In this document: one piece after another, positions 1 to 64,000 of the stretch
Position numbering within the stretch: the stretch's first letter is position 1
Layout: each line of letters opens with the position of its first letter
Assembly (NCBI GenBank): GCA_965223425.1
Contig: OZ245003.1
Span: 2,400,001-2,464,000 of the forward strand
DNA from: Nitrosopumilus sp.
GTDB lineage: Archaea; Thermoproteota; Nitrososphaeria; Nitrososphaerales; Nitrosopumilaceae
Length of the DNA stretch: 64,000 nt
Reading direction: 5' to 3'
Position numbers and translations under genes: made by a program
Notes under the pieces: generated by a model
Database searches by the model: none
What the model was told of the DNA's origin: nothing
What the model saw: the letters and a program-made list of their open reading frames with translations, nothing else

Positions 1-3000
1 TAGTGCAGGTATAGCTGGCCAAGATGCTCCAACAAATCCGAGTCTTTCATTTCACTCTTTTTGATTTTCAACAGTTCCTTGTTCAACTTTCCCTTCAGGA
101 TTGGGATGGAATATGCCTTTCGAAGAGTTTCAATCATCTCTTTTTTATCAAGAAATTCCTTGATACTGTCCATCTTTATCAGTTTTTCAATCACCCATCT
201 TTGTGCGGTACCAAGCCTCATGCCGGTTTCTCTGGCCTGGATCTGTTCTGTATCCTCAACAAATTTCTTCCAGCCCACAGACACTAGTCTGTCATAGTCT
301 GAAGGGGCAGAATAAACTGCTGCATCGTCTGACTCTAAAATTTCTAAGGCTTCCTGCGACCTTATCTCTCTGACCTCTCCTTTCTGGCTGATTAGATAGT
401 ATTTTCGCACCTTGCCACTCCTCTCTGTTCCGCTCTCACACGCCAAAAGCAACCGGCCAGCAGATTTTATATTGCCTGAGCTTCTTACTCCGTCAGGAAT
501 TGACTTTATCTCTTTCCAAAACTCTGGCTTGTTGATCTGAATGTCTCGCAGAATCTTCTCAAATTTTGATGGCTCTAAGAGGTTTTCCTCCTCCCTGTCC
601 AAAATTGATGCATCGCACTTGTAGATTGCATAATTGTCACTGGTGTTTATTGGCTCGCCAGGTTTGAGTATCTGATAGTCTTCCCCGATTATCTTTTGTA
701 TGCTGTTAATTTTGTTGTCTACTTGATCCTCAAGGCTGAAATGCTCTTTCATCTCTGGATCTAGAAGAAAATTATGCACCGTAACGAATTCGTTTTTGCT
801 TCCAATTCTGTCTACCCTTCCAGCCCTCTGAATCAGCCTAGTCGGATTCCAGTGAAAGTCATAGTTGATTATTACCTGGCCTGCTTGAAGGTTTACTCCT
901 TCGGATAACACATCAGTAGAGATCAACAAAGAAGTCTGATCGTCTTTTTTGAGTTTTGGTCCATTGCTTGGATTGTTGTCCGGATCAAATCGTCTGGCAC
1001 ATTCGATAGAATTGCCGGTATCCGAATCCACCTGCTCTTTGATTTTCTTCCATCGTATGTACTCATACAGGTATTTTGCAGTGGTGGCAAATTCCGAGAA
1101 TATGAGAACCTTCTTTCCAGAATATTCCTTGTCTAGAAGATCCTGCAACCTGTGCAGCTTGTCATCGGTCTTCCACGTAAGCCTATGGACAAGCCCGTCA
1201 ATTGTCTCAAATATCTCTTTATCATTTTGGATGTCAGAAGCAAGTCTCTCAATATCGAATGCCTCAAACTTGTACTTTGTCTCCCCAGCTTCCTGAACTT
1301 TTTTCCTAAACTCGTCAATAGTTTTAGGATCATATATCGAATCAGGATCAGATTGTGCAATCTCGTACATTTCCTTGTAGGACACATCCCCTATGGGAAT
1401 AATTCCCTCCTCTAGCAATTTGAGGAAAATATTGTGACTGTTGATGTAGTGTCTGATACTTTGTTTGAATGCCTCAAGGCTACTCTCCATCCTCTTTAGC
1501 AAGAGCGTCCTGATTAGTCCTATGAGTTTTGTCCCTGCTGTCTTTAGTTCCTTGTATAGCTCAACTTCTTTGTATTCGTCCTTCAAATACGATCCAATAC
1601 TATATCTTGCAAGAGTGAGGGTTTTTTCACCGAGCTTTTCTGGTTTTGGGTCCAAACTTGCGTTTGCGGTCATAAACTGATCCCTACAAGTGAGGGTTTT
1701 TTCACCGAGCTTTTCTGGTTTTGGGCTGGCAAGATAACCTACAATAGTCTCAAATTTTCTCTGATAGACTTTGTTGATATCATACCGCTCCGTTCTCATT
1801 TCTCGTTGAGGAAAATATTTTTTCTCATTCCCAACTTGTAGGTATGATCTACCGCCTTCATCTTCTTTGCCCCATTGTTTTAGGACATACCTCCGGGTTC
1901 TCCGTATCATGATGTTTCTGAGCAGATCTACCAAACTCGCCTCCCCGTTTTTTACCTGTATAAAGTATCTGTCAAGATCAGTTTCATTTGCTGGGGGTAT
2001 GAACGTCTGCGGCGTTTGGTGGAATAACATTATCTGGTTTTTAATGTCAGCAGCTTTGTTTGAATATGGAGTTGCGGTAAGCAGTATGGCCTTTGCATCC
2101 TGCGCCTGCATGAACTGATGTAGGTTTTCATACTGTCTTGAATTGTTGTTCCTGAAGTGATGGCTCTCATCAATCAACACCAGATCCCTGCTCTTGTACC
2201 TATAGTCCTGATACAGTTCAAAATTTTCCTGTGATAATTGACCCCTCGACAAAACCTTTGCGTCCACCTCATAATCCTCACAGAATTTTTCCCACATTGG
2301 CATGAGGGGCGGCGGGCAGATAATCAGAGGCCTGTAATCTTGAAGCTGCAGATACTTCAGTAACGCGGTTCCGATGTAGGTCTTTCCCAATCCGACAACA
2401 TCTCCAATTATCATGCCGCCATACAGTTCAAACATTGTAAGGCCTTGATCCACCGCATTTCTCTGAAATGGGAACAGTTTCGGAAATGTTTGTTCCCATA
2501 TGGGATCAATTTCGTGTTGCCCCTCCAGCCTTTCCTTATACTCCAGATATGTAGCCTTTAAAAACAGGTCTCTGGGCGAATATATTTTTCCTGCCCACGA
2601 ATTTGTCAGTATCAGATTAAAATCCTCTGTGAACTCTAGTCCGTCTTTCCATAACGTATCAAACCATTTCAACAGTTGGTTTACATCCAGTGGATTTTGT
2701 GTTTTGAGGTTAAGCTCGCTGTTCTGGGAGATTCCCGCAATGGACAAATTGCTTGAACCAACAACGCCCATACCCTGTGAGAAGTCGGTATCTGTTGGCT
2801 GAAAGATATACGCCTTTGCGTGCAGCTTCTCTTTTGGGTATACTCTTACTTCTAGCTGTTTTGACTTCATCATTTCAATGAGTAATTCCACTACAGTTTT
2901 GTCATCGACAGTCTGACTCATGTGTTCTAGAGATTGTTTTACGTTGTCCCTACAGTCTGAAATCACACTGCTCTTCCTGTCGGCGTTTACAAAATTTTTC

Positions 3001-3257
3001 TTATCAACTTCGGTTTGCGCTTCCCGGATGCTATGAAACCCCTCAATTAGGGCTTCTGCGGTAGTCTTGTCGGTGGTATTTGAGATTAGCAGACGAATTT
3101 TATCTACACCCTTTAGGGATTGAATAACAACTGAGAGCCCAGAGATGAAAAAATAGCCTACTGCGATACTAGCCTTTTCGGTCTTTGGAAGAATTCGTAG
3201 AAGTTCGTCTTTCAGAATCACATCTCTGTTGTCAATTACGTTGTCTTCCCGAAGCAT
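1..3257 (-). CDS. PLD-like nuclease domain + SNF2/SF2 helicase fusion (RM/defence-associated); runs off the left edge
   Basis: Absent from the ORF track because there is no stop in the window. Manual translation from ATG at 3257: MLREDNVIDN...AVGYFFISG...KLHAKAYIF...VGSSNLS (PLD), GDVVGLGKT (Walker A), LIDESHHFRN (Walker B), LLTATP; helicase-C motifs SEGVNLQ, NYDFHWNP, QRAGRVDR. Frame is open at each segment checked, including 1-60. Confidence 0.85.
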   Translation of the reverse strand, partial: MLREDNVIDNRDVILKDELLRILPKTEKASIAVGYFFISGLSVVIQSLKGVDKIRLLISNTTDKTTAEALIEGFHSIREAQTEVDKKNFVNADRKSSVISDCRDNVKQSLEHMSQTVDDKTVVELLIEMMKSKQLEVRVYPKEKLHAKAYIFQPTDTDFSQGMGVVGSSNLSIAGISQNSELNLKTQNPLDVNQLLKWFDTLWKDGLEFTEDFNLILTNSWAGKIYSPRDLFLKATYLEYKERLEGQHEIDPIWEQTFPKLFPFQRNAVDQGLTMFELYGGMIIGDVVGLGKTYIGTALLKYLQLQDYRPLIICPPPLMPMWEKFCEDYEVDAKVLSRGQLSQENFELYQDYRYKSRDLVLIDESHHFRNNNSRQYENLHQFMQAQDAKAILLTATPYSNKAADIKNQIMLFHQTPQTFIPPANETDLDRYFIQVKNGEASLVDLLRNIMIRRTRRYVLKQWGKEDEGGRSYLQVGNEKKYFPQREMRTERYDINKVYQRKFETIVGYLASPKPEKLGEKTLTCRDQFMTANASLDPKPEKLGEKTLTLARYSIGSYLKDEYKEVELYKELKTAGTKLIGLIRTLLLKRMESSLEAFKQSIRHYINSHNIFLKLLEEGIIPIGDVSYKEMYEIAQSDPDSIYDPKTIDEFRKKVQEAGETKYKFEAFDIERLASDIQNDKEIFETIDGLVHRLTWKTDDKLHRLQDLLDKEYSGKKVLIFSEFATTAKYLYEYIRWKKIKEQVDSDTGNSIECARRFDPDNNPSNGPKLKKDDQTSLLISTDVLSEGVNLQAGQVIINYDFHWNPTRLIQRAGRVDRIGSKNEFVTVHNFLLDPEMKEHFSLEDQVDNKINSIQKIIGEDYQILKPGEPINTSDNYAIYKCDASILDREEENLLEPSKFEKILRDIQINKPEFWKEIKSIPDGVRSSGNIKSAGRLLLACESGTERSGKVRKYYLISQKGEVREIRSQEALEILESDDAAVYSAPSDYDRLVSVGWKKFVEDTEQIQARETGMRLGTAQRWVIEKLIKMDSIKEFLDKKEMIETLRKAYSIPILKGKLNKELLKIKKSEMKDSDLLEHLGQLYLH
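1614..1725. repeat. Two exact 37-bp direct repeats (1614-1650, 1689-1725) separated by 38 unique bp, in frame inside the helicase gene
   Basis: AGTGAGGGTTTTTTCACCGAGCTTTTCTGGTTTTGGG occurs twice; protein reads PKPEKLGEKTLT-CRDQFMTANASLD-PKPEKLGEKTLT. Confidence 0.95.
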
Positions 3258-3439
3258 GCATGCGCATATACTTCATTTCTTGATAAATGTTGTTGAATAA
3301 AAACGAGCTCCAGTTAACCCAAAAGTACCTGTAGGGGTGGCGGTGTGGAAGCGACGCGTTGTGGTTGATCTAGACTGACAGGTGGAAGACGAGATCAGGG
3401 TGCGACGGGGCGGTTTATCATGTTTTCAACACACTACGA

Positions 3440-4399
3440 TTGCGCATAATCTCTAATATAACAACCTCCAGATTTGCTGGTATCATGCACATGCAAGATC
3501 ACGAAAATCAAAATGCAAGAACTTTGCCAAAGTATATGGACGTATTGAAATTAAAATCAAAGTCCACTCAAAAACTCTTTTCATCTACCATGAACAACAT
3601 CTGCATGTTTGGCCGAATCGACATGACAAAGATATTAGAGTATGACGAAGAGGAGATACATGATCGTCTCCAAGACTGGATAATGTGGAACGCCAAACGG
3701 GGAATCACCACTGCAAGCATTATGTGCTATTTCAACTCGTTTAGATCCTATTTGAGGTATCGCAGAATTAGGATTGACTGGAACTACATGCTCCATGATC
3801 TCACGTTTCCACAGATGCTACACGAGAACAAGACGCCGGTAACACCTGATGTAATAAGGAAGATCCTTTCCGTATCGGAACCCGAGTTCAGATTCCAGCT
3901 TCTGGCGCTGGTATCAAGCGGAATGAGATCTGGCGAGCTTGGCCAGATAAGGCCAAAACACCTCGATTTTACATGTTCAAACATAGCAGTCAGAATACCC
4001 GCACAGATAACCAAGACCGGAAGATCACGAGTTACGTTTTTTTCACGGCAGGTATCTGACATGATACGGTACAGAATGAAAAACAAACCGGAATTTACGT
4101 TCTGCGGAACCAGAACGCCGGAGCAGTCCCTGAACCTGATCATAAAGCGGTTTTCTGTAGCAAGAAAAAAAACGGGCATGATCGAACGGTATGATCACTG
4201 CAAGCAAAACAGGTACAAGGTTCACGTCCATGGCCTGCGCTCGTACTTCATAACCAAGACAAACAAGATACAGTTCGGGTTGGGGCATATCTTGGCCGGA
4301 CATGACTTTTACATGAAGCAGTACAACCAGTACACTGTTGACGAAATGCTGTCAATGTACAGGGATGCCGAGGATGACCTTACATTCCGAGGAATATGA
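3440..4399 (+). CDS. Tyrosine recombinase/integrase (start may be a downstream ATG)
   Basis: Catalytic motifs SGMRSGEL (R), TKTG (K), HGLR (HxxR), LAGH and a downstream Tyr. Confidence 0.9.
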   Translation: MRIISNITTSRFAGIMHMQDHENQNARTLPKYMDVLKLKSKSTQKLFSSTMNNICMFGRIDMTKILEYDEEEIHDRLQDWIMWNAKRGITTASIMCYFNSFRSYLRYRRIRIDWNYMLHDLTFPQMLHENKTPVTPDVIRKILSVSEPEFRFQLLALVSSGMRSGELGQIRPKHLDFTCSNIAVRIPAQITKTGRSRVTFFSRQVSDMIRYRMKNKPEFTFCGTRTPEQSLNLIIKRFSVARKKTGMIERYDHCKQNRYKVHVHGLRSYFITKTNKIQFGLGHILAGHDFYMKQYNQYTVDEMLSMYRDAEDDLTFRGI

Positions 4400-4453
4400 G
4401 CTACAGAACGCTTTTTGGCTACAAAAATTTACAAAACGTTTGATTCTCGGTTT

Positions 4454-4639
4454 TTATAATATGTTCTCCAAATCCTCTTTTGTGGTCTTGTCGTCCTTGC
4501 TTGTTATTCTGACTGAACCCTTTGGCTCTATCATGTAGGAGAGCGGATTGTCATCGCACCCGTAAAGCTCCAGTATGTCAGAATCATCATCAGGTTTCAT
4601 ATATTTGGCATGTCTTTTCTCGGTTAAATTAGTTTTCAT
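4454..4639 (-). CDS. Small hypothetical protein (MKTNLTEK...)
   Basis: ATG overlaps the TGA of the upstream gene (ATGA coupling at 4636-4639). Confidence 0.4.
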   Translation of the reverse strand: MKTNLTEKRHAKYMKPDDDSDILELYGCDDNPLSYMIEPKGSVRITSKDDKTTKEDLENIL

Positions 4640-5445
4640 GCCAGAATCAGTATCCCTAAACCTATCGGTATCAGGTACCACCACGTGTATCTGGCACGGA
4701 TGGATTGGTTGCCAATCAACTGTGGGAGTAGCAATGAACCACCAATCACGAACAGTCCGATCTCCACCTGCTTGGCGAAGATTCCTGTGTCTGGCGGCTC
4801 TCCCAAAAATACGACGTATTTTAACATCGCTACTGCAAAGGACATGGCAGTAAGGACTGCAAGTACCATCTTCATGGTGGCAACAGAGGCAGTCTTGGGC
4901 TTGAAAGAGTATGATATCTCAAGGCCTTTTTCAGTCTCGGATGGTATTCTGAACTGTACGGAATTGTTGGTCTTGAACTTTTGCACATGTCTTGGACTCG
5001 CATGGCCTTGTTCCATTTTGTCGTCTTTAATGGTGCTGTACTGCGTGCGGGCAAAATCAAATTCGGCTGGTGTAAAAAGTGTATAATACAGCGGATACGG
5101 CTGTTTCTTAATTCCAATCTTCAAAACAGAGTTCGGCAACCTTGCTTGGTGCGGGGAATAAGTCAGCCTGATCGTTCGCACCTCGTTGTTTCTCATAGCC
5201 TTACTATCTGGAAGCTTGATCCACACTACATGAAGCTGTCCCGAACCTATCCTTGAATCAAGATCCTCAAGTTTTTCCTGTGTTTTGTCGTTATCGTTCT
5301 TAGCAAAATGCTTGATCAACCTTCGAACATCCCTTGTCGTCATGACTGGTAGCAAAGAACCGTCATCATCTTGAACCATCAAGTTTGGTAGAAATGTCAG
5401 TAGTTCCCAGATGTAGATTTGCCGCAACCGCAACTGGCATCGGTT

Positions 5446-6717
5446 CTACTTGCCTCGATCATTGACAAACAACTCGTTTCTGCTTGTAATGTACACGATA
5501 AACAACGCCATGGTGAGTTTTTTTCCCGCAGAAGACACTCTTCCATGCCTCTTTCCCGCATCAAGGCAGAACCTGGCAATCCTCCACAGGTTGTACAGCA
5601 GCAGCGGCAGGTAAAACATCAGCAGCCTCACAGACAGGGAGTTGCTGCATGTCCTGCCCATGATCTCCTTTATGACGCGAAACCCCGTCTCGATGCCCCA
5701 TCTCTTGCGGTACTGCTCCGGTATGATGCCTGTCATGGCTCTGGCGCTCCTGATGGGAATGTTTGTTGCAAACGCAATGTATTGCTCCTCCTCCTCCTCT
5801 TCCCCCTCCTTTTTCTTCTTCTTCTTCCTGTCTCTTTTGACAATTACAAGGTTGTAGGTCACAGTTACGCCGTCTTTGTTGGTCATTGACTGCTGCGATA
5901 CCTGGCTTGCCTTTCCGTCCTTGTACATCTTGACTATCCTCTTGATCTTGGAGTTCATGATGACAGGCATAATGTAGCGGCACCCGCCCTTTCCTGCCTC
6001 TGTCATGCAGTCAACGTTGTAAAAGGCGCGGTCGTACAGGAACACAGTCTTTGAGTGTGCGCCCCCTCTGAGGATTTTCGTGCGTGTTTTGGCTATAAAA
6101 TCGGCCAGTTTTTCCTTTGCCGGCAGCAGCTGCGATTCCAGGACAATCTGCGAGGAGTCCCTGCCGACTCCGTGCACTGCGACATACGAGAGAAACGTGG
6201 ATGTTCCTGCCCTTGGACGCGACTTTCTTGTATGCTCCTGCAGCTGCTCCCCATGGTATGGTATGTCCGTAACGTCTATTGCAATGGCGTCGATGTCCTG
6301 CAGCATTCCTGTATGGCAGGCGTGCTGCACCGTGCGTGCCAGCGTCCTTGCACACCAGGCCTGCACGTCTGCCGGTTCGACGCCACGGACTGCAGACATG
6401 ACCAGGTCTGCGCCAGGCGTACGTGCACCCGTGTCTTGAAGCCTGCTGCGCCGTACGAGGGATTCTACAAACGTGTTTCTCTCAGACGCCCTGATTAGCA
6501 CGTCCAGTATGTCATTGCATCCGTATACGGCGTTGTGCCTCTCAGACATTGGCATGCCAAGCTTTTGAAACGACGAGCGCAAGATTTTAAACCGGTTTGA
6601 TGTTATATTGTACTGGCGTGCGATCAGATCGTCTTGTAATTCGACTTTCATGACATATTGCACGCCGTAGCCTAATCTGGATCTTTGCATTGCAGTTATG
6701 CGGTAACGCACCGGCAT
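5446..6717 (-). CDS. DDE transposase (IS4-like/ISH3 family)
   Basis: AIDVTD, YDRAFY and the YREK-type motif YRKRWGIETGFRVIK. Confidence 0.9.
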   Translation of the reverse strand: MPVRYRITAMQRSRLGYGVQYVMKVELQDDLIARQYNITSNRFKILRSSFQKLGMPMSERHNAVYGCNDILDVLIRASERNTFVESLVRRSRLQDTGARTPGADLVMSAVRGVEPADVQAWCARTLARTVQHACHTGMLQDIDAIAIDVTDIPYHGEQLQEHTRKSRPRAGTSTFLSYVAVHGVGRDSSQIVLESQLLPAKEKLADFIAKTRTKILRGGAHSKTVFLYDRAFYNVDCMTEAGKGGCRYIMPVIMNSKIKRIVKMYKDGKASQVSQQSMTNKDGVTVTYNLVIVKRDRKKKKKKEGEEEEEEQYIAFATNIPIRSARAMTGIIPEQYRKRWGIETGFRVIKEIMGRTCSNSLSVRLLMFYLPLLLYNLWRIARFCLDAGKRHGRVSSAGKKLTMALFIVYITSRNELFVNDRGK

Positions 6718-6758
6718 CTGGGCATAAACCTACATCTGGGCACAAATCTACATCTGGG
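6715..6758. repeat. Three subterminal 18-bp-period repeats (core CATCTGGG) at the IS end upstream of the transposase
   Basis: Cores at 6715, 6733, 6751; mirrored in copy 2 as CCCAGATG at 11703, 11721, 11739. Confidence 0.85.
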
Positions 6759-6969
6759 AACTACTGATGTGTCTGACAGAATCATGATGTTTGTAAGCTG
6801 TTCTGTTTTTGATTTTATGGTGTACTCACTTGTTATGCTCTGTTGCTCTTTGTGCTCGTGTAAAATAAACAACCGCTGCCTGAGAATCTCCATCCCGGAT
6901 ATGATATCCATGCAAGACAACTTCAAAAACAGGTAATTTAATTGGATAGAATTCAGATGCACTGGGTAA

Positions 6970-8280
6970 ATGTTCAGTATTTTGTATACGCGAACCAGAA
7001 ATACCAGTATTTTGGGAGATTATGTGGCCAAAATCGGCCAGAACGGCCTCGACTTTTATTCAGACGAGAGGTGGCAGCAGGTCAAGGAGGCAGCGGAGGC
7101 GCACTCGTTCTTCCACTGGGATCTGGAGTTTCCCGACATATTTTATGGTACAGACGGCAAGCGGAAAAAGAATCCCGGGTTTGATGGTGTGGTTGGGAAT
7201 CCTCCGTATGGTGCAAAGATATCAAAAAAAGAACAGGAATATCACAAGACAAAACTATCAAAAGTGGGCAGTACAGATACCGCACAACTAATGATTCATG
7301 CAGCTTGCAATTTATTATCCAAGTTCGGACATCATGGATTCATTGTTCCAAAAGCATTGGTTTTTGCTTCAAATTGGAAAAAAATCAGAGAATTCATCAC
7401 AGATGATCTATCAATTCTGATGGATTGTAAAAAGGTATGGAAAGATGTTAAGCTTGAGCAAGTGATTTACATCTATGAAAACAATTATGAGAAAAAATCC
7501 TATCTTGCTGGATCACGAATTGGCCAAAATCTTGTAGCAGATACAGAAGTTAATAAAAAAGAATGCATTCCATTTGAGTTTCTAATTAGTGGCATTACAA
7601 GAGATGAGATCAAACTAGGACAGAAAATTTATGAAAAATCCCAGAAGCTAAAAAAATATATCAACAATAGTCGTGGGTGTATGCTACAAAGTAGATTAAA
7701 GAAAAACGGCAACAACAAAGTTATCGGTGGTGCTCAAATTCAGCGATATTATATTACAGAATGTTTGAAAGGCTATTTGGATACTAAAGACATAGACAGT
7801 GATAAAGCATATGTTAAGTGGAATTCAATTCTTGCACAAAGAATTGTTGCACATATTGACAGTCCAACAGATCATCTAAAAATCACTGCAACAATACCGC
7901 CAAATATTGATTTCGTTATATTAGATACAATAAATCAGATTACCGTGAATAAGATCAACCCACTGTATGTTTTGGGGCTTTTAAATTCTAAGATAGTAAA
8001 TTGGTACGCATACAGGTTTATTTTTGCCAAAGCAATTAGAACAATGCAGTTGGATAATCCTACAACTGACAGAATCCCAATTATTGTAAACGAAGAAAAA
8101 GCAGTGATTGATAGGGTAAAAAAATTACTCAAATTATACTCTGTGAAATACCAGAATAAATCAACAGAAAACTACCCAAGCATAACAACCGAAGAAAATA
8201 AGCTGAATCATTTATTCTATAAAATATTTAGTTTAACGAGTGATGAAATTTCAATGGTAGAAGAATCAACTCCTAGGTGA
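6970..8280 (+). CDS. C-terminal part of a type IIG/Eco57I-like N6-adenine methyltransferase with TaqI-C-like target recognition domain; N-terminus absent
   Basis: FFHWDLEFPDIF...GFDGVVGNPPY (motif IV), GFIVP, YVLGLLNSKIVNWY and RIPI; no SAM-binding motif I or nuclease domain seen upstream. Confidence 0.8.
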   Translation: MFSILYTRTRNTSILGDYVAKIGQNGLDFYSDERWQQVKEAAEAHSFFHWDLEFPDIFYGTDGKRKKNPGFDGVVGNPPYGAKISKKEQEYHKTKLSKVGSTDTAQLMIHAACNLLSKFGHHGFIVPKALVFASNWKKIREFITDDLSILMDCKKVWKDVKLEQVIYIYENNYEKKSYLAGSRIGQNLVADTEVNKKECIPFEFLISGITRDEIKLGQKIYEKSQKLKKYINNSRGCMLQSRLKKNGNNKVIGGAQIQRYYITECLKGYLDTKDIDSDKAYVKWNSILAQRIVAHIDSPTDHLKITATIPPNIDFVILDTINQITVNKINPLYVLGLLNSKIVNWYAYRFIFAKAIRTMQLDNPTTDRIPIIVNEEKAVIDRVKKLLKLYSVKYQNKSTENYPSITTEENKLNHLFYKIFSLTSDEISMVEESTPR

Positions 8281-8468
8281 TTTCAGATAACAAGTTTGCG
8301 ATGATCTAAACTGTCTAAAATAAAAAAAGGGTAAGTGTTTAGGTTCATGCGTAAAATTACTCATTATGGTGTTGTGATAAGCGTGAAAATTCAAGGATCT
8401 AAACACGCACAAAAAAGGTACCTATTTTTAGTCTGTTTGAGAGCATATTTAGATTAACTGATGAAACT

Positions 8469-9626
8469 TTAGAATAGTTTTTTCTGAAATCTTGGTTCTA
8501 GATGTTTTTTAACAACGGTATCCATATCATGCTTATCTTTCAAATAATCTCTAACAGAATTAGAATCAATATTATCATGAAGATTTTTGAATTCGGATCG
8601 TGTTCTTACATTTTCGTGTACCCTTGAAAGATATTTTGGTCGGTTATTTTTCCAATCTGATTCTGTTAGAGTATTGGTTGACATTTTTTCAAATAATTCT
8701 TCTAGTTTAGGATCTCTGAAAAATACCTGTTTTTCTTGTTGTGCATCAAATTTGTTGCTTTGCGGTTCGACTATGGGAGTAACTAGATCGTTTTTGCAGA
8801 ACAGTCTGATTTTTTTGTTAATATTTCCAGCCCTGCCCCCACTTCCAGTGTACCCTTCTACTACAAGATCAGCTGTGAAAAATGATCCATAGTGAGGAGC
8901 AGACACATTGTAATTTGCTTCGCTGTATAGGGCTCTTGGGACATCAACCATTGTTATTGCTTGCTTTTTTTTGTCATGTATAGTTTCAAAATTATCCATA
9001 ATATGATCATAGGCTTTGTTTGCACTAGGATATTGAGCAAATTTCAGTGCGATAAGAGGAATATCTCTATTACCAATTTTTAGACAGTTATCAACTTGTT
9101 TTTCAAAAATTGAGGTTTCTTCCTTGAGATCTATAACAGGAATTAGTTGCAGTCCTTGCTTAGTAACTTGGGCATTCATCTCAATTACATTATCTACAGT
9201 AGGGAGAACGATGGATTCTAAACTTAGTTGATTTGCCAAGTTACAAAAGAATCTAATGTAATCAATCCTTTTTTTTCTGGTGTCAAGTTGTTCCATGCTT
9301 AGAGTGGTTAATGAGGGATAAAGTAAAGTCAATGAATCAGGATCTATTCTGTTCTGAATTGATTTGAATTTGTTTAGTACTTCTCCCAAATAACCATTCT
9401 TTGTTAAAACGTCATTCAGTTTGCCAGGATTTAGGCTCTCTTGAATCATAAAGGATTTTGAAGACCTAGTGAGCGGAATGTCTGCCCCAATCTCGTTTTT
9501 AGCATTTAGATCATACCTGTTTACTAATCTGTTTGGAGTATCGATCGTTCCATTTGTGTGTCTTATTGTAAGAGTGGAGAGGTCATTGAAATTGTCTCGA
9601 GAGTGTGGAACTACAGAAATTACCAT
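8469..9626 (-). CDS. Hypothetical protein with tRNA-guanine transglycosylase (TGT)-like N- and C-terminal signatures
   Basis: N-term LTIRHTNGTIDTP resembles TGT (TPHGxIETP); C-term RVHE...I...DYL resembles the TGT terminal helix; ATG at 9626 overlaps the upstream stop. Confidence 0.5.
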   Translation of the reverse strand: MVISVVPHSRDNFNDLSTLTIRHTNGTIDTPNRLVNRYDLNAKNEIGADIPLTRSSKSFMIQESLNPGKLNDVLTKNGYLGEVLNKFKSIQNRIDPDSLTLLYPSLTTLSMEQLDTRKKRIDYIRFFCNLANQLSLESIVLPTVDNVIEMNAQVTKQGLQLIPVIDLKEETSIFEKQVDNCLKIGNRDIPLIALKFAQYPSANKAYDHIMDNFETIHDKKKQAITMVDVPRALYSEANYNVSAPHYGSFFTADLVVEGYTGSGGRAGNINKKIRLFCKNDLVTPIVEPQSNKFDAQQEKQVFFRDPKLEELFEKMSTNTLTESDWKNNRPKYLSRVHENVRTRSEFKNLHDNIDSNSVRDYLKDKHDMDTVVKKHLEPRFQKKLF

Positions 9627-10117
9627 CTGAGATAAGGCACCTTTGTTTCCACTGTGTACTCTGGATAATTTCGATAAACGAACTTCATTATTCCTTGTGT
9701 TGTCCATTCATCCCAATCAGATTTTTTATCTGTTAATTCTTCGAGATCAATGTCTAGTCTCTTTAGTTTTTTAGAAATCGTCCGTTTTCCTGAAGGAGTA
9801 ATAAAATATTGCACACCTTCTCCTTTTCCAGATTTTATTCTAATAAACCCCGAGTTTTTTAGAACCATAATGGAATCCTTGACTGTTTTGCTATATGCCC
9901 CAAATTTATAGGGAAAAAATCCAGGATCTGCCGTGTCTTTTTTAAATAGTGTTTTCCAAGCGAGAAAAACCTGTTTTTGTAATTTTGTGGTGCCTTTTAC
10001 TGGAGATATTGATAATAGCATGAGTGCCAAGTCGCTTCCTAAAAGCAACTCGTCCATTTTCTGGAAGTTATTCAAACTTCCGCTCGTGAACTGAATAGCT
10101 TCTAATTTTCTGGACAT
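9620..10117 (-). CDS. Panacea (DUF4065)/YwgA-like winged-helix protein
   Basis: GTTKLQKQVFL...FFPYKFGAYSKTV...YFITPSG...FVYRNYPEY pattern. Confidence 0.65.
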   Translation of the reverse strand: MSRKLEAIQFTSGSLNNFQKMDELLLGSDLALMLLSISPVKGTTKLQKQVFLAWKTLFKKDTADPGFFPYKFGAYSKTVKDSIMVLKNSGFIRIKSGKGEGVQYFITPSGKRTISKKLKRLDIDLEELTDKKSDWDEWTTQGIMKFVYRNYPEYTVETKVPYLRW

Positions 10118-10668
10118 GTTATTCTATTTCCTCCATATGATAGCCTTAGATAGATCTCATTCTTAATCGAGTCCACAATAACCCAACACATAATTCCTAC
10201 TCCGTGTTTTAGTGAGATTGTAATTTTTTTGCCCATGTGTTCATCTTTACATGGATTCAAACCATCAATCGACCATTTGTTGTAAATTTTATCCAAGCAG
10301 TTTTTAATACATTCAATTAATTTGATCATATCTACTTCTTCATATTGAACACTTTTCAGATGGGTTGCAAGTACATAAGGAATAATGACTCGTTTTGAAG
10401 AATCAGAGTGAATTGCTTCTAAAGGAGGTGTAGGATTGTTTGGATCTGCGGCATCAAGATTTCTACAAATAATACAGAATTTAGTAGTGTAAGTAGAATT
10501 AAATTCGTTTGTTCTTGTGATTGAACCTAAAGATCCCCTAAATTTTTCGTATGAAACCTCGGGTCTGAATTGATTATTTCTGATATTCCTGAATACTCGT
10601 TGTAAATTTTCTAGTTGGTTACTTCCACAAAATCTACAAAATATTTCAGCCAAAGTATTTCTTTTCAA
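10102..10668 (-). CDS. Hypothetical protein with two CxxC pairs
   Basis: CRFC and CIIC; overlaps the downstream gene by 16 bp. Confidence 0.6.
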   Translation of the reverse strand: MKRNTLAEIFCRFCGSNQLENLQRVFRNIRNNQFRPEVSYEKFRGSLGSITRTNEFNSTYTTKFCIICRNLDAADPNNPTPPLEAIHSDSSKRVIIPYVLATHLKSVQYEEVDMIKLIECIKNCLDKIYNKWSIDGLNPCKDEHMGKKITISLKHGVGIMCWVIVDSIKNEIYLRLSYGGNRITCPEN

Positions 10669-11043
10669 AGTATTACAATGATATAATTAAACAGGTTGGG
10701 TTGGAAACGCACATTTCTTATGATGCTATTCCGTTCACATACAAATACCTAGAAAAGATTGGAAATTCTGCAAAGATCAAGTCTGTCCTCCGTTATGTAG
10801 ACCAAAATTTTCAATCGCCTTCTCAATCCTCTTGATTAGTTCAATTTGTTCCTGTCTCACCACTCAACAATATGGAAGAGACTCGTTTTAATATGTTTAT
10901 AAAAAAATGGTAGGGATATTGTAGGCGTCCCAATCGCCTTCTGCCGTCGTTTGCCAAAGGTATCCGCACCCACAGTGGGCTCCGCTCCCATCCGGTCCAT
11001 TACCCTTAGAGTGCTTAAATTAGATTCTAGGCATGGAAAACGT

Positions 11044-11694
11044 ATGTTAAAAATTGATTTGAAGACAATATCTCAGGACGGTATCCCCTATGAAAAGTTT
11101 CTTGACGGCATAAAAAATGCTGGAACAAAAAGACACTATACAAAATACCTGCAACGATTTCTTGGAGAGATACCACCAAGTCTTTACGAGGAATTGAACA
11201 GTAAAATTCCAAATGAGACTGTAGAGTCACAAGCTGAATGTTTTGTGTTGTTGTGCAAGTCTCACAGCATAATTGGTACCAACATTATTTCTGAATACAT
11301 CAAACATTATGTCAAACTAGTAGAACAGGGCAGTATTAGTCCCAACACAATTCCAAACTATATCAAGCCAATCAAAGTTTTACTTGATACAAACGATGCC
11401 GCACTGCATTGGAAGCGTTTGTATCACCTGTATCCAAGACCTGTAAACTCTCAAGACAGGGCGTACACCAGAGAAGAGATCCAAAAGATGCTGTCACTTG
11501 CACATGACCTTACAGACAAGGTAATTTTGACCATGTTTTCTTCTGCAGGGTTTAGACTAGAGTCATGGGATTACTTTACGTGGCAGGATGTAGTTTTTTT
11601 CAGACACGAGGATGATACATTCAAAGGAGCAGCACTGCTGGTGTATCGCGGAGACCCTGAAAGCTACTGGACATTTATCACACCGGAGGCATGT
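11044..11694 (+). pseudogene. Tyrosine integrase N-terminal part, truncated by IS copy 2
   Basis: DRAYTREEIQKML, SSAGFRLESW (first catalytic Arg), LVYRGDPESYWTFITPEA; no HxxR/Tyr half after the IS. Confidence 0.8.
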
Positions 11695-13164
11695 CAGTAG
11701 TTCCCAGATGTATGCTTGTGCCCAGATGTATGCTTGTGCCCAGATGTCGGTGTGTTATCGCATATTGCAATGCAAAGATCCAGATTAGGTTATGGTGTGC
11801 AAGATGTCGTGAGCCTTCAAACACACGACGATCTGATCGCACACCAGTACGACATAGCATCAAACCGGTTTAAAATCCTGCGCTCGTCGTTTCAAAAGCT
11901 TGGCATGCCAATGTCTGAGAGGCACAACGCCGTATACGGATGCGGCGACATACTGGACGTGCTAATCAGGGCGTCTGAGAGAAACACGTTTGTAGAATCC
12001 CTCGTACGGCGCAGCAGGCTTCAAGACACGGGCGCACGTACGCCTGACGCAGACCTGGTCATGTCTGCAGTCCGTGGCGTCGAACCGGCAGACATGCAGA
12101 GCTGGTGTGCAAGGACGCTGGCACGCACGGTGCGGCACGCCGGCCGTGCAGGAATGCTGCAGGACATCGACGCCATTGCAATAGACGTTACGGACACGCC
12201 ATACCATGGGGAGCAGCTGCAGGGGCATACAAGAAAGTCGCGTCCAAAGGCAGGAACATCCACGTTTCTCTCGTATGTCGCAGTGCACGGAGTCGGCAGG
12301 GACTCCTCGCAGGTTGTCCCAGAGTCGAAGCTGCTGCCGGCAAAGGAGAAACTGGCCGATTTTATGGCCAAAACACGCACGAAAGTCCTCAGAGGGGGGG
12401 CGCACACTCAAAGACTGTGTTCCTGTACGACCGCGCCTTTTACAGCGCTGACTGCATGACAGAGGCAGGAAAGGGCGGGTGCCGCTATATCATGCCTGTC
12501 ATCATGAACTCCAAGATCAGGAGGACAGTCAGGCTGTACGAGGACGGAAAGGCAAGCCAGGTATCGCAGCAGTCAATGACCAACAAGGACGGCGTAACTG
12601 TGACCTACAACCTTGTAATTGTCAAAAGAGACAGGAAGAAGAAGAAGAAAAAAGGGGAGGGGGAAGAGGAGGAGGAGCAATACATTGCGTTTGCAACAAA
12701 CAGACCTTATGCATAATCGATCAAACTAATATTGCGAGATGATTTTTGCCTTAGTAAACCAATTTGATTTTGAATTTTTAGTCGATTACGCATAAGGTCT
12801 AACATTCCCATCAGGAGCGCCAGAGCCATGACAGGCATCATACCGGAGCAGTACCGCAAGATGGGGCATCGAGACGGGGTTTCGCGTCATAAAGGAAATC
12901 ATGGGCAGGACATGCAGCAGCTCCCTGTCTGTGAGGCCGCTGATGTTTTACCTGCCGCTGCTACTGTACAACCTGTGGAGGATTGCCAGGTTCTGCCCTG
13001 ATGCAGGAAAGAGGCATGGAAGAGTGTCTTCTGCGGGAAAAAAACTTACCATGATGCTGTTTATCGCGCATATTACAAGCAGGAACGAGTTGTTTGTCAA
13101 TGATCGAGGCAGGTAGAACCGATGCCAGTTGTGGTTGCGGTAAATCTACATCTGGGAACTACTG
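11695..13164 (+). mobile_element. ISH3-like insertion sequence, copy 2 (inactivated)
   Basis: 18-bp TIRs CAGTAGTTCCCAGATGTA; highly similar to copy 1; G7 vs G5 frameshift near 12394-12400, 2-bp deletion near 12860, MITE insertion. Confidence 0.9.
12702..12800. mobile_element. 99-bp MITE nested in IS copy 2
   Basis: 19-bp TIRs AGACCTTATGCATAATCGA / TCGATTACGCATAAGGTCT (1 mismatch); 3-bp TSD AAC; the empty site in copy 1 reads GCAACAAACATTCCC. Confidence 0.92.
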
Positions 13165-13209
13165 ACATACATTATAAAATGAATTTTTATAAAAAATTTA
13201 TTTTAAAAA

Positions 13210-14109
13210 TTAGTTATTATAAAAATAATCCTCATCAATTTTCTTTATTTTGTAAGTATCTTCTACATTAACTCCTATATTGTAATCATACATGTACTTA
13301 GATAATTTTTCCCCATTAATTAGAATAATCTTGATTTCGATATCTTTTATATACTCATATGTATCATTTGAAAAATCAGACGACGAAATGAAAATTCCTT
13401 TTTTGGATTTTTTGCTCATTAATGCCCCTGCAAAATCTCTAATTTGATGAATAGGTACGGCTCCTTTCCATCTTTTTGCTTGAAAATAAATCTCATCAAG
13501 TCCTAATTTATCTTCTTTAATTACACCATCAACTCCACCATCCCCTGTTCGACCTAAAACTTCATGATCAATCCCATATCCCATTTTTTTAATTAATTCT
13601 AATACTAAACGTTCAAAAAATTCGGGAGTATTTTTATTTATTTTTTCAAGTAATTCATTTTCAACATTTCTTCTAATACTATCATGCCCTGAAATGATCA
13701 TATCCTCAGGGGATTGTTCAGAAATTTCTACTATTTCGTCTTGTGAACATTCTTTTCTTTTTTCAATCATCTTGTTGTAGAATTCTTGATATTTTGGAAT
13801 AGTATCTAACAAAAAGTTTCTATCAATTTTTTGTGGATTTTTTTCCAGTATTCTCTTTCCATCCTCAGTTATTGATACAATACTTTTTTTTTGATTTACA
13901 AGTCCAGCTTTTTTCAGTTCAAATGCTGCCCATCCTACTCTATTTTCAAATAACGTTTGACCACCACTAGGTTTGAGCTGATTTCGTTCTTCATTTGTTA
14001 GATTAAACTGATCTGCAAGAATTTTTTTTAATTCATTACGATGAAATTCTTGTCCGTCTCTACAAATTTTCAACATTGGCAACATCAATTTTTGATATTT
14101 AGGAATCAT
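13210..14109 (-). CDS. mrr: Mrr-family type IV restriction endonuclease
   Basis: Mrr_N (MIPKYQKLMLPML...FENRVGWA...LKKAGL) plus Mrr_cat (FFERLV...MGY...DGGVDG...FQAKRW). Confidence 0.92.
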   Translation of the reverse strand: MIPKYQKLMLPMLKICRDGQEFHRNELKKILADQFNLTNEERNQLKPSGGQTLFENRVGWAAFELKKAGLVNQKKSIVSITEDGKRILEKNPQKIDRNFLLDTIPKYQEFYNKMIEKRKECSQDEIVEISEQSPEDMIISGHDSIRRNVENELLEKINKNTPEFFERLVLELIKKMGYGIDHEVLGRTGDGGVDGVIKEDKLGLDEIYFQAKRWKGAVPIHQIRDFAGALMSKKSKKGIFISSSDFSNDTYEYIKDIEIKIILINGEKLSKYMYDYNIGVNVEDTYKIKKIDEDYFYNN

Positions 14110-14369
14110 GACATGTGTTATTTTATTTCTTACTTTTAAATATTGATTTGAAAACAGTAGCTGGGATTGTACATTTTGGACATAGGCAAAACTGATCATT
14201 TTAAGAACAAAACACGATCAACCAGATCCAAATACATGATGCTCACCCAGGTGGTCATCGCCTACCGGATGACTGGTGGACTGCTTTGGAATGGTACAAT
14301 CCCAACTACTGGATTATTAGACAGAATCAATAAGAGGCAATTATAAATCTACTATTGTGATTATGGCTA

Positions 14370-15383
14370 TTACGGTTGAGTTTTTTCTAGAATGTATACA
14401 TCTACTTCAGGTATAGTCATGGTGTTTCCAAAAATTGTGTCATGTTCCCTTAGGCCAGTAAAGATGCCCCATATTTTAACACTGTCTGGATCCTGGCTGA
14501 ATGGGTTCAGTGTTTTCTCAAGCTCCTCAACCCATTGTCTCTCCTTGTCTGTATTTGGATCAAAGTTGGACCATATCGAATCGGTTGCAAACGGTTGGTC
14601 AGATACCTGTACCCTTAACACATACGAATTGAAGTTATTCAGCACCTGTTCTATGTCCCCCTCGTAGTGTATTATCTCGCCTTTGTATCTCTCGCTCTCC
14701 TCCATGAGTGATGCGTGTGGGATGGTGGGCGCACTCTGTTTTATCTGATCGTCTGTCATGTCAGTTACCGATACCCTTGAGCCTTCAAATTCGTAGTACA
14801 CAGATCCAAGCAGACTTGCCAGCAGCAGGATTGGCATGACAGATAGAACGGCACCCAGGATGAGTGTCTTGCGGGCCCTTGGAGGATCTTGTTTTCTAAG
14901 GCAAAAATACGATATTGCACCGCCTATTATGGAAAAAAATATCGGCAAGAGGTACCACGCCGCACTTGACTGGCGTGGTTGGTTTATGATAACGATGTTC
15001 TTGTCCCTGCTGGCATCAGACGGAATTGGATCTTGTGGTGCCTGTGCGTGTATCGCGGGTGAAGGGTCTGTTTCTGGCCCCTGTCTGGAGGGCTCGTCGC
15101 TTGGTGTTTTGTCTGTTTTCACATGATCATGATTTTGTATGTCATGTTTTGATACGTTTCCAGATATCCTGCTTTTTAGGCTCTCAAGGTACTTCCTGTC
15201 CGAATCATACAAGTCTTTTCCGTTTTGAAGCATGGACTTTATGTGGTCAAGCCTTCCTGTATCACCTATGTCAAGTCTGAGAAGTGCCTCAACATCTGCA
15301 ACGGCATCAGAATCCAAGTCGAACAAGGTATTCCAGTTTGTTATTTTAACCTTGGCAGGTATTTGCCGGAAATCTCTACGCAC
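14370..15383 (-). CDS. Membrane-anchored hypothetical protein (start uncertain)
   Basis: TM hairpin WYLLPIFFSIIGG...DPPRARKTLILG and N-terminal GDxxRL module shared with the neighbouring gene. Confidence 0.7.
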   Translation of the reverse strand: MRRDFRQIPAKVKITNWNTLFDLDSDAVADVEALLRLDIGDTGRLDHIKSMLQNGKDLYDSDRKYLESLKSRISGNVSKHDIQNHDHVKTDKTPSDEPSRQGPETDPSPAIHAQAPQDPIPSDASRDKNIVIINQPRQSSAAWYLLPIFFSIIGGAISYFCLRKQDPPRARKTLILGAVLSVMPILLLASLLGSVYYEFEGSRVSVTDMTDDQIKQSAPTIPHASLMEESERYKGEIIHYEGDIEQVLNNFNSYVLRVQVSDQPFATDSIWSNFDPNTDKERQWVEELEKTLNPFSQDPDSVKIWGIFTGLREHDTIFGNTMTIPEVDVYILEKTQP

Positions 15384-16549
15384 TCAAGATCATCGTCCAA
15401 TGAGTCCAGCAGGCGCACCACCTCATTGTGTCTCTCGGTATTAAGGAGCAGCAGATCTTGGTCAGCAGTACCTGTTTTGAGATCTTCTCTCTCAAGGATA
15501 ATTTCTAGCAGGATTTTTTTGGCAGACTCTATCTGTAAAAGTATGTCCTGTCCATGCTGTGTTCTGAGTGTGGGTTTGGCAATGTCAGGTACGGAATATC
15601 CACGGTTGTCATATGTGGAGACGGTATCAACATCAAAGAATTCTCCAGAATACATCAGGTGGTCTTCGTCATCGATGTGCCGCAGGCCCAGATAGTGTCC
15701 TATTTCGTGCGCAACTGTGTGTTTTAGTGACTCCGTATGGTACAGTTGATAGTCAGAATGGCAGTCGTCGTTTCCCAATCTAATTGTAATTACGTGATTT
15801 TCGGCACTGCCGGATTCTTTATCAAAAACAGTATGCAGTCCCAAGTTACCCGCAGGTATCCATCGCATCCATTCTATGTGCAGGTCTGCATCTGACTCGA
15901 CTATTTCAAATTGGAGAAACGTGTTGGAATATTCCCATGCATATAGGGCATGCTCCAGTGCAGGAGTTGCTAGGTCTGGATCAGCATAGTCTGGAATGTC
16001 AGTGTATGATACAGTATGCGTCTCGTATTCGTGTAGCGATGCAGTGGCGGCTTCAGACTCGCTTCCAAGTTTGATTTTCTCCGGTACGGCATCTACTTCT
16101 TCCCGAGCTTCGTCTGCATATATGGTCTCGTCTACTGCGTTGGCAGGAGGATCGCCTGCTATGTCTGTCTCATCAGACACAATGCCTGCTGCCACAATAG
16201 TCACAAATATGGCAAAGGTTCCAGAACCCAACAACAGTGTCTTGCGTGCACGTGGCGGGTCTACGTGACGCAATCCAAGGTACGCAATGATTCCGCCTAT
16301 GATTGACAGAAATATTGGAAGCAAATACCATGTTCGGCTTGACTTTCTGCCAGATATGGGTGCATCATCTCGTTTCAGGTAGCGAACATGATCAAACATG
16401 TCATATACATAATCAATATCGTCCTGACGGATGTCGTTGTCTAAAATCCTGTTTCTTATGCGAACCAATCTATCTAGATCACCGATCTCCAGCCTTTGCA
16501 GTGCGCTTATCATGTTCAGTATGTCGTTTGTTTTTCGCTCCGTCATCAT
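15341..16549 (-). CDS. Membrane-anchored matrixin (M10-like metzincin) metalloprotease
   Basis: HEIGHYLGLRH zinc motif and LMY Met-turn; same TM hairpin as the neighbouring gene. Confidence 0.85.
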   Translation of the reverse strand: MMTERKTNDILNMISALQRLEIGDLDRLVRIRNRILDNDIRQDDIDYVYDMFDHVRYLKRDDAPISGRKSSRTWYLLPIFLSIIGGIIAYLGLRHVDPPRARKTLLLGSGTFAIFVTIVAAGIVSDETDIAGDPPANAVDETIYADEAREEVDAVPEKIKLGSESEAATASLHEYETHTVSYTDIPDYADPDLATPALEHALYAWEYSNTFLQFEIVESDADLHIEWMRWIPAGNLGLHTVFDKESGSAENHVITIRLGNDDCHSDYQLYHTESLKHTVAHEIGHYLGLRHIDDEDHLMYSGEFFDVDTVSTYDNRGYSVPDIAKPTLRTQHGQDILLQIESAKKILLEIILEREDLKTGTADQDLLLLNTERHNEVVRLLDSLDDDLECVEISGKYLPRLK

Positions 16550-17194
16550 GCGTTACAGGTGTTGTGATTATTTCATTGTTTTCTCCAATATGAAAACAGG
16601 AAGTTGTACCGTAAGCGTACAATAACAATTGTTGACTTGTTCAATCAAAATGATAGCCAACAGTATGATTGGATCGTCATAGATCATCATGATTTTGGAG
16701 CCTGTGAAGAATGTGTAAAACATGTAAAACTAAAACATGTTCAAAAACATAAAAAATTTCTAAAGAATTGTGATGGATCTATGTGGAATTTTATTTTCGA
16801 CTAAATCGAGTAACTATTGTATTGACGATAGATAATTTCCCGGGGTTTCTGGAGGCCTGACAAACTAAAGTTAGGGATTTGTGCTTTGAAACCAATTAAA
16901 TTGATTTTCATGGTCACTGATGTTAAAGTGGAATCTCATCCATTACATTATCACAGGAAGAACTGGTATAGCGAAGTGGAGTTTGGACAACAAGAAAAAT
17001 CACATGCCCATATAAGCTAACAGATAGAATTCTTTCCGTAGTCCATTGATTGACACAATGCACAGCAAGGTAGTTTGTTGCATAACTTGGATCCTAGGCA
17101 CGAAATTTACCCAACTTTTGACTGGCTTAGGCGTGTTATACAACAAACTATAATTTTCTAAATTCTTTTATTTGTTGAATGTTTAGAAATATTT

Positions 17195-17398
17195 GTGACC
17201 TATGAGAAAGCCCAAATTATTTACAAAAAACGTCATGGCATAACGGTCAAAACTTGTTGGATTGCAGATATTAAACGAAAACATGGCAAGACCAAACACG
17301 AATCTTGGAATAGAATAGGAATAAAACCAAAATATCCGTGCCCTGATAATATATTTCCAAAACTTGAGAAAATTCTTAAAGAATTGAATATGGTTTGA
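17195..17398 (+). CDS. Small basic hypothetical protein
   Basis: 67-aa ORF downstream of an AT-rich promoter-like tract. Confidence 0.5.
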   Translation: MTYEKAQIIYKKRHGITVKTCWIADIKRKHGKTKHESWNRIGIKPKYPCPDNIFPKLEKILKELNMV

Positions 17399-17505
17399 TC
17401 AGCACCTGCCTAGAGTAACACTCGATTCAATTTATGCAAAACACCCTCCAAAGTACCAGTGTAGTACAATTGGTTTAAATTAATAACATTTGATTCCAAG
17501 CTGGA

Positions 17506-18501
17506 TTGATAGTAATAGACGAGGACAGGATCTTCAAGGAGATTGAAGGCAAAAACCCGGCATCAGTTTCATTAAACGGCCCTGATGGAATTTTGCCCCA
17601 AGTCCAAGAAACCGCTATGAAAATCACAGAAAAGTTCGGAATACCGGCTTACGTCTTGGCAGACACGACATGGGGAACCTGTGATCTGAATTCAAACGGC
17701 TCCAAAGTGCTCGGAGCAGAAATTCAGTTTAACATAGGACACACAATAAACACCGAATCATTAGAAAAGAATCTAGTCTTAATTGACGCATTTGATGATG
17801 TTGAGTTTGATGGTGTCGCAAAAAAATGCGCCGGCATCTTGAAAGAAAAAACAGTTTCACTAGTTACAGACAGCCAGCATCTGCATAAAGTAGACAAGGT
17901 TGAAAAAATTTTAACAGAAAACGGAATTAACGTAAAGGTTGGAAAAGGCAAGGGACAGCTAAACGATGGCCAGGTGTTTGGTTGTGAATTTTATCCCGCG
18001 ACAGATCTAAAAAAAGAAGTTGATGCCTATGTGTTTCTAGGACAGAGCAATTTCCATGCAGCAGGAATTGCACTGTCAACGAACCTGCCAACCTATGTTT
18101 TGGATCCTTACTTTAATGAGGTAAGGGAAGTTACAGAATTTGCACAAAAGCTAAAAAAAAAGGCCACACTTGCAGTATACAAAGCAGCTGAGGCAAAGTC
18201 ATTTGGGGTCATTGTCGGATTAAAGGAAGGGCAGCTATCCAAGGTGTTTGCCTTGAAGATCAAAAAAGAGTTAGAAAAAGAAGGAAAGCAGGTTCAATTG
18301 TTTGCACTGACTGACATCACAAATGAAAGGTTAAGAAATCTCAAGGGAATCGACGCCTTTGTTCAGGTGGCATGCCCGCGAATTTCCACAGACAACCAAT
18401 TTGACAAGCCTGTGCTGTCTACGCCCCAGGCAAACGCCCTTCTCAAAATTCTGCGAAACGAAAGCATTGAGGGGTATTTAGAAATTCCACACTGGCTGTA
18501 A
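17506..18501 (+). CDS. dph2: Diphthamide biosynthesis enzyme Dph2
   Basis: WGTCD, GQVFGC and ACPRI radical-SAM Cys motifs. Confidence 0.93.
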   Translation: MIVIDEDRIFKEIEGKNPASVSLNGPDGILPQVQETAMKITEKFGIPAYVLADTTWGTCDLNSNGSKVLGAEIQFNIGHTINTESLEKNLVLIDAFDDVEFDGVAKKCAGILKEKTVSLVTDSQHLHKVDKVEKILTENGINVKVGKGKGQLNDGQVFGCEFYPATDLKKEVDAYVFLGQSNFHAAGIALSTNLPTYVLDPYFNEVREVTEFAQKLKKKATLAVYKAAEAKSFGVIVGLKEGQLSKVFALKIKKELEKEGKQVQLFALTDITNERLRNLKGIDAFVQVACPRISTDNQFDKPVLSTPQANALLKILRNESIEGYLEIPHWL

Positions 18502-19101
18502 TCAGGACACCAGTCTTTTAAATCTGGAATAATCAGATAGTTTATCAAACAACTCAGATTTTTTTGCCTTTGCTTTGTATTGCATTCCTTGAGAAACTGC
18601 GTGCTCAAGGGAATCAAGTGCCTCATCAAATTTTGACAGCATTGCAAGATCACATGATTTATCAAGCAAGACATCACCGTTATCCGGATAATCCTTTAGA
18701 ATAACATTGCAGCATGAAAGCGATTCGTCAAATTTTTCCATAGAAAACAGAATTCGCTCTTTATGATACAAGACAACATTGTATTTCGGATTGTCATGTA
18801 AAATTTTCTCACACAACGACAATGCCTCAGCAAAATTCCCTTTTTTTCGAAGAGAGGATATTTTATTAGTCAACACGGAAAGGTCGTCAGGATATCTCTG
18901 CAAGGCAGCATCATAACACCTCATCGCACTATCAAAATCTTTGAGCTTGCTTAGAGCATATCCCTTGTTGTTAAGGGAGCTGAGGTTATCCGGGCAATCT
19001 CTTAGAATTCTGTCATAATATGAGATTGCCTCTTTTAGCTTGCCCTGGAGAAACAGTCTGTTTCCTTCATCTAAAATTGGGTTTGTTTTAGGATCTGCCA
19101 T
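18502..19101 (-). CDS. Tetratricopeptide repeat protein
   Basis: Repeated TPR-like units (LNNKGYAL...AMRCYDAAL). Confidence 0.85.
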   Translation of the reverse strand: MADPKTNPILDEGNRLFLQGKLKEAISYYDRILRDCPDNLSSLNNKGYALSKLKDFDSAMRCYDAALQRYPDDLSVLTNKISSLRKKGNFAEALSLCEKILHDNPKYNVVLYHKERILFSMEKFDESLSCCNVILKDYPDNGDVLLDKSCDLAMLSKFDEALDSLEHAVSQGMQYKAKAKKSELFDKLSDYSRFKRLVS

Positions 19102-19102
19102 G

Positions 19103-20182
19103 TCAATCAGAGTTTGGTTTCATCAGGATTTTTCCAAAAAGGCCTTTGCCTTTGAGCATTTTTGCGTGAGCTTCTGCTGCCTGTTCAAGCAGATATGTCG
19201 AGTCAATTACAGATTTTATTTTCCCCTGAGACATCCAGTAAAGGCCTTGTTCCAGCTCAGCTCTGGTTCCCTGGGTTGAGCCCAAAATGTTGATTCCCTT
19301 GAAAAAAATGTGACGCAGGTCAGTTGGGGCATCATAGCCTGTCGTGGCCCCGGTAGTTACAATCGTTCCGCCATAGTTTAGCAAAGTCAGCTCTTTATTC
19401 CAATGGGATCCACCAATGTGCTCAAAAATTACATCAACCCCAGGTACGTCACCGCAGGGCTTTGAAATCTTTTTTGAAATCGCTCTGACTTCTTTGTGCC
19501 AGTCGTTATTTCTATGGTCTATCGCATAGTCAGCGCCCAGTTCCAATAATTTATTTAATTTATCAGGACTGGCAGTGGCAATTACAGTACATCCAAAAAG
19601 TTTTGCAATCTGAATTCCATAGTTTCCAACGCCAGAGCTTCCGCCCATGACCAAAACCAGTTGTCCGGGATGAATTTCTGCCCTGCCAACAAGCATGTGC
19701 CACGATGTAACTAGCGTCATGGAGGCAGCAGCTGCATCATCATATGACACGGCATCAGGAATCCTCACGACATTAGCTTCGGGAAGGTGGGCCTCCTCGC
19801 AGTATCCCCCCCAAAGCGGACCGGTTTGAAACCCCCAAATTGTCCGGCTTTTACAGTCGTATTCCCGTCCACCAGTACATGCCTTGCAGACTCTGCACGA
19901 GATGTTTCCATGGGATACCACCCTGTCCCCAACTTTGATGTTTTTTACATCACTGCCGACTTTGATGACCTCTCCTGCAGCATCTGTTCCAGAAATGTGG
20001 GGCAGCGGAACTGCCAAGGGCTTTCCCCTCATTCCCCAGATGTCATCATAGTTCAGCGACGCTGCCTTGACCTTGAAAACGACTTCACGGGGTTTTGGTT
20101 CAGGGGAAGGAATGTCTCTGATTTTCAAGATTTTAGAAAAATCATCATTCTCAGCATATCGATCATATACCAGGGCCTTCAT
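19103..20182 (-). CDS. Zinc-binding alcohol dehydrogenase/MDR family oxidoreductase
   Basis: GTDAAG, CRVCKAC..GREYDC and GGSSGVG. Confidence 0.9.
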   Translation of the reverse strand: MKALVYDRYAENDDFSKILKIRDIPSPEPKPREVVFKVKAASLNYDDIWGMRGKPLAVPLPHISGTDAAGEVIKVGSDVKNIKVGDRVVSHGNISCRVCKACTGGREYDCKSRTIWGFQTGPLWGGYCEEAHLPEANVVRIPDAVSYDDAAAASMTLVTSWHMLVGRAEIHPGQLVLVMGGSSGVGNYGIQIAKLFGCTVIATASPDKLNKLLELGADYAIDHRNNDWHKEVRAISKKISKPCGDVPGVDVIFEHIGGSHWNKELTLLNYGGTIVTTGATTGYDAPTDLRHIFFKGINILGSTQGTRAELEQGLYWMSQGKIKSVIDSTYLLEQAAEAHAKMLKGKGLFGKILMKPNSD

Positions 20183-20275
20183 GATTTTTTTCAAGTTTTT
20201 AGAGATATATGATTTGCCAATATCGTCTTTCAGAAGACCACAAACAATTATAATCACAACAGCAAAAATCACAGC

Positions 20276-20827
20276 ATGTCAGATAGTGCGGTATTTCCAG
20301 GTGACAAGATAGCATCCATTGAGGAATACGAGGCCGGATACAACACCTTTGATGATGGGGACATGGTCAGAGCAGCAACGGTTGGACAAAAAGACATCGA
20401 CAATGCAACGCGAACTGCCAGCATCAGACATCCAAAATACTTGTCAATTCCAAAGGTGGGGGACACCATTATTGGAACAGTCGCAGCAGTAATGTCATCC
20501 ATGATTGCAGTAGCAATAGACTACATCAATGGAAAACCCACCACATCAAAAGTAGAGTGCATATGCTCGATACGAAACATTAGAAGGAAAAACGTGGCAC
20601 TGGTTAACGACATAGTAACAGTGAAGATAATTAATCATCTTAACGGAACAATTCACGCAACACTTGAAGAGCCGCAGTGCGGCGTACTATTCACAAAATG
20701 TAGAAAGTGCGGGGGCAGGGTCGTTCCAATGCGCGATGCCATAAAATGTACAGAGTGCTCTTGGATTGACGAGAGAAAGATTTCTACAAATTTTGGCAAC
20801 AGTGATTTTGTAAAGCTGAGAGAGTAA
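20276..20827 (+). CDS. csl4: Exosome complex RNA-binding protein Csl4
   Basis: VFPGD...EEY start, S1 domain and CRKC...CTEC Zn ribbon. Confidence 0.88.
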   Translation: MSDSAVFPGDKIASIEEYEAGYNTFDDGDMVRAATVGQKDIDNATRTASIRHPKYLSIPKVGDTIIGTVAAVMSSMIAVAIDYINGKPTTSKVECICSIRNIRRKNVALVNDIVTVKIINHLNGTIHATLEEPQCGVLFTKCRKCGGRVVPMRDAIKCTECSWIDERKISTNFGNSDFVKLRE

Positions 20828-20830
20828 GAA

Positions 20831-21649
20831 ATGATACGTCGTGTTTCGTTCCAAGGCGAACGGGGGGCATACAGTGAAGCCGCGGCAAGATCGTTTTTTA
20901 ACGAAGAAAGTGAGACGGTTCCCCTTGCAACATTTGCAGAAGTTTTAGAAAGCACGTCTACTGGTAAAACAGAGTATGCAGTTCTGCCCGTGGAGAATTC
21001 ATTGGAGGGAAGTGTCGGCGAGAGCTATGATCTATTGTACTCAACATCCCTGAATGCCACAGGCGAGATTTATCACAGGGTAGAGCACTGTCTAATCGGA
21101 ATTGGAAGGTTGGAACAGGTAGATACCGTGTATTCGCATCCTCAGGCACTAGGCCAGTGCAGGAAATTTATCGAGCAGCACGGCATGAAAACAATTCCTG
21201 CATATGATACGGCAGGCAGCGTAAGAATTGTCAAGGAACTTGGCAAGAAGAATTGCGCATGCATAGCCAGCAGAACAGCCTCATCCATACACGATGTGCC
21301 TGTTATTTCTGAAAATATCGCAAATAACCTGAACAACTATACGAGATTTTTGATATTGTCAAAAAAAGAATCTCCGGAAACGGGAAACGACAAAACCTCG
21401 ATTATTTTTTCCATCAAGCACGAGCCGGGTTCGTTATACAGAACAATGGAGAATTTCTACAAAAACAATGTCAACCTTACAAAAATAGAATCAAGGCCGA
21501 CTAAAGCAAACACATGGGAGTACAACTTCCATGTAGATTTTGAGGGTCACAGGAAAGAAACGCAGATTTCAGAGATGCTAGACAAGATAAGGCAAGAGAC
21601 GCTCTTCATGAAAGTTTTGGGTTCGTATCCTTCTGCAAAACTAGGCTAA
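20831..21649 (+). CDS. pheA: Prephenate dehydratase
   Basis: FQGERGAYSE, ENSLEG, SHPQALGQC, NYTRF and LTKIESRP. Confidence 0.95.
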   Translation: MIRRVSFQGERGAYSEAAARSFFNEESETVPLATFAEVLESTSTGKTEYAVLPVENSLEGSVGESYDLLYSTSLNATGEIYHRVEHCLIGIGRLEQVDTVYSHPQALGQCRKFIEQHGMKTIPAYDTAGSVRIVKELGKKNCACIASRTASSIHDVPVISENIANNLNNYTRFLILSKKESPETGNDKTSIIFSIKHEPGSLYRTMENFYKNNVNLTKIESRPTKANTWEYNFHVDFEGHRKETQISEMLDKIRQETLFMKVLGSYPSAKLG

Positions 21650-22113
21650 AACCCCTTGGGCTTTCTCAGTGTAAACCCCATGCTAAACCCAATGATGACC
21701 ATCCCCGAAATAATTACCATGAGATCATATGTGAACCAGATCGGATCAGAGCTTCTAACTAAAACTCCCGTAATTTCTAATTCCTTGTTACCAGTATTTT
21801 GGATCTGGATTTTTGTTTCACCATCTGCCATATGAGTCCAGTCCAAATCCAGTTCGTCCTTGTAGGAGGTTTTTGGAATTATCAATCCCCCATCGGGACT
21901 CTCAAGTTTGAGATCAAAAGTATTGCCAACAATTCTCATATTTTGTTCGGTGTGAGCTGGTGCAGGAATTATGTAAACTGTGGAATCACCAACTCCTACC
22001 ACGTAGTTTTCATTAATGGTGATTAGTCCAACATGTGAAACTAAGGAAATGCCGCCAATTGCAATAATTGCACTTCCAACTACCAGGCCTATAATAGTTC
22101 TTTTGGACATCAT
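21646..22113 (-). CDS. Hypothetical membrane protein
   Basis: N- and C-terminal hydrophobic helices. Confidence 0.75.
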   Translation of the reverse strand: MMSKRTIIGLVVGSAIIAIGGISLVSHVGLITINENYVVGVGDSTVYIIPAPAHTEQNMRIVGNTFDLKLESPDGGLIIPKTSYKDELDLDWTHMADGETKIQIQNTGNKELEITGVLVRSSDPIWFTYDLMVIISGMVIIGFSMGFTLRKPKGF

Positions 22114-22148
22114 GAATCATTGATTCTAGGTACTGCTTAAAAAATTAT

Positions 22149-23579
22149 CTACATCAAGGAGACATCATGAGGCTGACTTTCTGCAAATCCAGCTCTTGAC
22201 ATTTTGATAAATTCTGCATTTTCCTGCATTTGAGGAATTGTATGTGCACCGCAATAGCTCAATCCAGAACGCACGCCACCCGTAAGTTGTTTTAGAATAT
22301 CAGTCACAGTTCCCTTGTAAGGAACCATAGCCTCTACTCCCTCGGCAACGTAGTCATTGAGATCATCATCAAGCGAAATGGAGCCAGTCTCCTTTGACTT
22401 TCTGCCAATTGAGGCTGCAAGAGAGGCCATTCCACGGTAAACCTTGAAGCGTTTTCCATTTTTAGTCAAGACGGTGCCCGGTGACTCGTCAGTGCCTCCA
22501 AGCATGCTGCCTACCATTACAGATGAAGCCCCGGCAGCCAGCGCTTTTGTTGCATCGCCAGAAGTTCTTGTACCGCCGTCAGAAATTATTGGAATGCCGT
22601 GATCTTTACCAACTTTTGCACAGTCCATTACGGCAGTCAGTTGGGGCACGCCAGAACCGGTAATGACTCTAGTAATACAGATTGAACCAGAGCCTACGCC
22701 GACTTTTACTGCATCAACTCCTGCCTTTATCAGATCTTCAGCTCCGTGGGCAGTTGCGATGTTACCTGCAATTAACTCACAGTCTGGAAACGCTTTTTTG
22801 ATGTTACGAATCGTGTTTAATTCATTTTCACTGTGGCCATGTGCTATGTCAACAACAAGCACGTCAGCGCCTGCCTCCAGAAGGGATTCGCTTCTTTCCA
22901 AAAAGTCACCCTTTACACCAACTGCTGCCCCAACTAACGGTCTTCCTTTCTTATCTTTGGACGCATTTGGATAGTTGGCATTGTTTGTAATGTCCTTACT
23001 TGTAATCAAACCTTTGATAATTCCCGAGTCATCAACTATTGGCAGTTTTTCGATTCTATGTTCGTGCAAAATGGATTTTGCCTCATCCAGCGTAACGCCA
23101 GGTTTTGCAGTTACGACATCCTTTGTCATAACGTCATGAACGGGGTTGTTTGGATCGGCAAACAGTAAATCCCTTTCAGTTATTATTCCCACTAGTTTAG
23201 AATTGGAATCGACTACCAAAAGACCGGAAATTTCTTTGTCTTCTGCATGGTCTAAGGCATCCTGTACGGATTTATCAGAAGAGATGGAATACGGGTTTTC
23301 TATCATTACGCTGCCTGAGCGTTTTACCTTGAGAACCTCGTTGGATTGTTCTTGGATGCTCAAGAATCTATGAATGATTCCCAGACCTCCGGCACGGGCC
23401 ATCGTTACTGCCATGGACGACTCAGTGACAGTATCCATGTTTGCACTTACAAAAGGAATGTTAATTGAGATGTTTTTGGACAGTTTGGTACTTAGATCGG
23501 TCTGGCTTCTGCTTGTAATGTCTGAATATTTGGGTACAAGAAGAACGTCGTCAAAAGTTAATCCTTCTCTGAATTCCAA
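22149..23579 (-). CDS. guaB: IMP dehydrogenase (with CBS pair)
   Basis: [27 protein letters not shown] and YRGMAS. Confidence 0.97.
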
Positions 23580-23609
23580 TGAAACCTTGTTAGGGAAGTT
23601 AAATATTGA

Positions 23610-24476
23610 TTATAAGCCTTTGTGTTGCTTTGATAGTCTTGAAGCTACCGTTATTGCCTCACTGGTGGCCTCAACGTTATGAGTGCGAATAATGTCAGCA
23701 CCATTCATGACAGACGCGGCCTCTGCAGCTATCGAGCCGATCAGCCGATCAGACGGATTTTTTTTGCCTAAAAGATTTCCCAAAAAGGATTTGTTTGAGA
23801 CTGAGATCAGTATCGGATGGCTTTGCTTTATGGATTTCAAGTTTTTAATGATGGACAGATCCCTTTCCACCCAGTCTGATCTAATTTTTGTAAAAAACGG
23901 TCCACGTCCAGTTTTTCGAAAGAATCCTATCGCGGGATCCAATACAATTTTTTCAGATGAAATGCGGGATTTTTTTGCAATCTGCAAGCTGTCCCTAAGA
24001 AGCTTTTTGGTTGCAGTTACAGCATTCCCAAAGACAGGTTTGGAGCTGTATGCACATAAAATTAGAGAGGGGGCGTATTCTGAGACGACATCTTGCATTT
24101 TTCCATCATATTTTAATCCAGAAACATCATTGATTATTTCAACACCGTGTTCTAACGCATCCCCGGCAGCCTTGGCCCTGCATGTATCAACGGAGATTGG
24201 AAGGTTAGAAACATTCTGAATTATTTTAACTGCGTCAAGAACTCTGCTTGATTCGAGTTTTTCTGAAATTGTAGTGGACAGATACGGAGCAGTGGACATG
24301 CCTCCGACATCGACAAAATCTGCACCCTCGTTTTCCATCTGTTTTACGGCATCTTTTATTTGAGTTTTGGTTGTGCGAACAGATTTTTTGTAAAACGATT
24401 CGGGACTAGCGTTTAGGATTCCCATTATGCGTACAGGGCTTTTTCCGCCTACTTGCACATTTCCAATTCTAGCCAC
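23610..24476 (-). CDS. folP: Dihydropteroate synthase
   Basis: MGILNASPESF, DVGGMST, VDT, INDVSG, DPAIGF, SNKSF and IIRTHNV; likely GTG start at 24476. Confidence 0.92.
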   Translation of the reverse strand: MARIGNVQVGGKSPVRIMGILNASPESFYKKSVRTTKTQIKDAVKQMENEGADFVDVGGMSTAPYLSTTISEKLESSRVLDAVKIIQNVSNLPISVDTCRAKAAGDALEHGVEIINDVSGLKYDGKMQDVVSEYAPSLILCAYSSKPVFGNAVTATKKLLRDSLQIAKKSRISSEKIVLDPAIGFFRKTGRGPFFTKIRSDWVERDLSIIKNLKSIKQSHPILISVSNKSFLGNLLGKKNPSDRLIGSIAAEAASVMNGADIIRTHNVEATSEAITVASRLSKQHKGL

Positions 24477-24513
24477 ATGGTTTATCAAAAACCAATCCAA
24501 TTTGAGTGGTAGG

Positions 24514-25245
24514 ATGATTTCAGGTTGGAAAAAGAGATATTCGGATATTTTAAAAGAATTCAGGTACAGCAAAACAAAGGACAGGGAATCAGCCGTTCTT
24601 TTGGATTCAATTCTAAGGGGCTCGAATAGTGACAGAAAAATTCTCAATTTGGTCAAAGGCAGAACCGTCTTTGTGATAGGCTCCGGCCCTTCCTTATCAG
24701 CTGCCGTTAAAAAATTAAAAGATCATAAAAAAACAATAAAAATTGCAGCAGACAGTTCAGTTAAACCGCTAATAGAAAACGGAGTCATTCCAGACATCGT
24801 TGTTACTGACTTGGACGGGGATGACGACGCATTGAAAAAAATTGCAAGGACAAAGTCGATATTTGTTGTGCATGCACATGGGGACAATATAGAAAAGCTG
24901 GAATTCGCAAAAAAACTGAAAAACTGTATAGGTACGACTCAGTCAGAACCGTTTGGCAAGATTCAAAATTTTGGGGGGTTTACTGATGGGGACAGGGGGG
25001 TTTTTTTAGCTAATCATTATGGTGCAAAAAAAATTATTTTGTTTGGGATGGATTTTGGAGACAGAATTGGAAAATTTTCAAATACAAAAAAAGCCGACAG
25101 AAAAGTAAAACTGATGAAGCTAAAAAGAGGCAAGACACTTTTGGAATGGCTTTCAACCATTACAAGGTCAGAATTATTTACCACATCAAAGCCAATCAAG
25201 GGATTTAAAAAAATACCATACAAAGAACTAGATGCCATCACCTAG
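24514..25245 (+). CDS. mptE: 6-hydroxymethyl-7,8-dihydropterin pyrophosphokinase MptE-like (DUF115)
   Basis: VVTDLDG, HAHGDN, NFGGFTDGDR and LFGMDF; divergent from folP. Confidence 0.85.
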   Translation: MISGWKKRYSDILKEFRYSKTKDRESAVLLDSILRGSNSDRKILNLVKGRTVFVIGSGPSLSAAVKKLKDHKKTIKIAADSSVKPLIENGVIPDIVVTDLDGDDDALKKIARTKSIFVVHAHGDNIEKLEFAKKLKNCIGTTQSEPFGKIQNFGGFTDGDRGVFLANHYGAKKIILFGMDFGDRIGKFSNTKKADRKVKLMKLKRGKTLLEWLSTITRSELFTTSKPIKGFKKIPYKELDAIT

Positions 25246-25281
25246 AATGCATTTAATACCCTATCCCCCATTAAACAGACT

Positions 25282-25854
25282 ATGAAATTCTCCGAAGAGC
25301 AAGTCAAGGACATTGTTACTTTGAAAGAAAATTTGATCAAGCAAATCGACAAGCATCAAAAAGATATAGAGATGTTAGAAAAAAATCTTATAGTTTTGGA
25401 TTTGGTTCTAAAGGAATCCAGCTACACCAAAGCCTCACAACTGCGAAAGGTAAAACCAGAAATCCAAAAAAAGTCAGAGACTGCAGAAAAGCCCGCAGAA
25501 GATTCCATTCCAATCAAGAGGGGAAGCGACGGGAAAGTAATTGCAAATGCGTTTGTCACGCCAGATCAAGTCCGGATAGTTTTAGACGATAAAATCGAGA
25601 TTAGTGATGAAGTACCGCCTTTCAAATCATTTTTCCTAGACAGAATTATTGGGGAAATGAAGAAGAAGGATTCTGCAGAAGCAGATAGCGGGAAGATCCA
25701 AAAGGAATCAATCATTGATTTGATCATAAACAAAAACGGCTCAGACATTAGAGAAATCATTATCAGAAACTATAGGCAGAAGGAAAGGGTAAATGAGCTT
25801 ATCAACACTGCAGGCTGGTCATTAACACGAATGCTTGAAAACATCAACAAGTGA
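25282..25854 (+). CDS. Conserved hypothetical protein
   Basis: 190-aa ORF with coiled-coil N-terminus, upstream of guaA. Confidence 0.75.
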   Translation: MKFSEEQVKDIVTLKENLIKQIDKHQKDIEMLEKNLIVLDLVLKESSYTKASQLRKVKPEIQKKSETAEKPAEDSIPIKRGSDGKVIANAFVTPDQVRIVLDDKIEISDEVPPFKSFFLDRIIGEMKKKDSAEADSGKIQKESIIDLIINKNGSDIREIIIRNYRQKERVNELINTAGWSLTRMLENINK

Positions 25855-25858
25855 TGAT

Positions 25859-27382
25859 ATGGACAAAATTGTAGTTTTAGACTTTGGATCACAGTACAGC
25901 CATTTAATTTGTAGAAGAATTAGGGAATTTTCTGTTTATGCAGAACTTGTTCCTTTTGATATTAGCTGTGAGGAGTTACAAAAACACAATCCAAAGGGAA
26001 TAATTTTTTCAGGAGGCCCGTCAAGTGTTTACAGTTCAGATGCTCCAATCCCGGATAACAAAATTTTTGAGATGAATTTGCCGTTGCTTGGAATTTGCTA
26101 CGGTCATCAATTGATTGTAAACAAATACGGCGGAAAAGTAAAGAGGGCAAACAAGGAATACGGCTCGTCCCTGCTTACAGTTGATAATGACAAAGATCTA
26201 CTAAACGGGGTAGGAAAGTCAGTCAGGGCATGGATGAGCCATGGCGACGAAGCAGAAGAAGTTCCGCCAAAATTTCAAGTAATAGGACATACAGAAGGCG
26301 CAAAAGCTGCCGCAATAGCATTAGAGGAAAAATCAGTCTACGGAATCCAGTTTCATCCCGAAGTGGTACATACGGAACAAGGTACAGAGATTCTCAAGAA
26401 TTTTGTTTTGAAAGTATGCAGGGCAAAACAAGACTGGACCATGGAGGGCTTTGTCGAGACAGCAGTGGAAAAAATTTCAAAAATAGAAGGAAACGTGCTT
26501 TGCGGGGTTAGCGGAGGCATAGACTCGACAGTGGCAGCACTGATAATCCATAAGGCTGTTGGGGACAAGCTCAAGTGTGTGTTTGTAAACAATGGCTTGT
26601 TACGGTTAAACGAGGAAACAGAAATTGAGGAGATGTTCAAAGATAATTTCAACGTAAATTTTACAGCAGTCAATGCAGCTGATGAGTTTCTCGGCAAGCT
26701 TGAAGGAATCGAGGATCCCGAAGAAAAAAGAAAGACCGTGGGAGAGGAATTTATTCGTGTTTTTACCGAATTTGCCAAAAAAAATGGTCCTTTCAGATGG
26801 TTGGCTCAGGGCACGCTTTATCCGGATGTAATTGAAAGCGGGGTTTCAAAAGGACCCGCAGCGGTAATAAAATCCCATCACAATGTAGGCGGACTGCCAG
26901 ACTGGCTTGATTTGGACATTTTAGAGCCATTAAGGGAATTGTACAAAGACGAGGTAAGAAAGATAGCAAAAATTCTACGGGTTCCAGAAAACCTTTTGAT
27001 GAGGCACCCGTTTCCTGGTCCGGGCTTGGCTGTAAGGGTGATGGGGGAGGTGACCCCGACAAAGCTGCATATTGCCAAGGTAGCAAGTAAAATTGTCGAA
27101 GACGAGCTGGTGGAGGCAGACCTGTATGACAAAGTTTGGCAGGCATATGCTGCAGTTGGAGACGATAAGGCAGTCGGCGTTGTCGGGGATGAAAGAAAAT
27201 ATGGAAACATTGTAATGATACGGGTTGTAGACTCTATTGATGCAATGACTGCAGATTGGACAAGACTTCCGCACGGTCTTTTGGAAAAGATCAGCAATAG
27301 AATTACAAATGAGATTGAGGATGTGACATGGGTAACTTATACAATTTCAAGCAAGCCGCCTGCAACAATTGAGCCGCAATAG
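25859..27382 (+). CDS. guaA: GMP synthase (glutamine-hydrolysing)
   Basis: VLDFGSQY, GICYGHQ, QFHPEV, SGGIDS, KSHHNVGGLP and KPPATIE. Confidence 0.97.
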   Translation: MDKIVVLDFGSQYSHLICRRIREFSVYAELVPFDISCEELQKHNPKGIIFSGGPSSVYSSDAPIPDNKIFEMNLPLLGICYGHQLIVNKYGGKVKRANKEYGSSLLTVDNDKDLLNGVGKSVRAWMSHGDEAEEVPPKFQVIGHTEGAKAAAIALEEKSVYGIQFHPEVVHTEQGTEILKNFVLKVCRAKQDWTMEGFVETAVEKISKIEGNVLCGVSGGIDSTVAALIIHKAVGDKLKCVFVNNGLLRLNEETEIEEMFKDNFNVNFTAVNAADEFLGKLEGIEDPEEKRKTVGEEFIRVFTEFAKKNGPFRWLAQGTLYPDVIESGVSKGPAAVIKSHHNVGGLPDWLDLDILEPLRELYKDEVRKIAKILRVPENLLMRHPFPGPGLAVRVMGEVTPTKLHIAKVASKIVEDELVEADLYDKVWQAYAAVGDDKAVGVVGDERKYGNIVMIRVVDSIDAMTADWTRLPHGLLEKISNRITNEIEDVTWVTYTISSKPPATIEPQ

Positions 27383-27390
27383 TGAGAGAT

Positions 27391-27744
27391 ATGGAATACG
27401 AAAAAATCTGTGATGAGATTCTAGAATGTGATGAAAAAATCAGATACGTGGGGGTGTATGATTATGGTGAGCTCTATGACAAAATGAGGCCGGGATTAAA
27501 AAATCACTTGTCAAGAGAGGAAACAGAGATGTCTTTGTCTCAAGCAGTTTACAGGTGGTCTACACGTAAAAAAACTGCCGATAAGATTGGAAAGCCTATT
27601 TTTGCACTGGCAAAATATGAAAAGATTTATCGGATAACAGTCCCCATTGGAGGGGCGGGACTAGTTTTAATCAGCACGGAACTAGATGCAGACGTAAATG
27701 GCATAGCAGAGAAGGTTTTAAAAATCAAGGACAGGTACTCTTGA
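27391..27744 (+). CDS. Thaumarchaeal small hypothetical protein (DUF6659/roadblock-like)
   Basis: ORF follows guaA; IRYVGV...GKPIFALAKYEKI pattern. Confidence 0.65.
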   Translation: MEYEKICDEILECDEKIRYVGVYDYGELYDKMRPGLKNHLSREETEMSLSQAVYRWSTRKKTADKIGKPIFALAKYEKIYRITVPIGGAGLVLISTELDADVNGIAEKVLKIKDRYS

Positions 27745-28044
27745 AAAATTTGGATGATCACAGACTTCATGTTTTTGATATTTGTTGGTGGGTGTGTAAG
27801 GCAGAAGGCGACCATGCAGTACGTTTGATGGGGTTACGGACAGAAAGAGAGTTTCATTTGGCAAAGAATGGTTAAAATCAATTGGAGAAGAGTTTGCAAG
27901 TTTCTACAGAGGAAATGTAAATTTTGTCACGCACACACAGTCAGTCAGTTCCAAATATATGGAAATCGAAATCATGACAAACGGATTCCGCCAAGTCTGC
28001 ATCGGAAGTCTTCACTGTAAAATTCCGTCTGAACCTGTTAAAAA

Positions 28045-28977
28045 TTACACTGTTACAAGAAAATATCTGGTACATTCATCTATGGATTTCCAATTGATGC
28101 CATAAGAACTGTCAAAATTGAGTTTGATATGCTTTCCATTGATTTTGCCTTCAAACTTTCCTTCTAGGCGTTTTTCTTTTCTAAATTTTTGGTAAATGGT
28201 GCGACCGCCTTTGTCATTCCAAAAATTACCATCATCTGCAAAAGCCAAAAAAAAGCATTTAGTAAAGTTAGCATTTTTTAATTGTTCCAAAAATTTTATG
28301 TCTTCACAGATCATGAGCATTTGGTTAGGATATGCCTTTTGTCTAGGAAATTTTATTTCGATTGCATATGCCTCGGATTTATCTTTTTTGAATATGACCA
28401 GATCAATTTCCTTTTTCACAAAAATTTGTTTATTCAGGCCAAACGCAGATACGTTTCTTTCAAATTGAACTTTGTAATCATTTAGATTTTTTCGTAGCAA
28501 CAAAGCTAATTCATGCTGTATACTTGCCTCATTATAGACTTCAATTTTTTTTAATGATATTTCCTTGACAAACTCGTTTAGCAAGTCATGAAACAGGATT
28601 TTCTTATTATCTGAAATAAAGTCGTAGTCATTTACCAGAGCTGTGTTTGCAGGCTTGTTTTTTAGGTCAAGGATTGGTCTGCTGTTTATATGGATTTTTT
28701 CTTTTTTGTAATTGCTTTTCATTTTTGGCTTTTGTGTTCTGCCTTTGTCGAGTCTAACTGTTTGATTTTTGAGGTCAAGATCAGAGCTGAACCAAGATTT
28801 ACTTAAAACCACTTTCATAAGAGGGTGAGAGTCGCTGTTAGACCACCAAGCAGGGTATGAATATGCAGAGGGGGGCAACCTTCCTTTGCATATATCTTCA
28901 ATTTCAGAGAATTTTATTTTGATTGATTTTATGTTTTGTTTTTGTAAAAAATCACCAAAATTACCATATGAAGTCAT
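28045..28977 (-). CDS. Putative PD-(D/E)XK nuclease with N-terminal 'WWSN' domain
   Basis: FSEIEDI...LPPSA...AWWSN N-terminal module; C-terminal NEASIQHEL...EIDLVIF...AIEIK; AT-rich. Confidence 0.65.
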   Translation of the reverse strand: MTSYGNFGDFLQKQNIKSIKIKFSEIEDICKGRLPPSAYSYPAWWSNSDSHPLMKVVLSKSWFSSDLDLKNQTVRLDKGRTQKPKMKSNYKKEKIHINSRPILDLKNKPANTALVNDYDFISDNKKILFHDLLNEFVKEISLKKIEVYNEASIQHELALLLRKNLNDYKVQFERNVSAFGLNKQIFVKKEIDLVIFKKDKSEAYAIEIKFPRQKAYPNQMLMICEDIKFLEQLKNANFTKCFFLAFADDGNFWNDKGGRTIYQKFRKEKRLEGKFEGKINGKHIKLNFDSSYGINWKSIDECTRYFLVTV

Positions 28978-29113
28978 TTGATGGGTATTGTGTCATTTAA
29001 CATATAATAAGCAACTCTAAACCAAAAAATCCACAGCCGGCAGCACATCTACAGTCTACGTATTTTTTTTTTGTTGCTGTTGCTGACAAACATTTCCAAA
29101 GCGGGGTTTTCAG

Positions 29114-29983
29114 TCACAGCAAGCATGCGCCAAAAACACCGGCAGAGTCACCCAGCTTGTTTTTAAGAATGGGAGTGTCAATCGAGTCAGAGAACACCTT
29201 GCTGTAAACTGACTCCTTTCCTTCAGAATACAAAAAACCAATGTTTGACAAGCCGCCGCCCAGCACTATGGCGTCGGGATCCAGGATGTCTATCACATTT
29301 GCAAGGCCGTATCCAAAATTTTCTAAAAATTCATCCTTCCATTTTTTTCCAATTTCGCCATCAAGACTTGAAAGGATTTCTGGAAGGGGTTGTGATTTTC
29401 CAGTGAGTTTTGTCCATTGTTTTTCTAATGATGGGCCGCTGATGTAGGTCTCCACACATCCATTTTTACCGCAGTAGCAAGAATTTCCATTGCGGTAAAG
29501 AGTATGGTGTCCCCATTCGCCTCCAATGTTGGCTCTTCCAGAATGGAGTTTTCCATCAATTACAATTCCGCCGCCTACACCTGTTCCCATGATCACACCA
29601 AATACTGAACCGAATCCGCTGGCAGCACCCATCTTAGCTTCGGCCATAACAAAACAATTTGCATCATTTTCCATTGAAATTTCTTTGCCCAGCTTGTCTT
29701 CAAGATCTTCTTTTGGTGATTTTCCAATCAGGCATTGGGTGTTGCTGTTTTTGATCAATCCGGTTTTTTTGGAAATTGCGCCAGGAGTACAAATGCCTAA
29801 AGAAAAATCAGGAATGTTTTTAGAAATATCTAAAACCAAGGATGAAATAGCATCAATGGTTTTCTGGTAATCATTTTGGGGCGTTGGGATTCTTTTTCTT
29901 TCTAAAACATCTAGATTACCATCAAGCAGAACAGCTTCTGTCTTTGTCCCACCCAGATCAACGCCGACTTTGTTCAACAGCAA
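29114..29983 (-). CDS. ROK family sugar kinase
   Basis: GVDLGGTK, ENDANC, GTGVGGG, GEWGH and CYCGKNGCVE. Confidence 0.93.
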   Translation of the reverse strand: MLLNKVGVDLGGTKTEAVLLDGNLDVLERKRIPTPQNDYQKTIDAISSLVLDISKNIPDFSLGICTPGAISKKTGLIKNSNTQCLIGKSPKEDLEDKLGKEISMENDANCFVMAEAKMGAASGFGSVFGVIMGTGVGGGIVIDGKLHSGRANIGGEWGHHTLYRNGNSCYCGKNGCVETYISGPSLEKQWTKLTGKSQPLPEILSSLDGEIGKKWKDEFLENFGYGLANVIDILDPDAIVLGGGLSNIGFLYSEGKESVYSKVFSDSIDTPILKNKLGDSAGVFGACLL

Positions 29984-30021
29984 TTTATGGGAATCAGAGG
30001 GTTTTAGTTTTAACTAAAATC

Positions 30022-31653
30022 TTATCCCATTGGAGGCGCCATACCGCCGCCTCCGCCACCTGGAGCTCCAGATATGGCAATAACATCGTCTATTCTGAGA
30101 ATCATGCATGCAGCTTCGGTTGCAGATTTGATGATTTGTTCCTTGACCACGGTTGGTTCTACAACGTTGATTGCCAACATATCTGCAATCTTTGTATTTT
30201 TAGCATCAATGCCAGTCCATTTGCGACCTTGGTTTTGTTTTGCCCGCAGAGTAGCCATCGTATCGATTGGATCCATCCCTGCATTCTCAGCAATGGTTAG
30301 TGGAATTGTTTCTAGCGCTTCGGCATATTTCTTTATTGCAAGCTGTTCCCTTCCATCAAAACTGTCAGCCCAGTCTTTGAGTTGTGAGGCTGCAAAGGAC
30401 TCAGGCGCACCTCCGCCGGCAACAATTTCAGGCTTTTCAATTACGTCTTTTACAACCATCAAAGAGTCGTGTATTGAACGATCAACCTCGTCAATCACTC
30501 TTTGAGAGCCGCCACGAATTAACATGGTAACGGATTGCGGATGTTTGCAGCCTTCTACAAATACCCATTTGTCAGATTCAACTTTCTTTTGGTGAACCAT
30601 ATCAGCCGAACCGAGATCATTTTCTGATAGATCATCCAGGTTGCTAATCACACGCCCGCCTGTAGCCTTGGAGAGTTTAATCATGTCACTTTCTTTGACG
30701 CGGCGAACTGCCAAAATACCGTGTTTTGCAAGATAGTGTTGTGCAATATCATCAATTCCTTTTTGGCAAATCAGCACGTTAACGCCAACGTCATATAATT
30801 TGTCAACCATGGTCTTTAGCATTCTGTTTTCTTCTTCTAGGAACATCTGCATTTGAGTCGGATCAGTAATCCTAATTTCAGAACTCATCTCCGTTTTTTC
30901 AATTTCCAACGCGGAATTTACCAGCGCAATTTTTGCCTTTTCAATTTTTGTAGGCATTCCACTGTGAACAATTTCTTTATCCAAAACGATACCTTTGACA
31001 ATTTGAGTGTCTTGAATCGAGCCGCCTGCCTTCTTTTCAACTTTGATGTTTTCAAGGTCTACAGTGTAGTTATCGCCTTTTTTGGTTACAATACTAAGAA
31101 TAGCATCAACGACAATTTTTGACAGTACGCCGCTATCCTCAGAGACTAATTTGGATTGCATGCTAGTTGTTGCAACATTAATGAGTGATTCTTTATCATC
31201 AGGTTGAACTTTCTTTGACATTTCTGAGTATATTTCAAGGGTTTTTTCCGCAGCTGCCTGAAAGCCTTCGACAATGGTTGAAGAATGAACTTCTTTTTTG
31301 AGCAAGTCTTCTGCTTTTGCAAGCAATGCGCCTCCAAAAACAACAGAGGAAGTCGTGCCATCACCTACTTCATTATCTACTGTTTTAGAAATTTCAACTA
31401 TCATTTTGGCAGCTGGGTGCTGAACGTCAATCTCTTTTAGAATGGTGGCACCATCATTTGTAATAGTAACATCGCCTAAGGAATCGACAAGCATTTTATC
31501 CAGACCCCTAGGCCCAAGACTGCTTTTAACTAATTCAGAGACTAGCTTGGCAGCAGCAATATTGTTCTGCTGGGCGTCTTTGCCCTTTTGCTGTAGTGCG
31601 CTCTCCTTGAGAACTAAAACGGGTCCATTTGGGCCTTGTTGAATTGATGCCAT
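30022..31653 (-). CDS. ths: Thermosome (group II chaperonin) subunit
   Basis: [26 protein letters not shown] and ILRIDDVI. Confidence 0.97.
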
Positions 31654-31698
31654 TTAGGTTCAGTTTCATCCACCTCAAATCCCCCTTTTTAATATTAC

Positions 31699-33462
31699 TT
31701 AGTTGATCGGCTTGATGTAGCACCGTTTTTTCACATCCACAATCCCACCTGAAAGAATTCTAACAGATGGCAGAGCCAAGAATGGCAGGAACAGGGGAAC
31801 AAGATGGGGCCTAGCAAACCTGCATCCTGAATCTACAATAGCGTGGTTGATTTTTTTAAAGTTTGATGAAACCCTTTCAAACGAATCAGTTGAGACGATT
31901 CCTCCAAATTGCAAAGGCAGCGAGGCTAAAATTTTGCCGGATTTTACCACAGCAAGCCCCCCTTGATTTCGGATAAGATGGTTTGAAGCTAAGGCCATAT
32001 CAGAGTCATTTGAACCAATGACTATCATATCATTTTCATGAAAGCTCCAGGTGGAGGCAAACGCGCCAATATCGGCTCCAAAGTTTTCCAGAAATCCAAT
32101 GCTGTGTCTGGATGTCCCGTTAATTCTATCAAATGCTGCAACCTTCCAGACATCAGAATCTAAAGAGGCAGGGACATGGCCGTCCTTTGGATGCAGTTCA
32201 GCTGATCCGATTTTTGTAATTATCTCAGTCTGCATAAATATTGTATTTGCAAGAACGTCTTTCTTTCTTGATTTAACAAGAAAATCATTTTTTGAGAATT
32301 TTTTTAGTTTGACGGTTTTTTTAATCCAGGGCGGTATGGTTTTTTTCTTGAAGGGTACTACAAAACGTCCATTTGAAACCACGAGCTTTCCACCCACAAA
32401 GACTTTGCTTGGTTTGAATGATTTCAAGTCATTAAAAACCAGAATGTCTGCTAGTTTTCCAGGTGCTATACTGCCAAGATCTTTTCCCATGTTGTAATAG
32501 TCAAAACTGTTCTTAGATGCCATTGTAACTGCGTCTATAGGTTTGAGGCCAAGCTTGATTGATTCCCTGATGCAATGATCAATATGGCCAAATTTTTCAA
32601 TATCTAGCGGATCAATGCCATCTGAGCAAAACATCAGGCGGTTAAGATAAGTTCCGTGAGACAAAACACGGGGAATGATTTCCTTCAGGTCGCGCCTTAT
32701 CGAGCCTTCCCTAATCATTACCCACATTCCAAGACGCAGTCTTTCTAAGACCTGATCAAAATTAATCGGTTCGTGACAAGAGAGTATGCCTGATGAAACA
32801 TAGGCATTGAGTTTTTTTTCACTTATGCCTGCTGTATGCCCATTAATTATACAATCACACTCCAGCATTGCAGAGAGGGATTTCATTGTTTTGGGTTCAC
32901 GCAAGGTAACTCTAGTCCACGAAAAAACTTCCCCTAGGCCAAGAACGTGGGGGTGTTTTATTGCGGATTTTTCCTGCGATAGCGAGAGATGCTTGCTGTT
33001 GCTAAATTTTGCATCCACTGGAAGGCCTCCTGGAACTACCTGAAAAAGTCTTGCCGGTAGATCCTCTCCAAGTTTGAGGAATTCTTGAAAGCCCTTGTAA
33101 CCTGAAACGCTAACAATGTCAATCGGATCAGAAAAAAGAGAGGTGACGCCGCAAAGAAGTGCCTTTTTTACAAATTCAGACGGCAATACAAATTGGTCAA
33201 TGTGCAGGTGGGGATCTGCAAAACCGGGGCTTGCATATTTTCCGTTTATATCAATGACTTTGGTTTTTGGACCCATTGTATGCGCAGCATCCGGGCCAAC
33301 ATATGCAATCCTGTCATCAGTTATTGCAATCTGGGTTTTTGGAATAACTTCCTTGGTATATACTGACAACAAGTTACAGTTTTTCAAAACCAGATCAGCT
33401 TTTTTGTCACCCATTGCTACAGAATTCAAGGAAGAGATCGAATGCGCTAGACTCGAAGTCAC
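31699..33462 (-). CDS. ade: Adenine deaminase
   Basis: PGFADPHLHID, IREGS, FCSDG, GSIAPGKLAD and the C-terminal adenine deaminase domain. Confidence 0.88.
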   Translation of the reverse strand: MTSSLAHSISSLNSVAMGDKKADLVLKNCNLLSVYTKEVIPKTQIAITDDRIAYVGPDAAHTMGPKTKVIDINGKYASPGFADPHLHIDQFVLPSEFVKKALLCGVTSLFSDPIDIVSVSGYKGFQEFLKLGEDLPARLFQVVPGGLPVDAKFSNSKHLSLSQEKSAIKHPHVLGLGEVFSWTRVTLREPKTMKSLSAMLECDCIINGHTAGISEKKLNAYVSSGILSCHEPINFDQVLERLRLGMWVMIREGSIRRDLKEIIPRVLSHGTYLNRLMFCSDGIDPLDIEKFGHIDHCIRESIKLGLKPIDAVTMASKNSFDYYNMGKDLGSIAPGKLADILVFNDLKSFKPSKVFVGGKLVVSNGRFVVPFKKKTIPPWIKKTVKLKKFSKNDFLVKSRKKDVLANTIFMQTEIITKIGSAELHPKDGHVPASLDSDVWKVAAFDRINGTSRHSIGFLENFGADIGAFASTWSFHENDMIVIGSNDSDMALASNHLIRNQGGLAVVKSGKILASLPLQFGGIVSTDSFERVSSNFKKINHAIVDSGCRFARPHLVPLFLPFLALPSVRILSGGIVDVKKRCYIKPIN

Positions 33463-33494
33463 AGTTTTAATTAGATTTTGCGCCTATTATAGAT

Positions 33495-34822
33495 GGTTCT
33501 GTCAAGTTATAGGCACCTGAAAATTTTCAATTCAGGGAAGATCCATATTTTAGCTTTCGAAGATTACATAGAACCGAGGATAGGCGTACATAAATGCTCC
33601 AAAATCATAGAATATTTGTTGAAGGCAACAAAGTCAGTAGCACAAAAATATACACCAAACTCTGACCTAATGGATATGATGGTCACATTCACAGAAATGG
33701 TTAACCGTTGCATCAAGACAGGGTTAAAAGAAGACACACACAATATGAAAGGGTTATCATGTCTATGCTATCACGAATTGAGAGACTGACATTTTATCGT
33801 CATACAAACTAAATGCAATATCAAGGGCTGCTGGCATACTGGCAAACAGAAAACAGTCAATAAAACGTGGCATCAAGGTTAGATACCCAAAGGTAACAAA
33901 GCCGTTTATCACTAATTGTTATGGTATAAAACACAATGGTGCACTACTCACAATCCCATACAAGAGTAGAAATCCAATCAACGTCTTGTTAAACCCACAC
34001 ACCCAAAAAATCCTGTCGAATCCTGCCTTGACAGTACGCTCGTTTTCATTGACTGCCCTCAACATCAGTCTTTGTGTTTCCAAGGAAACTGAAAAGATAG
34101 AATGTACAAAGACAGTAGGAATCGATAGAAATTTGAGGAATGTTACATGTGGCAATGAGGGACAGGTAACATTTTACAAGACAAACAAACTGCTATCCAT
34201 AAAAGAGAACACCATGCACGCCAGAGCCGGATTCTACAGAAATGATCGCAGAAAGAAAGGCCAATTCTGGAAGATAAAACAGCGAAGAATGGCCAATAGA
34301 ACAAAACAATACATACACAGAATATCAAAAGATATTGTGGATAATGCCGTCAAAGAAAAGGCTGTAATCGTTCTAGAAAACCTAAAAGGAATTAGAAAAC
34401 TCTACAAAAAAGGAAATGGCCAAGGCAACAAGTATAGGCGCAGATTAAACGGATGGCAATTCTACGAGCTGCAACGCCAAATAGAATACAAAGCCCAATG
34501 GGTCGGGCTCCCACCAGTCGAATATGTAGACCCAAAAAACACGAGCAAGATGTGTCCAAGATGCGGAAAGAAACTCCAAGAGGACATGCAACACAGTCGT
34601 AAAATGTCGTGTAATAATTGCGGATTGTACATGGACAGAGACATTGTAGCTGCCATGAACATATCACGCAAACTGTCCCCTAGGTTTAGGGATAGTAGAG
34701 ATGACATAGGTGAAGCGCAGTCCGGTGTTTTTGAACCGGCGATGATGGAACCCTGCATACCGGTAATCCAGATAGTCGATATGTCAAAGTCGAGTGATAG
34801 GTGCCTATAACTTGACAGAACC
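33495..34822 (+). mobile_element. 1328-bp TIR-bounded non-autonomous element carrying tnpB only
   Basis: Perfect 24-bp TIRs GGTTCTGTCAAGTTATAGGCACCT (33495-33518; reverse complement at 34799-34822); 8-bp TSD TTATAGAT (33487-33494, 34823-34830). Confidence 0.93.
33616..34810 (+). pseudogene. tnpB: TnpB (RNA-guided RuvC endonuclease), one frameshift near 33787
   Basis: N-term ..KATKSVAQKY..CYHELRD continues in another frame as DILSSYKLNAISRAAG..; RuvC motifs GIDRN, VLENL, DRDIVAAMNI; Zn finger CPRC..CNNC. Confidence 0.9.
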
Positions 34823-34867
34823 TTATAGATTCAATGCTTAAATTACGGTTTGGAAGGTTTTGTTGGT

Positions 34868-35149
34868 ATGAACATTCCCAAGGTGATCAGAAAGTATTGT
34901 GCAAAATGTAAAACACATACCGAACAAAAGGTCTCCATCTACAAGGCTGGAAAAAGACGCGGTTCTGCCAGAGGCGAACGCCGACACGCAGAACGTAAAC
35001 GGGGATATGGCGGACAAAAATTCCCAAAACTGGCAAAACCGGCCAAAGTTACAAAGAAAGTCACTCCCATTATGACATGTACAGTATGTAAAAAGAAATA
35101 CAACAAACCAGGTATCAGAATTAAAAAGTTCGAGTTGGTGGCCGCATGA
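34868..35149 (+). CDS. rpl44e: 50S ribosomal protein L44e
   Basis: YCAKCKTHTEQKV...GYGGQKFP...AKVTKK..CTVC. Confidence 0.96.
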   Translation: MNIPKVIRKYCAKCKTHTEQKVSIYKAGKRRGSARGERRHAERKRGYGGQKFPKLAKPAKVTKKVTPIMTCTVCKKKYNKPGIRIKKFELVAA

Positions 35150-35343
35150 AAAAGGATCACGTGGAAATTCCAAAACCATCAAGCGAATTTCAAAAAGTTA
35201 ACTGCAATGAATGTGGCGAGCTTCAAGTGGTTTATTCTCATGCAACAACATCGGTTGCATGCAACTCCTGTGGCAACGCCATTACAAAAGCGACAGGCTC
35301 AAAAGCCGAAATAAATGGCAAAGTCTTAAGTAGTGCCGAGTAA
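35146..35343 (+). CDS. rps27e: 30S ribosomal protein S27e
   Basis: PSSEFQKVNCNEC...CNSCG; follows rpl44e. Confidence 0.95.
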   Translation: MKKDHVEIPKPSSEFQKVNCNECGELQVVYSHATTSVACNSCGNAITKATGSKAEINGKVLSSAE

Positions 35344-35913
35344 ATCATAATCCTGCTTTGTGTTTAGATTAAGCGCAATTCTTTTGTCATCAATTACAAT
35401 ATAACTCTCATCTAAATTTTCAAGAGAAGAGATGCTTTTAGAATTTACCAGAGATATTCCGGTATAATGACACTCTTGATTTTCAAAATCAACGGAATAG
35501 TCTGATTTAATTCCAAGCGAAGTTAAAAACTTGTTTGTAACGACGACGCTAGTCCAGATGTTTTGAGGGTTGTATCGGGTGACAATTTTTTGTATGATTT
35601 GTTCATCCAGCAACGGCAGATCACCAGAAGTTACAAAAACATCATCATCATCAATAGTTTGAAGCACTGAACTTAGATCCTCAACATAGCCCATTCCAGA
35701 AGTATCAAAAGTTGCAACATTGTTTTCTTCTAGCAGTTTTTTTGTTTTGGGCGAGCCAGGACTAGTCACTGCTAAAATTTTTGCAAAGCGGTTTGAGCTT
35801 TTCAACGAGTCAATAACATGTAGGATTACTGGTTTTTTGTATTTGAGCAACAGTTTCTCATCATCCAAATTCATGCGAGTGCCTTTGCCGCCTGCCATCA
35901 CAATCCCAATCAT
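35326..35913 (-). CDS. cobY: Adenosylcobinamide-phosphate guanylyltransferase (NTP transferase)
   Basis: MAGGKGTRM..EK, GDLP and NLNT; in the cobalamin cluster. Confidence 0.85.
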   Translation of the reverse strand: MIGIVMAGGKGTRMNLDDEKLLLKYKKPVILHVIDSLKSSNRFAKILAVTSPGSPKTKKLLEENNVATFDTSGMGYVEDLSSVLQTIDDDDVFVTSGDLPLLDEQIIQKIVTRYNPQNIWTSVVVTNKFLTSLGIKSDYSVDFENQECHYTGISLVNSKSISSLENLDESYIVIDDKRIALNLNTKQDYDLLGTT

Positions 35914-36635
35914 ATTGAGACAAACACCATCAAAGAGGCCAATCTTGTAAGTTCGTTGGTTGCGCCAAGGACATCGCCTGTGATTCCGCCAAAACTACGA
36001 GTCGAAATGGCCAATACAAAAATTGTCAGGGTGACAGTAACGCCTAGCATTACAAGTCCGGCAGTCCCGCCAATAACAGCAACGGGAACAAGCATGATGA
36101 CAAAAGCTGCTGCAAGTTTCCTCTTGTCTTTCATAATTGAGACAAAAGGAGTGTTTGAGCCTAGTGAGGCAGAGTTTCCCAAACTAGCCATCAGCACCAT
36201 TGAGAATTTAGCCAAAATTTCACTAATCAAAACTGCCTTGAACAGATCAAACCCGCTTGTAAGGGAGATGGTGATTACCAGACCCATAAGATACAAAACA
36301 ATTCCAACTATTCCAGCAGAGCCGGCAGAAAGGTCTTTCATTACTTTTAGCTTTCTGTCTTTGCTACCCTTGGCCATAAGGCCATCTGCAAAATCAGCTA
36401 ATCCGTCTGCATGGTGAATTCCTGTCACAATTGCAAGGGAAGCCACTACCAACAGACTAACTAGCAAGGGATCCAAAAAGAAGGACAGCCCAAAACCGAA
36501 CGAACCGACTAAAAGTCCGATTGCAATTCCCACAATTGGAAAAACGTACATGTATTTTGCAATGTTTTCTAACGTTGCATTTGATGATGGAAAGATGGTC
36601 AGAAAGGAAAAGACAGAACCGATTTCTTTAAGCAT
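35910..36635 (-). CDS. cobS: Adenosylcobinamide-GDP ribazoletransferase
   Basis: HHADGLADFADG, MKD..GSAG and FGGITGDVLGA. Confidence 0.93.
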   Translation of the reverse strand: MLKEIGSVFSFLTIFPSSNATLENIAKYMYVFPIVGIAIGLLVGSFGFGLSFFLDPLLVSLLVVASLAIVTGIHHADGLADFADGLMAKGSKDRKLKVMKDLSAGSAGIVGIVLYLMGLVITISLTSGFDLFKAVLISEILAKFSMVLMASLGNSASLGSNTPFVSIMKDKRKLAAAFVIMLVPVAVIGGTAGLVMLGVTVTLTIFVLAISTRSFGGITGDVLGATNELTRLASLMVFVSI

Positions 36636-37599
36636 GAATCCACCATCCAATCACAGATAAAATAGAAATTATTGGAACAGTGATTATCCCAAAGAAAAGA
36701 AAAGAAGTAAGCTTCATCATTGTGATTGCAGAGCAAACATGCTGTTTTGTTAGCGTGGTTTTGCCATCGCCTAACTCGTAATGACTGATCTTTTCAAATT
36801 TTGTTCCAAGTGCGCCTGCCAATGCAGCCATAGGATATCCTGCGTTAGGACTTTCAGTGTTTCTGCCATCTCGTATCATTATTTTGTATGACTCCTTCCA
36901 ATTGTTTTGTAAAATAGCAGCCGAAATGATCATAATTAACCCCGTGATTCTAGAAGGAATGTAGTTTAAAATGGTGTCACATCTTGCGGCAAACCATCCT
37001 ACGTTTTTGAAGATATCAGTCTTGTATCCAATCATCGAATCTGCAGTGTTGACGACTCTGTACACAAATGCCCCAGGCAAGCCAAAAAGAGCGTAATAGA
37101 AAAGAGGTCCGGTGATTCCATCAACGGTATTTTCGCTGATGCTTTCAAGCACGCCTGAAATTACGTGGTTTCTGTCTAGATTTTTGGTGTTTCTCTTTAC
37201 TATCATGGCCAGACTTGCTCGTGCAGAATCCAAATCGTCGTGTTCCAGAGAATCTACTACGGCTAGAGCATAACGCTCCATGCCTCGAATTGCCATAGTG
37301 GTCTTGAGCAGGATTGCCCCAACCACAACTGTGGCAACCAGGATTATCCAATCAACTGCAAGTAATGAAATTCCTAGATTTAAAATCCAAAGCAACGCAA
37401 TAATTATTCCTACAGGCATTACAATTACAAAAACTCCTCCAAGTTTTTCAGCATACGCATTATGATTTTTAGCTAGCGGGGTCAGGTTTGCAATTAACGT
37501 GCCAATCCAAGCAGTAGGATGGTATCTGCTCTTAGGATCTCCAAAAGCAAAGTCCAATCCCAAGGCAAAGGCAACAATTACTGTAGATTCCAGAATCAT
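36628..37599 (-). CDS. cbiB: Adenosylcobinamide-phosphate synthase
   Basis: GDP..HP, ESISENTVDG, YRVVNTADSMIGY and SPNAGYP. Confidence 0.93.
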   Translation of the reverse strand: MILESTVIVAFALGLDFAFGDPKSRYHPTAWIGTLIANLTPLAKNHNAYAEKLGGVFVIVMPVGIIIALLWILNLGISLLAVDWIILVATVVVGAILLKTTMAIRGMERYALAVVDSLEHDDLDSARASLAMIVKRNTKNLDRNHVISGVLESISENTVDGITGPLFYYALFGLPGAFVYRVVNTADSMIGYKTDIFKNVGWFAARCDTILNYIPSRITGLIMIISAAILQNNWKESYKIMIRDGRNTESPNAGYPMAALAGALGTKFEKISHYELGDGKTTLTKQHVCSAITMMKLTSFLFFGIITVPIISILSVIGWWIHA

Positions 37600-38435
37600 T
37601 TTAACATCCTCTCAATTGCCTTGATGTTTAGGTTATTTTTTACAGTTTTTGCTAGTTTGCCTAGCTCCTTGTCAATTTTAGAAATATTGTGTCTAGTCCA
37701 GGCAATCTCTTTTGGTTTTGCATCAAGTGAGTCCTCTTCAGGCAAATCCATTTTCAGCATTGGGATGGTTCCCAAAACTGGAACCCTTGTAATTTGTTTT
37801 ATTTTTGCAAAGCCTGGTTTTAGTACATCTATATCTCCACGAAACTTGTTGAAGACAAATCCCTTGATCAGCTTTTGATATTTTTTTTCTAACAGTGTCA
37901 TGGTTCCCACCAAACTTGCAAAAGAGCCTCCCTTGTCAATATCGGATACCAGCAAAACAGATGCATTTACTTGCTCGGCAATAGACATGTTTGCAATATC
38001 AAATTTTTGCAAATTTATTTCTGCAGGAGAACCTGCGCCCTCTAGAATTACCAGATCATAGTTTTTTTCAAGCCTATCTAAAGAATCAGTCGCGGCTTTG
38101 ATTCCTTTTGATTTTACAAATTTTGCATAGTAGTCTTTTGCATGCATTTTCTTGTAACGCTTACCGTTAAGATAGACTGTACTATAGTAATTTCCCAACG
38201 GCTTGAGCATGATAGGATTGAGGTCCGGTGTGATTTGGCACCTGGCGCCTATTGCCTGGATTGCTTGGGCACGGGATATCTCAAAATCAGGCGTAGCATA
38301 GCCAAAATTTGACATGTTTTGTGATTTGAATGGCGCAACGCTGTAGCCTTTGTCAGCAAAGATTCGACACAATGCCGCAACTAACGTTGTCTTTCCAGCA
38401 CCGGAGGCAGTTCCCTGTATCATTAAAGGATTCAT
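37596..38435 (-). CDS. cobQ: Cobyric acid synthase (synthetase domain only)
   Basis: QGTASGAGKT, PFKSQNMS, EGAGSPAEINL, NKFRGD and LPEEDS. Confidence 0.9.
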   Translation of the reverse strand: MNPLMIQGTASGAGKTTLVAALCRIFADKGYSVAPFKSQNMSNFGYATPDFEISRAQAIQAIGARCQITPDLNPIMLKPLGNYYSTVYLNGKRYKKMHAKDYYAKFVKSKGIKAATDSLDRLEKNYDLVILEGAGSPAEINLQKFDIANMSIAEQVNASVLLVSDIDKGGSFASLVGTMTLLEKKYQKLIKGFVFNKFRGDIDVLKPGFAKIKQITRVPVLGTIPMLKMDLPEEDSLDAKPKEIAWTRHNISKIDKELGKLAKTVKNNLNIKAIERMLK

Positions 38436-39511
38436 GCTACTGCCTCCAATGCACGTATCAGTTTTAGGTTATCCTTATGAGATTTTATTGCAATTCTGAT
38501 ATAATGATTGTTCAGACCCCTGAAACTCTTGCAATCGCGTATCAAGATTTTATGTTTTAACAGTCTCTTTTGAAGTTTTGTAGAGTCTTGCTTTGTTTTA
38601 ATCAGAATAAAATTGGTTGATGATGCATGACATTCAAATCCTTGAATATCGGCAATCCTGTTTTTAAGAAAATAAGATTCTTTTTTTATCATAGATTTTG
38701 ATTTTGTGATATGGGCCTTGTTCCTGATTGCAATCAATCCTGCTTCTTGGGCAAGAGCATTAACACTCCAAGGAATTTTCATCTTTTGTAAAATATCTAT
38801 AATTCGTTTGGAAGCTCCAGCATACCCTATTCTAATACCAGCTAAACCAAATGATTTTGTAAGTGATCTTAGCACAAAGAGGTTATCATGTTTTTTTATT
38901 AAATTTAATATTGACTGGTTTGATTCAGGAACCAATTCAATAAAACACTCATCAACAAACACAAAACAGGATTTTCTTTTGGCAGCGGAAATAATTCTAG
39001 TTAGCTGTTTTTTTGACAATACTGTTCCAGTGGGATTGTTTGGATTGCAAACAAAAATACATCCATTGGAAGGAATCTGAGAAATAAACGAATCAATGTG
39101 CTCAGAAAGGTTCATTGTTTTAAAAAAAACAATTTTACAGCCAGCCAGCTTTGCTGCAGCTTCATATTCTCCAAACGTGGGAATAGGAATCAAAACACGT
39201 TTTTTTGACAAAAAGGCACTGCAAAAATTATAGATTATCTCAAGTGCGCCATTTCCAACAATCAGATTTAATTCTGGCAATCCAGTATATTTTCTGAGGC
39301 CAGACATCAAGTCATTTGAATTTGGGTCTGGATAATGTTCTATTTGTCCCAGTCTTTTTTTCAAGAGAGGCTTTACAGATGCCGGCATTCCAGCAGGGCT
39401 TGTGTTTGAGCTAAAATCCACAATTCTGGGATCCCTATTGGCTACAGAATATCTTCCCCCATGAGGCACGGGATTATGTGTCGCAATAGCCGATTTTGTC
39501 CTTATTTTCAC
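38432..39511 (-). CDS. cobD: Threonine-phosphate decarboxylase / class I-II PLP aminotransferase
   Basis: HGG, DFSSN, CNPNNPTG, VDECF and RSLTKSFGLAGIRIGY. Confidence 0.85.
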   Translation of the reverse strand: MKIRTKSAIATHNPVPHGGRYSVANRDPRIVDFSSNTSPAGMPASVKPLLKKRLGQIEHYPDPNSNDLMSGLRKYTGLPELNLIVGNGALEIIYNFCSAFLSKKRVLIPIPTFGEYEAAAKLAGCKIVFFKTMNLSEHIDSFISQIPSNGCIFVCNPNNPTGTVLSKKQLTRIISAAKRKSCFVFVDECFIELVPESNQSILNLIKKHDNLFVLRSLTKSFGLAGIRIGYAGASKRIIDILQKMKIPWSVNALAQEAGLIAIRNKAHITKSKSMIKKESYFLKNRIADIQGFECHASSTNFILIKTKQDSTKLQKRLLKHKILIRDCKSFRGLNNHYIRIAIKSHKDNLKLIRALEAVA

Positions 39512-39596
39512 AGTACCAAATAAGAATGGGCAATATAGTATCTTTTGGTAATTTGAAAAACGATTATTAATTGAAATCAACCAGTCCTAGATCGTC

Positions 39597-40673
39597 GTGG
39601 AAAAGAAAAGAGTAGCAATTATTGGAGTGACAGGTGCCGTAGGACAGGAATTTGTCCAATCCTTAGATGGCCACCCATGGTTTGAGGTAACTCAAATCGC
39701 AGCTTCTGAACGTTCAGCAGATAAGAACTATCTGGATGCAATCAAAGATGCAAGTGGAATTATTGCATGGGATGTCAGTGGAGAAATTCCAGAATACATC
39801 AAATCAATGACTGTCAAGAAAATTGATGATCTTGATGTATCACAATTGGATTTAGTATTTTCAGCAGTAGAATCTGTAGCAGCACGTGATATTGAAACTA
39901 AAATGGCAGCAGACTTGCCAGTGATTTCAACTAGTTCCGCATACAGGTATGAAGAAGATGTTCCAATTCTCATTCCAGGCGTAAACGATGAACAAGCTGA
40001 ACTGCTCGAAATTCAAAAGAAAAATCGCAATTGGAAAGGTTGGGTAGCACCGCTGCCAAACTGCACTACCACCGGTTTGGCAATCACGCTAAAACCGCTA
40101 CTGGAAAAATATGGTGCAAAGAAAGTCATGATGACTTCAATGCAGGCCATCTCAGGTGGTGGAAAATCCGGAGTCTCTGCAATGGGAATCACTGATAACA
40201 TTCTGCCGTATATTCCAAAAGAAGAAGGAAAAGTTAGAACCGAGACAAGAAAGATTTTAGGCAAACTCAAGGACGGTAAAATAGAGGATGCAGATATCAG
40301 AGTTAGCTGTACCTGTACCAGGGTTCCTGTAATTGATGGACACACTGAATCAGTCTTTGTGGAAACTTCAAGAGACATTGATCCTGCAAAAGCTAAAGAG
40401 CTCTACAACTCTTACAATCAAAGCATTTCAGTTGAAGGACTGCCTTCTGCACCAAAAGATTACTATGCATTTCATGAAGATCCAACAAGGCCTCAACCAA
40501 GAATGGAGAGAACCGTCGGGGATGGAATGACGACAACTATCGGAAGAGTGGAAAAAGAAGAGTTGTTTGATAACGGTCTAAAGTACATGTTGTTCTCACA
40601 CAATAAAAAAATGGGTTCGGCAAAAGGTGCAGTGTTGTTAGCAGAAATGCTATACAAAAAAGGCAAGATTTAG
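39597..40673 (+). CDS. asd: Aspartate-semialdehyde dehydrogenase
   Basis: GVTGAVGQ, PNCTT, QAISGGG and RVPVIDGHT. Confidence 0.96.
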   Translation: MEKKRVAIIGVTGAVGQEFVQSLDGHPWFEVTQIAASERSADKNYLDAIKDASGIIAWDVSGEIPEYIKSMTVKKIDDLDVSQLDLVFSAVESVAARDIETKMAADLPVISTSSAYRYEEDVPILIPGVNDEQAELLEIQKKNRNWKGWVAPLPNCTTTGLAITLKPLLEKYGAKKVMMTSMQAISGGGKSGVSAMGITDNILPYIPKEEGKVRTETRKILGKLKDGKIEDADIRVSCTCTRVPVIDGHTESVFVETSRDIDPAKAKELYNSYNQSISVEGLPSAPKDYYAFHEDPTRPQPRMERTVGDGMTTTIGRVEKEELFDNGLKYMLFSHNKKMGSAKGAVLLAEMLYKKGKI

Positions 40674-40762
40674 ATTATTTTTTGCAATTTTTACAATAAT
40701 AACTTTATAAGAACCAGAAATCTAGATCGATTCGGGTGTTTTGAACGGTAAAAGTAGATGAC

Positions 40763-41212
40763 TTGGATTTGCAAATTTTATCAGAATTATCTAACGACGC
40801 GTCAATTTCTGTTCCACGGCTGTCAAAAAAGATCAAAGTTAACTCGTCAGTGATATATTCAAGAATCAAAAGACTGACCAAAAGAAAGCTAATTGAGCGG
40901 TTTACAATCATTGTTAATGATGCTGAACTTGGCTATAGTGTCAAAGCTCTAACTGGAATTAACATGGACACAAAAAAACGCGATCACATAATTGACGAAT
41001 TATTCAAAATTGATGGGGTACGGGAAGTGGCAGAAGTTACAGGCAGGTTTGACATATTGATAACCATGTATTCAAAATCACTAGATCAAATGCACAAAAT
41101 GGTTTCTGAACGAATAGGCAGGATTGAAGGAATCCAGTCCTCAGAGTCGTTTATTGAAATGAAATCACGTGCCAAAGTAATGCCATATATGTCATCAAAG
41201 GATAGTGACTAG
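40763..41212 (+). CDS. Lrp/AsnC family transcriptional regulator
   Basis: N-terminal HTH and EVTGRFD AsnC domain. Confidence 0.9.
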   Translation: MDLQILSELSNDASISVPRLSKKIKVNSSVIYSRIKRLTKRKLIERFTIIVNDAELGYSVKALTGINMDTKKRDHIIDELFKIDGVREVAEVTGRFDILITMYSKSLDQMHKMVSERIGRIEGIQSSESFIEMKSRAKVMPYMSSKDSD

Positions 41213-42144
41213 TGTTGCAAAAGCAAAAGTCAGAATCCCGTGTTGCTGTATATTATGAATTAACAAAGCCAAAGATCTGGTATTTGCTGGTGTTTACCGC
41301 ATTTGGTGCAGCGTTAACAGCGTCTAATATTTACGGCATTGAAATTTCTCTGGCCACATGGATGCTAATGCTATTTTCAGTTGCGGCAGGTTCGGCTGCT
41401 GCCAACACTTTGACAAACTACCATGATAGAGATATTGATGCAATAATGGAAAGAACTAAGAACAGACCTTTACCATCAAAAAGAATCTATCCGGCAGTAA
41501 AGGCAAGAAATTTTGGATTTGTACTAGCTGGAATATCTCTAGTTTTGGCATTTGGAATTTCATTTACAACAACGTTAGAACAGGGCGTGTGGGCAACCAC
41601 GTTCATCGCATTTGGATTGATAAACAATATTCTTGTTTACTCGTATGCGTTAAAACGAAGTTCAAGAACCAACATAATTTTAGGAGGATTGTGTGGGGGG
41701 TCACCACCTATGATAGGATGGGTGGCTGTGAGCATGTCAGATTTGTGGACAATGGGTCTTGCAATGGCAGGACTGGTGTTTATTTGGATTCCAATGCACA
41801 TTTGGGCATTGACTTTACATTTCAAAGAGGATTATAACAAAGTAAATGTGCCAATGTTGACTGCAGTGCAATCAGAAAAGACGTCAGCAAGGGCAATTGC
41901 AGCTTCAACTGTCGTAATGGTACTATTTTCAATTGCTCCATTCTTTATAACAACTGAAAATGGGGAAGAAATGGTAGGTAGCATATATCTATGGACTGCA
42001 ATTGCATCAGGTGCACTAATGACTGCATTGTCAATTTGGGTCATAGCTAAACCCATGGAAAAAGCCTCCTGGACCTTGTTCAAATTTTCCAGTCCTTACT
42101 TGGCAGTATTGTTTATTGCGTTAATGGTAGATACTGGATTATAA
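41212..42144 (+). CDS. cyoE: Protoheme IX farnesyltransferase (heme O synthase)
   Basis: ELTKPKI, DRDIDAIMERTKNRPLP and WIPMHIWAL..DY...VPML. Confidence 0.94.
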   Translation: MLQKQKSESRVAVYYELTKPKIWYLLVFTAFGAALTASNIYGIEISLATWMLMLFSVAAGSAAANTLTNYHDRDIDAIMERTKNRPLPSKRIYPAVKARNFGFVLAGISLVLAFGISFTTTLEQGVWATTFIAFGLINNILVYSYALKRSSRTNIILGGLCGGSPPMIGWVAVSMSDLWTMGLAMAGLVFIWIPMHIWALTLHFKEDYNKVNVPMLTAVQSEKTSARAIAASTVVMVLFSIAPFFITTENGEEMVGSIYLWTAIASGALMTALSIWVIAKPMEKASWTLFKFSSPYLAVLFIALMVDTGL

Positions 42145-42348
42145 AATACTGCCATTCTCATCGAGGCTGTTAATCTCTTTAGTAATTTTAGAATGCTTTT
42201 CGACTAGGGTCTCAAGTGCATTTTGTAACTCTGTAGAATTCCATTTGGAATTGATCATAGAAGATAATTTTGAAACAATGCTCCACTGAAGGTTGTTCTG
42301 CTCATCAACCAATTCTAAGAAGCGCTTACCTTTTTCACCGTCATTCAT
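42139..42348 (-). CDS. Small coiled-coil hypothetical protein
   Basis: 69-aa ORF. Confidence 0.6.
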   Translation of the reverse strand: MNDGEKGKRFLELVDEQNNLQWSIVSKLSSMINSKWNSTELQNALETLVEKHSKITKEINSLDENGSIL

Positions 42349-42437
42349 GATTTTTCGACATGACGCGATGATAAAAAAGTTAGCAGAGGGTAATAATATA
42401 ATTTCAAAGCATTATTAGGAAATACGGAATATCAGAT

Positions 42438-42602
42438 GTGTTGAAATGCAGTATATCAGAGTGTAGGTTAAAAGCGGCAGAAACCGTGAAAATCAGTTTT
42501 AAAGAAACCAGAAACCTATGTGAAAACCATTACAAACTGTTCAAAAATAAGGAGAAAAAATATCTTGCAAATTTTACCAAAGCATCAAAATTTGAGTTAT
42601 GA
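42438..42602 (+). CDS. Small putative Zn-binding protein (not in ORF track)
   Basis: Manual translation: VLKCSISECRLKAAETVKISFKETRNLCENHYKLF...FEL*; CxxxxC...CxxH. Confidence 0.55.
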   Translation: MLKCSISECRLKAAETVKISFKETRNLCENHYKLFKNKEKKYLANFTKASKFEL

Positions 42603-42672
42603 TCCTTTAAAAAAAAATTTCAAACTTCAAAATTATTGAAAGATTTAACACTTACTATTTTTAAACAAAAGT

Positions 42673-43164
42673 ATGGCCGCCAAGAAAAAGACTGTTGAGA
42701 AGAAAAAGAAGGCTGTTAAGAAAAAGTCAACCAAAAAGAAGGCCGTTAAACCAAAAAAACAAGCAAAGTCTTCAACAAAAAGACCTGAATTTGAGAAAGC
42801 ATGGGCAGAATACAATTCGGCACTAAATGGTTGGAAAGAATCTCTTGCGCAATGGCAAAAGGCTACAAATGAAACTCTGATGACATATCATGATGCGTGT
42901 CAAAAAGCATTAGAGTCAGACTCGGAATTATTGAAGAAAGTAAGTTCAAGTTGGGAAAGCACGTGGGAAGAAATTGGCCCCGAATACATTAAACAGCAAA
43001 CCAAGATGATTGAAAACATTTTCAAAGAAACCAATATTGGATCAATAAAAAAATTCAATGAACAGTGGGAAAAGTTTCTTAAAACATCAGGAGGTGATTC
43101 AATAAAGGCATATCAAGAAGCCATTAAAAGATTTAATCAAACGTGGCAATCCGAAAAGATGTAA
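42673..43164 (+). CDS. Hypothetical protein with Lys-rich N-terminus and Trp-rich amphipathic helices
   Basis: 163-aa ORF. Confidence 0.75.
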   Translation: MAAKKKTVEKKKKAVKKKSTKKKAVKPKKQAKSSTKRPEFEKAWAEYNSALNGWKESLAQWQKATNETLMTYHDACQKALESDSELLKKVSSSWESTWEEIGPEYIKQQTKMIENIFKETNIGSIKKFNEQWEKFLKTSGGDSIKAYQEAIKRFNQTWQSEKM

Positions 43165-43183
43165 TTCTGCAAATTAAAATTTA

Positions 43184-44014
43184 TTATTTTTTTAATTTTA
43201 CAACTCGGAAAACTTTACAGTCACAAACAGAACAGGTTCCCCTAACCGCAGGTCTGCCGTTTTTCAGTGGTTTCTTCTGGATTTTTAATTTTTCTTTTGG
43301 TTTTACATTTGGCACAGTAAGCTTGTGGGGAATCTGATCCTGAAGTGCCTTTAGCGGTTGTCGAGCGAGTAAGTTTTTTCTCAGCATTATCAAGTTTATC
43401 AGTTTGTTTTTCTAATGTTTGGATAATTTCATGTTCAATATCAATATCCTCGAGTTTTCCAATTTCTTTTTCGAATTTCTCATCCTTTGATAATTGTTCG
43501 GTTGATTCATCTGATGACGGATTTGATTGAGCAGACAACACATCTTCTAATTCATCAATTTCTTTCTGTAAATCATCAAACTGTGCTACTTTTCAGTAGT
43601 AGCTTCTTCTAATTCTGGTGTCGGTTCAAAGCCTTTTGGCAGAGTACCTTGTGTAGTCGAAGAATCTGGTTTTGATTCAAATGTTAATTCCTTAACTGGT
43701 TCAGGTGGCGGTACTGACGTTTCAGGCAAGTCACCAAGATAATCCAGTTTGACTTTGTTTCCATCAATTCGTAGATAGGGATTACCTGCAATTGAAAAAG
43801 TTCGAATTTTGTGCCCCTTTTTCCAAGAATCTTGCCCACTGTAAATTGTAATGTAGCTCAGTCCATTTTGTATATCAGAGCATATAGTCAAGCGATCTAC
43901 CAACTCTCCTTCAGTAATTCCTTGATCAGTATCTTGATGACGTATGACAGCATAGATTAAATGATCAAAATCAAAACTTGCCTCCGAAATTAAATAATCG
44001 GCCCAGTGACTCAT
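43184..44014 (-). pseudogene. DUF3892-like N-terminus + acidic linker + DUF5679-like Zn ribbon, two frameshifts
   Basis: WADYLIS...PYLRIDGN..LDYLGDLP; frameshift near 43590; AYCAKCKTKRKIKNP continues in another frame as LKNGRPAVRGTCSVC. Confidence 0.75.
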
Positions 44015-44452
44015 TATAAAAAATAAGAATTGTTTTCTAGTAAATAAGCAAGATCAATAAAATACACTGGAAGGTTCGCGGATGTTTTCAACAAATTATG
44101 AGTTTTCGAAGAAGTGTAAAGATAGGCGGGTTTTTGGAAAGAACCAAACATAATAGGGAATTCTGATAGATAGAAATTAGACCCCGCACTGTATGTGTGG
44201 ACATTGCCTTGAAAAGTCTCGAGAGCTTAAGTGTAGCGGCTCTCTAACGTAACACTATAACCCTCTAATGTAACGCCATCTCAAAATCGGTGAAAACCCT
44301 CGAAGATGTACCAGTATAGTCTCTAGGACTGCTAAATTTGAATCAATAAAATATTGATGATTGTTTGATCGGGTAAAAATTAACAAACAAAAAATAATAA
44401 CATTATACACCATCTTGATGTAATTATGCAACCAACCCTGAAAAATCACTCC

Positions 44453-44974
44453 ATGAAGACTTTGCCAGATCTTGTAGAACCAAACATGAGCGTGATATTT
44501 GTTGGAACAAATCCAGGAGAAAAATCCGCAAGAATTGGCCATTATTTTGCAGGAGCAAGCAACATGTTTTGGAAGTTATTACATGAATCAAATTTAACAG
44601 GTGAAAGACTGACTACCGAATTAGATAGAAAAATGGTACAGTATGGTTATGGGCTAACAGATGTTGTTAAACGACCTACACGTTCTACTACAGAACTCCG
44701 AAGAAATGATGGAAATGGAGCTAAGAACCGATTATATTGCATTATAGAAAAAAATGAACCTGATGTGGTTGCTTTTGTTGGAAAAACTGGCTATAGGTAT
44801 TATCTAGATGAAAATAATAAAAAGGTAAAATATGGTTCTCAAAAATTTAAAATTGGAAAATCATCTGTGTATCTTCTCCCTTCTACCAGCGGCCAAAGTT
44901 TTGCAGATACAAGCTACAAGGAGAAATTATACTGGTATAAGAGGCTAAGAACATATGTTCATGCATATTCATAA
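44453..44974 (+). CDS. mug: Mismatch-specific uracil/thymine DNA glycosylase (MUG/TDG, UDG family 2), copy A
   Basis: LPDL....VIFVGTNPG..S...GHYFAG.SN.FWKLL, GLTDVVKRPT, AFVGK and LPSTSG; catalytic Asn retained. Confidence 0.9.
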   Translation: MKTLPDLVEPNMSVIFVGTNPGEKSARIGHYFAGASNMFWKLLHESNLTGERLTTELDRKMVQYGYGLTDVVKRPTRSTTELRRNDGNGAKNRLYCIIEKNEPDVVAFVGKTGYRYYLDENNKKVKYGSQKFKIGKSSVYLLPSTSGQSFADTSYKEKLYWYKRLRTYVHAYS

Positions 44975-45071
44975 TTATAAACATTCAGAAAATATCGATC
45001 ATTATTTTTTGAATTGTGATCACAATTCTGTAATAGGCTTTTTATAGGTCATTTTTGTAAAAACGTCCAAG

Positions 45072-45548
45072 TTGACGGCTTCATCTCTTGCAGGTTTTTT
45101 CAACGGAATCAATAAAACTCTTTCAATGGATCAATTTGATGATAAACTAAAAGTTCAAAAAATAACTTACCTTGCCCAAGAATCTGGGATTGATCTAGGG
45201 TATGAATTTGAGTGGTATATACGAGGTCCCTATTGCAAACAAGTTTCTGAAGATGCACATACAGCTATAGATGAAAACTTAACTGAACACCCAGATGATG
45301 TTGGTTTAAATCAAGAACAAGTTAGAGAGTTTGGAGAAATGTTAAGACCTCATCTTAACAAGACAGATTGGTTAGAAATTGCAGCATCAATATTATATCT
45401 AAAAAATGAAAATTATGCAAATGAAGAGTTAGACAATATTATTGGTTACCTATTAGAAGATCTTACTTATGGTTACAAAAATTTTGAAGAAACTTTAATT
45501 CGTAGGGTTTTAGCAGATATGCTAAGATTGAACATACTAACAGCATAA
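45072..45548 (+). CDS. Panacea (DUF4065)/YwgA-like winged-helix protein
   Basis: KVQKITYLAQESGIDLGYEFEWYIRGPYCKQV...WLEIAASILYL. Confidence 0.65.
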   Translation: MTASSLAGFFNGINKTLSMDQFDDKLKVQKITYLAQESGIDLGYEFEWYIRGPYCKQVSEDAHTAIDENLTEHPDDVGLNQEQVREFGEMLRPHLNKTDWLEIAASILYLKNENYANEELDNIIGYLLEDLTYGYKNFEETLIRRVLADMLRLNILTA

Positions 45549-45592
45549 CATAATAGTTAAAACCGTATTCTCGATCATGAGATTGTCTTAAT

Positions 45593-46597
45593 TTGTTTGA
45601 TCAAAAATGGAAAGAAATTCTTCAAGATGTAAAAGATAATGGCATTACCGTTGAGCGAGGTGAAAAAAGAGCATTCCGAGAGAAAATTTCATATCAGTTT
45701 CAAATAGATGACCCAAGAGATAGAATAATTTTTAACAAAAGTTTTGGTTTGAACATATTCCAATGTATAGGACAATTTTTGTGGATTACTCAAGGTAGTT
45801 TCAATGCTGAAACAATCAAATATTATGCCCCATTTTCTTCAAAGTTTTCTTCTGATGGATTCAAGATGATTGGTGCTTACGGACCCAGATTATTTGGAAT
45901 CCATCATTTAGAACAAATCAAACATGTTATCAATGTATTAGATGGAGACCCATCCAGAAGAAGGGCTGTTGCATCAATTTATCTTCCCCAGTTTGATCAG
46001 CACAAAACAGCTGATGAGGTACCTTGTACATTAAATTTACAGTATTTAATACGAGAGCAAAAAGTTCAATCAGTTACATATATGAGAAGTCAAAATGCCT
46101 TTAGACTTCTACCTTATGATGTATTTTTGTTTACAATGGTTCAAGAGTATGTCAATGCAGTTTTGACTACTGCTCATAATACAGAATTAGGAACATACAA
46201 TCATTATAGCGGTAGTTTTCATATTTATATGGACGAGTTAGAATTAATTGAAAATGTCTTAGAGGATGATACCAATGAAACTTTTCAAATGAAATCTATG
46301 CCATCAAAGAATGTTATTCTCAGATTACAAAAATTAAATAGATTTGAATCAATAGTTCGAACTATCATCTCTTCACATGAAAAAAGAAGTAATCCTATTG
46401 ATTTTGATTTTCTATTTGAACTATGTAAAGAATGGTTTGATGATTCTTATTGGAAGCAATTTGCTTTATTATTGATTTGTTATGGTGCAATAATAATGAA
46501 AAATAATGAAAATAAAGATTATGCAATATCATTATTAGATCCAATTTACAAGCATATGGTACAAATGTATATTAACAAACAAGCAAATTCAAGTTAA
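45593..46597 (+). CDS. Divergent thymidylate-synthase-fold enzyme (dCMP/CMP hydroxymethylase-like)
   Basis: GAYGPRL, DPSRRRA, VPCT (catalytic Cys), YMRSQNAFRLLPYD and HYSGSFHIY. Confidence 0.85.
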   Translation: MFDQKWKEILQDVKDNGITVERGEKRAFREKISYQFQIDDPRDRIIFNKSFGLNIFQCIGQFLWITQGSFNAETIKYYAPFSSKFSSDGFKMIGAYGPRLFGIHHLEQIKHVINVLDGDPSRRRAVASIYLPQFDQHKTADEVPCTLNLQYLIREQKVQSVTYMRSQNAFRLLPYDVFLFTMVQEYVNAVLTTAHNTELGTYNHYSGSFHIYMDELELIENVLEDDTNETFQMKSMPSKNVILRLQKLNRFESIVRTIISSHEKRSNPIDFDFLFELCKEWFDDSYWKQFALLLICYGAIIMKNNENKDYAISLLDPIYKHMVQMYINKQANSS

Positions 46598-46599
46598 AA

Positions 46600-47130
46600 T
46601 TAAATTGAATTAGAATATTTACGAAGTGAACGATACCAATCTAATTTTTCATAGTACTTTGTATCTGCATAACTTTGTCCACTTGTTGAAGGTATAAGAT
46701 AAATTCGTATGTCACCGTACTTGTATTGAAATCCATATTCTAAATTAGAATATTGATTTTGTGAATATATTCTAAAACCCATTTTCCCAACAAATGCCAC
46801 TATTTTAGGCTTGAACAAATCCAAGGTTCGATTAAGCCTTCTAGTGCTTTTAATCGTATATTGCTGTTTTATGTCCGAAACGGTTCTAGTAGGTATTTTA
46901 ACAATATCCGTTAAACCATAACCATACTTCAACATTTTTCTGTCATCTTCAGTTTTTAACAACACGTTAGTTAGGTTTGATTCATACATTAGTTTCCAAA
47001 ACACATTAGAATGTCCTGCAAAATAATGGCCAATTTGTGAGGAACGTACACCTGGGCTAGTACCTACAAAAAGAATTTTCAATTTTTTTTTAAGTATGTC
47101 TGGTAATGGCTTTAGTTTTTCACTCAACAA
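46600..47130 (-). CDS. mug: MUG/TDG-family DNA glycosylase, copy B (catalytic Asn replaced by Ser)
   Basis: LPDIL....ILFVGTSPG..S.QIGHYFAG.SN.FWKL, GLTDIVK.PT and IPSTSG. Confidence 0.88.
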   Translation of the reverse strand: MLSEKLKPLPDILKKKLKILFVGTSPGVRSSQIGHYFAGHSNVFWKLMYESNLTNVLLKTEDDRKMLKYGYGLTDIVKIPTRTVSDIKQQYTIKSTRRLNRTLDLFKPKIVAFVGKMGFRIYSQNQYSNLEYGFQYKYGDIRIYLIPSTSGQSYADTKYYEKLDWYRSLRKYSNSI

Positions 47131-47179
47131 CTATCTGCAAAAGTACTCATAAAAAAAAGATATCATAAAGGTACAGATT

Positions 47180-47401
47180 TTAGAGATCTTCTGCTTTGAA
47201 AGGATCTGTTAATTCCATGTTTGGAAATTCAATCCACCGCATTTTCCATTGACTTTCATCTCTCAAAATGTTGAGTGTTGCATCACATTTCTTACATTTG
47301 TAGATCAGATTACTTCTTCTAGTGAAATTGATCAATTTCTTGATTACATATCTCTGAGGTTTGTTCTTGAATCCACAATCTCCACAGGTAATTGTAATCA
47401 T
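47180..47401 (-). CDS. Small zinc-ribbon protein
   Basis: CGDC...CKKC. Confidence 0.6.
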   Translation of the reverse strand: MITITCGDCGFKNKPQRYVIKKLINFTRRSNLIYKCKKCDATLNILRDESQWKMRWIEFPNMELTDPFKAEDL

Positions 47402-47500
47402 AGGTTATTGTATTATCTTTCTGATCTATAACTTGTATTGATCAACTCTGTTGACCAAAAATCAATTTTTTCATAGTGGTCTTAAAAAATTAGGATCAAT

Positions 47501-48088
47501 TTGTGGGATATGAAAAGTAGTTCATCCCAGTCCTCGCTGTACAGTGCCAGGAGCACCTGTGGGTGCTACAAGCATACAAGATGCAGTCAGGGATCAGACC
47601 GGAATAAATATCCCCACAACACCATTCACAGGATATTGAGGGACGAAGATCTGGCATCAGAAGAGTCAAGGAAGGGCAAAAAGCGAAGATGGATCCGCTA
47701 CGAGCGCACGTATTCAAACTCCCTGTGGCATACTGACTACAAGCTGCTTGATGACGGCAGGTGGTTCCTGTGCTACGAGGATGACGCCTCCAGGTTCGTG
47801 ACAGGGTATGGCATGTTTGATAATGCCACTACAGAAAACGCACTCAGGGTGCTAGATCAGGCCATAAGGAACCATGGCAAGCCTGCGGCAGTCATGATGG
47901 ATCACGGCTCGCAGTTTTATGCAGACGAAAAGGAATCTCAAAAAAAGGATGCAAGCAAGTTTGAAAAAAGGCTAGTCGAGCTTGGAATAAAACAAATTCT
48001 TGCAGTAGGACGCCAACAAACCAATGGAAAGCTGAAGCGCCTGCACGGCGAAATACAGCGCAAGCTTCCGGAGTTGTGGCAATCATGA
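47501..48088 (+). pseudogene. IS481-like rve/DDE transposase remnant
   Basis: RYER..SNSLWHTDY, EDDASRF, DHGSQF and QTNGKLKR (the E of GKxER is lost); 5' part frameshifted. Confidence 0.8.
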
Positions 48089-48277
48089 GTATGAAACCAA
48101 GTAGTAGGGGGCGCCTATCTTTACAATTTCTCAAAATCATGAAAATTAATCAAAACATCCTATAACTTTCCAGTGTAAAAATTTTCATTCAAGCCCCCAT
48201 TAACTTCAGAACCCAATAAAATAATCAATTAGGCTCAAAAAATAAGGTTATAATTGGTTTAACAGTGTGATGAACAG

Positions 48278-48658
48278 ATGGAAATCTCGATAGAACCATG
48301 GAAAAAATTGGTTATTCACGAAGTAATTGAATACAAATTTGATGACTGGGTAAAACAAATAGCATTTAGTACAAGAACGTCAGGGGGAGCAATACCCACA
48401 ATGCAGTGGACAAACGGAATTGTTTTTTCACCAGCAAATTTTCCAACAACGAATTCCACTGTCGAAGAGCAACTAAAAGGAACTTTGCATTGGTCATCAG
48501 TATCTTTTGCAATTAAAGAAAAATTTGAAAAACAAATAGTAAAAGAAAACGCAACTATCAATCTAGTTGATGTTAGTGTAAATGAGATTTTTAAAGAATT
48601 GGCAACAAATTTGAAAGCACAGTCAAAATATGCTGCTTTAGAATCCGACAAAGACTAA
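48278..48658 (+). CDS. Conserved archaeal hypothetical protein
   Basis: 126-aa ORF; PWKKLVIHEV...WTNGIVF. Confidence 0.75.
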   Translation: MEISIEPWKKLVIHEVIEYKFDDWVKQIAFSTRTSGGAIPTMQWTNGIVFSPANFPTTNSTVEEQLKGTLHWSSVSFAIKEKFEKQIVKENATINLVDVSVNEIFKELATNLKAQSKYAALESDKD

Positions 48659-49341
48659 TGAATATCGAAGAAACGATCAAAAATTGTGAGATGTATCTAA
48701 AACAGATCAGACAGTATGATCCTGATCCTTACTATGTAAATTATTTTTTTAACAAATACATAGATTCGGTAAATGACACAATTAATGGAATTTTTGAAGA
48801 AGGGGACAGGGATTTTGGGTTGTTTATTTCAGAGAAGGCCGTGCAGGAAAAATTTGAAGAAAAAGCAAGAAAGAAAAACGATCAAAACGCCATAAAATTT
48901 TCAAAATGGTATTCAGCACAATATAATCAGGAACATCAGAACCCATATCCAAATTTTATAAAAAAAATCTGCCAATTCAAAAATAAGTTTGAAAAACTGC
49001 CTGAGATCAAAGTTATGATCAGGGCATCAGAACGATACAAAAATGATATTTATCAGCATATTAAAATTAATTCAAGTCAGGGCAAATTACGTTCAAAAGA
49101 AGAGTTAGAAATTGAAATAAAAAGACAGTTGCCAATATTTTTACAAGTAATCAATCATAAAAGAAATGAGAATGACGAGCCCAAAGTAGGCAAAAACCAG
49201 GTAACTGCATCTGCATTTTTAGATATTGAGGAGCATAAAGATGTGGAAATTGTTTATGCAGCAGAAATTTACATTCAAGTTATGAAACGACTAGTTGAAG
49301 AGTCAAGAAGGAAGATAAAAGAATTGACTACACGGAGATAA
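48658..49341 (+). CDS. Hypothetical protein
   Basis: 227-aa ORF, translationally coupled to the upstream gene. Confidence 0.75.
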   Translation: MNIEETIKNCEMYLKQIRQYDPDPYYVNYFFNKYIDSVNDTINGIFEEGDRDFGLFISEKAVQEKFEEKARKKNDQNAIKFSKWYSAQYNQEHQNPYPNFIKKICQFKNKFEKLPEIKVMIRASERYKNDIYQHIKINSSQGKLRSKEELEIEIKRQLPIFLQVINHKRNENDEPKVGKNQVTASAFLDIEEHKDVEIVYAAEIYIQVMKRLVEESRRKIKELTTRR

Positions 49342-49476
49342 TTTTGAAGTTGAATCCAAATAACATGTTTAACTCATGGGCAGATGTTTCATTGATCTAA
49401 CGCAGTAAATGCAATTCCCAGCACCAATAGAAATAACAGATACAGAGGCTGGTTTGTGGTTTCATTTCCATTTGGA

Positions 49477-49893
49477 TTATTGGCTTTTTGGCCACATTGT
49501 AGTCCAAGTTTCGGCAAACTTTTTCATCATTTCACCGTAGGCTTGCATTTGTTCTAATCCAGACGAGCCCAAAGTCTTTTGCCAATTTTCAGCAAATTGC
49601 GTGAAAACAGAGGCGTTAGAATCACTGAGAGCTTTTTGCCAATTTTCACTAAACTCTTTGAGGGATTGAATTCCTGCTTCGTTCATTGCCTTTTGCCAAT
49701 TTTCGCCAAATAATTTCATGGTCTCTGCACTTGATTCGGCAGTAGCCTTGTCCCAGACTTGATTGAATTTGGTTTGCATTTCATTACTTGCATTTTGGAT
49801 TTGTTCAAAAAGGGATTTCCAGTTTTCAAGAGATCTTGCATATTCTTGCCACAAGGAGTCCCATTCGTTTGTTTTTTCTTGTTCAGACATCAA
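49477..49893 (-). CDS. Hypothetical helical-repeat protein
   Basis: FxENWQK motif three times at 19-aa spacing. Confidence 0.75.
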   Translation of the reverse strand: MMSEQEKTNEWDSLWQEYARSLENWKSLFEQIQNASNEMQTKFNQVWDKATAESSAETMKLFGENWQKAMNEAGIQSLKEFSENWQKALSDSNASVFTQFAENWQKTLGSSGLEQMQAYGEMMKKFAETWTTMWPKSQ

Positions 49894-49942
49894 TGAAAGA
49901 TAGTCGTCATTATTCTTAAATGGATCTGTGAAAATCGGTTAG

Positions 49943-51274
49943 TTATTTGAAATATTTCTCTAGTTTGATACTGCCAAGTTTTGGAATTTTTGCCAATTCA
50001 AATCCCTCTGGGCGTTTTGAGAGAGAGTGGGTAGCATCAATGCCCATTTTTGCAGTGCGTAGTTTCTTTTGATCACTGGAAGGATCAAGACTGGAACCAC
50101 GCACGTTTTTTATGATTATCAAATCTTTATCTGCTTGAAACCTAGTGGCCATTGCATATTCTACTGACTCTGCATCGTTAGGATCAATATCTTCATCAAC
50201 TACAGTTACTTGCTTTAGAGAGCGATGGGATTCGAATGTTTTTTTGATGATTTGTTTAGGATCAGACTCGTTTTTCTTTTTTATTTGTACAACTGCATGC
50301 AACCAGTTACATCCACCGTTAGTCATTGAGACTTGCTGTGTCTGAGGGTAACTTTTCTTCAGTTCTCCATTTAATTTTGACTCTATGGGCATGCCCATCA
50401 ACAGCCTATGTTCTGAATAACCAGACAGAACATCATGGAAGACAGGATTGTTTCTAAAATACAGGTTTTCAAGCTCAAAGACGGGCTGAGATCTTCTGTG
50501 ATCGTATGTCTGAAGCATCTCAACCATCCATTCGGGATGGGTTTTGTCACGAAGAATTTTTCCCTCCATTACAATTTCAGCATCTGATGGCACATCCAAT
50601 CCTGTAAAGGGGAGTTTTGCCAAAGTTAGCTTTCCATTCAAGAGAGAATTGGCAATATCAATCTCATCTTTCCCCCATTCAGCTTGATATGCACCTGCAA
50701 TGGAAATTGCTGGATGAACTCCGACAGTAAGCGCGATTTTCAAATCATCGCCGTGTTCTTTGGCATCAACAAAACATCGGTGCAGATGACGTCCTTCTAC
50801 CATTCTAATTGAAAAATGAGTTTTATCAATTGGCATCAATCTATGAAAAGACGAATTTTGTTTTCCAGTTTCAGGATTTTTAGCATAGGCAATCGAGGAT
50901 GTGATAAATGGTCCAGATTCCTTTTGAAAGTGGGTCACAATAGGCATGGAGAAGATATTTTTTGACTTGTTTTCCATGAATTTGCCTGATGGGATAATTT
51001 TTGGCTTTTTAGCTTTTTTTATTGCTGAAATAATTTTTTGATGGATGCCATCCTCTGTTCCTCCAACTGCAAGAGCAAATCTCTTTCTAGTTCCCACCAA
51101 ATTAGCAACTAAACTAAAACTGCTTTCCTTGATATTTTCAAATAAAACAGCATGGGAGCCGTCAACTTTTGCGGTAATTCCTGCAATTTCAAATTTTGTA
51201 GAAACTTTTGTTCTTATAATTTTAAGATCCTTACCCTTTTTTATTTGGGAAATATAGTTTCTTAGATCACTCAT
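49943..51274 (-). CDS. ubiD: UbiD-family decarboxylase (possibly archaeal mevalonate-pathway anhydromevalonate phosphate decarboxylase)
   Basis: NSSFHRL, AEIVMEG, VVDEDID, AMATRFQ, GSSLDPS and KMGIDAT. Confidence 0.88.
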   Translation of the reverse strand: MSDLRNYISQIKKGKDLKIIRTKVSTKFEIAGITAKVDGSHAVLFENIKESSFSLVANLVGTRKRFALAVGGTEDGIHQKIISAIKKAKKPKIIPSGKFMENKSKNIFSMPIVTHFQKESGPFITSSIAYAKNPETGKQNSSFHRLMPIDKTHFSIRMVEGRHLHRCFVDAKEHGDDLKIALTVGVHPAISIAGAYQAEWGKDEIDIANSLLNGKLTLAKLPFTGLDVPSDAEIVMEGKILRDKTHPEWMVEMLQTYDHRRSQPVFELENLYFRNNPVFHDVLSGYSEHRLLMGMPIESKLNGELKKSYPQTQQVSMTNGGCNWLHAVVQIKKKNESDPKQIIKKTFESHRSLKQVTVVDEDIDPNDAESVEYAMATRFQADKDLIIIKNVRGSSLDPSSDQKKLRTAKMGIDATHSLSKRPEGFELAKIPKLGSIKLEKYFK

Positions 51275-51608
51275 TCTCAATCATCTCAATGATCTCAGAC
51301 ATTAAGGCTTTTGCAGTTTTTGGTTCCAATTCCTTTTGAATAAAAGCAGAAACCAAAGCAATCCCCCTCATCCTGGTACTAATCCGTTCAGACACAAGTT
51401 TAAGAAAAAGAGATTCGGTTTTTGATGGGATAACAGTAGTCGTAACCGGGGCAGGGCCAGTTGCTAAAGAAGCAACAACAGAGCCAATCTTGTTAGATCC
51501 CTCCGTTACAGATACAAAATATCCATTTTCAAACTTTTGAATCTGTAAAGAAAAACCGCGACTCTCCAAATTTACCATTTTTTGGAAAAATCCATTTGGA
51601 GATGTCAA
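51267..51608 (-). CDS. Conserved hypothetical protein (proteasome assembly chaperone 4-like)
   Basis: 113-aa ORF coupled to ubiD. Confidence 0.6.
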   Translation of the reverse strand: MTSPNGFFQKMVNLESRGFSLQIQKFENGYFVSVTEGSNKIGSVVASLATGPAPVTTTVIPSKTESLFLKLVSERISTRMRGIALVSAFIQKELEPKTAKALMSEIIEMIENE

Positions 51609-51625
51609 TAAGCTATGAACAAATC

Positions 51626-52087
51626 TTATGCTTTTATTGCTATTGATTCACTTTCTGTGGAGGTTTCGATGTTTGGATTTTTCTTACAATTCTTTTCGTG
51701 TTTGTCTGCATAAACAAACAATTTTTCACAATATTTGCAAGGAGTCTTTTCTTTAGCTGTTGCTTTGGATTTTGTTGTTTTTGCTTTTGCAATTCTAGAT
51801 TTGGATTTTGTTTTTGCTTTTACAACACCAACTTCAATCTCTTCTGTTTGAACATCTACAACTGATTTAGCTTCAATAGAATCAGCCTCAACTCTAGCAC
51901 GTAACTTTGCTTTGTATTTCAAATTACGTGGTTTTGTTCTTAACCTGTATCCACAACATGGACACCAAAGTCCCTCCCATTTGATGAATATTTCACAAAT
52001 TTGGCATCGACGTTGTCCAGAGGCATATCTTCCGGTTCCAACAGGCTTTTGAGCCTTGTATCTAACACAAATTCCTTTACAAGTCAT
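51626..52087 (-). CDS. Cys-rich Zn-finger protein with Lys-rich linker
   Basis: CKGIC, CQIC, CPCC and a C-terminal CKYC..H..C. Confidence 0.8.
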   Translation of the reverse strand: MTCKGICVRYKAQKPVGTGRYASGQRRCQICEIFIKWEGLWCPCCGYRLRTKPRNLKYKAKLRARVEADSIEAKSVVDVQTEEIEVGVVKAKTKSKSRIAKAKTTKSKATAKEKTPCKYCEKLFVYADKHEKNCKKNPNIETSTESESIAIKA

Positions 52088-52447
52088 CTTGGTAGTTTGT
52101 TATAGAATTCACAACTATATAAGGTTAGATCGATAAGATCTATAAAAAAAATCAAAAAATATGAAAATATTTTGAATAATTTTGCGATCGAACATATTAG
52201 TTTCAAAAAAAACGGACAAATCTTCAATAAATATGTATAGCTGATTTCCAGATCATATTTTTTGCAAAAATGACATGTATCAATATAGGTGTTTAACAAA
52301 AAAGTTCATTTTTTTTTCAAAAAAGACAATAAAATGTAGGATACCCCCACCCCCACCCCCACTTTCATCATTGTGCCAGTAAAGTGTAAGCAAAAAATGG
52401 CAAACTCACGTTATTTTCAAAATTTTACAAGGCAAATTTTTGGTTTG

Positions 52448-53089
52448 TTAACCTGTAATCGACAGAGGCAGAACAGAGTGTCTGTATCCATCTCGCTGTG
52501 AAATGTATTTTGCAGAAAGCATGTCTCGTTTTCCTCTTTGATTGAAATTTTTAATTTTCAGACTGGTTTTCCTTTCATCGACAAATTCTAATTCAAAAGA
52601 GGAACAAAATTTCAAATTAAGCATGGTTAGAATCTGTTTTGCAATTTTCATATTCCCATTACCAATTTTTACGATTTTTCGTTTTGCCCGAAGACCTCCT
52701 AAAACTTGTATAATATGAAAAATTAATTTGTCAGCTGAGGAATAAAAGGAGCTTTCAATCTCTTTACCATAATAAAAAACCGATAGCCCAATTCGTTGTC
52801 CTGGATCAATCCCTAAGATCAGATTATCTTCTTCAAAATCTAAATTGAGTTTTTGCATCATTATACCTCTAATTACAGTATGATGATGCTCAAAAATATC
52901 TTCATGCAGTAATGGTTTTTTACATTTTTTGGGGGATTCTTTCCTAGTAGTAAGAACAAGATGTCCAGAATAATCTAGAATTTCTTCAGGAAGAATAGAA
53001 TCAAATGATAATTTGAGGGCCTTGAGATAGGTTGAAAATCTATAGTACGGCTTACCATAAGTAGTCGCAATTCCAATACGGGCATTCAG
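52448..53089 (-). CDS. Hypothetical protein with RNase H-like (GIDPG) domain; frame extends to a CTG at 53089
   Basis: ILGIDPG, VKIGNG, VDERKTS and RDMLSA; open frame continues upstream of the track ORF (LNARIGIATTYGKPYY...). Confidence 0.7.
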   Translation of the reverse strand: MNARIGIATTYGKPYYRFSTYLKALKLSFDSILPEEILDYSGHLVLTTRKESPKKCKKPLLHEDIFEHHHTVIRGIMMQKLNLDFEEDNLILGIDPGQRIGLSVFYYGKEIESSFYSSADKLIFHIIQVLGGLRAKRKIVKIGNGNMKIAKQILTMLNLKFCSSFELEFVDERKTSLKIKNFNQRGKRDMLSAKYISQRDGYRHSVLPLSITG

Positions 53090-53131
53090 TAGGGGATCGA
53101 TATTTGATAAAACAACATATGAGATTTAGAT

Positions 53132-53467
53132 TTATGCCTTCAAAACAGTTGACACGACGTGTTTCACTGCTTCATCAAAATTAGCATCAATTTTTGACTG
53201 TATTTCTGATAATTTAGCCTCACCGTCTTGGGAAATTTTTGCAGATTCTGCAGTTGCCTTTTCTTTTGAGGCAGTAATAATAGTTTCAGCCTCTTTTGTA
53301 GCCATTTCTCTGGTTTTTTCTAACAAGGCGTCAATTTCAGTTTGTGTCTTTACGGCAAGTTGTTTTTTCATATCAGCAACTTTGCCATTTAGAGAATCCA
53401 TATCACCTTCTAAACTGCTCAAAGACTTGATAATTCCGGTAACTTTAGATTCAGATACATTGCTCAT
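53132..53467 (-). CDS. A/V-type ATPase peripheral-stalk subunit H/G-like coiled-coil protein
   Basis: All-helical charged 111-aa protein ending FDEAVKHVVSTVLKA. Confidence 0.6.
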   Translation of the reverse strand: MSNVSESKVTGIIKSLSSLEGDMDSLNGKVADMKKQLAVKTQTEIDALLEKTREMATKEAETIITASKEKATAESAKISQDGEAKLSEIQSKIDANFDEAVKHVVSTVLKA

Positions 53468-53538
53468 ATACCCAAATTCGAATTTTCCATTAATTAAATC
53501 ATTCAGTTTTTACGCAATTTTAGGCACAAAAATGGCAT

Positions 53539-53880
53539 TTATCCAGTAGTTAGAAGTAAAATTGCTCTTGCAAGATCGCCCTTGGCTTCCTCCAAGGCAT
53601 TTTTAGCCTTTTCTTCATCAACTCCGGCTTGTTGACTGACTAGCTGAATATCCTCTTCTGAGAAAATTGGAACCTCCAACTCACTTTCCTCATAACTATC
53701 TGCAGTCACTGTAAAAATAGAATTATCTTTTGCTTTCATTTCAGTAACGGAGGGCTTGGAGATAATAATCTCTTTTTTGTCGGTCTTGATGATCACCTCT
53801 TGAACATTTGGAAGTTCATTCATGTCAAGGCCCATCTTGTCCATCATTCTTCGCATTTCGCGATTTCCTCCTCGCATCAT
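53539..53880 (-). CDS. nac: Nascent polypeptide-associated complex protein
   Basis: RRMMDKMG, EVII and EDIQLVSQQAGV..GDLARAIL. Confidence 0.93.
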   Translation of the reverse strand: MMRGGNREMRRMMDKMGLDMNELPNVQEVIIKTDKKEIIISKPSVTEMKAKDNSIFTVTADSYEESELEVPIFSEEDIQLVSQQAGVDEEKAKNALEEAKGDLARAILLLTTG

Positions 53881-54350
53881 GATTCTATTTCCCCCTTGCG
53901 ACTTTTTAAACTATCTCTAACCTTAATTGCCACGCCCCTATCAAAATCTGAGATCATCTCGCTGGATAAAACTGCCTTGCCAACTGCAATTATTTTATCT
54001 TTGAACAATACTGGGGTGTCAGCAGAAATTCGTACTTTTTTTCCACACCATACGACGTGTTTACAAAATACAGATCTGCCCTCCTTGACAAATGGAGCAG
54101 CATCTTTGTTTATCTCAACACAATTTTCACGGAATGTTTTACTCTTCAATAAAATTTGAGCAAAATAAGGACTAATTGCCAAACCGCCATCAATTCTCAA
54201 AGTGCACAGCAACTTTCCTTTATGTGAAACAGTTCTTATTCTTCCTGTTTTTCGTGAAAAGGCCATCTCAATGTCTTTGGGCAAATGTTTGGATACGCCA
54301 TTTCCAAATAATGCATCAATTGAACACCGAAGCTTGAGAGTTTGGTCCAT
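53877..54350 (-). CDS. PUA-domain protein (archaeosine TGT C-terminal-like)
   Basis: SRKTGRIR, FVKEGRSVFCKHV and GVAIKVR. Confidence 0.8.
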   Translation of the reverse strand: MDQTLKLRCSIDALFGNGVSKHLPKDIEMAFSRKTGRIRTVSHKGKLLCTLRIDGGLAISPYFAQILLKSKTFRENCVEINKDAAPFVKEGRSVFCKHVVWCGKKVRISADTPVLFKDKIIAVGKAVLSSEMISDFDRGVAIKVRDSLKSRKGEIES

Positions 54351-54441
54351 GTGTATAGGCGATCTTTTCTAAATATTAGTTCAATGCAAAACTATATCAG
54401 AAATGCTAAACTATATAGACTGAGATTTTCCTCTTTAGATT

Positions 54442-55488
54442 GTGGAAGAAACAGGTGAAACAAGAAAAATCCAATTTACAGGAAAATCATCATACATAAT
54501 TTCATTGCCAAAACAATGGATAACAGAATTGGGTCTAAAACAAGGAGACCAAATTAGAATGGTCAGAAAAGGATCATCGACATTAGAGCTTTATCCACCA
54601 AAATTTGAATCTCGTACACAAAAGAAAGAGGATGCAGTAATAGAGATTGAGATTGAAGAGGAAGCATCTTCAATTGTTAGAAAATTAATTTCTCTGTATT
54701 TTTTGGGATTCAAAACCATTTACGTTAAACCAAAAAATGGCAGACTAAGTCCAAGTCAAAGAAACACTGTGAAGGGTGCCGTTAAACGAATGCTGATGGG
54801 TTCTGAAATTATTTCTGACTCGAGTGGAGGAATCACAGTACAGGTTCTTGTCAATTTGCTAGAACTGTCAGTTGACGGGGCATTCAAAAGAATGATTCAC
54901 CTGGCAAAATCAATGTCCAGTGATGCAATTTTATCAGTAAAAGAAAATAACCTAGATCTAGCTCAAGAGGTAATCAACACTGATGATGAAGTAGATAGAT
55001 TTGGATTTTATATTATTCGTCAACTGAAAATAGCCATACAAAATGAGCACATGCTAAAAGAAATGGGTTTTAGAAACGCTAGGAACTGTTTAGGATACAG
55101 ATTGGTTGTAAAAAATATAGAAAGAGCAGGAGATCATGCAGCGTTTATTGCAAAGGATCTTCTCGAGTTCAAAAAATCAGTCAAAAAAGAGATTTTAGAA
55201 AAATTGCAAGATATGAATGAATTTTGTTTGTCAGTGCTAGATGAATCATGTTTGGCATTATTCAAAGAAGACTATGCACAGGCAGAAAAGACCATTAAAA
55301 AGACAAGTGAGATTTCCAAATATGAGAAGAAAGTCAGAGACGCCTCAAAATCACTAAAAGATGATGAGGAGATTTGGAGGGTCAGAAGAATGACTGAGAA
55401 TATTCGAAGGGTGTCTGAATATGCCAGCGACATTGCAGAAATTGTCTTGAATATGAATATAGAAAAAGCACTAAAAAAATCAGGATAA
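54442..55488 (+). CDS. phoU: AbrB-PhoU phosphate uptake regulator
   Basis: RKIQFTGKSSYIISLPKQW plus PhoU motifs DDEVDR and IERAGDH. Confidence 0.9.
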   Translation: MEETGETRKIQFTGKSSYIISLPKQWITELGLKQGDQIRMVRKGSSTLELYPPKFESRTQKKEDAVIEIEIEEEASSIVRKLISLYFLGFKTIYVKPKNGRLSPSQRNTVKGAVKRMLMGSEIISDSSGGITVQVLVNLLELSVDGAFKRMIHLAKSMSSDAILSVKENNLDLAQEVINTDDEVDRFGFYIIRQLKIAIQNEHMLKEMGFRNARNCLGYRLVVKNIERAGDHAAFIAKDLLEFKKSVKKEILEKLQDMNEFCLSVLDESCLALFKEDYAQAEKTIKKTSEISKYEKKVRDASKSLKDDEEIWRVRRMTENIRRVSEYASDIAEIVLNMNIEKALKKSG

Positions 55489-55545
55489 TTTATCAAAAAC
55501 AGGTAGAATCTTTAACTCGAATTATGCTGAGAATACTGAATAAAA

Positions 55546-56664
55546 ATGAATTCGGCAATTTTAATCACGTATGATAAAGATGACGCAATTAATGAGGCAA
55601 AGGGGTTGTGCGACGCGGCAGGATACCAAGTGGTTCACATAATCAAACAAAAATTTCTAAAAAAACCAAAGTATGGAATTAGCGGTGGAATTTTAGAAAG
55701 ACTAGAAGAGATATCAGAAAAACTCAGACCAGACGTGATCGTCTTTGATGAAATTTTAAAGCCAAGCCAAAACTACAATCTTGCATCTGTTTTACATAGA
55801 GAAATTTTAGACAGAGAGGCATTAATTCTTGAAATTTTTGAAAGCAGGGCATCAAGTGCAGAATCAAAATTGCAAGTAAAATTAGCACAGTTAAGATATG
55901 AGATAGCAAGAGCAAAAGAAAAAGTTCGTCTTTCAAGTATGGGGGAACAGCCAGGATTTATGGGGATAGGAAAATTCGAGGTTGATGTGTATTATAATGA
56001 CATCAAGCATAGAATGCAGACAATAAAATCCAAACTGGAAAAAGCTGGAAAACAAAGAGAACTTCACAGGCAGGGGAGAAAGAGAATGGGATTCAAAACA
56101 ATCTCACTAGCAGGGTATACATCTGCAGGAAAGACCACATTATTTAATAAAATGACAGGGGAAACTCGAGCACAAAGTAAAGAACTGTTCACAACTCTTT
56201 CAACAACTACAAGGAGAGTTACAATTAATCAAGAACCATTCCTAATTTCAGATACAGTAGGCTTTATCAGCAAATTGCCTGCATACATGATAGATGCATT
56301 CAAGTCCACATTAGAAGAGTTAGGACATGCAGACATCATTATTGTTGTAATAGATATTAGTGACTCGTTGTTTGAATTAAAAAAGAAATTTGCCAGCTGC
56401 ATGAGAACATTAAGCGAGTTAAGAGTTGAAAAAGACAGGATGGCATATGCATTAAACAAAGCAGATTTGTTAGAATTCGGAGAGCTAGAGCAGAAAATCA
56501 ACATGCTGAATTTAGCTGAAAACAAAAAATGGATCTCAGTATCTGCAAAAACAGGCAAGAACATTAAGGAGCTTGAGGAGCTAATCAGAGATATCATGGA
56601 GAGTCATGATTCGTACAAATCCAGGAAGAGTTCTTTGGGGGTTGAGGAGACACTTGGCAATTGA
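55546..56664 (+). CDS. hflX: GTPase HflX
   Basis: [33 protein letters not shown] and NKAD. Confidence 0.95.
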
Positions 56665-57187
56665 AGTAGTCAGAATCGGGCAGCGCCTTGTAAGGGATGA
56701 TAGGGTTACAACTCATGTAGCATTAGTTGCAAGGGCATTTGGAGCTGAAAAAATTTTCATGACTGAAGTAAATCCCGAAATCAAGGAGACTTTGGAGAAG
56801 ATCAATGATGCCTGGGGAGGAAGTTTTGAAGTTGAGTTTATTGATAAATGGAAGTCCGTTGTAAAAAAGAAAAAAGAAGACAACTTTAGAGTTGTACATC
56901 TTTCAATGTATGGAGAAAAAATTAATGATGTGCAGGAAAAACTTGCAAGAGAAGAAAACTTGCTAGTTGTTGTGGGTGCTGAGAAAGTCCCAAGAGAAAT
57001 TTATGAAATATCAGACTATAATGTGGGAGTGGGAAGTCAGCCACATTCGGAAGTTAGCGCATTGGCAATACTATTAGACCGTATTCAAAATGGAAAACAG
57101 TTTGAGAATGAATTCCCAAATGCAAAAAAGAGGATCATACCCACAAAAACGGGTAAAAACGTCAAAGTAAAAGAAACAAGGGATTAA
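56654..57187 (+). CDS. trm56: tRNA (cytidine(56)-2'-O)-methyltransferase
   Basis: [31 protein letters not shown] and QPHSEVSAL. Confidence 0.93.
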
Positions 57188-57213
57188 TAATAGAAAATTG
57201 GGAATGATTAGAG

Positions 57214-57729
57214 TTGGTAGACAAATACGAGGATCCTTTTGTTAGAATTGCCTCCATGATTGGAGGAGATGAATATCTCAAAGTAGCAAGATCCCTGCTA
57301 AAAGCCGAAGATGCGACAGATGAAGAAATTGCAAGCTCTACAGGCCTTAGAATCAACATGGTAAGAAAAGTATTGTACGATCTGTTTGGAAAATCGCTCA
57401 TTACTGGAATCAGAGTAAAAGATGAGAGAAAAGGCTGGTTTGTCTACAGATGGAGAACCAGGAGAGAAGAAGTCGAGCATTTTATTGAAAACCAAAAAAA
57501 GAAAATTTCAGAGAGGTTACAGCAAAGGCTGGATTATGAAAACGCCTCTGACTTTTATCATTGCGGTAATGAAGATTGTCCAAGAGTGACCTTTGAAGAA
57601 TCGCTTGAAGGCATGTTCAAGTGCCCATCATGCGGAAATGTTCTAAATCTAAAAAAGAATGACAAATCTAAAAAAGCATATTCAAAAAAGATTGATGAGA
57701 TCAACAAGGACATGCAGCAAACATTCTGA
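57214..57729 (+). CDS. tfe: Transcription factor E alpha
   Basis: TDEEIA..TG...N.VRKVLY.L, GWFVYRW and Zn ribbon CPSCG. Confidence 0.93.
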   Translation: MVDKYEDPFVRIASMIGGDEYLKVARSLLKAEDATDEEIASSTGLRINMVRKVLYDLFGKSLITGIRVKDERKGWFVYRWRTRREEVEHFIENQKKKISERLQQRLDYENASDFYHCGNEDCPRVTFEESLEGMFKCPSCGNVLNLKKNDKSKKAYSKKIDEINKDMQQTF

Positions 57730-57844
57730 TCGCATAATAAAGCAATCAGAATTTCATAATAATTTCAAACATTATAGAACGTAAAATGCGTTCGTAAAGT
57801 GAAAAGATGGGTATTCCTTAAGTATTATTTACGCGTACTATATG

Positions 57845-57957
57845 TGACGAGGACACTTGATGACATCAGTCTGTTAAGTGAAGATCAATGAGATCTTAGG
57901 AACGCCTTGGGCTTTGAAGTACGTTCGGAGTTCATGATTCCTGTGAGGTCCTCGTCA
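57845..57957 (+). ncRNA. Candidate structured small RNA (C/D-box-like)
   Basis: 10-bp terminal stem TGACGAGGAC/GTCCTCGTCA; TTGATGA after the 5' arm and GTGA before the 3' arm; internal hairpin AAGATC-AATGA-GATCTT; TATA-like TTAAGTA about 25 bp upstream. Confidence 0.5.
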
Positions 57958-58083
57958 ACTTCTTCTTCATCATCATCACCTGAATCATCACATTCTTCCA
58001 TCTCCACAGGTACAGGATTTTCATCTTAGGACAAATAATTAAAAGATGGAAATTAGTTAACGATTTTATGTTAACAAATTGGT

Positions 58084-58350
58084 TTAATGATTAGAAAGGC
58101 CTTTTGACTTTACAAAAGCCCAAATCTTTTTAGTCATTTCACTTGGTGCAATTGCTTTGCTTCCAAAGACTTGCTCTACAGTTTCTTTGCGACCTGCAAA
58201 ACTTATTGCGTAACCGCCAAATGCTGGTTTTTTAGATTTAGACTTGGACTTTATTTTTGTTGCAGCCTTCTTTTTTGTTGCAACTTTTCTTTTTGTTGCA
58301 GTTTTCTTTTTTGTAGTTTTTCTTTGTGTAGATTTCTTTTTTACTGCCAA
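58084..58350 (-). CDS. Lys-rich protein with C-terminal SWIB/MDM2-like motif
   Basis: PSEMTKKIWAFVKSKGL; histone-H1-like basic tail. Confidence 0.7.
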   Translation of the reverse strand: MAVKKKSTQRKTTKKKTATKRKVATKKKAATKIKSKSKSKKPAFGGYAISFAGRKETVEQVFGSKAIAPSEMTKKIWAFVKSKGLSNH

Positions 58351-58385
58351 TTTCTTGTAATTTTATTTTAAATTAGGTATATAAC

Positions 58386-59042
58386 TTACACCTTAGCGTA
58401 ATTCAAAACAAGGTGATTTTTGAGCCTCTTAACTGACTTGAGGTTCAGAGTGGGAGAATTTGAAATTTTTTCAAAACCCTTTCCGCCTGCAAAAGAAACA
58501 GCATCGTTTCCACCAATTAAAAATGGAGACAGTGTAACGATTAATTCATCAAAAATATTATGTTTAATAAATTCCCAATTAACAGTTCCACCGCCTTCAA
58601 CAAGAATTGTTTTAATTTTTTTATCTGAAAGTTTTTTTAATAATAGTTTAAGGTTGACAGATTCCTCACCGGCAATAATTATGTCTACAGGAAATTTGCG
58701 CAGTTTATCAAGATTTGATTTGCTAATTTTTTTGGATACAGCTATAATAGTTGGAGTTTTATGACTTGATTGCAGGATTTTTGATTTTCCAGATATGCTA
58801 CCATTAGAATCCAGAATTATTCTAGTCGGGTTTTTTCCTCTGGTATGTCGTACGGTTAGCAAAGGGTTGTCTCTTAAAACAGTATTTTTGCCAACAAGAA
58901 TTGCGTCTACCTTGGATCTTAACTTGTGAAGTCTAGCTTTATCTTGTTTTGAAGACATTTTTGAATCATTTGTTCTAGTAGCAATCTTTCCATCAATTGA
59001 CAGTGCTGCACTTAGAATTACATAAGGTCTAGATTTTGCCAT
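58386..59042 (-). CDS. arfC: 2,5-diamino-6-(ribosylamino)-4(3H)-pyrimidinone 5'-phosphate reductase
   Basis: SIDGKIA, DAILVG.NTV..DNP.LTVR and VEGGG. Confidence 0.9.
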   Translation of the reverse strand: MAKSRPYVILSAALSIDGKIATRTNDSKMSSKQDKARLHKLRSKVDAILVGKNTVLRDNPLLTVRHTRGKNPTRIILDSNGSISGKSKILQSSHKTPTIIAVSKKISKSNLDKLRKFPVDIIIAGEESVNLKLLLKKLSDKKIKTILVEGGGTVNWEFIKHNIFDELIVTLSPFLIGGNDAVSFAGGKGFEKISNSPTLNLKSVKRLKNHLVLNYAKV

Positions 59043-60222
59043 GAACTATTTTACCTCCAATCATTACTGCCTTGACTGCAGACTCTGTTGCCCTATGAAC
59101 AATTGATGCATGTGGATTATGCATTGGTTCCAAATCCAATGCGTGCTTGTCAAGAAAAATACAATCGGCAGTTTTTCCAGTTTCAATGACTCCAATATTT
59201 TTTTGCAAAATTTTCCCCCCGTTCACTGTAGCCATTTTAAGAATTTCTTTAGGATCGACTCTTTTTTTATGAATTCCCATGGTTGCTTTCCAAAGAAAAT
59301 CCATTTCTCTGAACATATCTGGAGAATTTATCATAACGTTATCTGTGCCCAAGGCGACAGTACAGCCTGCCTTTTTCATTAGTTCTATATCCGGAATGCC
59401 CTCAGCTAGGGAGGAATTGGCTCTTGGACATATTACAATGCCTCGAGTTTTTTTTGCCGCCGCATGAAGATCATGTTTTGAGGCATGGGTCATATGAACC
59501 AAAAAATGCGGTTTCAGGGATAATGCTCGAATTGCCTCAGATTTTCCTGTAATTTTCTTGGATTTAGAAACACTTTGTTTAGTTTCAGAGGAGTGTATGG
59601 CCCGGAGTTTTGTTGTTTTTGAATAATAACTTAGAACAGACGGGCTGTTCTCATTTGCACCGCTAATGCCAATTCCGTCACAGTTTTTGATCAGCCTGTT
59701 GAGATCCTTAATTTTTTCTCTAGGATAGGGCAAGTTCTTTCTGATTTCAGCAGATTTTTGATAAAATTCCATCCTGCCTAGAACAACTGCACGTAAAGGA
59801 ATGTCAGACAATATTTTTTGGAGTAAGATAACGCCATCTAACCCACCTTCCCTAAAGTCTACAAATGTGGTGATCCCCTTCCGGACCATGGAGCGGCACG
59901 AATTTTTCATAAAAACTGATAAATTTTCTTGGGATGTATTTTTTAGAATTTTTGATTTGGTGCCAAATACGGGATGAATTCTTTTGTCAGCAGAACTATT
60001 TAGTGTGACATCTTTTCCAATTGAGTCGCCTATGTGTGTGTGGGCATTGATGAATCCAGGAATTAATAGGAGGCCCTCGCAATCTACAGAGTCTTCTTCT
60101 TTGTTGTTTGAGGTAATTTTTGGTTGAATTTTTTTGAATGTATTGTTTTGAATTCTGATGTCAGTATTTGGAATAAAGTCTAATTCCGTGCCAGATAGTA
60201 CGCTTGTGTTTTTTATTAACAT
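59029..60222 (-). CDS. Amidohydrolase family protein
   Basis: PGFINAHTHIGD, IHSSE, VHMTH, CPRAN and LGTDN. Confidence 0.9.
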   Translation of the reverse strand: MLIKNTSVLSGTELDFIPNTDIRIQNNTFKKIQPKITSNNKEEDSVDCEGLLLIPGFINAHTHIGDSIGKDVTLNSSADKRIHPVFGTKSKILKNTSQENLSVFMKNSCRSMVRKGITTFVDFREGGLDGVILLQKILSDIPLRAVVLGRMEFYQKSAEIRKNLPYPREKIKDLNRLIKNCDGIGISGANENSPSVLSYYSKTTKLRAIHSSETKQSVSKSKKITGKSEAIRALSLKPHFLVHMTHASKHDLHAAAKKTRGIVICPRANSSLAEGIPDIELMKKAGCTVALGTDNVMINSPDMFREMDFLWKATMGIHKKRVDPKEILKMATVNGGKILQKNIGVIETGKTADCIFLDKHALDLEPMHNPHASIVHRATESAVKAVMIGGKIVHGKI

Positions 60223-60968
60223 GATAATTCATAAACTTCAGGTTTTTCTTTTCCTGAATCTCGAATTTCTCGTATAGTGTCAAGGGATTTTGTGGCCAGT
60301 CTTACTGCTTCTCTAGCAGAGTGTCCATTACCAATTCCGCAATTCAAGGAAATTTTGTCATCATTCTTAATCATGTTAATAAAATTCTGCACGGAGTTTT
60401 TTGCATCATCACTTGCAATCACCATAAAATTATCACCGCCCATAAAAAATGTAAGAGAGTTTTTTTCCAAGAAAAATTTTGACATTTTCGAATACAACTG
60501 GAAAATTATTGATGAAATCTCATAGGGAGAGCTAGTTTGGCTTCTTGAAGTAAGATTATCTACATCTAGATGCATTATTGAAACATTTGAATCAGATTTT
60601 CCATTGACAAAACCAAAAATATTATGTTCTTTATCTAAGATGGTTTCATTTTTTTTCCCTTCATATGCCTTCAAGTTTGCCTCAAACGGGGAATTGCCAT
60701 AGCCAATGGAAACAGTTAGACGTACATCAAATGACTTTTCAAGTGATTTTTGAATTTGAACGTGATCATCTAACTCAAGTCCATTTGATACAACAAAAAA
60801 CTCATCTGCTCGATTCAGAAAAACCAGACAGTTTTTTTCTGAGAACAGCTTCTGTATTTCTTTGTAAAGAGATGCTTGAAGCATTTGAAGTTCATGTTCC
60901 CTATCGCTTCCCAATGTCAATGTCCAAGGACCATATCCAGTAATTTTCAAGATGCTAAGTTGAATCAT
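60216..60968 (-). CDS. arfA: GTP cyclohydrolase III/IIa
   Basis: GYGPWTLTLGSDREHELQMLQ and FMGGDNF. Confidence 0.9.
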   Translation of the reverse strand: MIQLSILKITGYGPWTLTLGSDREHELQMLQASLYKEIQKLFSEKNCLVFLNRADEFFVVSNGLELDDHVQIQKSLEKSFDVRLTVSIGYGNSPFEANLKAYEGKKNETILDKEHNIFGFVNGKSDSNVSIMHLDVDNLTSRSQTSSPYEISSIIFQLYSKMSKFFLEKNSLTFFMGGDNFMVIASDDAKNSVQNFINMIKNDDKISLNCGIGNGHSAREAVRLATKSLDTIREIRDSGKEKPEVYELSC

Positions 60969-61381
60969 TTTTGAACCCTCTGTAGCTCTTGGGAGATCTT
61001 CACTACTGCCTCGACTGCACGTTCTGCAACAGGTCTTATCCTAGCATAGGCGTGTCTTTCTTGCATGCCAGGACCGGATATTCCTAAAGAAACAGGCTTT
61101 TGATATTTTATTGACAGGTCAGTAAGGGACTTTGCTGCTGCATGGGAAATTACCTCATCGTGTTTTGTTTGCCCCTTGATTATTGCGCCCAAGGTGACCA
61201 CACCGTCAACATTGTTTTTCCTCAATAACGTGTCAACAATAATGGGCATGTCAAACGCGCCAGGAACCTTGCACGTATATACTATTTTTAATTTCATCGA
61301 GTTTGCTTTTTCTTGGGCTACAGAAAACATCCTAGATGTCACTTTTTCATTGAATTCTGAAACTACTACTGCAATATTCAC
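60965..61381 (-). CDS. ribH: 6,7-dimethyl-8-ribityllumazine synthase
   Basis: VVSEFN, VPGAFDMP, LGAIIKGQTKHD and KPVSLG. Confidence 0.95.
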   Translation of the reverse strand: MNIAVVVSEFNEKVTSRMFSVAQEKANSMKLKIVYTCKVPGAFDMPIIVDTLLRKNNVDGVVTLGAIIKGQTKHDEVISHAAAKSLTDLSIKYQKPVSLGISGPGMQERHAYARIRPVAERAVEAVVKISQELQRVQK

Positions 61382-61383
61382 AA

Positions 61384-62055
61384 CTAGTGCACCTTAGCGT
61401 ATTCTAAAAGTTCTTTTCCATCAATTAATGGAATTCCGTTTTGTTTGGCAAATTTTTCTGCCTTGTCTACAGATAATGCGGTATATGTTTGAGCATCCAT
61501 CATCTCACAGATTGCAGTAATTGGAGTCAGTTCAGCAATTTGAGCTAGATAGACAGACATTTCAGTATGCCCTTGACGGGCAGCTAACAAGCCTTTGGAT
61601 GCTATCAACAAGGGAACATGGCCCGGAGTTTTAAAAGATGATGCGAATTTTTTTTGTTTGTTTTCAACATTATAGATATTTGCCATTTCTCTAATTGTCA
61701 ATGCCCGATCGTTGTCCGTAATTCCAGTGTAAGTTTGGTAGTGATTTATGGATAATGAGAAAGTTGGATGGTCACCATAAGGTGCTAGACCCATTATCAT
61801 CTCTTTATTTGAGATTGGAGAGTCTGAAAGAATCTCATGCATGTATCTTAGTTCAAGGGATGTCGCAAAGTTATGATCTATTGCCATGCATAATAATCCA
61901 CCAGCATGTTGACGCATTCTTGCTATATGTTCAGGGGTAACAAATTCTGCAGCTACTACCATATCAATTTCATTTTCCCTACCGGCTGAATCAAACAGCA
62001 AAACAAATTCTCCACGTTTTAGAGATTGCAATGAGGATTCAAGGGACATGTACAA
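61384..62055 (-). CDS. ribB: 3,4-dihydroxy-2-butanone-4-phosphate synthase
   Basis: RENEID, TGITDNDR, PGHVP, RQGHTE and ICEM. Confidence 0.95.
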   Translation of the reverse strand: MYMSLESSLQSLKRGEFVLLFDSAGRENEIDMVVAAEFVTPEHIARMRQHAGGLLCMAIDHNFATSLELRYMHEILSDSPISNKEMIMGLAPYGDHPTFSLSINHYQTYTGITDNDRALTIREMANIYNVENKQKKFASSFKTPGHVPLLIASKGLLAARQGHTEMSVYLAQIAELTPITAICEMMDAQTYTALSVDKAEKFAKQNGIPLIDGKELLEYAKVH

Positions 62056-62128
62056 AAATTCTTTCTAATCTAATTATAAAGTTTACTAAAAAATTGGTAA
62101 TTACCACTAAAATTGTAGATAGTTGGCC

Positions 62129-62713
62129 TTATTTTAGAATGTATTTTCCAAGAATATCAGTTTCAATATTAACTTTATCGCCTATCTTTTTGGTTTGAAA
62201 GTTTGTCACTTTGATAGTGTGAGGGATTAGTGAAACAGCCGCAAGAGTGCTTTTGATGCCAACAACTGTTAGGCTGATTCCGTCTACGGCAATAGAGCCT
62301 TTTTTCACTACGTACTTTGACAGTCTTTTAGGAACTTCAAACCAAACCTGAACTTCTTTGGGTTTTTTTTGAATTTTTTTGATAATTCCGACTCCATCTA
62401 CATGACCTAAAACAAAATGTCCTTCTAGTCTGTCACCAGCTTTTAGACTTCGTTCAATATTTACAATTCCGCCAACTTTCAGGTTTCCAAGATCTGTTTT
62501 TTTAGTGGTTTCCTCAATCATTTCAAAGATACAATTAGACTTGGATAGCTTTGTGGCAGTAAGACAAACACCATTGAGTGCAACGCTTTGACCAATCTTC
62601 AGTCCTTTTGCATGTTTGCCTAGATTTACGGTCATTTGGATGGCACTTCTGGTTTTGGTATTTTTAGAAATTTTTTGCACTTTACCAATACCTTCAACGA
62701 TTCCTGTAAACAT
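62129..62713 (-). CDS. ribE: Riboflavin synthase (bacterial-type alpha chain)
   Basis: MFTGIVE, NGVCLT, GHFVLGHVDG, DGISLTV and NIETD. Confidence 0.95.
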   Translation of the reverse strand: MFTGIVEGIGKVQKISKNTKTRSAIQMTVNLGKHAKGLKIGQSVALNGVCLTATKLSKSNCIFEMIEETTKKTDLGNLKVGGIVNIERSLKAGDRLEGHFVLGHVDGVGIIKKIQKKPKEVQVWFEVPKRLSKYVVKKGSIAVDGISLTVVGIKSTLAAVSLIPHTIKVTNFQTKKIGDKVNIETDILGKYILK

Positions 62714-62842
62714 TAAAAATCAGTACTAATTCTTTGTATAAAATTATTTAGATGTATGGTTCGTATGAGTTTAGGCGGTTAATCAGATAGACAAATTATT
62801 CTGATCATTGGATCTAAAATCCGCAAATCGTGACCTTCTTCA

Positions 62843-63629
62843 TTGAACTCTGAAGTCAAGGCCCTTCGTGATGAAATAGCAAGACTGATTGCAAATGACA
62901 AAAAAAGACAAAAGGGCAACGACGAACTAGCTCAGACAATTGACAAACAGCATCTAGAAATTTCAGATTTGAGAAAAAGGCTGACATACTATGAAAATCC
63001 GCATACTCCGCCATCCATGCGCTCTCTGGAATACAAGAGACAAAAAAAGGAACAAAGGGAGATGAAAAAGAACAATAATAATATGATGGCCCCGCAGGAG
63101 GCCAAAAGCGCGGACGGAAGCAGGGACATGTCGGCGCATCACACAGCAGAAAAGCAGATCACAGTGTGGAAAAAAAGATCACAAAGTGCAAGTGCGGTTC
63201 TACAAACCTAAAATTTGAAAAGATGCACCAAAAACTAGTAACTGACTCGCAGCCAGCACAGATCATCACAGAAAATCAGACCTACTTTAGATCCCGCTGC
63301 AGTGACTGCAGTCATGTCACGATGCCAGACCCATCAAAGATACAGAGCTTGGCCCGCACCTGCTCTCAGAGATTGCAATTCTATGGAACGCAAAGGTGAG
63401 CATTAATGGAATTACAAACATAATCAACACCAGATACGGTACGCAGTTTTGTCCTGCAACCATCCAGCACGGACTGGATGCAATATCTTCCAAGCTGGAT
63501 TCCCAGTACAGTGAGATACAGGCAAGCGTGCAGGACAACGACGTTGCAAAGAACATTGTAGCTTGTTGCATAACACGCCTAAAATCCACCACGCAGTTTA
63601 AGCTGACCAACAAATACACATGTTTCTGA
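62843..63629 (+). pseudogene. IS66-like transposase remnant (several frameshifts)
   Basis: Coiled coil, YENPHTPPS, alternative-frame KRGRKQGHVG, CKCG..CSDC Zn finger, then an HTH-like fragment. Confidence 0.7.
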
Positions 63630-64000
63630 CCGAAAAAGCTTTAGATCATGACAGCATGCTCCAAGTGTTGACCGATAATGCAAAGTACGTACGGCGTGGT
63701 GCAGAGCTGGTAGTGCAGTACAACCCTGACTGGAGCTGCGAGGTAGGGCAGGCCAACTGCGGCAAGGAGGGGGCCCCGTTCCAGTATGCAGACACCATGA
63801 TCACATGACAGCCGCACTGAGAGCCGCCCTCGGCGTTCCATTCAGGCAGCTGTCCGGGATGGCAGACAAGATGCTTGAGGGACACGACTCGCCGCACCAT
63901 ACCACGCTGTGCAGAAGAATGGAGAAATTTGACATTAACATTCACGGCAACACCATATACGTTCATGATACATCCCGGCACGTAACCCTGGTGGCCGATG

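Follow-up and report, generated by a model that had tools for sequence, protein, structure and literature searches.

A tnpB element with IS6-like terminal inverted repeats in Nitrosopumilus sp. and its predicted guide RNA

A tnpB gene with no transposase gene beside it lies between an adenine deaminase-like gene (ade) and the gene for ribosomal protein L44e in Nitrosopumilus sp., and it raises the questions of which kind of element carries it, which enzyme moves that element, and what an RNA-guided nuclease contributes to its spread. The locus was analysed in a window of 64,000 nucleotides (contig OZ245003.1, positions 2,400,001 to 2,464,000). A sequence-only reading of this window had proposed that the gene travels between IS6-type terminal inverted repeats (TIRs) and is moved in trans, as a prokaryotic parallel to the capture of Fanzors; that interpretation was supported by the analysis below, with mobilisation and nuclease activity inferred from sequence comparison.

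The element between ade and the L44e gene

The insertion occupies window positions 33495-34822 (1328 bp) and is bounded by a perfect pair of 24-bp TIRs with an IS6-like GG tip and cTGT motif, the left at 33495-33518 (forward strand) and the right at 34799-34822 (reverse strand). It is flanked by the 8-bp target-site duplication (TSD) TTATAGAT at 33487-33494 and 34823-34830 (both forward strand), just as had first been read. Its sole gene is a tnpB pseudogene of ~398 codons (33616-34810, forward strand), with a TTG start assigned by comparison with an intact sister copy; the frameshift already noticed proved to be a 2-bp deletion after 33786 relative to sister copies, leading to a stop at 33787-33789. 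The window copy keeps the RuvC D (GIDRN), E (VLENL) and D (DRD) motifs and both CxxC pairs of a C4 zinc finger, and was matched by guided_TnpB (NCBIfam NF040570) at 131.5 bits, against a cut-off of 100, and by PF07282. No tnpA is present in the element, and the tnpB stop (TAA, 34808-34810) lies inside the right TIR, as had also been claimed, together with the last arm of a predicted omegaRNA hairpin. The family as a whole has the RuvC D-E-D triad, C4 zinc finger and length (350-450 aa) that define TnpB, the window copy itself being frameshifted, and an AlphaFold model of the protein (pLDDT 87.6) had AsCas12f as its best fold match and also matched ISDra2 TnpB. A feature missed at first is an inverted TIR remnant of another TIR type (33555-33575, reverse strand), which together with the outer left TIR makes up an 81-bp MITE-like left end; this unit is deleted in the sister copy at G000:C1:1781136 (G000 denotes the host genome, C1 and C2 two of its contigs).

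Both neighbouring genes lie outside the element, ade at 31699-33462 (reverse strand, PF13382) and the L44e gene at 34868-35149 (forward strand, PF00935). The short divergent intergenic region between them is nearly invariant among relatives and contains AT-rich stretches that we take to be TATA-like boxes, and the insertion may alter both promoters. The empty site that had been predicted here was recovered: 16 of 17 orthologous loci from same-genus genomes were empty, with a single TTATAGAT in 14 and TTATAGGT in two, and the remaining locus gave no match at the orthologous insertion site. Contigs of public run X1, possibly the source of the assembly, spanned the left junction of the window copy with the same depth as the flank, and those of X3, which comes from another study and has a depth of 2-3, spanned both junctions without differences; one further public run held the empty-site joint from a related strain, and the joint at 33538-33587, within the left end, was also present in three public runs. 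Because the genome holds 14 copies and contigs of public runs cross the junctions, the element is neither a chance arrangement nor a misassembly.

The 14 tnpB copies of the family on C1 bore out the expectation of further copies with different TSDs, which were all different: seven copies had an exact 8-bp TSD and one a TSD with one mismatch, two inverted copies had swapped TSDs, two had none and two had lost the left tip. No length other than 8 bp matched in the host copies (4-12 bp tested). A full ORF with D-E-D was found in 11 of the 14, and the window copy, as could not be told from the window, is among only three broken ones. The other two, at G000:C1:2292740-2293860 and 594880-596160, are interrupted by insertions encoding proteins of 350-370 aa, presumably transposases of IS630 type. 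The copies are mosaic along their length, which points to recombination between them, and the swapped TSDs of the inverted copies at G000:C1:1325308-1326598 and 1451399-1452689 imply a 125-kb inversion between the two, for which cointegrate formation or homologous recombination would each fit. Within one element, the two TIRs usually agree at every position over 24-26 bp (G000 copies and loci L044-L076 of genome G330), which suggests copying between the ends; TIR positions 9-24 vary between elements with near-identical tnpB, and the upstream arm of the last omegaRNA hairpin changes along with them. Contig C2 (123 kb; GC 46.9% versus 41.2% for C1) may be a plasmid, a virus or foreign; it contains no TIR of this family, and its three further tnpB matches are unrelated in the tree (two of the three tested).

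Beyond the host, near-full copies number at least 33 in G330 (OZ240211.1); they bear no fewer than five TIR types, and their TnpBs are mostly 80-90% identical to those of the host. A search of 301 genomes of the order found relatives of the TIR-tnpB family in 60 (E at most 1e-30), and others come from Bathyarchaeia records and metagenomes; viral contigs gave distant TnpB matches only (30-34%). Mini-elements of 340-655 bp that lack an ORF but retain the two TIRs and, with the final 250-400 bp of tnpB, the omegaRNA region were seen at G000:C1:1199933-1200276, L226:353-849, L227:321-698, L228:313-700, L245:488-865, L236:492-1146 and L080. Several begin their tnpB remnant near the same codon, and L227 and L245 represent one deletion at two sites; they are possibly omegaRNA-only MITEs that borrow both transposase and TnpB. 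At L036:1533-2914 (genome G017), a TIR pair of the same type surrounds a 337-codon ORF instead of tnpB, with what we take to be an HNH-like motif.

This distribution bears on whether the TIRs are incidental, that is, whether an ordinary IS605- or IS607-type tnpB element landed in an IS6 MITE, as the MITE-like left end of the window copy and the IS607-type character of the sister lineages might suggest. Closely homologous tnpB genes did not sit in IS605-type ends: the same TIR tip was found at the expected place in 135 of 151 relatives with enough flank, a set that includes a few outgroup loci, down to ~30% identity. Many copies carry different TSDs outside their TIRs, and the stop codon and omegaRNA hairpin inside the right TIR leave no room for a separate inner end. 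Moreover, neither a Y1 TnpA (PF01797) nor a serine recombinase TnpA (PF00239) was found in the host genome, which is 99.99% complete. Such nesting is therefore regarded as extremely improbable.

The transposase and the known carriers of TnpB

An IS6-type DDE transposase with the same type of end is present in trans in the host genome. PF13610 had eight matches there, two of them in complete elements with an intact D-D-E and GGTTCTGT ends, namely G000:C1:915423-918405, with an exact 8-bp TSD and a 344-aa ORF, and G000:C1:256390-260474, with a one-mismatch TSD. At G000:C1:793017, a decayed IS6-like transposase element has an end that is identical to the window TIR at 23 of 24 positions; the ends of the intact helper match that TIR at only 15 and 19 of 24. 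Across the order, 33 transposase-only elements with GGTTCTGT ends and exact 8-bp TSDs were collected (34 rows minus one nested duplicate). It is thus very probable, as judged from these shared ends and duplications, that the tnpB element is mobilised in trans by the resident IS6-like transposase. No autonomous form, with tnpB and an IS6-like transposase in one TIR pair, was present among the order loci inspected, and when the checked loci were searched by tblastn with the IS6-like transposase, no match lay closer than 1000 bp to tnpB and one lay ~1.5 kb downstream (L082).

The first proposal of an IS6-type helper acting in trans stood as far as IS6-like candidates exist, and its comparison with IS257 and IS1216 did not. 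The helper transposases have 335-344 aa and a zinc-binding region at the N-terminus; their scores of 111 and 122 bits fall short of the NCBIfam IS6 cut-off of 125, and their best plasmid matches are clostridial IS6/ISCpe7 transposases (28-29%). The family belongs to IS6 in the wide sense of ISfinder, which takes in ISCpe7 and IS6 MITEs, by its GG tip, cTGT motif and 8-bp TSD (as defined in the accessible text of PMC7986276) and by the PF13610 domain of the helper. It departs from IS6 members in having no transposase within the element, TIRs of 24-25 bp and a helper below the IS6 cut-off, and so falls outside IS6/IS26 in the strict sense, with its short H-HTH and DDE protein passing the IS6 model and its 14-bp TIR; Harmer and Hall (2019), in the accessible part of their review, exclude long and archaeal forms from IS6/IS26 (PMC6807381). 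The helper being a long zinc-finger protein, below the cut-off and ISCpe7-like, the term IS6-like is apt and IS26/IS257 family is not.

The IS6-like transposase elements (G000:C1:915423-918405; L159-L233) are 2-7 kb long and bear cargo, which in the G000 element includes a 475-codon ORF, presumably for a DNA methyltransferase (DPPF motif). Nine of the 33 control elements adjoin another TIR-like end, exactly 8 bp outside it, as if IS6-like elements inserted beside an existing end; such an arrangement was recorded at L160, L163, L168, L189, L200, L203, L218 and L221, and also at L029 and L035. At L004:2601-3206 (G000:C1 ~2029800-2030400), a perfect tandem repeat of ~30 copies of an 18-bp unit adjoins a broken IS6-like transposase gene.

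TnpB within TIR/DDE transposons is already published, so that the proposed parallel to Fanzor capture is real and has a precedent. According to the accessible text of Altae-Tran et al. (2023; PMC10691335), there are six DDE-associated TnpB branches (DDE-1 to DDE-6), defined by a DDE gene within 1000 bp, with inverted repeats and solo TnpBs moved in trans. Like these, the present family has TnpB between inverted terminal repeats, its 3' end near the transposon end, and solo copies that are very probably moved in trans; unlike these, it showed no IS6-like transposase within or immediately next to the TIRs at any tnpB locus checked. For DDE-5, the supplement of PMC10691335, as accessible, describes a TA motif that precedes the predicted transposon end by 8 bp, and this geometry is shared here, where 36 of 37 clean copies have TR (TA or TG) in that position. 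DDE-5 is mentioned in connection with plasmids and rearranged active sites, whereas the TIR-tnpB clade is chromosomal and archaeal with the usual D-E-D; the clade may nonetheless be identical with DDE-5. Plasmid TnpBs from Staphylococcus, Rhodothermus, Bacillus and Thermus (six regions) were considered as DDE-5 representatives and rejected, being of IS605 type or without a DDE neighbour. The accessible part of a 2026 review citing Altae-Tran et al. (2023) names ISL2, IS630 and IS1031, not IS6, as DDE partners, and the word tnpB is absent from both IS6 reviews. The link to IS6 is apparently unreported: a literature search that covered few subscription papers found no paper linking TnpB to IS6, and none on Nitrosopumilus, TnpB and insertion sequences together.

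The family is also distinct from IS200/IS605 elements (IS1341 group), given its TIRs and TSDs and the lack of PF01797 in the host genome, and from IS607, with its GG-terminated ends without TIR or TSD and its serine recombinase TnpA. With IS1341 solo tnpB genes and ISDra2 TnpB it shares tnpB as the sole gene, a guide (here predicted) from the right flank and a TAM (the target-adjacent motif; here predicted) 5' of the insertion point. As these are described in the sources at hand, however, their ends are hairpins without TIR or TSD and TnpA itself picks the TAM site, whereas the predicted TAM of the window family lies outside a variable 8-bp TSD. Thermoproteota IS607 TnpB elements are the nearest outgroups in the tree and have the same omegaRNA stem-loop and pseudoknot position; they end instead in AACGG or AACCC and adjoin a serine recombinase or an HTH remnant, with no TIR or TSD found. 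Like Fanzor1 and Fanzor2*, the family represents a TnpB relative captured by non-autonomous TIR/TSD elements. In Fanzors, as far as described in the sources at hand, the TAM includes the 5' TSD, the scaffold includes the 3' TSD, and there is no pseudoknot in Fanzor1; the window family, by contrast, has its TSD as the predicted seed and retains the pseudoknot. The capture of TnpB here is of independent origin from that of Fanzors.

The predicted guide RNA and the motif beside the duplication

A putative omegaRNA scaffold was predicted at 34672-34822 (forward strand; 5' boundary approximate), overlapping the tnpB tail and the right TIR. The single-sequence fold of this region was weak (z -1.6) and Rfam gave no meaningful match (a single one, E 4.3), the support coming from an alignment of 23 right ends, hand-picked from 46 non-G000 TIR-paired loci plus two G000 copies. 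The helices predicted in the window were kept in this alignment, with 87.9% of cells paired, against 30-41% in slid controls and with none of 500 shuffles reaching as much, a score favoured by the derivation of the structure from one row; both-side changes occurred in 30 of 46 pairs. A stem of at least five pairs closes a GGTTY loop in 54 of 55 elements, and in the window this loop (34683-34687) can pair with the terminal GAACC of the TIR (34818-34822), forming a predicted pseudoknot. The pair is almost invariant inside the clade, which leaves no covariation there; in outgroups its letters co-change, as CCGTTG/CAACGG at eight loci, CCGTTC/GAACGG at three and GGGTTC with an AACCC end at four (15 of 20 loci fit the pattern). 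Covariation thus points to a candidate omegaRNA with a pseudoknot, as in OMEGA nucleases, at the right end. All 47 copies from G000 and G330 have an intact right tip, and 37 of them an intact left tip, two left ends being of one origin; in control transposase-only elements, the right tip was found in 27 and the left in 26 of 33, in a search that allowed one mismatch.

Since the pseudoknot closes on the TIR tip, the scaffold most likely ends there and the guide would begin with the TSD. The predicted guide of the window copy (34823-34838, forward strand) would comprise the right TSD as seed and the adjoining flank, its 16 nt being set by analogy with ISDra2 (PMC13565253, accessible text), and intact copies could supply a TnpB that uses this omegaRNA. 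A guide that starts at the TSD requires the TAM to sit directly before the left TSD, at 33484-33486 of the window (forward strand), where the sequence is CTA, with TTR as the family consensus and TR as its core. Of 37 clean tnpB copies, 36 had TR in the position immediately before the TSD, and 26 had TTR; at other offsets (16 tested in all) TR reached at most 12 of 37, on the mirror side 6 of 36, and its genome background is 13% (13-18%). Transposase-only elements, with the same ends and the same 8-bp duplication, had no such motif and serve as a natural control: six of the 33 had TR on the 5' side, six on the 3' side and 11 on at least one of the two (Fisher p 7e-9 against tnpB copies, overstated because the copies are kin). 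The flank of the nine controls that adjoin another TIR end is fixed; without them, 5' TR was found in 6 of 24. Two genomes contribute 29 of the 37 clean copies, so that the counts are not independent; outside G000 and G330, 30 distinct TSD-bearing loci, some with permissive TSD calls, had TR in 20, T at -2 in 25 and TR on the mirror side in nine, and several distant members had TTT or TAT at the TAM position.

Flank preferences are common among transposases, and TnpB might be a passenger or have a generic role, the TR bias coming from the transposase acting on these ends; three of four TIR elements with neither gene did have TR on one side. Against this, near-perfect symmetric TIRs give no obvious cause for a one-sided motif oriented with tnpB, and in G330, among elements of one TIR type, TR accompanies three tnpB copies (L063, L070, L075) and neither 5' flank of the transposase elements L176 and L233. 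The conservation of the omegaRNA structure and the right tip also argues against a mere passenger, and this explanation appears distinctly unlikely. Guided cleavage with a TR/TTR TAM is probable, the TR motif and dN/dS being indirect signs of it. The predicted TAM and 16-nt guide match of the window copy fall on an intergenic stretch almost invariant in 16 relatives, which would suit homing. At filled left junctions, the TAM is followed by eight matching bases and then by one to three matches in the next eight (eight copies checked), and no TR-preceded match was found elsewhere in the genome for 12 G000 guides (8-nt seed with up to two mismatches). A 12-nt flank common to copy 1451399 and the end at 793017 was dropped, the sequences diverging at once beyond it.

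Spread and origin of the family

The reading that we favour, with moderate confidence, is a non-autonomous insertion sequence of ~1.3 kb, moved in trans, in which homing by TnpB acts as a filter on insertions. The resident long IS6-like DDE transposase would recognise the TIRs in trans and insert the element with an 8-bp duplication, a step with strong support in the sequences. The cargo would be TnpB and an omegaRNA that runs through the right TIR, its pseudoknot closing on the last five TIR bases, and the guide, from the predicted structure, would consist of the TSD and the right flank. TnpB would then cut the empty allele only where the duplicated 8-mer is immediately preceded by a TR/TTR TAM; the filled site, with the TAM and only an 8-nt match, presumably escapes cutting. 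As the transposase shows no preference for TAM sites, TAM-bearing insertions would be copied into empty alleles by break repair and persist, and the others would stay rare. Comparable ideas have been put forward in the accessible texts on IS607, as TAM filtering after promiscuous insertion (bioRxiv 2023.08.09.552727), and on IS605 on plasmids, as non-restorative homing (PMC13565253). The weak point of homing is that bacterial IS6 is described as replicative, leaving no empty donor site (PMC7986276, accessible text), so that restorative homing after excision does not obviously apply and the supply of empty alleles would have to rest on sister chromosomes or on hypothetical DNA exchange in this host. 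A rise of TR to near 100% from a background of 13-18% also needs a strong drive.

The nearly absolute, one-sided motif at a single offset (36 of 37) and its lack in transposase-only elements would also be expected if TnpB-omegaRNA docked on TAMs without guide matching and positioned the IS6-like transposase, giving insertion in a fixed orientation behind the TAM. Docking at insertion explains equally well why 17 of 19 TSD-less copies have kept TR, and TR precedes the left 8-mer in six of seven tnpB-deleted mini-elements. Recombination between copies, as seen in the mosaics and swapped TSDs, would however also explain TR in TSD-less copies, the element has no adaptor gene, and the catalytic residues are under purifying selection, which suits a nuclease: dN/dS was 0.31 within G000 subfamily B, 0.20 between subfamilies, 0.10 in G330 and 0.12 between genomes, and D-E-D was kept in 11 of 13 G000 and 29 of 30 G330 copies tested. 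Guide-directed choice of the site was rejected, the 16-mers of TSD plus flank (12 from G000, 30 from G330) being no more similar than shuffles (p 0.1-0.95); target sites thus lack the seed similarity that guide-directed targeting would leave. Docking of this kind is rather unlikely, and that TnpB-omegaRNA sets the DDE insertion site at integration, also for omegaRNA-only mini-elements, with the transposase in trans, is a shade more doubtful still. Alternatively, TnpB-omegaRNA might persist as an addiction or damage module, TR reflecting something besides cleavage of empty alleles; omegaRNA-only mini-elements exist, and a toxin-antitoxin-like mode has been proposed for OMEGA systems (PMC13565253, accessible text), but such a module predicts no TAM-like motif exactly 5' of a TSD that matches the guide, and we consider it highly improbable.

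The origin of the family was approached with a quick tree of 32 rows from one phylum, with an unsure root. In this phylogeny, which had been suggested as a check, the 16 IS6-ended rows fell together on one side of a branch (SH-aLRT 90), and their neighbours end in AACGG or AACCC; four of these adjoin a full IS607-type HTH-resolvase gene and three an HTH-only ORF, and no TIR pair or TSD was found at the IS607-type outgroup loci. Upstream of the outgroup tnpB genes L293, L303 and L304 lies a stand-alone HTH_17 ORF of 60-75 aa that resembles the N-terminus of IS607 TnpA without its catalytic domain. The simplest history, which we infer given the unsure root and sampling limited to the phylum, would be that TnpB was captured once, from an IS607-like element with a scaffold end already similar to the IS6 tip.

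On that history, the family would record a guide-RNA scaffold changing its carrier, with the pseudoknot letters switching from an IS607-type end to the tip of an IS6 TIR. In IS605, the target of the transposase is the TAM of TnpB by construction, so that an effect of TnpB on the placement of copies is inseparable there; here, the transposase-only elements make a role of TnpB as a homing drive for a possibly non-excising transposon directly testable. Should TnpB instead set the insertion site, a Cas12 ancestor would here be coupled to a transposase without TnsC. The family is also a source of dozens of intact 400-aa nucleases, encoded by mesophile-like archaea and predicted to use a relaxed TR/TTR TAM.

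Follow-up and report, generated by a model that had tools for sequence, protein, structure and literature searches.

DNA-marking toxins such as DarT and antiviral defence by DNA glycosylases are both recent discoveries, and in all cases known to us the virus already carries the mark, or an enzyme places it straight onto DNA. DarG combines direct binding of the toxin with enzymatic reversal of the DNA base modification. Dcm and Vsr represent another established pattern, in which a modifier travels with the matching mismatch-repair enzyme. Characterised MUG/TDG enzymes remove U, T, 5hmU, 5fC and 5caC; none is known to us that excises 5hmC. Excision of modified viral bases reportedly serves as a UDG-superfamily defence (Brig1, PMC11078745; Brig3; Getz et al. 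2025), and in the Brig3/BapA system the base excised is reported to be 5hmC, a substrate made by the partner enzyme (bioRxiv 10.64898/2026.02.25.707755). MilB, the partner of the thymidylate synthase (TS)-fold enzyme MilA in the mildiomycin pathway, is reported to be an N-glycosidase acting on hmCMP (PMC5175136, PMC4081090). For such TS-fold enzymes the published determinants are a nucleophilic Cys, an Asp that selects cytosine and a Ser/Arg pair that selects deoxyribose (PMC5175136 sections 7-8), the Asp that replaces ThyA Asn177 giving cytosine specificity (PMC5175136 section 8). Methylene-THF is activated by a conserved Glu (EcTS E58, T4 E60, MilA E68) (PMC6400193).

The cassette described here lies in the window, the whole 64-kb stretch of Nitrosopumilus DNA that was analysed. 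On balance we favour the view that it is a conflict module, of the defence or toxin-antitoxin type, in which a controlled dCMP modifier is coupled to glycosylases acting on its DNA product. ORF calling places five genes between 44426 and 47401: mugA (44426-44974, plus strand, 182 aa), a 158-aa helical/winged-helix protein (45072-45548, plus), a TS-fold enzyme (45593-46597, plus, 334 aa), the convergent mugB (46600-47130, minus, 176 aa), whose stop codon is separated from that of the TS-like gene by 2 nt, and a Zn-ribbon-like ORF (47180-47401, minus, 73 aa). These calls, with the Pfam and NCBIfam matches, agree with the gene content and order given in the initial annotation, which also rightly described the block as AT-rich: the cassette GC of 0.314 is the minimum over all 2976-nt windows of the 64 kb (median 0.394). 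The start given there for mugA, 44453, is not that of the longest ORF, yet it matches an internal ATG ('MKTLPD') where orthologues begin and is likely the true start. The small Zn ribbon is present as an ORF with CxxC...CxxC in its translation. It falls outside the set of genes that is conserved: no homologue at E<=1 occurs among the ORFs of any other locus searched. It also had no family match in Pfam, NCBIfam or PADLOC.

The TS-like enzyme matches Pfam Thymidylat_synt (PF00303) at 2e-14, with 53.8 bits against a cut-off of 24.3, and its best PDB sequence match is MilA (1.3e-29, versus 1.3e-9 for ThyA). Its predicted model (pLDDT 90.7) aligns with MilA in Foldseek at TMq 0.80-0.82 over ~333 columns, compared with ~0.55 for canonical TS, and the two proteins share the TS fold and the C-terminal helical domain of MilA. 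Within the family, C145, R123, R165, D176, H210 and Y212 are each found in 30 of 30 sequences and S166 in 29 of 30. The Cys nucleophile, the cytosine-specifying Asp and the His/Tyr sugar contacts of MilA and of T4 gp42 dCMP hydroxymethylase are also present here. MilA differs in having Ala176 and Lys133', associated with its preference for ribose, at the positions that map to S166 and R123 in a sequence alignment of the two proteins, where the TS-like enzyme has the deoxy type Ser/Arg. Given this Ser/Arg pair in place of Ala/Lys, we rejected a MilA-type CMP (ribo) hydroxymethylase. The homologues provide an internal control: the sole one adjoining a 5-hmdU DNA kinase has Asn, and both Breoghania homologues carry the Lys/Ala of MilA.

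A housekeeping ThyA, which the initial annotation thought unlikely, was rejected as well. Asp occupies the Asn177 position, the best NCBIfam equivalog match reaches 68.2 bits against a cut-off of 174.55 (the others 35-47 bits, cut-offs 108-405), and ThyX is encoded elsewhere in the genome, in which the cassette gene is the sole PF00303 match. From its residues we predict that the TS-like enzyme is a dCMP C5-hydroxymethylase of the MilA/T4-dCH type, specific for cytosine and deoxyribose, so that the altered pyrimidine first postulated for this locus would be 5-hydroxymethyl-dCMP. MilA, T4 dCH and ThyA all carry the cofactor-activating Glu, whereas the TS-like enzymes mostly have Gln or His at that position (residue 61: Q in 19 of 30 sequences, H in 9 and E in 2, with Q in the window protein). 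The enzyme may be slow, may use another C1 donor or may catalyse a different reaction. Its partners also differ. MilA is accompanied by MilB, and T4 dCH by a kinase, dCTPase and glucosyltransferase set, none of which partners the TS-like enzyme; MUG glycosylases and a DarG-like protein are found instead.

The 158-aa protein has an N-terminal helical part with a QKxxYxAQ...GPY motif, followed by a C-terminal winged helix. Four independent signals, from weak to good, argue that it is a homologue of the DarT-binding C-terminal domain of DarG. Partial matches to DarG were found in NCBIfam (8.5e-5) and PADLOC (1.1e-5), a profile of the family retrieved 7yk3_B from the PDB at E 0.001, and the predicted model (pLDDT 93.6) matched 7yk3_D in VIA (Z 10.6, rmsd 3.5, 139 residues aligned; next match Z 5.1). 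The model also matched 7yk3_B in Foldseek (prob 0.99, TM 0.58), and the QK..Y.A...GPY motif is common to DarG and this protein. The protein had been described as a Panacea/YwgA-like winged helix. The winged helix stands. As to Panacea, the protein has no match at E<=1 to PF13274 (DUF4065), the domain of that family, and we favour homology to DarG instead. Panacea (DUF4065/PanA) is likewise a small, multi-copy family found in short operons, with a sequence motif that looks alike, and of the Atlas clusters that have any Pfam family the nearest (score 0.82) has SocA_Panacea in 13% of members, which we note as no more than a lead. The DarG-like family is itself multi-copy: it has matches in 40 of 300 other genomes, as many as 12 being listed for a single one, and the partners of the paralogues are mostly unannotated.

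Structure prediction of the TS-like enzyme together with the DarG-like protein scored 0.55 (runs 0.55, 0.54 and 0.59), with 0.00 for the best of three controls, at least 87% contact agreement between runs and partner pLDDT of at least 87. In calibration, 58 of 80 solved complexes passed, as did 2 of 110 mismatched pairs. Passing scores of 0.60 or less came from just seven of the 80 solved complexes, and from both of the mismatches. These calibration counts hold only roughly here, the alignments being self-made. The model gives weak support to the suggestion that the two proteins bind each other.

Both mugA and mugB encode UDG-superfamily proteins of family 2 (PF03167 at 1.1e-17 and 6.6e-16) that are most similar to MUG and TDG. 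For the mugA product the E-values are 5.9e-21 with E. coli MUG (1mug) and 6e-19 with human TDG, for that of mugB 3.7e-21 with TDG, and both align end to end with the E. coli and human enzymes (1e-18 to 1e-21). Against the NCBIfam MUG equivalog they score 106 and 87 bits, below the cut-off of 144. The PS(T/S)SG loop is kept in both, and TDG Asn191 is replaced by Asp in both. The GxNPG motif is kept in mugA, where the catalytic Asn is retained as GTNPG in 12 of 12 distinct A-type sequences. The window mugB has GTSPG, as do 18 of the 21 distinct B-type sequences, the others being one GTRPG, one GTNPG and one motif-less fragment; the catalytic Asn is lost in 19 of the 21. MUG and TDG are lone repair genes, unlike mugA and mugB, which form a conserved pair tied to a predicted nucleotide-modifying enzyme. 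A family-4 UDG is encoded elsewhere in the genome.

The four-gene set recurs in 21 distinct (<97% identity) Nitrosopumilaceae/archaeal-clade loci with unrelated flanks, and its grouping is more than chance given this recurrence. Co-location of the homologues elsewhere, which the initial annotation had named as a test of its proposal, is borne out by the assessable loci. The winged-helix gene is directly upstream of the TS-like gene in 17/17, a convergent mugB follows downstream in 18/19, and 12/14 have mugA close by. In 17 of 18 loci the distance between the 3' ends of mugB and the TS-like gene is between -29 and +7 nt. The MUG, winged-helix and TS-like families are the only ones common to all nine genome loci. 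Among 300 other Nitrosopumilaceae genomes the cassette occurs in five, and in all five TS-positive genomes close MUG and winged-helix genes share the contig. Within Nitrosopumilaceae, the clade of close MUG proteins (E below 1e-40) is found solely in cassette-bearing genomes, a tally in which unpublished genomes are included solely among the weak matches. All four genes are intact in at least four genome loci, and the cassette is often partly decayed. In one genome (G002) the TS-like gene is intact although an IS interrupts the winged-helix gene and mugB is absent, so the enzyme alone is not lethal there. A distant pair from a soil metagenome (L154), in which a TS-like gene (35% identity, His at position 61) faces a convergent MUG gene, adjoins an AbiJ-like gene and an integrase.

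In the window the cassette sits on an inserted island of ~4.2 kb (44062..48236) that is missing from syntenic relatives. By blastn against two same-genus genomes, homology of the left flank stops at 44050 (G007) or 44061 (G021) and that of the right flank resumes at 48237, and in G007 the two flanks are 10 bp apart; tblastx against four relatives gave the same picture. Repeat search and alignment revealed an imperfect 66-nt inverted repeat at the island ends, whose left arm (44063..44128, plus) pairs with the right arm (48112..48177, minus) at 74% complementarity, with exact blocks of 10, 9 and 14 nt. Its ungapped score is 23.5, whereas neither 1000 shuffles nor 488 real windows gave more than 13, and the sole other genome match of the right arm is the left arm. 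The transposase remnant reported beside the block is an rve/IS481 fragment (47501-48088, plus; IS481 NCBIfam 1.2e-31, Pfam rve 1.8e-11) that covers only profile positions 91-242 of 284. It retains the rve core, lacks the N-terminal part and has three other genome copies of ~566 bp at 91-92% identity. The frameshifted gene said to flank the block on the other side was not recovered, as the gene directly upstream (43586-44014, minus) has an intact N-terminus, which can be aligned to that of a homologue from a relative. Perhaps a pair of overlapping ORFs at 43184-43541 (minus) was meant. The neighbours of the island are small unannotated genes that relatives also conserve; the stretch they belong to is variable and has conserved genes of housekeeping type at its borders, and it is not a defence island. 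The cassette is self-contained, horizontally mobile and sporadic.

We suggest that the TS-fold enzyme would add a one-carbon unit to C5 of dCMP, most likely producing 5-hydroxymethyl-dCMP, and that in healthy cells it would be kept off by binding of the DarG-like protein, a homologue of the DarT-silencing domain. If this restraint were lost, for example upon virus infection, host kinases would make the modified triphosphate, which would enter replicating DNA. The MUG/TDG glycosylases could then act on the 5-substituted pyrimidine, either 5hmC or 5hmU after deamination. MugA would excise the modified base, creating abasic sites at which replication stops, and the Asn-less MugB may be a weak or non-catalytic binder of the lesion or AP-site. 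No nucleotide kinase or glycosyltransferase lies inside the island by ORFs and Pfam, in agreement with the initial annotation; with neither a dNMP kinase nor a dCTPase on it, the scheme has to assume that dCMP is available and that other enzymes turn the product into a triphosphate. We put forward this specific mark-and-excise mechanism only tentatively. It is possible, but again doubtful, that the cassette makes its own restriction target: the released hydroxymethylase would poison the deoxynucleotide pool, 5hmC would mark new, chiefly viral, DNA, and the MUG/TDG pair would turn the marks into abasic sites. With similar caution, this could be read as base-excision restriction against viruses with ordinary DNA, checked by the DarG-like binder. 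In favour of the conflict module we counted the linkage of the genes, the mobility of the island, the MilA-like sequence, fold and residues of the enzyme, the DarG-like signals and the precedent of Brig3/BapA. We counted against it the limit of MUG/TDG enzymes with respect to 5hmC, as generally understood, the replaced catalytic Glu, the kinase and dCTPase missing from the island, the Asn-less mugB, the G002 locus, the blank PADLOC result, the weak score of the predicted complex and the setting outside a defence island.

Alternatively, the cassette might combine modification with dedicated deamination repair, following the logic of Dcm-Vsr. In this scenario, 5hm-dCMP or 5m-dCMP is supplied, the DNA of the carrier is partly 5hmC or 5mC and thereby shielded from nucleases of viruses or competing elements, the MUG/TDG paralogues repair G:5hmU or G:T after deamination, and the winged-helix protein tunes the enzyme. 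In its favour, G:U and G:T mispairs are the substrates of the closest solved relatives, E. coli MUG and human TDG, and give them their names; the known pairing of a modifier with its repair enzyme and the stable carriage of four intact genes in at least four genome loci also speak for it. We nevertheless consider it unlikely: it leaves unexplained the resemblance of the partner to a toxin-binding antitoxin and the loss of the catalytic Asn in one glycosylase, the cassette has no linked nuclease or other protein that would read the mark, substantial replacement of C would call for a kinase or dCTPase that it does not have, and it is rare and often partly decayed. In a further alternative, the enzyme would be a toxin whose product in DNA is itself harmful, and the antidote would have two parts, a binder resembling the DarG C-terminal domain and mark-removing glycosylases in place of the DarG macrodomain. 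The binder is indeed homologous to the DarG domain crystallised with DarT, and DarG unites binding with reversal of the mark. This mark-and-reverse arrangement seems quite improbable, since 5hmC in DNA is not known to be toxic on its own, the cassette lacks both macrodomain and DarT, and in G002 the TS-like gene persists with mugB gone and the binder gene disrupted.

The glycosylases could also defend directly by attacking 5hmU, 5hmC or derivatives already present in viral DNA, with the TS-like enzyme and its binder doing something else, for instance sensing viral nucleotides or competing for them. Brig1, Brig3 and the work of Getz et al. 2025 are the reported precedents, and the distant soil pair adjoins an AbiJ-like gene. 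There is little to recommend this explanation when the coupling to a TS-fold enzyme with fully conserved substrate-binding and nucleophile residues is left unexplained, and when the close MUG clade was found, within Nitrosopumilaceae, solely in cassette-bearing genomes. The closest solved relative of the enzyme, MilA, is partnered with an hmCMP N-glycosidase in the accounts cited, which raises the prospect of a pathway to a small molecule, as with MilA/MilB or BcmA/BcmB; the enzyme would make a hydroxymethylated cytidylate, which the UDG-fold proteins would hydrolyse to free 5-hydroxymethylcytosine, a metabolite or antimetabolite precursor. Another distant homologue, of the Gln type (L155), shares its operon with genes for a Nuc_deoxyrib_tr-family protein, a P-loop kinase and an NTPase. 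The chances of such a pathway here appear remote, given that the family has the deoxyribose-type Ser/Arg and not the Ala/Lys of MilA, that Pfam identified no Nuc_deoxyrib_tr protein, methyltransferase or other tailoring gene in the cassette, and that we know of no UDG-fold enzyme acting on mononucleotides.

If the favoured conflict module is real, a nucleotide-level pyrimidine modifier and glycosylases under antitoxin-like restraint would represent a new logic of self/non-self discrimination. As far as we know, few candidate defence systems are specific to ammonia-oxidising archaea, which are globally important in the nitrogen cycle, and this would be one of them. Enzymologists may also take an interest in a natural TS-fold enzyme that lacks the 'universal' catalytic Glu and in a TDG/MUG paralogue that naturally lacks the Asn, both of them possible 5hmC tools.

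A literature search found no described system of this composition, as the initial annotation had supposed; PADLOC recognised no known system in the cassette, and PADLOC 2.0 (2023) gave no match to a glycosylase system. Like DarTG, the cassette is concerned with base-level DNA marks. DarTG has the DarT ADP-ribosyltransferase and the macrodomain of DarG, neither of which had a Pfam or NCBIfam match in any cassette protein. Unlike DarTG, the putative toxin of the cassette is predicted to act on the free nucleotide, and the reversal or processing enzymes are separately encoded glycosylases. Brig3-BapA is likewise reported to couple a UDG-superfamily glycosylase to a base-altering enzyme, with 5hmC as the pivotal base. 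Brig3 is reportedly only weakly similar to UDGs, whereas the cassette glycosylases belong plainly to family 2. BapA is reported to remove glucose from viral DNA once it has replicated, whereas the modifier of the cassette would make the base at the nucleotide level. Marking at that level could make viruses with ordinary DNA targetable.

The genes mugA, wHTH, TS-like and mugB make up a cassette that is a discrete mobile insertion in the 2.64 Mb host genome (99.99% complete). ORF calling bore out the genes proposed in the initial annotation: two glycosylase genes, mugA (44426-44974, +, 182 aa) and mugB (46600-47130, -, 176 aa), with between them the wHTH gene (45072-45548, +, 158 aa) and a thymidylate synthase-like gene (45593-46597, +, 334 aa). 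Orthologues of mugA begin at an internal Met corresponding to 44453, the start originally chosen. The stop codons of TS-like and mugB are separated by two bases, as had been stated. Downstream are a CxxC...CxxC ORF, described initially as a Zn ribbon (47180-47401, -, 73 aa), and an rve-domain fragment (47501-48088, +, 195 aa). Pfam and NCBIfam identify both mug products as UDG, the TS-like product as Thymidylat_synt and the transposase as a partial IS481. The cassette, with a GC content of 0.314, is indeed AT-rich, the lowest among equally sized stretches of the window. The frameshifted gene said to border it was not confirmed, because its immediate upstream neighbour is intact. What was meant may be a pair of overlapping ORFs at 43184-43541 (-), 69 and 99 aa long, which occupy different frames and of which one has a Cys-rich end.

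The conserved genes flanking the site (41212-42144 and 49943-51280) are 7.8 kb apart in the window and, from their coordinates, 3.6-6.5 kb apart on one contig in 15 genomes of the same genus. Nucleotide comparison with two relatives bounds the insertion at about 44062-48236, and in one of them (G007) the two flanks of the island are only 10 bp apart. At its ends the island carries an imperfect inverted repeat of 66 nt (44063-44128 and 48112-48177), whose ungapped score of 23.5 compares with at most 13 among 1000 shuffles and among 488 real windows. No terminal inverted repeats were found around four other cassette copies, and the repeat arms of the window are absent from other cassette loci. 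The IS481-like fragment (47528-48088) has three copies of about 566 bp in the genome (91-92% identity) and one shorter copy, at G000:C1:1254590, 311645, 2132626 and 308726; all share one end point, and the 66-nt repeat is absent from each.

A search of 5.8 billion proteins with the TS-like protein returned 88 clusters at E<=1e-10. On genome contigs, TS-like loci were found in 8 Nitrosopumilaceae and 17 bacterial cases, and metagenome contigs added 14 archaeal-clade loci, two of which duplicate genome loci. The distinct archaeal-clade set, window included, comprises 21 TS-like sequences at <97% identity. Counting only contigs on which a feature can be judged, the wHTH gene lies directly upstream of TS-like in 17/17 loci (including a copy split by an IS in L016), mugB is convergent and downstream in 18/19, and an A-type (mugA-like) MUG gene is nearby, in either orientation, in 12/14, the exceptions being L011 and L012. 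In 17 of 18 loci the spacing between the 3' ends of TS-like and mugB falls between -29 and +7 nt. All-against-all comparison found no other gene family common to more than four of nine loci, and the one that reaches four is an IS. The co-location of homologues, proposed initially as a check, is therefore observed for all four genes. The originally listed Zn ribbon falls outside the conserved set and can be ruled out as part of the system, since no homologue was found among the ORFs of any other locus examined.

The TS-like gene is present in 5 of 300 other Nitrosopumilaceae genomes sampled, and all five have close MUG and wHTH genes on the same contig; in a sixth genome, G140, only the wHTH gene and part of mugA remain. 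The MUG and wHTH tallies take in the unpublished genomes G312, G285, G263, G137 and G152, which have weak non-cassette matches only. Decay is frequent: L018 has a split TS-like gene, L014 has mugB as two ORFs, and in L016 (the G002 locus, also L010) ISs have inserted, one of them in place of mugB. At 6248-10577 of L016, a wHTH remnant and an intact TS-like gene lie between two copies of one IS (ORFs of 157-163 and 114 aa), an arrangement like a composite transposon, and a large transposase-like ORF separates this segment from mugA.

The closest solved relative of the TS-like protein by sequence is the CMP 5-hydroxymethylase MilA (1.3e-29, compared with 1.3e-9 for the best thymidylate synthase). 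The model (pLDDT 90.7) superposes on full-length MilA, including the C-terminal helical domain, with a TMq of 0.80-0.82, and reaches about 0.55 with canonical TS. As described for MilA (PMC5175136), the determinants are a Cys nucleophile, Asp186 for cytosine versus Asn for uracil, and Ala176/Lys133' for ribose versus Ser/Arg for deoxyribose. Mapped via the MilA alignment, C145, R123, D176, H210 and Y212 are each present in 30/30 sequences of the cassette family and S166 in 29/30. The enzyme is thus predicted to be a dCMP-specific C5-modifying enzyme, with a hydroxymethyl or methyl product. The residue rule behaves sensibly across 106 homologues: 90 have the dCMP pattern, two Breoghania genes have the Lys/Ala of MilA, and the sole homologue adjoining a 5-hmdU DNA kinase has Asn. 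Position 61 departs from the pattern: MilA, T4 dCH and ThyA have a cofactor-activating Glu there, whereas the 30 family sequences have Gln (19, including the window protein), His (9) or Glu (2). The Ser/Arg residues rule out a MilA-type ribo enzyme. A housekeeping ThyA, thought unlikely from the outset, is ruled out by Asp at the ThyA Asn177 site, equivalog scores below the cut-off and a ThyX elsewhere in the genome. The latter consists of two Thy1 matches inside one 545-aa open frame (G000:C1:1538141-1539484), which suggests a fused double-domain ThyX. Given this ThyX, the lack of any PF00303 match in the genome besides the cassette gene, and a separate family-4 UDG outside the cassette, the cassette is not housekeeping.

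The products of both mugA and mugB can be aligned along their full length to E. coli MUG and human TDG. GTNPG is found in 12/12 A-type sequences; the 21 B-type (mugB-like) sequences have GTSPG (18), GTRPG (1) and GTNPG (1), and one is a fragment. Both types have Asp at the site of TDG Asn191 and Gln at that of the TDG wedge residue Arg275. Together, these shared residues and the pattern of motifs indicate that the mug duplication is old. The B copy has consistently lost the canonical catalytic residue while remaining under selection.

The wHTH protein has no Pfam match even at E<=1, but partially matches NCBIfam DarG (8.5e-5) and matches PADLOC DarG (1.1e-5). A profile of 24 sequences ranked 7yk3_B first in the PDB (E 0.001), and both share the motif QK..Y.A...GPY. 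By structure, the model (pLDDT 93.6) has a single strong match, to the DarG chain in the DarTG complex (Foldseek prob 0.99, TM 0.58; VIA-align Z 10.6, rmsd 3.5 over 139 aligned residues, with the runner-up at Z 5.1). These comparisons point to a homologue of the C-terminal, DarT-binding domain of DarG. The original wHTH label was half right: residues ~96-158 form a winged helix, but the protein matches the DarG C-terminal domain. A predicted complex of TS-like and wHTH scored 0.55, against 0.00 for the best control, with a calibration only approximate for the alignments used, and lends weak backing to the predicted binding. The family is multi-copy, with matches in 40 of the 300 other genomes and up to 12 in one genome among the matches listed. 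Paralogues often share short operons with ORFs that are small and unannotated, and their neighbours are rarely named by Pfam (ParE, PIN, HTH regulator, IS66, GatB), so that a role as a promiscuous antitoxin is conjectural. In one recurrent operon the wHTH gene is followed by unannotated ORFs of ~90-110 and ~150-165 aa. L120-L124 and L131 exemplify the expansion of this DarG-CTD-like family in Nitrosopumilaceae, and a paralogue in the window's own genome (G000:C1:657907-658263) is two genes upstream of a ParE toxin gene.

No MUG or wHTH gene adjoins TS-like in the 17 bacterial genome loci or in 63 distant metagenome loci. Among 80 IMG/VR loci (of 209 relatives), the only such match is a weak one in L054 (E 8e-4); a virus origin was rejected, as the IMG/VR TS-like genes have <=37% identity and, that match aside, lack MUG/wHTH. 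In a phage collection, the TS-like matches listed reach <=34% identity, and all mugA matches are to enterobacterial MUG-like genes, with 31-33% identity in all but a short match of 41 residues.

Nine bacterial loci from several phyla (L019, L022-L028 and L032, ~7900-11300 in each) share another cassette, also present at L156:4852-8906. In it, a TS-like gene of dCMP type is grouped with aGPT-Pplase3/ADDT (PF18746, 8e-89), a ~105-aa ORF and, in convergent orientation, HTH_3-Peptidase_M78. Its make-up suggests pyrimidine hypermodification, cellular or prophage-borne, under the control of an ImmA/IrrE-type switch. Other bacterial homologues adjoin kinases or a 5-hmdU DNA kinase, and thus the wider TS-like family occurs in DNA-base hypermodification contexts. 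In Streptococcus/Gemella loci (L020, L021, L033, L035), QueA is upstream of TS-like, and after it come a thymidylate-kinase-like gene and another, divergent TS-like ORF. At L155:2585-6368, one operon comprises a Gln-type TS-like gene, a Nuc_deoxyrib_tr-family gene, an HTH gene, an AAA_17 P-loop kinase and NTPase_I-T (DUF84), a putative nucleotide-level pathway unlike the archaeal and bacterial cassettes. One distant soil locus (L154:3474-7645) does repeat the archaeal TS-like/MUG layout: it encodes a TS-like protein of 411 aa (35% identity, His at position 61, N-terminal extension of ~67 aa) convergent with a single Asn-bearing MUG, followed by an AbiJ_NTD4/Abi_C protein and a phage-type integrase.

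The most economical reading of the four-gene unit is a conflict module. The DarG-like binder would restrain the TS-like enzyme, the product of which would reach DNA via the nucleotide pool, where the glycosylases would act on it within DNA. We tentatively favour mark-and-excise as the mechanism, because 5hmC is not known to be harmful unless something cuts at it, because the G002 enzyme survives without mugB where the binder gene is broken, and because 5hmC excision by a UDG-superfamily enzyme, with a base-modifying helper, is an established antiviral mechanism in Brig3-BapA (bioRxiv 10.64898/2026.02.25.707755). The two glycosylases could instead serve deamination repair of a modified genome, which we consider unlikely, and the DarG-like protein recalls DarTG, although a DarTG-like mark-and-reverse scheme seems rather more doubtful. 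A direct Brig-like attack on modified viruses is improbable, and a metabolite route like that of MilA/MilB, despite the resemblance of the enzyme to MilA, is the least probable of these readings.

The statement that no described system has this composition held: full-text searches of the literature turned up no account of the gene combination, and PADLOC 2.0 did not recognise the cassette. Those searches did not extend to supplementary datasets, such as the toxin-partner lists of the Panacea survey, which might already record the combination or a TS-like partner. The parts of the cassette belong to known families; within the literature searched, it is their combination and the logic it implies that are new to description.
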